Of a stretch of 32,000 bases of DNA, positions 1-32,000 are shown piece after piece. The stretch comes from Candidatus Saccharimonadota bacterium. Lineage in GTDB: Archaea > Nanohalarchaeota > Nanosalinia > Nanosalinales > Nanosalinaceae. The stretch lies in NCBI RefSeq assembly GCF_029232205.1, contig NZ_CP107255.1:360001-392000 (forward strand). The letters run 5' to 3'. The notes beneath the pieces were generated by a model that had not been told where the DNA came from, did not search any database, and worked only from the letters and a program-made list of their open reading frames with translations. The number at the start of each line of letters is the position of its first letter. Position 1 is the first letter of the stretch. The translations under genes were made by a program, and so were the position numbers.

Positions 1-1055
1 ACGACGTCAAGACGCGTGGAGAAGGAAAGTTTGTCGGATCGCTGGATGAAGAGTTCCTTGACCGTTTGACCAAGGGAGATATATTCACTCTTGGAGGAAA
101 AACCTACCAGTTCAGCTACGCAAAAGGTATGAAAGTTTTCGTTGATCCAAAACCAAACCGTTCTCCTACTGTACCTTCCTGGTACTCTGAAAGGCTGCCG
201 CTGAGTTATGATCTAGGCCTTAAAATTGGCAAGTTCCGCCAGCAAGTAGCTCAACAGCTAGAGATGGGTGCTGGAGATGACGACATCGTTGAATGGATCA
301 TGCACAACTACTATCTAGATGAAAACACGGCCAGAGCAATCTTCGGATACATTAAAGAGCAGTACCAGTTTACAGGAGAAGTCTCCAGTCACGAAGAGAT
401 AACTGTCGAGAAATACATCGACGACGATAACAGGCAGAACCTGATCTTCCAGACAATCTACGGCCGCAGAGCCCACGATGCAATCGCGAGAATCCTGGCC
501 AACATGCTGCAGAAGAAGTTCGGCTCCAACATTGGCATGGTAATTGACGACAATGGATTCATACTTGTAACTCCAAGAAGACCTGTCGACCTCGACGGTC
601 TCATGGATGATCTAGCAGCATGCAATCCTGAAGAACAGTTAAAGGAGGCCGTCAGGAAGACAGAGCTGATGAAGAGAAGATTCCGGCACGTAGCAGGAAG
701 ATCACTTATGATTCTCAGAAACTACGCCGGCAACTCGAAGACAGTCGGACAGCAACAGATGAAAGGCCACTTCCTTCTCTCAGCGATCAGAAACGAGTAT
801 GGTGAGGACTTCCCAATGGTGAAGGAAACCTATAGAGAGATCATGGAGGATGCTATGGATATCAAGCATGCTGAAGAAGTGATTGAAGGCCTTGGCTCCG
901 ACGAAATAACTTATGATTTGAGGGAGGCCAGTATTCCATCTCCTTTCAGCCACAACCTGCTGCTACAGGGAAGTACTGATGTCATCAAGATGGAGGATAG
1001 AAAGGAGAGGCTTCAGCAAATGCATCAACAGGTCATGGACAGGATCGAAGACTGA
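1..1055 (+). CDS. lhr: Lhr-type ATP-dependent helicase, C-terminal part (5' end lies upstream of the window)
   Basis: The frame is open from base 3 (DVKTRGEGKFVGSLDEEFLDRL...), so the ORF-track TTG at 66 is internal. IYGRRAHDAIARILA and RRFRHVAGRSLMILRNY match, by eye, the DEAD/H-associated C-terminal domain of Lhr-like helicases. No search was run. Confidence 0.65.
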   Translation, partial: DVKTRGEGKFVGSLDEEFLDRLTKGDIFTLGGKTYQFSYAKGMKVFVDPKPNRSPTVPSWYSERLPLSYDLGLKIGKFRQQVAQQLEMGAGDDDIVEWIMHNYYLDENTARAIFGYIKEQYQFTGEVSSHEEITVEKYIDDDNRQNLIFQTIYGRRAHDAIARILANMLQKKFGSNIGMVIDDNGFILVTPRRPVDLDGLMDDLAACNPEEQLKEAVRKTELMKRRFRHVAGRSLMILRNYAGNSKTVGQQQMKGHFLLSAIRNEYGEDFPMVKETYREIMEDAMDIKHAEEVIEGLGSDEITYDLREASIPSPFSHNLLLQGSTDVIKMEDRKERLQQMHQQVMDRIED

Positions 1056-1058
1056 TTG

Positions 1059-1065
1059 TTTAAAT
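1059..1065 (+). promoter_or_regulatory. TATA-box-like element (TTTAAAT) about 29 nt upstream of ATG 1091
   Basis: AT-rich heptamer in the 35-nt spacer. The spacing fits an archaeal TATA box driving a leaderless or short-leader mRNA. Confidence 0.4.
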
Positions 1066-1090
1066 GTTCAGATAGAACTGTTATACAGGG

Positions 1091-2770
1091 ATGCTAACCG
1101 CATTAAGCAATTCGGCGTTAAGCAATTATTTTCTTGATCCGGCCTGGGTACTGGCGCTAGCAGCCCTAATACCGCTGATCATATTCTACCTGGTAAAGCC
1201 CAAGCCTGATGAAAAGATGATGCCCTCAATCCGGTTCTTCATGAAGGACAGGAAGGAAGGCAGGATAAAACAGGCCATATCAAAAATTCTGCAAAACCTC
1301 ATGCTGATATTCCATATACTCTTTGTCATAGCAGTGGTAGCGGCAGTAGCAAATCCTTTCATCAATGGCCCTTCAACTGCGGATAGGTCCGTAGTTGTAA
1401 TTGATAACTCTGCAAGTATGGAAGGATCTCTAGAAGATGCCAAGAACTTTGCAGTAGATAGGCTTGGAGGAACAAATACTGTAATCCTAGTAAACGATGA
1501 CGTAAAGGTTATAGCCAATGAAGCAACCAGGGCCTCAGCAAGAAGAGCAATTAATAATGTAGAACTGGAGGAAACTCCTACAGATCTCGCAAGAGCCCTG
1601 CAGATATCAAGAAACTATCGGGGCCAGCTAGTTCTTGCGAGCGACACAGATCACACGGCAAGCTCTAGAGAAACAACATCTGTAATACAGAATATCAAGG
1701 CCAATAGAGAAGTATACGTAATGGATGCAAAGACATCCAACTCCTGGGGATTCGCAGACCTAAACGTCAAAGAATCGTGGGTGGAAGTCAAAAACTATGA
1801 CGACAGTCAGCAACAGGTAAACATAGAGCTTGATGGCACAGCTGAGAGCGTTACACTCCAACCTGGAGAGGCCCGAAGAGTAGACATCGATCTAGAAAAA
1901 GGAGAGAACACAGTCTCGCTGCCAGAAGATGGAATGGCTGCAGACAACACTCTCTCAGTATACAGGCCTGAACAGTCAACACTTGAAGTAGCAGTAATAG
2001 CAGATAGTGAAAACAGATACCTGATGAAGGCCTTTGAACTAATTAACCAGACTGATCCAGAGTTCTACCAGTCTCCTATAGAGAGCTTTCCAAGTGCAGA
2101 TGTCTATGTGATCGGACAGTCGGAGAATACGCTATCACAGACCGTGAACAGCGTGGAAAACCGTGTACAGAATGGTGCAACAGCAGTAGTAATGGCAAAT
2201 GAAGGTCTCGAACCAGAATACTACGATCATCTGCCGGTAGAAAATATAGGAGAGCGGACAGAGGCAAATGTAGAGTTCAGAAAACCTAGGAAAATCAACA
2301 TAGGAAACACAGAAGTATACAATCTCACAGTTACGGGAAGAGGCCTTTCCGATCCGCAGAACGCGCTAGTTCACGGAACTCACGGCCAGGGAGATATCCT
2401 AGTCTACAATATTAACGATGAAGACTTCAGAAGAGACTTCCTTTACCCGGTTTTCTGGCGAAACGTAGTAGATGCCTACTCCGAAGTAAAAGATGCAGAA
2501 GATCTAAATCTTGAGACAGGCCAGACAGTAAGAGCTGACGGAAAGCCAGTTGAACTAAACAGAACAGGCTTCCACGAACTAGGAGGCCAGAAATACACAG
2601 CAAACCTGCTAAACGATGATGAATCCTCTACAGAATCATCTACAATAACTTCAAGCGAATCAGCAACATCAACAGTGCCAAAAAGCATTCAGAATCTGGC
2701 AGCATTACTGGTTCTCCTGCTAGCACTTACAGAAGCAGGATACCTCTACTACATAGGTGATATGCAATGA
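1091..2770 (+). CDS. BatA-like membrane protein with vWA domain
   Basis: The N-terminus LALAALIPLIIFYLVKPKP...PSIRFF resembles the BatA-type N-terminal double-TM region. vWA MIDAS residues are present: DNSAS (nt 1403-1417), a downstream TPTD and SDTD. C-terminal TM segment: AALLVLLLALTEAGYLYY. Confidence 0.75.
   Translation: MLTALSNSALSNYFLDPAWVLALAALIPLIIFYLVKPKPDEKMMPSIRFFMKDRKEGRIKQAISKILQNLMLIFHILFVIAVVAAVANPFINGPSTADRSVVVIDNSASMEGSLEDAKNFAVDRLGGTNTVILVNDDVKVIANEATRASARRAINNVELEETPTDLARALQISRNYRGQLVLASDTDHTASSRETTSVIQNIKANREVYVMDAKTSNSWGFADLNVKESWVEVKNYDDSQQQVNIELDGTAESVTLQPGEARRVDIDLEKGENTVSLPEDGMAADNTLSVYRPEQSTLEVAVIADSENRYLMKAFELINQTDPEFYQSPIESFPSADVYVIGQSENTLSQTVNSVENRVQNGATAVVMANEGLEPEYYDHLPVENIGERTEANVEFRKPRKINIGNTEVYNLTVTGRGLSDPQNALVHGTHGQGDILVYNINDEDFRRDFLYPVFWRNVVDAYSEVKDAEDLNLETGQTVRADGKPVELNRTGFHELGGQKYTANLLNDDESSTESSTITSSESATSTVPKSIQNLAALLVLLLALTEAGYLYYIGDMQ
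2756..2761 (+). promoter_or_regulatory. Shine-Dalgarno GGTGAT, 5 nt upstream of ATG 2767
   Basis: Complementary to the archaeal 16S 3' end (..GAUCACC..). It lies inside the upstream gene, next to an ATGA stop/start overlap, which fits translational coupling. Confidence 0.55.
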
Positions 2771-5079
2771 TAACCTTCGAGCACTCCCTAGGACTGATAC
2801 TGGTTTTAATCAGCTTTACAGGCCTCTACGCTGCATACAGGGCTGAGGAAATATACGGAGAGATACTGGGCCTGACAAGATTTCTACTACTGTTTTTACT
2901 GGCTCTAGCGGTTGCAGGCCCTCAGATACAGATGGCGCAGGAAAGAATGAGAACTCCAGAAGTCAATATTCTGGAGGATAACTCCCGGTCCACACAGTTC
3001 ATGCAGGATGACAAGGTAAGTTTCCAGGAAATCCAGACAAACAGAAATATTATTGCATCAGGAAACAACTCAGAAATGAAGAACAGCATCCTCAACAGTA
3101 TTCAACAGGATGGAGCATACCTTATCGTCTCCGATTTACAGACAGACGAGGACATGAATGAGGTAATACGGAAGGCCAATAGAAACAATGCGAGTATAAG
3201 CTTCCTGAAACCGGAAATGACATCCGAACACGCAATAACAATAGAAGGCCCGGAGCAAACAGTACCCGGCGCCAACAACCAGTACACCGTAAAACTCAGC
3301 TCCACAAAAGGAGGATCAGTACCGGTAGAAGTCAGAGTAGATGGAAACCAGATACACAGCGGCCGAATAACATCAACATACAACTTTACAAGAAAATTTG
3401 GCTCAAAAGGCCACCACAAAATACAGGCCTCAATCGACGTCAACGACCAGGAATCCTCCAACAATGCATACTACAAAACAGTAGAAGTAACCAAAAAACC
3501 TGAAATACTGGTGATAGGCCAGAGCTCCAGCCTTGGAACAGATCTAAGCGAATACTTCAGACTGGAGTACACAAGCTCAGTACCAGAAGACATGTCAGAC
3601 TACGACGCAGTACTACTCAAAGAAGACGTACCGGAAGAAAACCTGATAGAATACGTTTCACAGGGAGGAGGCCTAGTCTACACAGGAGATCACCAGAATT
3701 CATATGATGTTCTGCCAGTAAAGGAAGCTGATGATAGTGAAGAGAGTAGTAAGGCTGCAAGAGTAATAATGGCGGTAGATACCTCCGCTAGCTTCTACAG
3801 TGAGAGAAGCAGGACCAAGGAGAAGGCTAGATATGCTGCAAAATACTTTGTTTCTGCATTGTATCGTCAAAGCGTTGGTTCAAAAGTAGCAGTCATTAAT
3901 TATGGAGGTACTGTTCAAGGTTCGAGTTACGTCCCGAGAATAATGCGTAATCCAGGAGAACCAGCATTCCTTAGTATGGTCAATAGTGAGGATAAAAACA
4001 GAGTCTTTTCGAGGGTAGATTCTCTTGATGGAATTGGTGGAGCGATACAAAGTTATGGTCTCAGAGCTTCTAAAGAGCTTGCTGAGAAGGAGCAATCTAA
4101 ATCAACTATTGTGATGATAACTGATGGTCGATTTGAAGACGTAGAGAAATTCAACACGCAAAGAACTCAAGATGATATTAAAATTGAATCTGAACAGGAT
4201 AAACAGAACTTCCGTGATATTGCTATGAGTTTGGATGATAGTAAAACCTCTCTTTGTTTCCTAACGATAGGAGGTGGAGCTGATACAGCCTTCTTGAATG
4301 GGTTCGTTGATAGGACCAATATAGTATCTTTTGAAGATATGAGAAATCAAGGACGCTTTTGCGATCTTCTAGGGGGAGGAGGTAATTCTGGAGCTGGTAG
4401 AGTCTATGCTGTAAATAATCAACATTTTATCTCCAGAGGAGGTATAAATCCTGACTTGGCAGTGGCAGGGACTTATAACGCTCGGTTAAGGCCTTCAGGG
4501 AATTTAATACTGGCAACTGGAGAAAATAAGCCTGTTCTTGCTACATGGAGATATGGGTTAGGAAGGGTTGCGGCATTTACAACTAGAGATTCTAATTTAG
4601 GGGATATGATGCGTGGTGACCCTTCTTCTGTTGTCAGAACATTTTCCTGGTCCGTAGGAGAGATAGATAGAGAGGGCCGCTGGATAAAAGTTTCTTCAAC
4701 GAGAGTTGGAGGCCAGAAACCTGAAGTTGAGGCATCCTACAGTATTGAAGGCCTTACACGTGATGCGGATGGAACTTACTCGAAGACTCTGGATCCTGAA
4801 GGCCTTGGCTTCCATGAATTCAACGGCGTGCCTTACAGCTACAACTATAACTCTGAAATAGAGAATATAGGGTATGATAGCAGGATTGAAAGAATTGCAT
4901 CGGAGACAGGGGGCAAAGTGTACGAGCCATCTCAAAAAGGCCAAATTGTCGAGGATCTTCAGACTTTCAGTGATGAGCGAGTCGTCAGGAGAACTTCTCT
5001 AACGCCTTACCTGCTGATAGCAGCACTGATTGTATTCCTGGGAGAGGTAGGGTTCAGAAAGATGAAGGGCAGAAAGTAG
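2767..5079 (+). CDS. Large membrane-anchored vWA-domain protein (Bat-like, with GATase1-like/DUF1355-like segments)
   Basis: N-terminal TM helices; vWA with DTSAS (nt 3778-3792) and MITDG. EILVIGQSS...GGGLVYTGD and ATWRYGLGRVAAFTT resemble the amidotransferase-like modules of BatA/BatB-type proteins. C-terminal TM plus basic tail: LLIAALIVFLGEVGFRKMKGRK. Confidence 0.7.
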   Translation: MITFEHSLGLILVLISFTGLYAAYRAEEIYGEILGLTRFLLLFLLALAVAGPQIQMAQERMRTPEVNILEDNSRSTQFMQDDKVSFQEIQTNRNIIASGNNSEMKNSILNSIQQDGAYLIVSDLQTDEDMNEVIRKANRNNASISFLKPEMTSEHAITIEGPEQTVPGANNQYTVKLSSTKGGSVPVEVRVDGNQIHSGRITSTYNFTRKFGSKGHHKIQASIDVNDQESSNNAYYKTVEVTKKPEILVIGQSSSLGTDLSEYFRLEYTSSVPEDMSDYDAVLLKEDVPEENLIEYVSQGGGLVYTGDHQNSYDVLPVKEADDSEESSKAARVIMAVDTSASFYSERSRTKEKARYAAKYFVSALYRQSVGSKVAVINYGGTVQGSSYVPRIMRNPGEPAFLSMVNSEDKNRVFSRVDSLDGIGGAIQSYGLRASKELAEKEQSKSTIVMITDGRFEDVEKFNTQRTQDDIKIESEQDKQNFRDIAMSLDDSKTSLCFLTIGGGADTAFLNGFVDRTNIVSFEDMRNQGRFCDLLGGGGNSGAGRVYAVNNQHFISRGGINPDLAVAGTYNARLRPSGNLILATGENKPVLATWRYGLGRVAAFTTRDSNLGDMMRGDPSSVVRTFSWSVGEIDREGRWIKVSSTRVGGQKPEVEASYSIEGLTRDADGTYSKTLDPEGLGFHEFNGVPYSYNYNSEIENIGYDSRIERIASETGGKVYEPSQKGQIVEDLQTFSDERVVRRTSLTPYLLIAALIVFLGEVGFRKMKGRK

Positions 5080-5114
5080 AGCTGGAAAAATTGAACGCAG
5101 GGATTTTTCAAAAC

Positions 5115-5123
5115 TTTATTTAA
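5115..5123 (+). promoter_or_regulatory. TATA-box-like element (TTTATTTAA) about 27 nt upstream of ATG 5146
   Basis: AT-rich element at canonical archaeal spacing. There is no SD between it and the ATG, suggesting a leaderless transcript. Confidence 0.4.
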
Positions 5124-5145
5124 CCAGATCTCCATAAACTACTGT

Positions 5146-5871
5146 ATGGGAGTTTTGGATGATGTGAAAGATGCTGTAGGAGGAAACTCCGACGGCAACA
5201 ATAACAACTCAGGATCTTCTTTTGGAAACTCAGATTCTAGCTCAGATTTCGACAGCAGTTTCGGAGATTCTGGAAATAACTCAATGAACGACGACTTCTC
5301 CTCAGGCCCAGAAGACAGCAGCATGGGAGGAAGCCCACAGAATCCAGGTGGAGGCCCTAACAATCCTCAGCAATCCCCAAACAATTCTCCAGGACAATCA
5401 TCACCAGCTCCCTCACAATCAGGACAAGGACAGGGCCTTCAGGGAGGTATGAATACTACAGATGACAGTAATCCTCCAAGAAACAATGGACCGCCTGGAG
5501 GAAACAGTCCTCAGGGAAGAGGCCAGAATAGTCCTCAGCCCTCAAGCAGCAGATCTCTGGACTCTCCATCAGGTGGTGGAAGGAACCAGAGAAATCAGGG
5601 AGGAGGCCAGAGCCCGAGCAATCGTTCTCTTTCAGGAGGCCGGCAAAGTTCTGGAGGGTCCTCGAATGCGCAGGCTGGAAGACCGCAGAGCGGAAGCTCT
5701 CAGCCACAGTTAAGCAGCAATACTCGGAAGAAAATGGAGAATGCAGGAATGTCTTCTCGAGGCAGTCAGTCAGTAGCTGATTCTCGGGATGATTTTGAAG
5801 AGCTGAAGTCGCAGAATGAACAGATAATTGAGCTTCTTAAGAGAATCAATGACTCGCTGAACACGAGGTAA
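5146..5871 (+). CDS. Low-complexity S/G/N/Q/P-rich, predicted disordered protein with a C-terminal amphipathic helix
   Basis: 241-aa ORF with its own TATA. The three overlapping ORFs in other frames or on the opposite strand are low-complexity shadows. The C-terminal DDFEELKSQNEQIIELLKRINDSLNTR is the only ordered-looking segment. Confidence 0.6.
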   Translation: MGVLDDVKDAVGGNSDGNNNNSGSSFGNSDSSSDFDSSFGDSGNNSMNDDFSSGPEDSSMGGSPQNPGGGPNNPQQSPNNSPGQSSPAPSQSGQGQGLQGGMNTTDDSNPPRNNGPPGGNSPQGRGQNSPQPSSSRSLDSPSGGGRNQRNQGGGQSPSNRSLSGGRQSSGGSSNAQAGRPQSGSSQPQLSSNTRKKMENAGMSSRGSQSVADSRDDFEELKSQNEQIIELLKRINDSLNTR

Positions 5872-5904
5872 CTTCAATAAAATTTTCTCTCCTTAACTGT
5901 AACC

Positions 5905-6063
5905 ATGAATATAGAGGCCGAACTACCTGAGAACTTCGATGAACTATCGGACGAGGAGAAAATTTCTGAACTTGAACAACTGAAGAAAGAGTTCGAGGAA
6001 CAGGATGAAAGTCCTGTCAAGATAAGAATGATTGAGGAGTTAAAGGCCTCGTATCAGGACTGA
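5905..6063 (+). CDS. Small acidic hypothetical protein (52 aa; below the ORF-track length cutoff)
   Basis: ATG 5905 to TGA 6061-6063 gives MNIEAELPENFDELSDEEKISELEQLKKEFEEQDESPVKIRMIEELKASYQD. AATAAAATTTT lies about 25 nt upstream. The composition matches the local proteome. No homology evidence. Confidence 0.35.
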   Translation: MNIEAELPENFDELSDEEKISELEQLKKEFEEQDESPVKIRMIEELKASYQD

Positions 6064-6377
6064 ATAGAGGCCAGTCCCAGCATACTCCACACACCTTTCA
6101 GGAAGAGAAGGCCTGAAATCCACAGCTTGTACTCCATAAATATCGGAGGTCTACCGAAGAACAGTATGGAGGCCGAAATCAGATCGGCGAATCCTCCGAT
6201 TATGAACACTGCAAAAGGAAATCTTACAGCGTTAATAATGCTGCCAAGGCCTTTGAATACAAGAAATCCTGCATGAGCCATTGCAACGCTTTCGGGGACT
6301 GGTGATGCGGTATAGAAAAGAAGTATGCCTGAAAGAATGTCAAGCAGGCCCATTAGGTCGAGTCTGACGTACTTCAT
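6054..6377 (-). CDS. Small integral membrane protein (3-4 predicted TM helices), function unknown
   Basis: The ORF is hydrophobic throughout (LLDILSGILLFY, FAVFIIGGFADLISASILFF, ISGLLFLKGVWSMLGL). It lies 3 nt downstream of the NYN gene on the same strand. Confidence 0.6.
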   Translation of the reverse strand: MKYVRLDLMGLLDILSGILLFYTASPVPESVAMAHAGFLVFKGLGSIINAVRFPFAVFIIGGFADLISASILFFGRPPIFMEYKLWISGLLFLKGVWSMLGLASIQS

Positions 6378-6380
6378 TTT

Positions 6381-6845
6381 CTAATCTAGTTCAATTACTT
6401 TGTCAGCTGCATTCTTCAGTGCTGTTGAAAATCCTGGCTCCATGCCAATAATAATGGTTTCTTTACCGTGTTCTTTGGCCTTCTGAATAACAGGAAGGAA
6501 GTCAGTGTCTCTTGTGACAAGCACAATTTTGTCAATATTGTCATCAAAGACTGCTTCCATAGCATTTACAGCCATGTATACATCTACATCGCTTTCCTTA
6601 GCTTTCTCTCCTCCAAGACCCAGTGCTGCTTCAAAGCCCTGAGAAACAATGGCCTCGATAAGTTTATCGGACGCATACTGGTTTAAAAAGACTTTGGCTA
6701 TCTTAATGTTGCCTTCTTCCTCAATCTCGTTTCTTAACTCGTCAAGATCTAGGTCAAATTCCTTTCTGACGACGTTAGGGCCGTCAACATAAACAGCAAT
6801 GTTTTCTCCTCTGCTAACAGTGTCTTTGATCTTGTTGAAAACCAT
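6381..6845 (-). CDS. NYN-domain (LabA/TIGR00288-like) putative ribonuclease
   Basis: IAVYVDGPNV...KIVLVTRDTDFLPVIQKAKEHGKETIIIG is the typical NYN/PIN-like acidic-residue pattern. Confidence 0.8.
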   Translation of the reverse strand: MVFNKIKDTVSRGENIAVYVDGPNVVRKEFDLDLDELRNEIEEEGNIKIAKVFLNQYASDKLIEAIVSQGFEAALGLGGEKAKESDVDVYMAVNAMEAVFDDNIDKIVLVTRDTDFLPVIQKAKEHGKETIIIGMEPGFSTALKNAADKVIELD

Positions 6846-6890
6846 TTTGAATTCACTTGAGTAAGAATTATTCAGGAAACATTTAATGGC

Positions 6891-7637
6891 TTAGCCATTC
6901 CGGAAAAGTTTCCGAGCGTTACCTGTAGTGCTCTCTATAACCTCTTCCTCGTTGAGTTCCTTTATTTCAGCTATCTTCTTGGCACTCTCCGCCACATTCA
7001 ACGGCTCATTACGGTCGCCACGGTATAAGAATGGAGAATCAGTCTCAAGAAGCAAATTATCTACATCTATGTCTCTCACAATATTCTGGACTCTGTTAGA
7101 GTAAAGAACCTGTGTGGTTACACCAATCAGAAAACCTTTCTCAACAGCGTCCGTCGCCAGTTCAACACTGCCATTGAAACAGTGGAGCATAACTCCGGGA
7201 AGATCGTACTCCGAAATAATTTCCACGGCCTCTCTTTCAGCATCACGTGAATGAACCACGACAGGCTTCTCCAGATCCTCAGCAAGAGCAAGCATCTCAC
7301 GGAAAACCTCTCGCTGCCTATCCCTCACGGCCTCATCGGTGATGTGGTGGTGATCAAGGCCTATTTCTCCTACTGCAACAGGATCGTTATCTCTAATCTG
7401 TTCCTTGACCTCTTCCAGCTGATCAAACTTCTCAGTATAGGTTGGGTGAAGGCCTAGATTTGCTACTACGAAATCAGGGTATTTTTCCTGAAGTTTCAGG
7501 GCCTGTTCATTGTTTTCTACACAGCTACCGGCGTTGACGATAAATTCGAGTTCTTCTTTGGATCTTTCAATTACTTCTTCTCTATCATCTTTGAACTGGT
7601 CGAAATCTATGTGGCAGTGTGCATCAACAGGCTTCAT
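6891..7637 (-). CDS. TatD-family metal-dependent hydrolase/DNase
   Basis: MKPVDAHCHIDF (HxH), GEIGLDHH, VVVHSRDA, MLHCFNG and LLLETDSPF are the conserved TatD metal-binding motifs. Confidence 0.85.
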   Translation of the reverse strand: MKPVDAHCHIDFDQFKDDREEVIERSKEELEFIVNAGSCVENNEQALKLQEKYPDFVVANLGLHPTYTEKFDQLEEVKEQIRDNDPVAVGEIGLDHHHITDEAVRDRQREVFREMLALAEDLEKPVVVHSRDAEREAVEIISEYDLPGVMLHCFNGSVELATDAVEKGFLIGVTTQVLYSNRVQNIVRDIDVDNLLLETDSPFLYRGDRNEPLNVAESAKKIAEIKELNEEEVIESTTGNARKLFRNG

Positions 7638-7892
7638 AGGTTGTTAAGGCCTTCAATGTCTTTTAACTATGTTTGAAATCTCCAGACCTCTGTAGTTGAA
7701 TGCAGTTGAAATTATAACTTTATCTCATAAACTGTGTGATGGGGGAGGAGTTTTTTGCCAGAATTAGTTAAGCAAGTAGGATTTTGTCTAGTCTGTGGTA
7801 ACGCTGTTCACAGTGATCAGGACATGGAAAGACAGGCCGACGGCGTATGCCATGAGTCCTGTCTTTGATTGATCTGCCACAGACATCCCAAC

Positions 7893-8477
7893 CTATCTTT
7901 TCTCTTTATCCAGTCTGGCTTCTGTAGCACCTTTCTGACCCATGTACTTCGAATCCTTCTTATCGCCGTACGGATTCTCGGCCTCCGAAGTCATAGTCTC
8001 AATAGCCATCTGACAGATACGGTCCTCAGGATAAATCGTGATCGGCACGTTTCCCAGGTTCTGAATCTCGAGAGTGATCTGGCCTTCAAAACCTGCGTCG
8101 ACGAAACCTCCAGCAGCGTGCGGGATAAGGCCTAGACGCGCGTAAGATGAACGACCTTCGATTCTTGCAACCATGTCATTCGGGATATTAACTGTCTCAA
8201 GTGTAGTACCCAGCACAAACTCTCCGGGATGGACAACTACTCCTTCCTCGGCAGTGGCCTTCATATCCTCCTGTTTCCTCGAAAAATCATCCATGTCTTT
8301 TGTATCCAGGGCCTTCATCTTCCTGGTCTGTGGAAATGTGAAGTCGTATCCAAGCCTTAGATCGATCGAGGAAGGACCTACCTGAAGTTCTTCATCAAGT
8401 TCAGGGCCTTTTTCGACGTATACTGCGTTTTCCTCTTTAATTAACTGTTTAATGTCCTTGTCAGAGAGTATGGCCAT
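7893..8477 (-). CDS. dcd: dCTP deaminase (dUTPase-superfamily)
   Basis: MAILSDKDIKQLI N-terminus, SSIDLRLG, GEFVLGTTLE, IEGRSSYARLGL and ICQM match Dcd family signatures. Confidence 0.85.
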   Translation of the reverse strand: MAILSDKDIKQLIKEENAVYVEKGPELDEELQVGPSSIDLRLGYDFTFPQTRKMKALDTKDMDDFSRKQEDMKATAEEGVVVHPGEFVLGTTLETVNIPNDMVARIEGRSSYARLGLIPHAAGGFVDAGFEGQITLEIQNLGNVPITIYPEDRICQMAIETMTSEAENPYGDKKDSKYMGQKGATEARLDKEKR

Positions 8478-8499
8478 ACTTGTTTTTCAGCTATAGGAA

Positions 8500-8508
8500 C
8501 TTTTTATG
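8500..8508. promoter_or_regulatory. Single AT-rich TATA-like element (CTTTTTATG) at the midpoint of the 53-bp dcd / peptidase divergent spacer
   Basis: Its centre (8504) is 27 nt from ATG 8531 (+) and 27 nt from the dcd start at 8477 (-). Confidence 0.4.
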
Positions 8509-8530
8509 CCTTCACGCCGCAAATACTTTC

Positions 8531-9988
8531 ATGAAAAAGCTGTTGACAATTCTTTTTCTACTCGTATTTTTCAGTTTAACAGCCTCAGCTGACATATACC
8601 ACGAGGCCCACGTCGCACCTGACTACATGCAGCTTAATACTTCTATAGGCCTTGAATGCGAGAGCAACTGCCCGGTAAATCGGTGGACGCTTACCTGGCA
8701 GGTACCGGAAACCGCAGAGATCGTCTCTATAGAGGATTCTGTAGGAGAGATCGAAGATTACAGTATAAATGGCAGAAACCTGCAGATAACAACCAATACT
8801 GGGCCAAAAAGAATGAATGAGACAATAAGGATTGTAATGAATATTTCAAAGGATTCCGAGGAAATATATAACGGCCTTTACAAGAGAGAGATTTCTCTGC
8901 CTGGTTTTGAGGGAGATGAGAGCCGTGGAGTTCTGAAAGTTGATAACCTGATCTCTGGCTGGAAGAGCTACGGATTCGATACTTCTTACGCTAATAATAC
9001 TATGAAATTCAGGGGTGAAGGCCCGGCTTCTCTACGTGTCAAGTTCGGAGAAGGTGAGAAGACTCAATACTACGAGTTCTTCGGGGATTACACCGGGAAT
9101 ACTTCTCAGGCCTACGAAATTTCTATAGGTACTATCGGTGTTGAGCAGGAGTTTGACGGGTTTCCTGTGGCCTCGATGCCTGATGAGGTCTATGATACTA
9201 GGGCCAATTCGTGGAGTGCGGGAGAGTATATTGGTGGATCGATGATGATCCGTAGCGATCTTGGAGATAATTACGTGCCGATCTTGGCGCATGAGACTGT
9301 TCACGGCCTTAATGATAGAGAGTTGAACTGGGATAGAACTTCTTCGGCTTACTTCGATGAGGGAACTTCTGAGTATGTGGAGGCTCAGGTCAGGAAGAAG
9401 TTGAGCGCGGAGAACAGTGATGTTAGGCCTCCTGGAGAGATTTTTGGCGAGGATATCAGGTGGGATCCTGATCCAAGAGATAATACTTACAGCCTGGTAC
9501 CTTCTCGAGGTGATAGGGATGAGCTCTGGAATTACTACCGTAATGATCGTGAATTCATGAAGGAGTGGTCCAGCAGGATGGCTGAGCACAGAAGCTTTGG
9601 TTATGCTTACTCCGAGCTTGTTATCAGGAATTATGTGGCTGAGGGAGGCCGTTTGTCCGATGTTTACAGAGGCCTTAAGGTCAGCAATAAGGTGACGGAT
9701 CCCGACGTGAAGTGGGGTGTTTTCTCCAGTCAGATGGATATGACGCCATGTAAATACGAAAGCAGGGAGAGATTCGACAGCTGTCTTGATAGAATAAACG
9801 AGTACGATTATCCTGTGTATTCTGCGAAGCCTACGAGGCAGAAAGAGAATCTTACGGTTGAGAGACTGGAGATACCGGAGAACAGATTCAGGGGAGAGAC
9901 TGGAATGGTTGATTCTCTGAAGTACGATATTCAGGGCCTTGTGGACTACTTCAGAGAGCTTCTGAAAACTGTTTTCTCAAGTATTTAG
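8531..9988 (+). CDS. Secreted zinc metallopeptidase, MA-clan gluzincin (HExxH-x18-E)
   Basis: Start moved to ATG 8531, giving the signal peptide MKKLLTILFLLVFFSLTASA. HETVHGLNDRELNWDRTSSAYFDEGTSEY has exactly 18 residues between the second His and the Glu of DEG, as in M1/MA peptidases. GGSMM upstream resembles GAMEN. Confidence 0.7.
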   Translation: MKKLLTILFLLVFFSLTASADIYHEAHVAPDYMQLNTSIGLECESNCPVNRWTLTWQVPETAEIVSIEDSVGEIEDYSINGRNLQITTNTGPKRMNETIRIVMNISKDSEEIYNGLYKREISLPGFEGDESRGVLKVDNLISGWKSYGFDTSYANNTMKFRGEGPASLRVKFGEGEKTQYYEFFGDYTGNTSQAYEISIGTIGVEQEFDGFPVASMPDEVYDTRANSWSAGEYIGGSMMIRSDLGDNYVPILAHETVHGLNDRELNWDRTSSAYFDEGTSEYVEAQVRKKLSAENSDVRPPGEIFGEDIRWDPDPRDNTYSLVPSRGDRDELWNYYRNDREFMKEWSSRMAEHRSFGYAYSELVIRNYVAEGGRLSDVYRGLKVSNKVTDPDVKWGVFSSQMDMTPCKYESRERFDSCLDRINEYDYPVYSAKPTRQKENLTVERLEIPENRFRGETGMVDSLKYDIQGLVDYFRELLKTVFSSI

Positions 9989-10033
9989 AGGCCTTTCCTT
10001 GTTTTCATAAATATTCTTGAGTAAGTTCTGGTT

Positions 10034-10699
10034 ATGGCTTTGGAAGGAGTAGTTCAGTTGATTCTTTCGCTTATTCAGCAGCACGGTGTTATCGCTGTAA
10101 TGCTTGGAATGGTGATTGAGGAAGTTTTTGTGCCGGTTCCATCTCCTATAATTCCGATGGCAGCTGGATTTCTGCTCCTTGACGCAACCACGCTACCAGC
10201 AGCCGTTGTTCAGGCCTTTTTCCTGATTGCGTTACCTGCGTCGATTGCATCAGTTCTGAGCTCATACTTTGTCTATGGCATAGCCTACTATGGTGGAGAG
10301 CCGATTGTTAGGAAGTATGGAAAGTATCTGGATATTTCCTGGGAGGAGATACAGCACTTGGAAGATCACTTTGACTCGGGAAGAGAGAAATACTATGTTG
10401 CAATTTTCCGCGCAATCCCTATCGTACCTCTATCACTGATCTCCGGTTCTGCAGGCCTATTCAAGATGGACTGGAAACAGTATGGAATATGGTCATTCAT
10501 CGGCATGGTGCCCAGAAACTTTGTACTGGCATTGATCGGATGGTGGATAGGAAGCGAGGATTACCTCAGACAGATCGCAGGCCTGATCGACAACCTATCA
10601 ACACTTGTACTGGTTGTGGCTGTGCTCGCAGTAGGATCGGTAATTGCATACAGAAAGGCCCGTGACATTTACATGATGTTGATTTACAGAACTGCTTAA
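10034..10699 (+). CDS. DedA/VTT-family membrane protein
   Basis: EEVFVPVPSPIIPMAAGFL and FRAIPIVPLSLISGSAGLFKM match DedA core motifs. Multiple TM segments. Confidence 0.8.
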   Translation: MALEGVVQLILSLIQQHGVIAVMLGMVIEEVFVPVPSPIIPMAAGFLLLDATTLPAAVVQAFFLIALPASIASVLSSYFVYGIAYYGGEPIVRKYGKYLDISWEEIQHLEDHFDSGREKYYVAIFRAIPIVPLSLISGSAGLFKMDWKQYGIWSFIGMVPRNFVLALIGWWIGSEDYLRQIAGLIDNLSTLVLVVAVLAVGSVIAYRKARDIYMMLIYRTA

Positions 10700-11937
10700 C
10701 GAATACGGTATCTGAGAATTGCTGCAACGCCACCCATGTTCATAAGCCGCTGACCTTCCTCGTGATCCGTAGAAATAATTTCTACATCTGAACTCATTTC
10801 CTCGGCCTTCTCAGCCATGAAATCTACAATGTCCTGCATCTCTTCAAGCTTCATATCCTCGCCGCACTCAGGACATTCCTTAGTATCGCTGATGTTCGCC
10901 TCTTCTTCAAATATTGAGTCTTCGTGACCGTTAGGACATTCGTAGATGGTCTTGAAGGATTCATAGTCCTCCGAAATAAGAACTGTATCTACAGCACCCA
11001 TTCCCATGGCCTTGACTACTGGTTCAAGTCCGTACTCTGACTTGCCGTTCTCCTCTTTCAGGTTCTTGAGGAACTTGTTGACTATCTGCTTCTCTCTGAC
11101 GGCCTCTGAGTCCTCGATTGCGTCCTCTGCCTTCTGAACAAGTTCTTTCAGTGCTCCTTCTCCTGAGTGACCTAGGGATTTGTTTGCAATTACCTTATCC
11201 TGTAGCTCCTGGTGTAGGTAGTCGTCATTAACTAGCTTATCCTTTACAAAACCAGGGCCTCCGATGATTATTCCCAGTAGCTTGTCTTCGCGGGCTTTTC
11301 CCATGAATGCGTTCTTTGACTTCTCTGCTATCTCCTGTAAGAATGATTTAAGCATCTCTTTTCTCAAACGGGCGAATCTCTGCGCTGACTGTCCTCCGGC
11401 CCTTGTTTTTCCAGGTACGTTTGATGAAAGCGTGTATGCTGTCTTCACTGATGATCCCTGAAGATATCCGATAGCGGCCTCGTTCTTATCTGCGACAATC
11501 AGGCCGTAGACTCTGTCATCTACAATCATGTCTCTCAGCGGATCCAGTATAAACTCTTTGTCACAACGGTATCTCCGTGACTCAACTGGCTGTGGAGGGA
11601 TTACTTCCCAGAGCTGGATGTCAGGCCTTCCCTCTCTTTCAGAAACGTTTCCAGCGAAAAATGCTACCCCGTTCTCCGGTGTAACAGGCTCTTCTTTTAC
11701 TCGACGTGAGATCTTGTCGAGTGCGGCCTGCACATTCTTCCGCGTATGCTTCGACTTGATGTTCTCCGCTTCAGAAGACTCCGATGTAAGGAACTCGGAA
11801 ATCTTCGACATGTCGTATCCTGCTGGGATATACAGCGATACCAGTTCCGTGTTTCGGCCTCTGATATCTTCCAGCTTGTTGACAAGTTTCTTCAGCTGGT
11901 ACTTGTTCATTTCCTGATGGTTTTCTCCGTGGCTCAT
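10696..11937 (-). CDS. prf1: Peptide chain release factor aRF1
   Basis: NIKS motif (ENIKSKHTRKN), GGQ motif (KTRAGGQSAQRFARL), and a C-terminal Cys/His mini-domain (CPNGH...CPECG). Confidence 0.95.
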   Translation of the reverse strand: MSHGENHQEMNKYQLKKLVNKLEDIRGRNTELVSLYIPAGYDMSKISEFLTSESSEAENIKSKHTRKNVQAALDKISRRVKEEPVTPENGVAFFAGNVSEREGRPDIQLWEVIPPQPVESRRYRCDKEFILDPLRDMIVDDRVYGLIVADKNEAAIGYLQGSSVKTAYTLSSNVPGKTRAGGQSAQRFARLRKEMLKSFLQEIAEKSKNAFMGKAREDKLLGIIIGGPGFVKDKLVNDDYLHQELQDKVIANKSLGHSGEGALKELVQKAEDAIEDSEAVREKQIVNKFLKNLKEENGKSEYGLEPVVKAMGMGAVDTVLISEDYESFKTIYECPNGHEDSIFEEEANISDTKECPECGEDMKLEEMQDIVDFMAEKAEEMSSDVEIISTDHEEGQRLMNMGGVAAILRYRIR

Positions 11938-12015
11938 GCAGAAACTTGAGGCCTGAATTCTTTTAACTACTTCAGAAACTTCGAATAAAGAGAATAGAAG
12001 GAAATAAGAGAAAGG

Positions 12016-14607
12016 TTACTGGACAACTACCAGTGCTTTCTCGGTCTCCAGCATTTCCCCCTCTCCAGTGTACTTTCTTTCCTCTCTGACCTTGAACATT
12101 TCTGGCTTGAGGTGCTCTCCAGCTACTTCAAGTCTTCCTCCGTCAATCATGAATTCTTCGTTCTCTAGAGCCTCTTCAATCTCTGAGACCTTGTCGCCGT
12201 ACTTTGGCCCGGCCTTTGAGTAGTTGAGATCGATGTCGATGATCTTTTTCTCTGTCTCTGGTTCTCCTTCCTCTGAGGCCAGGTTCTGGATGTGCATGGT
12301 TTCCTTGATTGCTTCTTCCATGCCTGCGATGTTTCCGTAGACTGTTACCGAGTTAAGCTCCTCGTTGAGAGCCATCTGGTTACTGGACTTGTACTTTCTG
12401 AGTGCGGAGATTACTTCCATCGCCGTCTCGCCGGCCTCGAGATCTGCTTCAACTTCTGATTCCTCAGGCCATTTGGCTCGGTGAATGGTGTTGTTCTCGT
12501 GCATCTGGTTCCAGATCTCCTCTGTAATGTGAGGGATGAATGGCGCGAACATCTTGACGATCGCTCTGTGAACCTCCTGAAGTGCGTATTCTGCTGAGCT
12601 GTTGTTTTCTCCGTCAAGCCTCTGTTTGGCGATCTCCAGGTAGTCGTCGCAGAATGTGTGCCAGAAGAAGTACCTGAGTTTGTCACGGGCCTTTGAGAAC
12701 TCGTAGGCATCCATGTGCTCTGTAACTTCTTCCAGAGTGTCGTCCAGTTCTGCGAAAATCCATTTATCGACTTCCTCAAGTTTCTCCTCGTTGAAATCTG
12801 ATCTTTCGTGAGGTGTCAGGTTGTCAACTAGCTTTGATGCATTCCACAGCTTTCTCAGAAGTTTCTCTCCCGAGATCAGGTCTTTCTCCTTCAGCGGTAG
12901 ATCGTCGCCTGGCTTGACTGCTCCAGCCCAGTAACGGGCCGCGTCAACAGGATAGTCTTCGAGGATCTCCTGAGGTGTTGTAACGTTGCCTCGGGACTTG
13001 CTCATTTTCTCCCTGTTCTCGTCGAGGACGTGGCCGTGATTCATTGTGCCTTCGAAAGGAGTCTCTCCTGTGTGCTCGTAGCACTTGACAACCGTGTGGA
13101 AAAGCCAGAAACTGATGATATCGTGGCCTTCAGGTCTTAGATTGAACTGGTAGAGTTCCGGCCTCTTCATCTCGTATTCTTCTGATTCCGGGTCCCAGTG
13201 CCATCCAGCGTTGATCAGCGGTGTAAGTGAGGAAGTAGCCCAAGTGTCGAAGACATCTTTCTCAGGCCTGAACTCGTCGTGTCCACATTCCGGACATTCT
13301 GAGATAGGAGCCTCGTCTTCTATAGGGTCGACAGGAAGGTTTTCCTTGTCTGCGATTACTTCTTCTCCACAGTCATCACAGTACCAGACTGGGAATGGAA
13401 TTCCGGAGTCTCTCTGTCGGCTGATACACCAGTCCCACTGAAGGCCTTCAATCCAGTTCTTGTATCGTGTAAACATTTTCTCCGGGAACCAGTCCATTTC
13501 TTCGCCGGCTTCAAGGTACTTGTCCTTGTGATCGAGCAGTTCAACGTACCATTGCTCTGTAACCATGAATTCGATGTCTTCATCGCATCTTTCGTGGACC
13601 TGGACTGTGTGCGTGATCTCTCTTCTGTCAACCAGAAGGCCTTCGCTGTCGAGATCCTCTACAATCTTTTCTCTGGCCTCTTTTGTGTCCATGCCGTGGT
13701 AGTCTTCGGCTAGGTCTGTCATTGTTCCATCTCTGTCGATTGCAACTCTGAGATCGAGGTTGTGGGCCTGGTACCAGTCGATGTCGTTCTGGTCTCCGAA
13801 TGTACAGCACATAACGACTCCTGTACCGGTTTCCATGTCGACTCTCTCGTCTTCAATTATTGGGACTTCGTAGTCGAAAAGCGGAACCTCTACTTTTTCT
13901 CCAGCTAGGTGATTGTTGCTCTCATCGTCAGGGTGGACGAACAGCGCTACACATGCTGGAAGAAGTTCAGGCCTTGTAGTTGAGATAATGACTGAGCCAT
14001 TTCCTGTGGCCAGAGGGAATTCGATATCATTGAAGTGTGAGTGTCTTTCTGCGTCCTCTGTCTCAACCTGTGAAATAGCTGTCTCGCATTCCGGACACCA
14101 GATTGCAGGCCCTTTCTTTCGATATTCTCTGTCCTGCTCGTATAGATCAATGAAGGACAGCTGGCTGACTTTCTGTACTTCCGGGTCGATAGTCTTGTAG
14201 GTATTGTTCCAGTCCATGGAGAATGCGAACTCCTTCATGATGTCCTCGAACTCCTGTTCGTATTCTGTACAGACTTCGCGGACCTTCTTCTGGAACTCTC
14301 TTCTCTCAAAGTTCTGGTGCTTGATTCCCAGCTCTTTTTCTGTCAGCCTCTCCGATGCAATTCCGTTGTTGTCGTATCCGAACGGGAAGAAAACGTCTTT
14401 TCCTCTCATTCTCTGGAATCGGGCCTGGAAATCTGTTAGCGTGTTTCCATATGTGTGGCCAAAGTGCAGGTTGCCTGAAACTGTTGGAGGCGGTGTATCA
14501 ATGGAGAATACTTCTCCTTCTCCACCCTTGTACCTGTAGGTATCTTTTTCTTCCCATTTTTGCTGCCATTTCTGTTCAATTTTTTCCGGATTGTAGTTTC
14601 CTTCCAT
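12016..14607 (-). CDS. valS: Valyl-tRNA synthetase
   Basis: IDTPPPTVSGNLHFGH (HIGH region, ValRS-type), KMSKS (REKMSKSRGN), CP1 editing region and CxxC zinc knuckles. 863 aa is typical of archaeal ValRS. Confidence 0.95.
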   Translation of the reverse strand: MEGNYNPEKIEQKWQQKWEEKDTYRYKGGEGEVFSIDTPPPTVSGNLHFGHTYGNTLTDFQARFQRMRGKDVFFPFGYDNNGIASERLTEKELGIKHQNFERREFQKKVREVCTEYEQEFEDIMKEFAFSMDWNNTYKTIDPEVQKVSQLSFIDLYEQDREYRKKGPAIWCPECETAISQVETEDAERHSHFNDIEFPLATGNGSVIISTTRPELLPACVALFVHPDDESNNHLAGEKVEVPLFDYEVPIIEDERVDMETGTGVVMCCTFGDQNDIDWYQAHNLDLRVAIDRDGTMTDLAEDYHGMDTKEAREKIVEDLDSEGLLVDRREITHTVQVHERCDEDIEFMVTEQWYVELLDHKDKYLEAGEEMDWFPEKMFTRYKNWIEGLQWDWCISRQRDSGIPFPVWYCDDCGEEVIADKENLPVDPIEDEAPISECPECGHDEFRPEKDVFDTWATSSLTPLINAGWHWDPESEEYEMKRPELYQFNLRPEGHDIISFWLFHTVVKCYEHTGETPFEGTMNHGHVLDENREKMSKSRGNVTTPQEILEDYPVDAARYWAGAVKPGDDLPLKEKDLISGEKLLRKLWNASKLVDNLTPHERSDFNEEKLEEVDKWIFAELDDTLEEVTEHMDAYEFSKARDKLRYFFWHTFCDDYLEIAKQRLDGENNSSAEYALQEVHRAIVKMFAPFIPHITEEIWNQMHENNTIHRAKWPEESEVEADLEAGETAMEVISALRKYKSSNQMALNEELNSVTVYGNIAGMEEAIKETMHIQNLASEEGEPETEKKIIDIDLNYSKAGPKYGDKVSEIEEALENEEFMIDGGRLEVAGEHLKPEMFKVREERKYTGEGEMLETEKALVVVQ

Positions 14608-14892
14608 TGTTTTAGAGGCCTCGATTAGATAAGCTGAAATGATTCTTAAATGATTTTAAACTTTCAAAGCGTGAAACCAGTGAATTTAGGTAGAACTTCA
14701 TAGCATCAATTTTAGAGAAAAATCCGCAGAATATATTTGAAAACTTGATAGATGGAGAATTCAGATTATTCGATAGCAGCCGCTGGGCATACAAAACGTT
14801 CACCCTTCCGCAAAAAGCCAGCAGCTCTCATACAGAACAACTGGGCCTCTAACTGTTTTAAAATTTATACCTGTAAGGATCAGAGACATAGT

Positions 14893-15699
14893 ATGGAAAT
14901 TCTAGTTGTAGGAGACTGTCACGGAGAAATCCCGGAAATCCCTGATGATAGAGATTTTGACCTTGTTCTGGCCGTAGGAGATATCTGCGGTGGAACCGAT
15001 GAAATGAGGTCGGCCATGTTCAAGGCAAGAGATGAAGAGAGGGAATGGCAGGAAATTTTTGGTCTGGAAGAGGCCGAGAAGGAAGTTGAGAACTCTATTG
15101 AGGAAGGTAAAGAAATACTTGAAAAATTGAATTCTCTCGGAGTGCCGGTTCTGATAGTTCCGGGTAACTGGGACTGGACTGGTGAAAACTCGGACTGGAG
15201 TTTTCTGGAAGGCAATGGATATCCGCAAATGCTTGAAGAATTCGAAAATGTTCACAATCTCAACTTTGATGCTGAAGAAATCAATGGCTGGAAGTTTGTA
15301 GGTTACGGGCCTTGTTCTGGTCCAGAACTACCTCAGTATGAGGATGATGAACCGGAAACTGAAGAGGAGCGAGAAGAAATGCAGGAAGACTATGATGATA
15401 AGAAGGAAAAACTGCAGGGCCTAATGGAGGGCTCAGAGAAAACTGTCCTACTATCTCATAACGCACCGCATAATACTTCTCTGGATAAAATAGACAATGA
15501 GGACAGCCCTGTTCACGGCCGCCATTACGGTTCGGTCATAGTCAGAGAACTGATTGAAGAATTCTCGCCGGAGTTCTCTGTAGCAGGCCATATGCACGAG
15601 GCAGAAGGAGAGGAAAAAGTAGAAGAGACAGATTGCCTGAATACAGGTATCAACACTGTATGGCTGCTTGATACCGAGAAAGGCTTCCAGAAGCTCTAG
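14893..15699 (+). CDS. Calcineurin-like metallophosphoesterase
   Basis: Start moved to ATG 14893 (MEILVVGDCHG). Motifs GDCHG, GDICGG, PGNWD, SHNAP and AGHMHE are present. TTTTAAAATTTATA lies about 28 nt upstream. The 47-aa ORF-track extension is basic and unlike the local proteome. Confidence 0.8.
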   Translation: MEILVVGDCHGEIPEIPDDRDFDLVLAVGDICGGTDEMRSAMFKARDEEREWQEIFGLEEAEKEVENSIEEGKEILEKLNSLGVPVLIVPGNWDWTGENSDWSFLEGNGYPQMLEEFENVHNLNFDAEEINGWKFVGYGPCSGPELPQYEDDEPETEEEREEMQEDYDDKKEKLQGLMEGSEKTVLLSHNAPHNTSLDKIDNEDSPVHGRHYGSVIVRELIEEFSPEFSVAGHMHEAEGEEKVEETDCLNTGINTVWLLDTEKGFQKL

Positions 15700-16478
15700 G
15701 AGAAACGTTCTAGAGAGGCCTCTCCTGGAAACTCCATGCCGTCATAGGCGAAAACTACTTTTCCATCAATATTTTCCTCTATGTATTCTTTCTGCTCATC
15801 AAGATCTGAGTCAAGCAGCGCATATCCGAAGTGCGTGATAATACAGGTTGAGGCCTCTACATTTTCCATTATGTCTGGGACTTCATCGATAGCTGTATGG
15901 CCTTTTACAGAGTTTCCTTTAGGCCTTGTACAGTAGATAACCATTACATCACAGTCTTCATACAGACCTAGAAGTTCCTCTGAGTACTGTGTATCGGTCC
16001 AGAAACCTATCTTTTTCTCATCTATCTCAAGTGTAAATCCCTGTGTTCTTGGGTCTCCGTGGAACATTTCCTGTGATTCAATCTTGAGATCCTTGAACTC
16101 ATGCTCTGAGCCTTCCTCCATTTTCTCTACTCTTGAGCAAAGGCCTTCGTGATAATTCGAGATGGATTTCTCGATATCGCCGTATCCATTCAATGCGGTT
16201 TCGTTTGCGAAGACAGATGCCTGATTGTCGTAGGCCTCAGTTATCATCTCGATGATAGGTTCTGCATCGCTGCTGTGGTCTGGATGTGCGTGTGATACTA
16301 TCAGGCCTTCCACTTCGTCAGGGTTTTCCAGTTCCTTGTTGGCGTATACCAGTGCGCCAGGCCCTGGATCTACGTGTAGCCTGGTCTCTTCTGTTTCAAC
16401 GATTATTCCTGCGGTCCTTCTTCTCTGCTGTCCTGTAACGTATCTTCCGCCACCGGTTCCAAGGAATTTGAGTTTCAT
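15696..16478 (-). CDS. MBL-fold metallo-hydrolase
   Basis: MKLKFLGTGGG N-terminus (ATG 16478 preferred over the TTG at 16505), HxHxDH motif (VSHAHPDHSSD), downstream His/Asp ligands. Confidence 0.8.
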   Translation of the reverse strand: MKLKFLGTGGGRYVTGQQRRRTAGIIVETEETRLHVDPGPGALVYANKELENPDEVEGLIVSHAHPDHSSDAEPIIEMITEAYDNQASVFANETALNGYGDIEKSISNYHEGLCSRVEKMEEGSEHEFKDLKIESQEMFHGDPRTQGFTLEIDEKKIGFWTDTQYSEELLGLYEDCDVMVIYCTRPKGNSVKGHTAIDEVPDIMENVEASTCIITHFGYALLDSDLDEQKEYIEENIDGKVVFAYDGMEFPGEASLERFS

Positions 16479-16545
16479 GAATAGTTTCTCGGCCTGAAAT
16501 TTCAAAAACTAAACTTCTAAAACAGGCCTTTCCAAATTCTGTTGC

Positions 16546-17694
16546 ATGGCCCGTGAATGGTTTCAGAACTCGGTGGTTTACCAGATATTTATCGATAGGT
16601 TTGCAGGTTTTGAGGACGGCAGCAACTGGCACAATCCCGAGTATGTAGGTGGCGATATCAGAGGAATAATTGAAAGACTTGACTACATCGAGGAACTGGG
16701 AGTAGATGTAATCTGGATCTCGCCTTTCTACCAGAACGAGGCCTACCACGGCTATCATGTAACTGATTTCTTCAGCGTGGATGAAAACTTTGGAACTGAG
16801 GAGGATCTCAAGGAACTTATTGAGGAAGTACATGACAGAGATATGAAGATTGTTGCGGATTTTGTACCAAATCACTGTTCTGTGAACCATCCTTACTTCG
16901 TGGAGGCCCGTAACAATCCGGGTTCCGAGTTTGTCAACTGGTTCTGTTTTGATGACTGGCCTGACCACTACAAATCTTTCCTGGATTTTGACTCTGTTCT
17001 TGCAAAAATCGATCTGGATTACGAGCCAGCAAGAAACCATGTGATTGCAGCGGCAAAGAAATGGCTGGAACTAGGCCTTGATGGCTACAGGCTTGACCAT
17101 GTTATAGGGCCTTCTGATGAGTTCTGGCAGGTTTTCGAGAAAGAGATTCACGACGAGTTTGAAGATGCAGTTTTGATAGGTGAGGCTGCATGGGATGATT
17201 CCGTAACCGAAAATTCCGAGACAGTAAATATGGAGAGAGGAATTCTTGGCAAGGTTGCATCACAGGAATACACTCAGAAAAACTATGAAGGCCTTCTTGA
17301 TGGAGTACTTGACTTCAAGTTCAGAGATCTGCTTCTAGGTACTCTGAACTCTTCGATAATGCCTGATATCGCGATAAGGCCTCTATTGAAAGCTCACTAC
17401 GCATTTTTCTCCAGTGATTTCATGCTGACAGGTTTCATGGATAACCACGATGTTAACAGAGCTCTCTACGAATTAGGCCAGGATAAGGAGAAGCTGAAGA
17501 AAGGCCTTGAAATCATGCTTTCCATAGATCAGCCCTGCGTTATTTACTATGGTACTGAGATCGGTATGACTCAGCATCATTCTATAACTGAGTTTCCTTC
17601 TTACGGCGATTTACAGGCCCGTCAGCCTATGCAGTGGAATGATATGGATGGCGAGCTTCTCGAATACTTCCGTGAGAAGATCAATAATCGGTGA
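16546..17694 (+). CDS. GH13 alpha-amylase-family glycoside hydrolase (cytoplasmic, short form)
   Basis: All four GH13 regions are present: DFVPNH, GYRLDHV (nucleophile Asp), LIGEA (acid/base Glu), FMDNHD. No signal peptide. At 382 aa it seems to lack a separate C-terminal domain. Confidence 0.9.
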   Translation: MAREWFQNSVVYQIFIDRFAGFEDGSNWHNPEYVGGDIRGIIERLDYIEELGVDVIWISPFYQNEAYHGYHVTDFFSVDENFGTEEDLKELIEEVHDRDMKIVADFVPNHCSVNHPYFVEARNNPGSEFVNWFCFDDWPDHYKSFLDFDSVLAKIDLDYEPARNHVIAAAKKWLELGLDGYRLDHVIGPSDEFWQVFEKEIHDEFEDAVLIGEAAWDDSVTENSETVNMERGILGKVASQEYTQKNYEGLLDGVLDFKFRDLLLGTLNSSIMPDIAIRPLLKAHYAFFSSDFMLTGFMDNHDVNRALYELGQDKEKLKKGLEIMLSIDQPCVIYYGTEIGMTQHHSITEFPSYGDLQARQPMQWNDMDGELLEYFREKINNR

Positions 17695-17770
17695 CTTTTC
17701 ACCAACTTTGGCCCTGAAATAGGGTGAAATACCGAAAGGTTTTTATGTTGTTACTACCAAATAATAACAT

Positions 17771-17890
17771 ATGATTGCAATGACTGAAACCGAATATGAT
17801 TCGATCGCGAACGAAGCCCTTGATGATCTAAGGGATGAAGTAGGTGGGTCCAAAATCGAGCATAAAAAAATGAGTATTCAGACCAATTAA
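17771..17890 (+). CDS. Small hypothetical protein (39 aa; below the ORF-track cutoff)
   Basis: ATG 17771 to TAA 17888-17890 gives MIAMTETEYDSIANEALDDLRDEVGGSKIEHKKMSIQTN. TTTTTAT is centred 28 nt upstream. It ends 12 nt before the next gene, whose SD follows immediately. Confidence 0.3.
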   Translation: MIAMTETEYDSIANEALDDLRDEVGGSKIEHKKMSIQTN

Positions 17891-17896
17891 GGTGAT
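17891..17896 (+). promoter_or_regulatory. Shine-Dalgarno GGTGAT, 6 nt upstream of ATG 17903
   Basis: Anti-16S complementarity and spacing. Confidence 0.55.
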
Positions 17897-17902
17897 CAAA
17901 TA

Positions 17903-22902: not shown

Positions 22903-25614
22903 ATGAAGAAAGACATATTTTTGCTTATGGGCTTGAAACTTGGTAAAATCTTTACAGTTTTTATTCTGGCCATACTTCTGGTTTCAACAGGTGCTGCCTA
23001 CACTAACTGGGACCCTGGGGAGCCCAGTAATACAGGAGGAAATGAGGAGTGTGCTGAGATGTTCACTACTAGCTATTGGAATGATCAGCCCTGTGATGAG
23101 AATCTGCCTGCGATCTGTGAGGCGTCTGATGGTACTTACAGTACTACCGGGAGTATGTCTTGGATGGCTGCGCGAGATGTCTGTGAAAGTAGAGGGGAGC
23201 ACCTGGTAGTTATTAATGATCAGTCTGAGCAGAATTATCTTCAGGCTAACTATGGCTATGGGTGGATAGGTTATCGTCAATCTAGTACTGGTTCTGAGCC
23301 TGGAGGTGGATGGGGGTGGAGTGCAGATCTGGAGTCTGAGGTAGTAAGTAGTAGCTCCAGTGTTCAGGATGTTGATTCTGATGGGGATTATGTTAGGGGT
23401 CGTCCGGTAAAAACTACGTTCACCTATGAAGTCCAGAATCCATACAAACCTATTGATACTGCTTTTGCACTTGATGGTTCTGGGAGTATGGGCAATTCTC
23501 GCTACGATGTGGCCGATGCTACAAAGGATTATATAGATGGAGCCAATACAGGTCAAGGAGATACTATTGCAGTATCAGAACTTGGAGAACAGCTTCAAAG
23601 TTTGACCACTGATAAATCTGATGCTAAAAGTGCTGCGGATCGTTACTGGGATGAAAGTCGGAGTTCGTGTATCGGCTGCGGTATTTCTAAGGCTCATGAT
23701 CATCTTAAGGAGGGCAATAATCCTATCCAGGTGATTGTAGTTCTTGCTGATGCACAGGGAGGTTACAGCGGTCAGGCCGATGATGCAAGAGATGATGGAG
23801 TAGAAGTCCATGGGATCATGTATCCTGGGGCCGATATCAACAACTTCGAGAAAGTTACTGATTCTACCTGTGAAATGAATTCTGATGAGAACAGTGACGG
23901 AGATAACTGCTGGTACGGATCTTCAGGCACGATAGATGAGGTCTATGATTCTATTCAGGAAGAAGTTCAGGCGGAAGCAACTGCTGATTTGAATATGGTT
24001 ATGCCGGATTATACATATACTCAAGATAGCTTCGATAGTCTTGAAAATCATGCTGATGGTGAAAACTATATCAGAGAAGATATAGATGCCAGCAGCGGAA
24101 CACATACAGAGACCTTCACATGGCGCCCACTTACTGATGGTAGCGGTAAGGTGGTGAAAACAGGAAGTTCATATATAGATTTTCGATCAGATGGGAGTAC
24201 CACGACCTATAATTTTCCATCCTCACATACTGAAGATATCTACTATGTAGATCTTAATGTATCTGACCACTCTCTTCTAAGGCGGAACGGCATGATAACT
24301 GTAAATCTCACGCTCCGGAATAAAGGCAATATAGAGTCTAAAACAAGGCCGTTACATCTGACAGATGAGGATAACAATATTTTATCGCGTCAGATAGATC
24401 CTATACCTGCAGGAGGAAAACACTATGAAGTATTCCGGGTAGCTGAAAATAATCTAACTTTCAGAGATGCACAGCGCATAACAGCTCATATAGATCCTAA
24501 TACTGGAGGTTTCTGGTCTACAGCACCTCTAGGAGAGGGTGAGGCCCTAGAACCTGATGAAACCAATAACGATATGCCTATAGGTTATCCACCGCTTCTT
24601 TCATCTACTTCGCCATCAACAGTTAACTGGGATGATAACTTCCGATTCAGCCTGAATTTTGATCACTACTATCCTGATCAGGTACAGGGAAATTATACTG
24701 TATTAGAAGATGGCAATAAAATTAGAGATGAGGCTTCCTACAGCAAACCTGCAGAGGGGACACTGAGAACTAACCAGATAGATAATGATGAGTCCAGAAT
24801 ATACTACAATATTACGAGCAAGATAAGAGGGCCGCAGGGAGCTTTATCTGTTTACAATCATACTTTCTACGTCAGTAATCCGAGGCCTGAGATCTATGCT
24901 GCTGAGCCGAAGAACTTGAACAGTGTGTATCAGAATCCTGTGCAGTTGAGGGCCTTTGTAGATGATGAGAATAATGTTGAGAATTCTAATGGCCTTAATG
25001 TTAGTATCTATAATCAGGAGACTGGAAATCTTCTGAAGGAGGTTGAGGGTGTAGCTCCGAGGACACCTGTATCTTATTCCTGGTCTGAGGCTGATGAGGC
25101 GGGTAAGACTTATCGCTGGAATGTGACTGTTTCTGATGACTGGGATACTGTTTCCGAGGTTTTCAGGTTTGTGAAAGGTTCAAGAGTGAGTTACAGGACT
25201 GAGACTGAGAGCAATTACAGTTACTCTGGTGTCGTTACTTCTTCGGGAGGTCAGGGAGCTTTCAGGTACAGTGTACGGAATCGTCTTGAATTCAACAAAA
25301 ATAATATGCGGACTACACTTTCAGGAGTAGATGCCCGGTTTGAGAGTACTGGAACAGGTACCAAGAGCTATGCGTTGCCTAAAGAATCGTCAAAAACCTT
25401 CAATATAATAGTTAATCCTGGAAATGGGCTTGAAGGCCAACAATATCTTACGGTCACCACTACTAACGAAGACCTAGGCATTAATAACACCGATAAGATT
25501 CCTATATTTATCCGCAGTGATGCTAAAAGAAGTAGAGGGGTTCCGGGCCTATCAATATTGAATATTTTGTTTATGATTCTGGCCTCTACCCTTTATTTCG
25601 CTGGTTCTCACTGA
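22903..25614 (+). CDS. Secreted surface protein: signal peptide, permuted C-type-lectin-like domain, vWA, CARDB-like domain, beta-rich repeats, VPGL+TM C-terminal tail
   Basis: Signal/TM FTVFILAILLVSTGAAY; CTLD motifs (see the separate feature); vWA DGSGS (23473-23487); CARDB-like LTLRNKGN...IPAGG...EPDETNND; C-terminal RSRGVPGLSILNILFMILASTLYFAGSH. An alternative start at ATG 22927 (MGLKLGK...) is possible. Confidence 0.8.
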   Translation: MKKDIFLLMGLKLGKIFTVFILAILLVSTGAAYTNWDPGEPSNTGGNEECAEMFTTSYWNDQPCDENLPAICEASDGTYSTTGSMSWMAARDVCESRGEHLVVINDQSEQNYLQANYGYGWIGYRQSSTGSEPGGGWGWSADLESEVVSSSSSVQDVDSDGDYVRGRPVKTTFTYEVQNPYKPIDTAFALDGSGSMGNSRYDVADATKDYIDGANTGQGDTIAVSELGEQLQSLTTDKSDAKSAADRYWDESRSSCIGCGISKAHDHLKEGNNPIQVIVVLADAQGGYSGQADDARDDGVEVHGIMYPGADINNFEKVTDSTCEMNSDENSDGDNCWYGSSGTIDEVYDSIQEEVQAEATADLNMVMPDYTYTQDSFDSLENHADGENYIREDIDASSGTHTETFTWRPLTDGSGKVVKTGSSYIDFRSDGSTTTYNFPSSHTEDIYYVDLNVSDHSLLRRNGMITVNLTLRNKGNIESKTRPLHLTDEDNNILSRQIDPIPAGGKHYEVFRVAENNLTFRDAQRITAHIDPNTGGFWSTAPLGEGEALEPDETNNDMPIGYPPLLSSTSPSTVNWDDNFRFSLNFDHYYPDQVQGNYTVLEDGNKIRDEASYSKPAEGTLRTNQIDNDESRIYYNITSKIRGPQGALSVYNHTFYVSNPRPEIYAAEPKNLNSVYQNPVQLRAFVDDENNVENSNGLNVSIYNQETGNLLKEVEGVAPRTPVSYSWSEADEAGKTYRWNVTVSDDWDTVSEVFRFVKGSRVSYRTETESNYSYSGVVTSSGGQGAFRYSVRNRLEFNKNNMRTTLSGVDARFESTGTGTKSYALPKESSKTFNIIVNPGNGLEGQQYLTVTTTNEDLGINNTDKIPIFIRSDAKRSRGVPGLSILNILFMILASTLYFAGSH
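22999..23328 (+). other. C-type lectin-like domain with permuted segment order (aa 33-142 of the 903-aa protein)
   Basis: YTNWDPGEPSNTGGNEECAEMFTTSYWNDQPCDENLPAICE (canonical C-terminal half: EPN-like EPS, WND, 3 Cys) comes before MSWMAARDVCESRGEHLVVINDQSEQNYLQ...GWIGYRQ...GGGWGWSAD (canonical N-terminal half: W-A-C-G-HL-I-E-FL-WIG-WxW). Confidence 0.65.
24871..24984 (+). repeat. Near-identical nucleotide tract shared with 27276-27389 (copy 1)
   Basis: Hand alignment gives 108 of 114 nt identical, including synonymous sites. The immediately upstream coding sequence of the two genes is clearly diverged. Confidence 0.85.
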
Positions 25615-25661
25615 TCTGCAGTTGTTAACTTCTTTAATCGGAGGAAACAAATTATTGAATA

Positions 25662-28019
25662 ATGAAGAAAGGCCTGCTGGCTTTTATTGTTGTTCTGTAT
25701 CTTGCTCTTGCTTCAGGTGCAAATACGTATGCAAATGACTTGAGCTCTTCTGCAGTGGATGTTGATGGGGATGGCGAGTTTGTGATGGGTAGAGAAGTTG
25801 TTACCAGTTTTAATTATACTATAAACAATCCTTATCGGCCTATTGATACGGCGATTGTGATCGACGAGTCTGGCAGTATGAGCGGTGTGATTGGCTCGGC
25901 TAAACAGGGCGCCAAAGATTATGTGGATGCTACTAATACTTCTTCCGGCGATAGAAATGCTGTGGTGGAGTTTGAAAGTGATGCAGATATTCTTGAATCT
26001 CTTACAACCAGTAAACAGGATGCTAAGGATGCTATAGATACTATAAATGATGGTGGAGGAACGGATCTTCCTGCGGGCGTTTCGAAAGGCCACAGCGCGT
26101 TAACTAGTGCTAGCGATCCTAATCCTATCCAGGTAATGATTGTGCTTGCAGATGGAGGTGGTGGAGATCCCGGTACTGAGGCCGATGATGCCAGGGATGA
26201 TGGTATTGAGGTGCATGGGATAATGTATGGTTCGGGGGCCAGTACCAGTGAGTTTGAAAGCATGACAGATTCCTCTGATTGCAGTAAGAACTCCAATGAA
26301 AACAGTGATGGTGACTCTTGCTGGTATGCTGAGACTGGATCGATAACCAGTGTCTACGAACAGATTAGAGAACAGGTAGATCAGGACGTGCAGGGAGAGC
26401 TCGGTGTAGTACTTCCTGATCATGCCTATGTTGATTCAAGCTACGATAGCTCTACTGATCTTTCTGGCCCAAATACACGGTATAAGCTAACAGATATCCC
26501 AACAGATGATGGGGAGTACAAAAGAAGTTTCAGCTGGTATCCAACAACCAAGGGCTATGAAACTATAAAGACGGGAGAATCCTACCTTAAGCTAGATGTA
26601 CAAGGTTCAACAGACTATTACAACTATACTTCATCTTTCGATAGAGATATCAAGTATGTGGACTTCAGTATTCAGGACACAAATATTGAAAGAGAGGAAA
26701 CAGAGATCAATGTAAACTATACTGTCGCCAATGATGGAAATATTGCTTCTAGGCCAAGAGATTTGAAAATTATCGATGGTGAAGGCCATATAATTAGTCG
26801 TAATGTAGACCCCATCCCTGCGGGAGGCACTTTCTTCGATAACTTTACTGTAGGCGCTAACCACAATGTTTTCCAGGATTCTAATAGGATTACGGCCTTT
26901 ATGGACTACCTTGGTTTCTTCAACTCAATTCCTCCTGGAGAAGGAGGCACGCTAGAACCAAATGAGAACAACAACGACCAGTTAATGGGCTATCCTCCCC
27001 GGTTGATAAGCACTTCACCGTCAACTGTTGAGTGGAACGATACTTTCAGGTTTAGCCTGGATTTCGGCCATTATTATGCAGATCAGGTTCAGGGAAAGTA
27101 CTCGGTGTACGAAAACGGTACTTTGATCAGAGATAACGTAAGTTTCTCCAAGCCAGCAGAGGGAACTGTACAGACTAATGATATAGATAACGATAATTCC
27201 ACGATTTACTACAATATCACCAGCTATCTGGAAGGTCCTAGCGGCGCCACAGCTATCTACAGAGACAGTTATTATGTCAGTAATCCGAGGCCTGAGATCT
27301 ATGCTGCTGAGCCGAAGAATTTGAACAGTGTGTATGAGTCTCCTGTGCAGTTAAGGGCCTTTGTAGATGATGAAAATAATGTTGAGAATCCGAATAATCT
27401 GAATGTGACTGTCCGTGATTATGAGACAGGCCGTCTTCTTCTTTCAAAGAAAAATGTCTTGCCTCGTTCTTCTGTAAGTTATGATTGGGTTTCTGCAGAT
27501 CAGGATGGCAAGACTTATCGCTGGAATGTGACTGTTGAGGATCGATGGCATCAGGTCTCTGAAGTTTTCAGGTTCAAGAAGTCAACAAGATTCAGCTACA
27601 GAACTGAGACTGAGAGCAATTACAGTTACTCTGGAGTTGTGGCCTCTTCGGGGGGTCAGGGAGATTTCAGGTTTACTGTCAGTAATCCTCTTGATTTTGA
27701 CAAGGACGACATGCAGACAAGCTTGTCAGGAGTGGATGCCAAGTTTGAAGGCACGGGCACGAACACGAAAAGTTATTCTCTCCCGAATGGAACTACCAGG
27801 ACTTTCAATATTATTGTCTCGCCGAACTCTTCTCAAACCGGCCAGCAATACCTGCAGATTACAACCACGAATCAGGATTTAAACATCAATAATACAGATA
27901 ATATTCCCATCTACATTAGAAAGGATGCGAAGAGAAGTAGAGGAGTTCCAGGCCTTGGAATGCTTCAGCTAATGGTGCTGCTGGCTTCCTCGGCGTTAAT
28001 ATTTTTCAGAAGAATTTAA
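25662..28019 (+). CDS. Secreted surface protein, paralog of 22903-25614 without the lectin module: signal peptide, vWA, CARDB-like, beta-rich repeats, VPGL+TM tail
   Basis: MKKGLLAFIVVLYLALASGANTYA signal; vWA DESGS...GGGTD...LADGG (complete MIDAS); NYTVANDGN...IPAGG...EPNENNND; colinear with the upstream paralog to the C-terminus RSRGVPGLGMLQLMVLLASSALIFFRRI. Confidence 0.8.
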   Translation: MKKGLLAFIVVLYLALASGANTYANDLSSSAVDVDGDGEFVMGREVVTSFNYTINNPYRPIDTAIVIDESGSMSGVIGSAKQGAKDYVDATNTSSGDRNAVVEFESDADILESLTTSKQDAKDAIDTINDGGGTDLPAGVSKGHSALTSASDPNPIQVMIVLADGGGGDPGTEADDARDDGIEVHGIMYGSGASTSEFESMTDSSDCSKNSNENSDGDSCWYAETGSITSVYEQIREQVDQDVQGELGVVLPDHAYVDSSYDSSTDLSGPNTRYKLTDIPTDDGEYKRSFSWYPTTKGYETIKTGESYLKLDVQGSTDYYNYTSSFDRDIKYVDFSIQDTNIEREETEINVNYTVANDGNIASRPRDLKIIDGEGHIISRNVDPIPAGGTFFDNFTVGANHNVFQDSNRITAFMDYLGFFNSIPPGEGGTLEPNENNNDQLMGYPPRLISTSPSTVEWNDTFRFSLDFGHYYADQVQGKYSVYENGTLIRDNVSFSKPAEGTVQTNDIDNDNSTIYYNITSYLEGPSGATAIYRDSYYVSNPRPEIYAAEPKNLNSVYESPVQLRAFVDDENNVENPNNLNVTVRDYETGRLLLSKKNVLPRSSVSYDWVSADQDGKTYRWNVTVEDRWHQVSEVFRFKKSTRFSYRTETESNYSYSGVVASSGGQGDFRFTVSNPLDFDKDDMQTSLSGVDAKFEGTGTNTKSYSLPNGTTRTFNIIVSPNSSQTGQQYLQITTTNQDLNINNTDNIPIYIRKDAKRSRGVPGLGMLQLMVLLASSALIFFRRI
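27276..27389 (+). repeat. Near-identical nucleotide tract shared with 24871-24984 (copy 2)
   Basis: Same alignment as copy 1. Further exact matches: 25105-25131 = 27510-27536 (27 nt) and 25198-25229 = 27603-27634 (32 nt). Confidence 0.85.
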
Positions 28020-28207
28020 TCTTCTTTGTTCTGGACTACTCTTACAATGTAGCCAGCAACTCTGTTTCTAAGCTTCTTAGACTTGAACTCATCCATATCC
28101 TTGAGTTCTTCCTTGTTTTCGTCGAAGTCTTCTGAAAATCTTTCTTCATCAGCACTTACCAGGTCCTTGGCAAGTCTCTTAACATAGGTTTGTCTTACAC
28201 GTCCCAT
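28016..28207 (-). CDS. rps17e: 30S ribosomal protein eS17 (S17e)
   Basis: MGRVRQTYVKRLAKDLV... is the conserved eS17 N-terminus. ATG 28207 is preferred over the ORF-track GTG at 28219. 63 aa is typical of archaeal eS17. Confidence 0.9.
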   Translation of the reverse strand: MGRVRQTYVKRLAKDLVSADEERFSEDFDENKEELKDMDEFKSKKLRNRVAGYIVRVVQNKED

Positions 28208-28278
28208 ACAGCAAAACACTCGAAGACAAACTTCTTAAACCCTCTACTTTAAACGCCATCTTCTCCGAATAACTAAAC

Positions 28279-28569
28279 ATGACCAAGATCAGAAGACTGG
28301 TGCTTGACGTACTGAAACCTCACAAGCCCGGAATGGTAAAACTTGCAGAAGAAGTAGAGAAATGCTCGGGAGTAGAAGGCCTCAACGCAACTATCTACGA
28401 AATAGATGAAGAAGTAAGAAACCTGAAAGTTACAATTGAAGGAGAAAATATTGACGACAAAGAGGTAAGAGAGGCCGTAGAAGATCTTGGAGGCAGCATA
28501 CACTCGATCGATGAGATTGTTTACGGCGATAAAATAGTTGAAGAAAGCAAGACTCCGCAGGACAAGTAA
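28279..28569 (+). CDS. DUF211 (COG1888) family protein
   Basis: IRRLVLDVLKPHKP...GVEGLNATIYEIDEEV...ITIEGENID...GGSIHSIDEIV matches the archaeal DUF211 pattern. Confidence 0.8.
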   Translation: MTKIRRLVLDVLKPHKPGMVKLAEEVEKCSGVEGLNATIYEIDEEVRNLKVTIEGENIDDKEVREAVEDLGGSIHSIDEIVYGDKIVEESKTPQDK

Positions 28570-29138
28570 TGCTAGAGAAAATCCGTGAGGCCTGGAAGAA
28601 TGAAGACGTCAGAAAGATTTCCAGACGCTACTTTATCTCCAACGGCTTCGACGGAACACTAACTTCTACAGGCGTAGCAGTAGGAAGCTTTCTAACAGGA
28701 GTTCCTTCAGGCCTCACAGTTTTCAAGGTAGGTATAGGTGCAGGAATAGGCCTTGCAACTTCAGGAGTATGGAGTGTATGGGAAATTGAGAGAGCAGAGA
28801 AACTGGCCGAAGTCCACGAACTTGAAGGCCCGATGATGAAAGATCTTGAAGACACAGAGATACACAGGAAGAAGAAAGAAGGCCGTGTAGTTAACGCAGC
28901 AATGAGTGGTTTAGGCCCGGTAATAGGTATTTTGCTTCCTTTGATACCTTTCCTTTTCGAACCAGTGATTGGAATGCTTTACTCGACTGTGGCCTCGGTA
29001 CTGGTTGGAATGATGTTGCTGGGAGCTTTCGGAGTCTACATGGGAAGGCTTTCAGGCCAGAAACTGTATGTCGCTGCTGGCAGGATGGCTGCAGCAGGCC
29101 TTGTAGTTACACTTCTCAATGTAGTGCTTCCTGGCTAA
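28569..29138 (+). CDS. TIGR00267 / VIT1-CCC1-related small membrane protein
   Basis: RRYFISNGFDGTLTSTGVAVG plus glycine-rich TM helices. The start overlaps the DUF211 stop (TAATG). Confidence 0.7.
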   Translation: MLEKIREAWKNEDVRKISRRYFISNGFDGTLTSTGVAVGSFLTGVPSGLTVFKVGIGAGIGLATSGVWSVWEIERAEKLAEVHELEGPMMKDLEDTEIHRKKKEGRVVNAAMSGLGPVIGILLPLIPFLFEPVIGMLYSTVASVLVGMMLLGAFGVYMGRLSGQKLYVAAGRMAAAGLVVTLLNVVLPG

Positions 29139-29177
29139 CAGTTATTTTCAATAAGATATCTTGCCAATAGTCTAGGT

Positions 29178-29897
29178 ATGACAGAACTCCTGTACTATCC
29201 TGGCAATGAGTATCAGAAAGAATTTGATTCAGAGGTTTCAAAAGCAAGAGAGGTTGACGGATACATCTGCCTGAAGGAAACCCTTTTCTACAAGGAAGGT
29301 GGCGGCCAGCCAGCAGATCACGGAAAGATTTCGTGGAATGGGAAAAAGGCCCAAGTGACTGATGTGCAGAAAGAGCATGGAGAGATCAGACACTACATTG
29401 AGGGAGATTTCCCGGAGCCAGGACAGGAAGTTCACGGTGAAATTGACTGGGAGCGACGTTATAAGCATATGAGAATGCATACGGCCCAGCACGTTCTTTC
29501 CTGGATAGCTCTTGAAGAGTATGATGCAACGACGGCAGGAAACCAGATTCACGAGGATCAGTCAAGAATAGATTTTAAGCCTGTAGAGTTTGATGAGGAA
29601 GATGTGGAGAAAATTGAAAGAGAGGCCAATGCACTGATTGAGAAAGGTCTTGAAGTAAGTAAAAAGGAGATGGCCCGTGATCTTGTTGAGGAAAGGCTGA
29701 CAGAAGGCCGTACCAATCTGGATCTTATTCCTGACAGCATAGACCCTCTTAGAGTAGTAGTGATTGGAGAAGATGATATCTGTCCATGTGGCGGTACTCA
29801 CGTTGACAGTATCGATGAGATTGGAAAAATTAATATCGTGAACAGGGTTTCGAAAGGTGCTAATGTGGAAAGGCTGGAGTTCGAGCTGGAGGAGTAG
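29178..29897 (+). CDS. alaX: Alanyl-tRNA editing protein AlaX (AlaX-M type)
   Basis: TLFYKEGGGQPADHG, HTAQHVLS (HxxxH) and CPCGGTHV (CxxxH) zinc-binding editing-site motifs; about 240 aa. Confidence 0.9.
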   Translation: MTELLYYPGNEYQKEFDSEVSKAREVDGYICLKETLFYKEGGGQPADHGKISWNGKKAQVTDVQKEHGEIRHYIEGDFPEPGQEVHGEIDWERRYKHMRMHTAQHVLSWIALEEYDATTAGNQIHEDQSRIDFKPVEFDEEDVEKIEREANALIEKGLEVSKKEMARDLVEERLTEGRTNLDLIPDSIDPLRVVVIGEDDICPCGGTHVDSIDEIGKINIVNRVSKGANVERLEFELEE

Positions 29898-29906
29898 TTT
29901 GCTTCT

Positions 29907-30662
29907 CTAACGATTTTCTCTTATTCTATCTTCTATAAAACTTCCACTGTACCAGTCGGAAGGTTTTAGGGCCTCGCTCCTGTCATCTTTTGCTGGTTGA
30001 TATGCTTTGGACCAGTTCCAGTAGCTTGCTCTTCTGTCTCCTGTGTCAAACTTCACGCTTTCAAGTGCTCTATCGGCAGGAATAACTGCTTCTCCTACTA
30101 TGAATGTTTCTGCAATTTTACCTTTTTTCTTTTTCACTATATCTCTTATAGGTGCGTCTACCGCCTCCTTGACTTGTTCTGGATAAGATTCTCTTGGCTG
30201 ATGGACAATTGCATGTAGCAGGCCTTCCTTTAGATTGTTTCCATTCATTTCGTAGTCAAGAGTATTTTCGTTGTAGCTCCCGCCTGCAAGCCTTGCCATG
30301 GCAGGCCCTTTCATGTATATACCTCCATCGGAAATATAGTTACCTCTGCTTGCTACACGGATAGCGCATTTAGATTGAACTGGTATTCCTTCAAAAACTC
30401 CATCAGTTACCACGAGATCAACTTCACCATCATCTACTATTTCCATGTTGTAGGTATCCTGAAGATATTCTTCTCCCATTCTTCCTATGGCCTCGGTATG
30501 CGGGGAAAAATCCATTCTATCAGAGACATCATTCTCTCTTTCTAGCTGTGTGTGGCCGGGATGCCATGTTCTGGAGCTACCTCCTAGCGCCTCAAAAATA
30601 TCGTTAAATGTGAGGTTGTCTGCCTCTTCAGTTCTAAAGGATTTTTCTCTCACTTGGCTCAT
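29907..30662 (-). CDS. Hypothetical protein; possible PD-(D/E)xK nuclease-like core
   Basis: 251-aa ORF with a TATA-like CTTAATCTTTA about 28 nt upstream. GRMGEEYL ... VDLVV ... IPVQSK gives an E / D / QxK spacing like restriction-endonuclease-fold proteins. Pattern match by eye only. Confidence 0.55.
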   Translation of the reverse strand: MSQVREKSFRTEEADNLTFNDIFEALGGSSRTWHPGHTQLERENDVSDRMDFSPHTEAIGRMGEEYLQDTYNMEIVDDGEVDLVVTDGVFEGIPVQSKCAIRVASRGNYISDGGIYMKGPAMARLAGGSYNENTLDYEMNGNNLKEGLLHAIVHQPRESYPEQVKEAVDAPIRDIVKKKKGKIAETFIVGEAVIPADRALESVKFDTGDRRASYWNWSKAYQPAKDDRSEALKPSDWYSGSFIEDRIRENR

Positions 30663-30706
30663 TAAGACAGTTCTTTGGACCTAAAGATTAAGTTTCCGAA
30701 CATAGA

Positions 30707-31156
30707 TTAGTAAATTTTCTCTTTTTCCAGGTACTCCTGCAAGTACATCATTGGAACTATATCGTAGCCTGCATCGCTGTGCCAGTCCATGTTGAGAAAT
30801 TCTTCCCCGGTTACCCATTTGAACTCGCTGTGATGGCCTTTCTCTTTGATTTCAGGTTCGCCCTCGTATTCTTTGAAGTGGACGATGTAGCAGGATACAA
30901 GGTGGTCGGATTCTACCTCTATCCTGACAACGTCTTCACCATCTGAAACATCAAGGCCTGTCTCCTCCCTGAGCTCTCTTTTAGCTGCCTCAAATCGGTC
31001 TTCTCCAACCTTTACACGGCCTCCAGGCAGCTCCCATTTCCCAGCTGTATCTTTATCTCTATCTTCGGATTCTCTGACCGCCAAGAATTTTCCTTCCTCG
31101 TTCTGGATCAGGGCCTTGCTGACCACTATTTTCTGGCCTGAAATATCATCTGTCAT
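30707..31156 (-). CDS. NUDIX hydrolase
   Basis: Complete Nudix box: GGRVKVGEDRFEAAKRELREETGL (Gx5Ex7REUxEExGU). Confidence 0.9.
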   Translation of the reverse strand: MTDDISGQKIVVSKALIQNEEGKFLAVRESEDRDKDTAGKWELPGGRVKVGEDRFEAAKRELREETGLDVSDGEDVVRIEVESDHLVSCYIVHFKEYEGEPEIKEKGHHSEFKWVTGEEFLNMDWHSDAGYDIVPMMYLQEYLEKEKIY

Positions 31157-32000
31157 AGATCGTATTCCACACCTGTAAGTTCCTCTGAAAGATTCCAGAG
31201 ATCTTCTGCAAGCTCTTCATCTAAGGCCTTTTCTGAAGGATTTTGAACTTCTGGATATCCTCTGATAGATCTGAATCCTCCAGGCCCTACATATTCACCT
31301 CCTTCAATTTCTTCTGAGGTAGCTGCGTACAGCATTGGAAGACAGGCACTTTTTGGAGAATGTCCGAATACTTTGAGGCCTAGACTCATTAGCTTACTTA
31401 CTATAACGTTGTGCTGGCTTTCATCAGCGTTGAAAAGATTAGTTTTAGAGACTCCAGGATGGGAGACGACCGAGGTTATGTCAGTATTGTTTTCATCAAG
31501 TTTTCTGTCAAGCTCTTTTCCGAAAAGCACGTTGGCCAGCTTTGAATCCGAATAGGCCTGCCATCTATCGTATTCCTCTTCATGGTTTATGTCTTCAAGA
31601 TCTATGTCGCCGCTGGTATGTGCTATACTGCTCTGGGTCACTATTCTGGCCTCTCCATCACTTGCTTCCAGTTTTTCAAGTATCTGTCCTGTTAGTGCAA
31701 AGTGGCCGAAGTGGTTGACTCCTATCTGGTATTCTAGGCTGTCTTCAGTCTCTCTTCTTGGGATAGCCATTATTCCTGCGTTGTTGAACAGCATATCAAT
31801 TTTTTCGTATTCAGAGTTTACTTCTTCAGCAAATTCTTTTACAGAGTTGAGTGAGGCCAGGTCTACCTGCTTTACTTCGAGATCTGCGTTCTCTACTTCT
31901 TTCTCTATTTCTTCCTGTGCATCGAGGCCTTTTTCTCTTATTCTGCAGGCCATTATTACTTTTGCGTTGTGTTCTACCAGTTTTTTGGTGGCTTCGAATC
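31153..32000 (-). CDS. Short-chain dehydrogenase/reductase (SDR), 5' end beyond the window
   Basis: The frame stays open upstream of ATG 31953 to the window edge (..FEATKKLVEHNAKVIMACR..). NNAGI, the catalytic YSDSK (YxxxK) and an upstream Ser are present. Its stop overlaps the NUDIX start (4 nt). Confidence 0.85.
   Translation of the reverse strand, partial: FEATKKLVEHNAKVIMACRIREKGLDAQEEIEKEVENADLEVKQVDLASLNSVKEFAEEVNSEYEKIDMLFNNAGIMAIPRRETEDSLEYQIGVNHFGHFALTGQILEKLEASDGEARIVTQSSIAHTSGDIDLEDINHEEEYDRWQAYSDSKLANVLFGKELDRKLDENNTDITSVVSHPGVSKTNLFNADESQHNVIVSKLMSLGLKVFGHSPKSACLPMLYAATSEEIEGGEYVGPGGFRSIRGYPEVQNPSEKALDEELAEDLWNLSEELTGVEYDL

Follow-up and report, generated by a model that had tools for sequence, protein, structure and literature searches.

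The means by which DPANN archaea recognize and hold their hosts have yet to be settled; LamG/PKD proteins, giant SPEARE proteins and type IV pili-like loci have been put forward as candidates, none of them tested. The locus described here, two adjacent genes in a window of 32,000 nt (the whole stretch of DNA that was analysed), raises the question of whether such a function resides in it: an initial annotation made from the letters had proposed that the two products form a glycan-plus-protein binding apparatus by which an ectosymbiotic nanohaloarchaeon attaches to the S-layer of its host. The organism is of the kind supposed, as both proteins are found in NCBI records of Ca. Nanohalovita haloferacivicina BNXNv, an obligate ectosymbiont cultivated attached to Haloferax lucentense (PMC10266531). 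We propose that the two proteins, P1 and P2, are tandem paralogues of a Nanohaloarchaeota-specific surface protein that most likely serves adhesion to the host, and give this reading a probability of roughly 0.55.

The ORF list places P1 (903 aa) at 22903–25614 and P2 (785 aa) at 25662–28019, exactly as first described; these and all P1 and P2 coordinates below are window positions on the + strand. The 47-bp spacer between them (25615–25661) carries a GGAGG motif and within it no terminator-like site was found; the two genes are probably co-transcribed. P2 corresponds to WEL23276.1/WP_347721188.1 (‘vWA domain-containing protein’), and P1 is represented by a shortened GenBank record (WEL23275.1, 708 aa) and by the RefSeq ‘lectin-like protein’ WP_347721187.1 (895 aa). 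Colinearity over ∼760 aa had been noted; BLASTP aligns 759 aa with 55% identity (P1 residues 151–899 with P2 residues 28–781, E = 0). In both proteins a signal peptide is followed by a vWA head, then by five beta-sandwich modules (number two being CARDB-like) and, at the C-terminus, by a VPGL motif with a hydrophobic anchor; a lectin module precedes the vWA head in P1. The neighbours of the pair are genes for MetRS, Ham1, HAD, DUF211, VIT1 and AlaX. An alpha-amylase gene is situated ∼5 kb upstream.

The secreted, anchored topology assigned at first agrees with the N-terminal, signal-like and the C-terminal hydrophobic segments that both proteins possess. The predicted signal peptide of P1 (22903–22995, residues ∼1–31) includes a hydrophobic segment at residues 4–35, with cleavage predicted by inspection near STGA/AY; the junction of signal peptide and AYTNW recurs in P0116 and in Q2, a lectin-bearing protein discussed below. 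The C-terminal anchor of P1 (25528–25611) reads KRSRGVPGL followed by 20 mostly hydrophobic residues, and that of P2 (27933–28016) reads RSRGVPGLG, a hydrophobic helix and then RRI, the tail after VPGL being 20 residues long in each, so that the anchors are indeed of identical length. The pattern [VIAL]PG[LI] plus ∼20 hydrophobic residues is present in 24 of 24 family members, whose ends mostly contain R or K. This tripartite end (Pro-Gly motif, hydrophobic helix, basic end) on a secreted, glycoprotein-like surface protein is shared with haloarchaeal substrates of the PGF-CTERM/archaeosortase A system (PMC5744192), such as the Haloferax S-layer glycoprotein. The family motif, however, is PG[L/I] rather than PGF (ASGIG in Q2), and four C-terminal tails compared with NCBIfam matched no sorting-signal family at E ≤ 10. 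A literature search found no report of archaeosortases in nanohaloarchaea. The stalk and anchor form a cassette common to other nanohaloarchaeal surface proteins, and this cassette may constitute a lineage-specific surface-sorting signal.

The stalk, modules B1–B5, occupies 26367–27932 in P2 (residues 236–757), where the AF2 model, built on an alignment of 18 sequences, is all-beta with a mean pLDDT of 79.4 and yields generic Ig/macroglobulin-array fold matches; the P1 stalk (23956–25527, residues 352–875) is modelled by its P2 equivalent. The CARDB-like modules are found within the stalks at ∼24241–24591 (P1) and ∼26652–26996 (P2), and here the original domain call stands in part. The motif ending the module is LEPDETNND in P1 and LEPNENNND in P2, a beta-sandwich appears at this position in the AF2 model, CARDB (PF07705) is detected in six of eight family members at E ≤ 1 (best E = 6.5e-05), and homologues P0163 (28.9 bits) and P0173 (22.8 bits) score above the cutoff of 22.7. 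P1 itself remains sub-threshold at 13.7 bits, and P2 is not reported by the profile. Gene conversion in the stalk was also considered, by codon comparison; codon identity among identical residues (0.56 vs 0.43, p = 0.016 for P1/P2; 0.45 vs 0.35, p = 0.07 for the L006 pair introduced below) lends it modest support, and we do not claim it as established.

The vWA domains, annotated from the start in both proteins, lie at 23437–23955 in P1 (residues 179–351) and at 25827–26366 in P2 (residues 56–235). Both exceed the Pfam gathering cutoffs for PF00092 and PF13519 (23.8 and 27), with 27.5 and 29.6 bits for P1 and 49.7 and 48.8 bits for P2. P2 has a complete MIDAS (DESGS ... GGGTD ... LADG) and a family-specific motif, C...ENSDGDSCWY. 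P1 keeps DGSGS and the Asp of LADA, and its MIDAS Thr is replaced by SSCIGCG (CxxC), a change that had gone unnoticed. Among 24 members DxSGS and the Asp are invariant (24/24) and the Thr is kept in 21, P2 included. A search of the PDB with the single P2 vWA sequence gave no match; with the family profile, matches were obtained to extracellular ligand-binding vWAs, namely PTMP1 (8e-19), vWF A3, TRAP, anthrax receptors and the pilus/fimbrial tip adhesins Mfa5 and SpaC. As P1 lacks the MIDAS Thr, glycan and protein binding are probably divided between the paralogues rather than joined in one protein.

We found the full-length architecture in 22 clusters of homologues, every named one of them nanohaloarchaeal, below which the matches drop abruptly to vWA-only ones. 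A genome scan gave five loci, all in Nanohaloarchaea, and neither the homologue search nor the scan found the full-length architecture in haloarchaea. In these collections, then, the family is restricted to Nanohaloarchaeota, and the possibility raised at first, that the architecture is widespread in free-living haloarchaea, is not borne out. The family likewise appears undescribed, as had been suspected: no co-mention of nanohaloarchaea and von Willebrand domains was found in the literature, and the genome papers deal instead with LamG, PKD and SPEARE proteins, with no mention of vWA or PF00059 lectin domains in the LamG/PKD and SPEARE studies. Across the phylum the family gene is conserved, syntenic, mostly single-copy and located among housekeeping genes, a pattern equally compatible with an adhesin and with a core function in the envelope.

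The main rival to host attachment is a role in the symbiont's own envelope, in which the protein would act as a scaffold or spacer associated with the S-layer and would use its vWA (and, in P1, its lectin) to bind the symbiont's own glycosylated S-layer or neighbouring nanohaloarchaeal cells rather than the host; we consider this possible, though we doubt it. Besides the phylum-wide conservation, it would account for the sharing of the stalk/anchor cassette with other surface proteins and for the greater likeness of stalks within one genome than between genomes. It also suits the heavy investment of nanohaloarchaea in glycosylation of their own surface (PMC10266531) and the transcription of the SVXNc gene in the syntenic slot, identified by position only, at a level comparable to its neighbours. 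Yet the S-layer candidates that the authors named in SVXNc sit at other loci (PMC10266531). For BNXNv, the S-layer proteins listed are BNXNv_0277, 0530, 0625 and 0988 (PMC10266531), a list that may or may not include P1 and P2. The heads, moreover, behave in a way more typical of proteins that face an external, changing partner. P0003 and P0162 are 93–100% identical except in the vWA, where identity falls to 33–65%, so that vWA domains appear swapped on near-identical backbones; module-wise relationships are discordant among family members; and P0177 and P0178 carry other N-terminal modules. The heads are therefore mosaic between strains, as judged from the sequences, and the stalks are more conserved within each genome.

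Host attachment is the reading that architecture and evolutionary pattern together support best. Each protein would be exported by its N-terminal signal peptide, held in the membrane by the C-terminal [V/I]PG[L/I] motif and helix, and would present its vWA head on the tip of a stalk built from five beta-sandwiches. For the MIDAS of P2 the predicted ligand is a protein, held by an acidic side chain through bound Mg2+. In P1, which lost the MIDAS Thr and gained a lectin at its mature N-terminus, Ca2+-dependent glycan binding is predicted instead. The likely task of the pair would be to recognize and adhere to another cell surface, the glycosylated Haloferax S-layer being the obvious candidate; that the pair binds this layer is conjecture on our part. 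Exchange of modules would diversify the heads, whereas the stalk and anchor would remain fitted to the envelope of the symbiont itself. For Haloferax, S-layer glycans have been characterized and glycosylation mutants exist. The family offers a compact, tractable candidate, phylum-wide and with recognizable binding chemistries (a Mg2+-MIDAS and a Ca2+ lectin site).

LamG/PKD and giant SPEARE proteins of nanohaloarchaea are likewise secreted or anchored multi-Ig-domain surface proteins proposed for host contact. They differ from P1/P2 in domains and loci, being strain-specific and located in islands, whereas the P1/P2 family is a conserved syntenic gene. It is such strain-specific LamG/PKD islands that were proposed for host attachment (PMC10266531), and the unlikeness of the P1/P2 family to them counts against a host-attachment role for the pair.

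Tandem duplication recurs in a second lineage, L006, where one copy of the pair (Q2) bears a lectin. Duplication with divergent heads in two lineages and mosaic heads on conserved stalks could also reflect an arms race with nanohaloarchaeal viruses, which exist and encode receptor-binding proteins; P1 and P2 would then be virus receptors, or shields of a receptor, with viruses, rather than the tracking of a host, driving the head swaps and the duplication. We regard this as unlikely. Nothing ties any virus to either protein, the retention of adhesive domains (a MIDAS vWA and a lectin with a Ca2+ site) would be left unexplained, and a search of the lectin module against IMG/VR gave no viral relative, by which viral origin or sharing of the module is rejected for that collection.

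The carbohydrate-recognition module was initially assigned to the first protein only, and this holds: Lectin_C (PF00059) matches P1 alone, with 60.8 bits against a gathering cutoff of 22.6 (E = 2.4e-16). What had escaped notice is that the halves of the domain are in swapped order, so that P1 departs from the canonical N-to-C order of C-type lectin elements. The C-terminal half comes first (22996–23127, residues 32–75) and contains EPS, Glu, WND, Cys2, Cys3 and Cys4; its alignments are with the C-terminal regions of MBP, SP-D and langerin chains and with Pfam profile positions 67–106 of 107. The N-terminal half follows (23128–23340, residues 76–146) with beta1, alpha1 (Cys1), alpha2, WIGY and GGWGW, and aligns to residues 19–74 of a CLEC10A chain. 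A Ser-rich linker and a pre-vWA segment conserved in the family alignment (23341–23436, residues 147–178) complete the N-terminal region. In native order the profile matches as two stretches, positions 67–106 before 2–64; when the sequence is un-permuted, a single end-to-end match (2–106 of 107) results, with 75.6 bits vs 65.3 in native order and no gap at the junction. Aligned over its full length, the un-permuted module scores E = 6e-21 against Pfam and 3e-24 against PLA2R. At the sequence level the module is a circularly permuted C-type lectin domain, apparently the first permuted form of the canonical domain; the searchable literature yielded no earlier description.

P1 shares with animal-type C-type lectins (PF00059: collectins, langerin, CLEC10A, PLA2R) the four canonical cysteines (C50, C64, C72 and C94), EPx, Glu, WND and the WIGL core, and differs from them in its swapped halves, in EPS instead of EPN or QPD, and in being the first domain of a mature archaeal membrane protein. 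Its E-P-S, Glu and W-N-D align to EPN, E and WND of SP-D, with Ser in place of Asn, and the residues of the predicted Ca2+/sugar site are intact. The permuted unit recurs with the same boundaries in other nanohaloarchaeal surface proteins, at least eight of them (those with names come from Ca. Nanosalina and Ca. Nanohalobium), in which the four Cys, WND and Glu are invariant and EPN is present in most. These relatives came from an exhaustive search; a word-indexed homologue search with the 123-aa module returned nothing. The AF2 model of the module (pTM 0.62, pLDDT 65.5) has a confident core with CTLD-type elements in permuted order and a sugar-site loop of pLDDT < 50. Foldseek gave no match to the PDB at E < 1, a result that carries no weight, since this aligner follows sequence order and the loop region is poorly modelled. 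The lectin DNA has no repeat within the window. In Q2 the Ca2+/sugar site is degraded (GAPDG, WED), another feature first noticed here, and the vWA is very diverged; sugar binding is thus not a conserved property of the lectin-bearing members.

The sugar-site motif kept in P1 would also suit capture of polysaccharides or glycoconjugates, with the heads binding polymers from host degradation of xylan or chitin for uptake. The organism feeds on sugars that polysaccharide-degrading consortia release, and the upstream alpha-amylase gene would fit; still, the lectin is absent from most family members, the adjacent genes include none for a glycoside hydrolase, transporter or binding protein, and the ligands of MIDAS vWA domains are in general proteins rather than polysaccharides, which makes capture quite improbable. 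It is most improbable that the lectin segment is a non-folding remnant, two half-domains of a decayed tandem array: tandem CTLD arrays dominate the top matches, the query can align across their domain junctions, the AF2 model is moderate with no fold match and the sugar site of Q2 is degraded, but the unit recurs with identical boundaries and 41–51% identity in nine proteins with unrelated flanks, its four Cys, WND and core Trp and Gly residues are invariant, and the un-permuted sequence crosses the junction without a gap. Since the N- and C-terminal strands of C-type lectin domains lie side by side, the permutation poses little steric difficulty.

Returning to host attachment, we suggest tentatively, as a possibility rather than an expectation, that the vWA head-on-stalk protein is a principal host-recognition determinant in Nanohaloarchaeota. 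Heads (vWA types, permuted lectins and other N-terminal domains) would be exchanged on a constant stalk and anchor to track host variation in S-layer protein and glycan, and the permuted lectin would be a previously unrecognized folding unit that arose in this lineage.

Several known systems invite comparison. DGR-diversified CTL-fold proteins of DPANN likewise equip the surface of an episymbiotic archaeon with a lectin-fold module for ligand binding; they fall, however, in the FGE-type CLec subclass and depend on a reverse transcriptase with a template repeat, whereas the P1/P2 family diversifies by module exchange. A DGR variable protein was rejected, with no template repeat in the window and no RT among the neighbours. 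Tip adhesins of the SpaC, RrgA/GBS104 and Mfa5 types resemble P1/P2 in having an extracellular MIDAS-type vWA head, Ig-like modules and a C-terminal sorting/anchor signal, and the family profile matches Mfa5, SpaC and GBS 3tw0 weakly; in P1/P2, by contrast, the vWA is N-terminal rather than inserted in an Ig domain, and the organism is an archaeon. A sortase-dependent pilus-tip adhesin was also rejected, as the proteins lack an LPXTG signal and their neighbourhood contains neither pilin nor sortase genes. BatA/BatB, too, are prokaryotic membrane-associated vWA proteins, and BatB-like structures are matched by the family profile; unlike P1/P2, they carry a BatA membrane domain at the N-terminus and lack an Ig-like stalk, a lectin and a C-terminal anchor. 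The window itself contains a genuine BatA-like pair, at 1091–5079.

The two genes lie on the forward strand at 22903..25614 (P1, 903 aa) and 25662..28019 (P2, 785 aa), 47 bp apart, precisely as the initial annotation had placed them. The colinearity claimed for the pair is borne out by BLASTP (55% identity over 759 aa between residues 151-899 of P1 and 28-781 of P2, E = 0). The observation thus stands. In a Pfam scan Lectin_C matches P1 only (E = 2.4e-16) and both proteins exceed the gathering score for VWA/VWA_2; the CARDB match is weak, with 13.7 bits in P1 (cutoff 22.7 bits) and no match in P2. CARDB is matched in six of eight family members, and two homologues reach its cutoff (P0163, 28.9 bits; P0173, 22.8 bits). 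All domains of P1 and P2 are of known kinds. Both proteins are strongly acidic, carry 10-16 N-X-S/T sequons and have hydrophobic segments at the N-terminus (signal-like) and at the C-terminus.

The sequence of P2 matches WEL23276.1 / WP_347721188.1 exactly. These records belong to Candidatus Nanohalovita haloferacivicina BNXNv, which is grown in culture on Haloferax lucentense as an obligate ectosymbiont (PMC10266531); the earlier guess of an ectosymbiotic nanohaloarchaeon was correct. P1 has been deposited in two versions. The GenBank entry (WEL23275.1, 708 aa) starts at Met196 and so lacks DxSxS as well as signal peptide and lectin; in the RefSeq entry (WP_347721187.1, 895 aa, ‘lectin-like protein’) the start is Met9. 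An opposite-strand ORF of 190 aa (22984..23556) overlaps the 5′ region of P1 (22903-23490) and is probably spurious.

At the level of sequence, the lectin of P1 is a circularly permuted C-type lectin domain. In comparison with solved structures, residues 31-75 resemble the C-terminal part of such domains (EPN...E...WND...C...CE), while residues 81-140 resemble the N-terminal part. In native order Lectin_C matches in two stretches (65.3 bits), the first covering profile positions 67-106; when residues 76-146 were placed ahead of 29-75 in silico to undo the permutation, a single stretch covers profile positions 2-106/107 with 75.6 bits (E = 6e-21), and the rearranged sequence aligns over its full length with PLA2R, langerin, CLEC10A and others. 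There is no missing lectin half upstream of P1, as the preceding gene, encoded on the other strand, has its end at 22866. In C-type lectin domains the N- and C-terminal strands pair; a permutation that links them through the short ASDGT turn, with the chain opened ahead of the long-loop region, would therefore be sterically simple. An AF2 model built from nine permuted modules (pTM 0.62) has a confident core (residues 40-100, pLDDT 80-91) with elements in the order beta3-beta4-beta5-turn-beta1-alpha1-alpha2-beta2 and a poorly predicted sugar-site loop. The domain thus belongs with the PF00059 C-type lectins by sequence but breaks their canonical topology. Our literature search found no description of a permuted C-type lectin domain, and the P1 lectin is apparently an undescribed permutation of a classic fold.

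All four canonical cysteines are kept. Of the five SP-D ligands at Ca2+ site 2, four are identical in P1, which has EPS in place of EPN. EPN-type sites favour mannose-type sugars, and the S-layer N-glycan of Haloferax volcanii ends in mannose. The EPS variant has reportedly been found in a galactose-binding lectin of a tunicate, so the sugar specificity of P1 is not predictable.

An exhaustive HMMER search with the lectin module against 1.84 billion representatives gave 5104 matches. Half-domain order was classified for the best 150 of these; 100 are canonical arrays and 12 have the permuted register. Six of the 12 (P0061, P0067, P0091, P0116, P0134 and P0135) contain a clean single unit, C-half then N-half, with 45-53% identity to the query. 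In a nine-sequence alignment the permuted units share 41-51% identity with P1 and the same boundaries throughout; the cysteines, WND and core residues are invariant and the flanking sequences unrelated. The two named proteins come from Ca. Nanosalina and Ca. Nanohalobium. The permuted unit is a recurrent nanohaloarchaeal module. P0116 and P1 share the junction from signal peptide to AYTNW, which suggests that signal peptide and lectin may move together as one 5′ cassette. Two small proteins, P0058 and P0030, carry two permuted units in tandem (C-N-C-N); their fold could comprise either two permuted domains or a single canonical one with complementing ends, and they may represent intermediate steps by which the permutation arose.

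A profile search seeded with 11 members of the vWA family retrieved 22 full-length clusters (771-991 aa, at least 637 bits), below which scores drop to at most 128 bits for proteins that share the vWA alone. All named members are nanohaloarchaeal, including QGA80290.1 (Ca. Nanohalobium constans), as are all five loci found when a single genome of each species was scanned. The initial annotation had named wide occurrence of the architecture in free-living haloarchaea as evidence against its reading; a word-indexed homologue search found the full architecture in no haloarchaeon. The gene is single-copy in most genomes and sits in a syntenic slot, with MetRS, Ham1 and HAD upstream and S17e, DUF211, VIT1 and AlaX-like genes downstream. 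A NurA-domain gene separates HAD from the family gene in two nanohaloarchaeal MAGs that are more distant (L002:8924-9895 and L003:8924-9895). In the sister organism SVXNc the slot holds SVXNc_0640, a putative orthologue annotated as ‘Uncharacterized membrane protein’, whose transcript value is 1581 versus 3368 for MetRS (PMC10266531, table S1); if it is a true orthologue, the family is expressed in co-culture.

The matches of the vWA profile are extracellular ligand-binding vWAs: mussel PTMP1 (8e-19), BatB-like proteins, CLCA1, vWF A3, Mfa5, TRAP, alpha2delta, anthrax toxin receptors and SpaC. Within its metal-ion-dependent adhesion site (MIDAS), DxSGS and the Asp are invariant in 24 family sequences and the Thr is present in 21, including P2; P1, M3_22 (P0002) and P0003 have SSCIxCG in its place. 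P2 thus has an intact MIDAS, and P1 has a defective one together with an added permuted lectin whose sugar-site motif is intact.

AF2, run on 18 sequences, models the stalk (P2 236-757) as all-beta, with five sandwich modules, B1 to B5, in an array (mean pLDDT 79.4). Its Foldseek matches are all generic multi-Ig/macroglobulin arrays (C5, alpha2-macroglobulins, CD109, ICAM-1; E ~1e-11, TM-scores 0.15-0.25), and the model points to a stalk built of modules, for which there is no specific known relative. Single-module HMMs find B1, the CARDB-like second module and B3 to be family-specific, and B4, B5 and the tail to be common to the lectin-bearing P0061, P0091 and P0067 (B5 plus tail, E = 1e-34 to 1e-39); this anchor cassette is therefore common to the family and other surface proteins. 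The B4-B5-VPG tail cassette is seen at the C-termini of lectin-bearing nanohaloarchaeal P0061, P0067, P0091, P0116 and P0134; no NCBIfam model recognises this cassette, which may serve for stalk and sorting in this lineage specifically. All family members end in [VIAL]PG[LI] and a stretch of ~20 hydrophobic residues, in most cases closed by a basic end, a layout similar to that of PGF-CTERM archaeosortase signals (PMC5744192). No NCBIfam model matched the tails; by analogy, they might be processed by an archaeosortase.

Heads have been exchanged between strains. P0003 and P0162 (L007:5933-8287), both metagenomic, are 93-100% identical outside the vWA and 33-65% identical within it, one vWA being of the CxxC and the other of the Thr type, which makes this a clean head swap. 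The stalk of P0005 is 88-93% identical to those of P0003 and P0162, and its vWA is closest to that of P2. Module-wise identities are discordant among family members: the P1 vWA groups with M3_22 and P0003, its pre-vWA, B1 and CARDB modules with P0004, and its stalk with P2 (58-77% identity, versus 35-53% in the head). P0177 (residues 1-190) and P0178 (residues 1-230; L008:10001-12976) carry other N-terminal modules at the lectin position, extensions of 135-175 aa that matched no Pfam family; P0178 is single-copy, in the syntenic slot.

In another lineage the same slot holds a tandem pair in reversed order (L006:8870-13968): P0004 (796 aa, vWA-only), 14 bp, and then Q2 (897 aa), colinear with P1 and with a permuted lectin of its own. 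The Q2 lectin is only 40% identical to that of P1 and has lost Ca2+-site residues (GAPDG, WED); its vWA has 21-28% identity to all others and no canonical MIDAS. In the stalk, paralogues within these two genomes are more alike (0.67-0.82) than proteins across them (0.49-0.56). Codon identity among identical residues is 0.56 in the stalk versus 0.43 in the head for P1/P2 (p = 0.016) and 0.45 versus 0.35 for the L006 pair (p = 0.07), which lends modest support to gene conversion in the stalk.

Taken together, the family is phylum-restricted, predicted to be exported and C-terminally anchored, with a distal vWA head on a five-module stalk. We infer that ligands on the surface of another cell are bound by the heads; the most plausible target would be the host S-layer glycoprotein, since BNXNv lives attached to Haloferax. 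A role directed at the cell's own envelope is the main rival, favoured by the conservation of the gene and its housekeeping neighbourhood. Diversification driven by viruses and capture of polysaccharide are less likely, as is a dead remnant for the lectin. Under the favoured reading, binding to another cell, P1 and P2 offer a candidate for DPANN-host recognition that is both tractable and testable. The family goes unmentioned in the published genome analyses of BNXNv, SVXNc, LC1Nh and Nha. antarcticus. Bacterial tip adhesins likewise have a vWA head, an Ig-like stalk and a C-terminal sorting signal; membership of that family was rejected, there being no LPXTG and no pilin genes.

A second tandem vWA pair, unrelated to P1/P2, lies at 1091-2770 (+; BatA_N, VWA_2 and DUF7407/DUF7408) and 2767-5079 (+; 770 aa, weak VWA_2 match, E = 5.5e-05), and looks like a Bat/aerotolerance-type membrane vWA operon. 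Three ORFs have no Pfam match: 5146-5871 (+, 241 aa), 8480-9988 (+, 502 aa) and 29907-30662 (−, 251 aa). The last shares only 31% identity with its counterpart in the close relative M3_22, versus 72-88% for the flanking genes, which marks it as a fast-evolving gene.

What the first reader, a model, noticed from the sequence alone, without database searches (positions are those of the whole stretch)
22999..23328. Circularly permuted C-type lectin-like domain
Canonical CTLDs run W-x-A-x3-C-x3-G-x-HL-x-I ... E-x2-FL ... WIG ... WxW-DG ... Y-x-NW ... EPN ... E-C ... WND ... C ... C-E. Here the order is inverted. Right after the signal peptide comes AYTNWDPGEPSNTGGNEECAEMFTTSYWNDQPCDENLPAICE (the canonical C-terminal half). 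It is then linked by ASDGTYSTTGS to MSWMAARDVCESRGEHLVVINDQSEQNYLQANYGYGWIGYRQSSTGSEPGGGWGWSAD (the canonical N-terminal half). The new termini (..WGWSAD / AYTNW..) fall exactly where the canonical chain is continuous (WxWxDG...Y.NW). The new linker joins the native N- and C-termini, which are adjacent in CTLD structures. All four core cysteines are present (C1 in RDVC; C2 EEC; C3 QPC; C4 AIC), as are the Ca2+/sugar-site motifs EPS (an EPN variant) and WND. This is the signature of a duplication-and-truncation circular permutation. CTLDs are rare in archaea, and I know of no described permuted one.
Basis: partly seen in the sequence, partly recalled or inferred. Interest (0 to 1): 0.75.

Follow-up and report, generated by a model that had tools for sequence, protein, structure and literature searches.

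The report
Circularly permuted C-type lectin domain
A surface protein of a tiny salt-loving archaeon that lives attached to another archaeon carries a sugar-binding "C-type lectin" module whose two halves are in swapped order, and the same swapped module recurs under purifying selection in related nanohaloarchaea, so it looks like the first natural circular permutant of this well-known fold.

Summary
Residues 33-142 of a 903-aa ORF (22903..25614, +) match the C-type lectin domain (CTLD) in two pieces in swapped order. The canonical C-terminal half comes first and the N-terminal half second. Re-joined in canonical order, the sequence gives one end-to-end Pfam Lectin_C match (profile 2-106/107). 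A family profile then gives one hhalign alignment (E 5.5e-42) instead of two.

It is not a one-off. At least eight other protein clusters carry the same C-then-N unit, at 43-55% identity. The named ones are Ca. Nanosalina and Ca. Nanohalobium. The unit has the same boundaries in different domain architectures. All four Cys, WIG and WND are invariant, and dN/dS is 0.04. Every complete bacterial or Methanosarcinales CTLD mapped was in canonical order.

In this genome the module sits between the signal peptide and the vWA body. The syntenic orthologues and a tandem paralogue lack it. NCBI's gene model starts at M196 and misses it.

The 3D fold is not verified. AlphaFold was confident only for the core, Foldseek gave no hits, and no permutation-aware aligner was available. 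The likely role, Ca2+-dependent glycan binding on a host-adhesion protein, is inferred. I rate it a new variant of a known kind.

The parts
22903..25614 (+). Complete gene for a 903-aa secreted, membrane-anchored protein. Order of parts: signal peptide, permuted CTLD, Ser-rich linker, vWA, beta-sandwich region, C-terminal VPG plus hydrophobic anchor.
   Evidence: ORF. Pfam Lectin_C, VWA and VWA_2 hits, plus weak CARDB. Orthologues and the NCBI model P0001.
22903..22998 (+). Signal peptide (residues 1-32, MKKDIFLLMGLKLGKIFTVFILAILLVSTGAA). The likely cleavage after GAA would leave Y33 of YTNW as the first residue of the mature protein.
   Evidence: Read directly from the sequence. The signal peptides of the orthologues align here. 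The same signal-peptide-then-YTNW junction is seen in P0128, L001/L002 and P0058. The cleavage site is inferred from the -3/-1 small-residue rule.
22999..23121 (+). First part of the permuted domain, which is the canonical C-terminal half (Y33-E73). It holds Y-x-N-W, EPS (40-42), E48, Cys50 (C2), WND (59-61), Cys64 (C3) and AIC72E (C4, strand beta5).
   Evidence: Pfam profile positions 67-106/107. Aligns to langerin 89-128. hhalign query 2-45 to template 71-114.
23122..23133 (+). Closure turn A74-S-D-G77. It joins what are the C- and N-termini of a canonical CTLD (strand beta5 into strand beta1).
   Evidence: Family consensus CE-x-x-(D/N)G-x-Y-x-TT. AF2 places strands at domain residues 40-43 and 49-51 with block pLDDT of about 90.
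23134..23328 (+). Second part of the permuted domain, which is the canonical N-terminal half (T78-D142). It holds beta1 TYSTT, alpha1 with Cys94 (C1), HLVVIN, alpha2, WIGY and GGGWGW.
   Evidence: Aligns to langerin 22-77. hhalign query 51-113 to template 8-68. AF2 helices at domain residues 57-66 and 77-87.
23329..23367 (+). Ser-rich linker (LESEVVSSSSSVQ) between the lectin module and the body shared with the orthologues.
   Evidence: Alignment A1 shows that conservation with the orthologues resumes at DVDSDGDYVRGR.
23458..23862 (+). von Willebrand factor A domain (residues 186-320) with the D-G-S-G-S start of a MIDAS motif.
   Evidence: Pfam VWA 27.5 bits (cut-off 23.8) and VWA_2 29.6 bits (cut-off 27). 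The DxSxS motif is read from the sequence.
25540..25611 (+). C-terminal VPGL motif followed by a hydrophobic helix. This is a putative membrane anchor or sorting signal.
   Evidence: P881 and G882 are invariant in A1. The same ending occurs in P0063, P0072, P0089, P0128 and P0139. NCBIfam found no PGF-CTERM hit.
25662..28019 (+). Tandem paralogue (785 aa, 55% identical) with a signal peptide directly followed by DVDGDGEFVMGR and the vWA domain. It has no lectin module and serves as a natural comparison without the insert.
   Evidence: A six-frame HMM scan finds only one permuted CTLD in the window.

Best explanation
Residues 33-142 are a true circular permutant of the C-type lectin domain (pCTLD). 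The native chain ends are closed by a short (D/N)G turn that leads strand beta5 straight into strand beta1. New ends are opened inside the long loop region, between W-x-W and Y-x-N-W.

The unit is an autonomous, selected module of Nanohaloarchaeota surface proteins. It most likely arose from a tandem CTLD array read half a domain out of register, which is the duplication-and-truncation route. In Ca. Nanohalovita haloferacivicina it was grafted between the signal peptide and the vWA body of one of two tandem paralogous cell-surface proteins.

Shown here: the swapped order, the family conservation, the purifying selection, the insertion relative to orthologues and paralogue, and the restriction of the permuted order to nanohaloarchaea among the complete reading frames sampled.

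Inferred: that it adopts the CTLD fold as a monomer. Also inferred: that its retained site-2 ligands (E40, S42 in place of the Asn of EPN, E48, N60, D61) bind Ca2+ and a Man/Glc/GlcNAc-type sugar, and that together with the MIDAS-bearing vWA domain it helps the ectosymbiont attach to the glycosylated S-layer of its Haloferax host.
For: Swapped halves.

The un-permuted sequence gives one full-length match: Pfam profile 2-106/107, 70.3 bits; PDB CTLDs in a single stretch; hhalign E 5.5e-42 over 104 columns.

Family: an exhaustive phmmer search found P0063, P0072, P0089, P0128, P0136 and P0139, each with one collinear stretch covering the whole permuted query. Half-domain mapping gives the architecture C-then-N only for these, and C-N-C-N for P0029 and P0058. 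Pfam confirms that profile 2-62 lies after profile 62-106 in each. The named members are Ca. Nanosalina and Ca. Nanohalobium.

Conservation: 26 columns are invariant, including 4 Cys, E48, WND, W-x-G and the last Trp.

Controls: in 80 genome loci only the two nanohaloarchaeal ones are stand-alone C-then-N. In 80 metagenome loci only L082-L085 are.

Selection: dN/dS is 0.04 in the module between L001 and L002.

Insertion: orthologues P0002-P0006 lack it. The locus is syntenic in CP046106. The tandem paralogue lacks it.

AF2 with the family alignment: the core (domain residues 30-94) has block pLDDT 74-90, and the order of elements is beta3/beta4, beta5, beta1, alpha1, alpha2, beta2.

Host and lifestyle: the organism is an ectosymbiont of Haloferax lucentense, and lectin-like surface proteins have been proposed as attachment factors in nanohaloarchaea (PMC10266531; PMC7443923).
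Against: Foldseek searches of the AF2 model against PDB and BFVD gave no significant hit, and no CTLD among the top 50. Both chain ends of the model, which are the two halves of the long loop region that would build the Ca2+/sugar site, have pLDDT below 50. The single-sequence model was poor.

The window protein has EPS where the family consensus has EPN. The auxiliary Ca2+ site was not examined.

The NCBI gene model (708 aa, start at M196) excludes the module. No expression or binding data exist. The origin from a tandem array is an inference from architecture, not a reconstructed history.
Confidence: 0.75

Rival explanations
1. The two half-domains do not fold on themselves. Instead they complement each other between molecules, or between neighbouring units. 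The opened long loop region would act as a swapped arm, as in loop-swapped snake-venom C-type lectin dimers (that comparison is from my own knowledge). The functional unit would then be a dimer or daisy-chain rather than a monomeric permuted domain.
For: AF2 leaves both halves of the long loop region unmodelled (pLDDT below 50). In the tandem forms P0058 and P0029 the end of one unit runs directly into the start of the next and restores the canonical W-x-W ... Y-x-N-W continuity.
Against: Single C-then-N units with identical boundaries occur alone in at least seven different proteins. The short conserved (D/N)G turn between beta5 and beta1 is modelled with high confidence as a hairpin. Low pLDDT is expected from a 9-sequence alignment.
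Confidence: 0.13
2. It is a non-functional remnant. A DNA fragment spanning the junction of two repeats of a foreign tandem CTLD gene was inserted by chance. The two half-domains are an unstructured or decaying spacer.
For: The module is absent from all syntenic orthologues and from the paralogue. Its GC content (49.7%) is higher than the window mean (44.9%, top 6% of 336-nt windows). The closest non-nanohaloarchaeal relatives are bacterial tandem arrays such as P0043.
Against: The same permuted unit is conserved at 43-55% identity across several nanohaloarchaeal genera and architectures, with all fold-defining residues invariant. dN/dS is 0.04 between two lineages.
Confidence: 0.06
3. It is an annotation artefact. 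The real protein starts at M196 as in the NCBI model, and the lectin-like region is not translated.
For: NCBI's model P0001 is 708 aa and starts at M196.
Against: M196 lies inside the DGSGSM MIDAS motif and would remove about 40 residues that are conserved in every orthologue, along with the signal peptide. The ORF is open from 22903 and starts with a typical signal peptide, as do the orthologues and the paralogue. The same signal-peptide-then-YTNW arrangement is seen in independent assemblies.
Confidence: 0.03
4. It is a C-type-lectin-fold variable protein diversified by a diversity-generating retroelement, as reported for Ca. Nanohalobium.
For: DGR targets with a CLec fold are described in a nanohaloarchaeon (PMC7443923).
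Against: [quoted passage not shown] No template-repeat copy of the CTLD DNA exists in the 32-kb window (best secondary blastn match is 20 nt). No reverse transcriptase was seen among the ORFs scanned.
Confidence: 0.02

Closest known systems
Canonical C-type lectin (carbohydrate-recognition) domain, Pfam PF00059 Lectin_C, e.g. langerin, mannose-binding protein, DC-SIGN, and bacterial tandem CTLD arrays
   Same: Both halves are homologous at high significance. It has four Cys in the positions of the C1-C4 and C2-C3 disulfides, the WIG(L/Y) and WND motifs, an EPN-type triplet (EPS here, EPN in the family) and the Glu equivalent to langerin E293. The long-loop motif 'YQPxGxxEPxGGWxW' is shared with canonical proteins of unnamed source recovered in the same search, P0124 and P0132.
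   Different: The chain order is circularly permuted: beta3-beta4-beta5 come first, then beta1-alpha1-alpha2-beta2. The native termini are fused by a 4-residue turn. The new termini lie in the long loop region next to the presumed Ca2+/sugar site instead of at the opposite pole. About 3-7 residues of the loop after W-x-W are missing. Members so far come only from named or labelled nanohaloarchaea or from unlabelled metagenome contigs.
Other naturally circularly permuted carbohydrate-binding modules (Ca2+-dependent CBM families linked by permutation, Montanier et al. 2010, cited in PMC4444583; concanavalin A from my own knowledge)
   Same: A sugar-binding fold is preserved while the chain order is rotated. 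Duplication followed by truncation is the usual proposed route.
   Different: These are unrelated beta-sandwich folds. No such case was found for the C-type lectin fold in the literature searched.
Loop-swapped C-type lectin-like dimers of snake venoms and segment-swapped members of the SCOP C-type lectin-like superfamily (collagen IV NC1, PMC3779223)
   Same: They show that the long loop region of the fold can open and be exchanged without loss of the core.
   Different: Those keep canonical chain order and swap between chains or subdomains. Here the chain order itself is changed within one polypeptide.
Nanohaloarchaeal and DPANN lectin-like surface proteins (LamG/ConA-like, PKD) and DGR CLec-fold variable proteins (PMC10266531, PMC7443923)
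   Same: They are secreted or anchored, strain-specific surface proteins proposed to mediate attachment to the haloarchaeal host.
   Different: They have different folds or subclasses (LamG, or FGE-type CLec). The papers read here do not mention a Lectin_C-type domain, permuted or not.

Membership tests
C-type lectin domain (Pfam PF00059 / CTLD superfamily) | Significant match to the Lectin_C profile above the gathering score | tested here: met
   60.8 bits against a cut-off of 22.6 for the whole protein. 64.3 bits for the domain alone.
C-type lectin domain (Pfam PF00059 / CTLD superfamily) | Canonical collinear order beta1-alpha1-alpha2-beta2-long loop-beta3-beta4-beta5 along the chain | tested here: not met
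   Profile positions 67-106 precede positions 2-62. A single full-length match appears only after rearrangement.
C-type lectin domain (Pfam PF00059 / CTLD superfamily) | Four core cysteines (C1-C4 and C2-C3 disulfides) and the WIGL and WND motifs | tested here: met
   C94, C50, C64, C72, WIGY and WND are present and invariant in 9 family members. Disulfide formation itself was not tested.
C-type lectin domain (Pfam PF00059 / CTLD superfamily) | Ca2+ site-2 ligands: E and N of EPN/QPD, a Glu, and N and D of WND | tested here: inconclusive
   By alignment to langerin, E40, E48, N60 and D61 are conserved and S42 replaces Asn. The family consensus is EPN. Metal binding cannot be tested here.
C-type lectin domain (Pfam PF00059 / CTLD superfamily) | Three-dimensional CTLD fold | tested here: inconclusive
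C-type lectin domain (Pfam PF00059 / CTLD superfamily) | Ca2+-dependent carbohydrate binding | not testable with these tools
   Needs recombinant protein and a glycan array in high salt.
Circular permutant (duplication-and-truncation type) | Two segments homologous to complementary parts of one domain in swapped order, which become one end-to-end alignment when rotated | tested here: met
   hhalign with native order gives two alignments (query 51-113 to template 8-68, and query 2-45 to template 71-114). The rotated order gives one alignment of 104 columns, E 5.5e-42.
Circular permutant (duplication-and-truncation type) | Existence of tandem-repeat relatives from which the permuted unit can be excised | tested here: met
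   Tandem permuted P0058 (signal peptide, then C-N-C-N) and P0029 in nanohaloarchaea. Bacterial canonical arrays with 2-10 residue linkers, e.g. P0043 at 43% identity across a repeat junction. The direction of evolution is inferred.
DGR variable protein with CLec fold | A template repeat near-identical to the variable region, and a reverse transcriptase nearby | tested here: not met
   No repeat of 22981-23360 occurs in the window. No reverse transcriptase was seen among the ORFs scanned. The rest of the genome was not seen.
vWA (MIDAS) surface protein | VWA profile match above threshold and a DxSxS motif | tested here: met
   VWA 27.5 bits against 23.8, and VWA_2 29.6 bits against 27. The D-G-S-G-S motif is at residues 190-194.

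The most novel reading that the evidence does not exclude
The permuted C-type lectin module is a host-glycan recognition device specific to Nanohaloarchaeota. Moving the chain ends into the long loop region puts the Ca2+/sugar site at the very N-terminus of the mature surface protein, or lets neighbouring units exchange loop halves. That would create a binding geometry or oligomeric state that canonical CTLDs cannot adopt. Gaining the module on one of two paralogous vWA adhesins would then contribute to recognition of Haloferax S-layer glycans.
Probability: 0.2. Interest if true: 0.8.

Novelty: new variant of a known kind. Interest (0 to 1): 0.6.

Why it matters
The C-type lectin domain is one of the most studied glycan-recognition folds. 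A natural, conserved circular permutant would show that its "double-loop" architecture tolerates closing the outer loop and opening the ligand-binding inner loop. That is useful for protein engineering, for example new attachment points next to the binding site, and for domain-annotation methods, which currently split such domains into two fragments.

Biologically, it points to a concrete, testable candidate for how a cultivated DPANN ectosymbiont recognises its haloarchaeal host. The genome supplies a built-in comparison, because a paralogue and the orthologues lack the module. It also corrects a truncated public gene model that hides the domain.

Tried and rejected
- **Word-index homologue search with the domain alone.** It found nothing. 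With the family alignment it returned only short canonical CTLDs and none of the long permuted proteins. It was therefore of no use for naming family members. The exhaustive HMMER search and the cluster look-up were needed.
- **Single-sequence AF2.** The model was poor (pLDDT 48).
- **DGR hypothesis.** No template repeat was found.
- **Recent foreign origin judged from composition.** The GC shift is only mild (49.7% against 44.9%, top 6% of windows) and is not decisive.
- **PGF-CTERM or other NCBIfam assignment of the C-terminal VPG anchor.** No hit.
- **First genome scan with the 9-sequence alignment.** It worked with a 4-sequence alignment.
Full report
**What is there**

The finding lies at the start of a 903-aa ORF, 22903..25614 on the + strand. 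Its best database match is the 'vWFA domain containing protein' of Candidatus Nanohalovita haloferacivicina (100% identity). That public model is only 708 aa long and begins at M196. This organism is a cultivated nanohaloarchaeal (DPANN) ectosymbiont of Haloferax lucentense (PMC10266531).

The protein begins with a typical signal peptide (residues 1-32). Y33 corresponds to nt 22999 and D142 to nt 23328, so the coordinates and the sequence are correct.

**Check of the observation**

- Pfam Lectin_C matches well above its gathering score (60.8 bits against 22.6), but in two stretches.
- Against solved structures, domain residues 6-43 align to langerin chain positions 89-128, which is the C-terminal half with EPN, Glu, WND and the last two Cys. 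Residues 55-112 align to langerin 22-77, which is the N-terminal half with alpha1, alpha2, WIG and W-x-W.
- No second C-terminal half follows. After WGWSAD comes a Ser-rich linker and then a vWA domain.
- The inverted order is therefore real, with per-stretch E-values of 1e-9 to 1e-12.

**Test of the permutation**

I rearranged the sequence into canonical order, N-half followed by C-half.

- Pfam then gives one stretch covering profile positions 2-106 of 107 (70.3 bits, E 2.7e-19).
- PDB CTLDs match in one stretch, for example langerin 22-128, DEC-205 203-312 and the PLA2 receptor 227-335. Only a gap of about 3 residues appears at the artificial junction.
- At the profile level, I aligned the family of nine permuted domains (A2) against 81 canonical CTLDs. 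In native order this gives two non-overlapping alignments: query 51-113 to template 8-68 (E 6e-22), and query 2-45 to template 71-114 (E 6e-20). After rotation it gives a single 104-column alignment with probability 100% and E 5.5e-42.
- This is the textbook signature of circular permutation.

**The module is a family, not an accident**

An exhaustive phmmer search of 1.84 billion representative proteins gave 5089 hits. Most of the best were long tandem CTLD arrays, which match across repeat junctions.

Six representatives have exactly one collinear stretch covering the whole permuted query, at 45-55% identity: P0063, P0072, P0089, P0128, P0136 and P0139. Mapping the two halves separately gives the architecture C-then-N for these six only. 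It gives C-N-C-N for P0029 and P0058. Pfam confirms that profile 2-62 lies after profile 62-106 in each.

The two members that carry source names are from Ca. Nanosalina and Ca. Nanohalobium. All are acidic, and those with a complete C-terminus (P0063, P0072, P0089, P0128, P0139) end in the same VPG-plus-hydrophobic anchor as the window protein.

The module sits in different contexts:
- directly after a signal peptide (window, P0128, L001/L002, P0058, all starting at Y-T-N-W);
- internal, between other repeats (P0063, P0089);
- near the C-terminus of a 2372-aa GEVED/vWA giant (P0136).

Identical boundaries in shuffled architectures are what an autonomous folding unit would show.

Twenty-six columns are invariant across the nine sequences. 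They include all four Cys, E48, W-N-D, W-x-G, the beta1 Y-x-T-T and the last Trp. Between two nanohaloarchaeal MAGs the module shows 15 synonymous and 3 non-synonymous differences, giving dN/dS of 0.04.

**Controls**

I mapped half-domain order in 80 loci from species-representative genomes. Only the two Candidatus Nanohaloarchaea MAGs are stand-alone C-then-N. All complete bacterial reading frames, and one from Methanosarcinales, are N-then-C or tandem N-C-N-C. The one bacterial exception (L005) reads C-N-C-N but runs off the start of the locus held, so its first half-domain may simply be cut off.

In 80 metagenome loci, only four are permuted: L082-L085. Three of these are the contigs of P0063, P0139 and P0058. 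The permuted order is thus specific to this lineage in the data sampled.

**How it got into this gene**

Five orthologues from other nanohaloarchaea (34-58% identity, 774-796 aa) have a signal peptide followed directly by the conserved D-V-D-x-D-G...vWA body. The roughly 110-residue lectin module is a clean insertion between the two.

The locus is syntenic in genome CP046106: Met-tRNA synthetase, HAD hydrolase, the vWA protein, then VIT1 (one search compared).

The window also holds a tandem paralogue, 25662..28019 (785 aa, 55% identical), which lacks the module. No other copy exists in the window.

The module's GC content is somewhat high (49.7% against 44.9%), which is suggestive but not decisive.

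The closest relatives outside nanohaloarchaea are bacterial tandem arrays such as P0043, from a deltaproteobacterial peptidase. It has three canonical CTLDs with 2-10 residue linkers. The canonical proteins P0124 and P0132, of unnamed source, share the characteristic 'YQPxGxxEPxGGWxW' loop. In them the sequence continues '...GGGWSW-ISGEPTF-YTYWNGGEPNN'. This is exactly the point at which the permuted family is cut.

Together with the tandem permuted forms P0058 and P0029, this fits an origin from a tandem array read half a unit out of register. That remains an inference.

**Structure**

The closure is short. AIC72E is followed by A-S-D-G and then T-Y-S-T-T. The family consensus is CE-x-x-(D/N)G-x-Y-x-TT.

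In canonical CTLDs beta5 and beta1 are antiparallel neighbours (established knowledge of the fold), so a hairpin is plausible. AlphaFold2 with the 9-sequence alignment gives mean pLDDT 63.5 and pTM 0.61. It is confident (block means 74-90) for domain residues 30-94. It places strands at 21-29, 40-43 and 49-51, helices at 57-66 and 77-87, and a strand at 91-92. That is the CTLD element set in permuted order.

**Likely function (inferred)**

By alignment to langerin, four of the five Ca2+ site-2 ligands are kept: E40, E48, N60 and D61. S42 replaces the Asn of EPN. The family consensus is EPN. EPN-type sites favour Man, Glc, GlcNAc or Fuc, and an EPS variant is known in DCIR (both points from my own knowledge).

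The permutation places the chain ends beside this site rather than at the opposite pole.

The rest of the protein is a MIDAS-type vWA domain, a beta-sandwich region and a C-terminal anchor. That is an adhesin-like layout.

The organism lives attached to Haloferax, whose S-layer is glycosylated. Lectin-like surface proteins are the proposed attachment factors in nanohaloarchaea (PMC10266531, PMC7443923). The most likely role is therefore Ca2+-dependent glycan recognition during host contact. I put this functional step at roughly 40-50%.

**Rivals**

- Loop-swapped oligomerisation instead of a monomeric permuted fold cannot be excluded (about 0.13).
- A decaying insertion remnant is contradicted by family conservation and by dN/dS.
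- The NCBI start at M196 would cut the MIDAS motif and remove conserved residues and the signal peptide.
- A DGR target is unlikely: there is no template repeat, and known DGR targets belong to a different CLec subclass.

**Novelty**

Full-text searches found no report of a circularly permuted C-type lectin domain and no Lectin_C-type domain described in nanohaloarchaea. Permutation is known in other lectin and CBM folds. Segment or loop swapping is known in the CTLD superfamily.

I therefore class this as a new variant of a known kind. It is a small nanohaloarchaeal family of permuted CTLDs, hidden in this genome by a truncated gene model.

Noticed in passing
window 22903-23490 (protein residues 1-195): The public NCBI gene model (P0001, 708 aa) starts at M196, inside the DGSGSM MIDAS motif. 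It omits the signal peptide, the lectin module and about 40 residues conserved in all orthologues, so the start is almost certainly mis-called. The full-length protein is therefore absent from the protein databases searched.
   Followed up: yes
window 25662-28019 (+): A tandem paralogue of the vWA surface protein (785 aa, 55% identical, 56% to orthologue P0002) without the lectin module. The related genome CP046106 has only one copy at this locus (L081).
   Followed up: yes
window 25540-25611; also the C-termini of P0002-P0006, P0063, P0072, P0089, P0128, P0139: A conserved C-terminal 'VPG(L/I)' motif followed by a hydrophobic helix. It resembles a PGF-CTERM/archaeosortase-type sorting signal but is not recognised by NCBIfam. 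It may be a nanohaloarchaeal variant.
   Followed up: partly
P0043 (deltaproteobacterial trypsin-like peptidase; L003 1966-3825): This protein has three canonical CTLDs in tandem with linkers as short as 2 residues ('CEF-GD-YEV'). Strand beta5 of one repeat runs straight into beta1 of the next. Such arrays could themselves fold in the permuted register.
   Followed up: no
P0063 and P0089 (L082 1460-4612); P0128: An unannotated domain of about 150 aa is repeated ('GF(R/T)PDY(I/V)EF...QQI(E/D)S...NSDSTN.HR...') and flanks or follows the permuted lectin module in several nanohaloarchaeal surface proteins. It has no Pfam match.
   Followed up: no
window 1091-5079 (+): A BatA-like/DUF7408/DUF7407 protein with a vWA domain (559 aa) is followed by a 770-aa vWA protein. 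This is a second pair of vWA genes in the same window.
   Followed up: no
window 16546-17694 (+): A GH13 alpha-amylase gene. It is probably the GH13 enzyme reported as present only in strain BNXNv (PMC10266531), which is consistent with the organism assignment.
   Followed up: no
window 22993-23328: The lectin module has GC of 49.7% (GC3 42%) against 42.7% (GC3 35.6%) for the rest of the gene and 44.9% for the window. This is compatible with a foreign or recent origin but lies within the top 6% of window-wide variation.
   Followed up: partly
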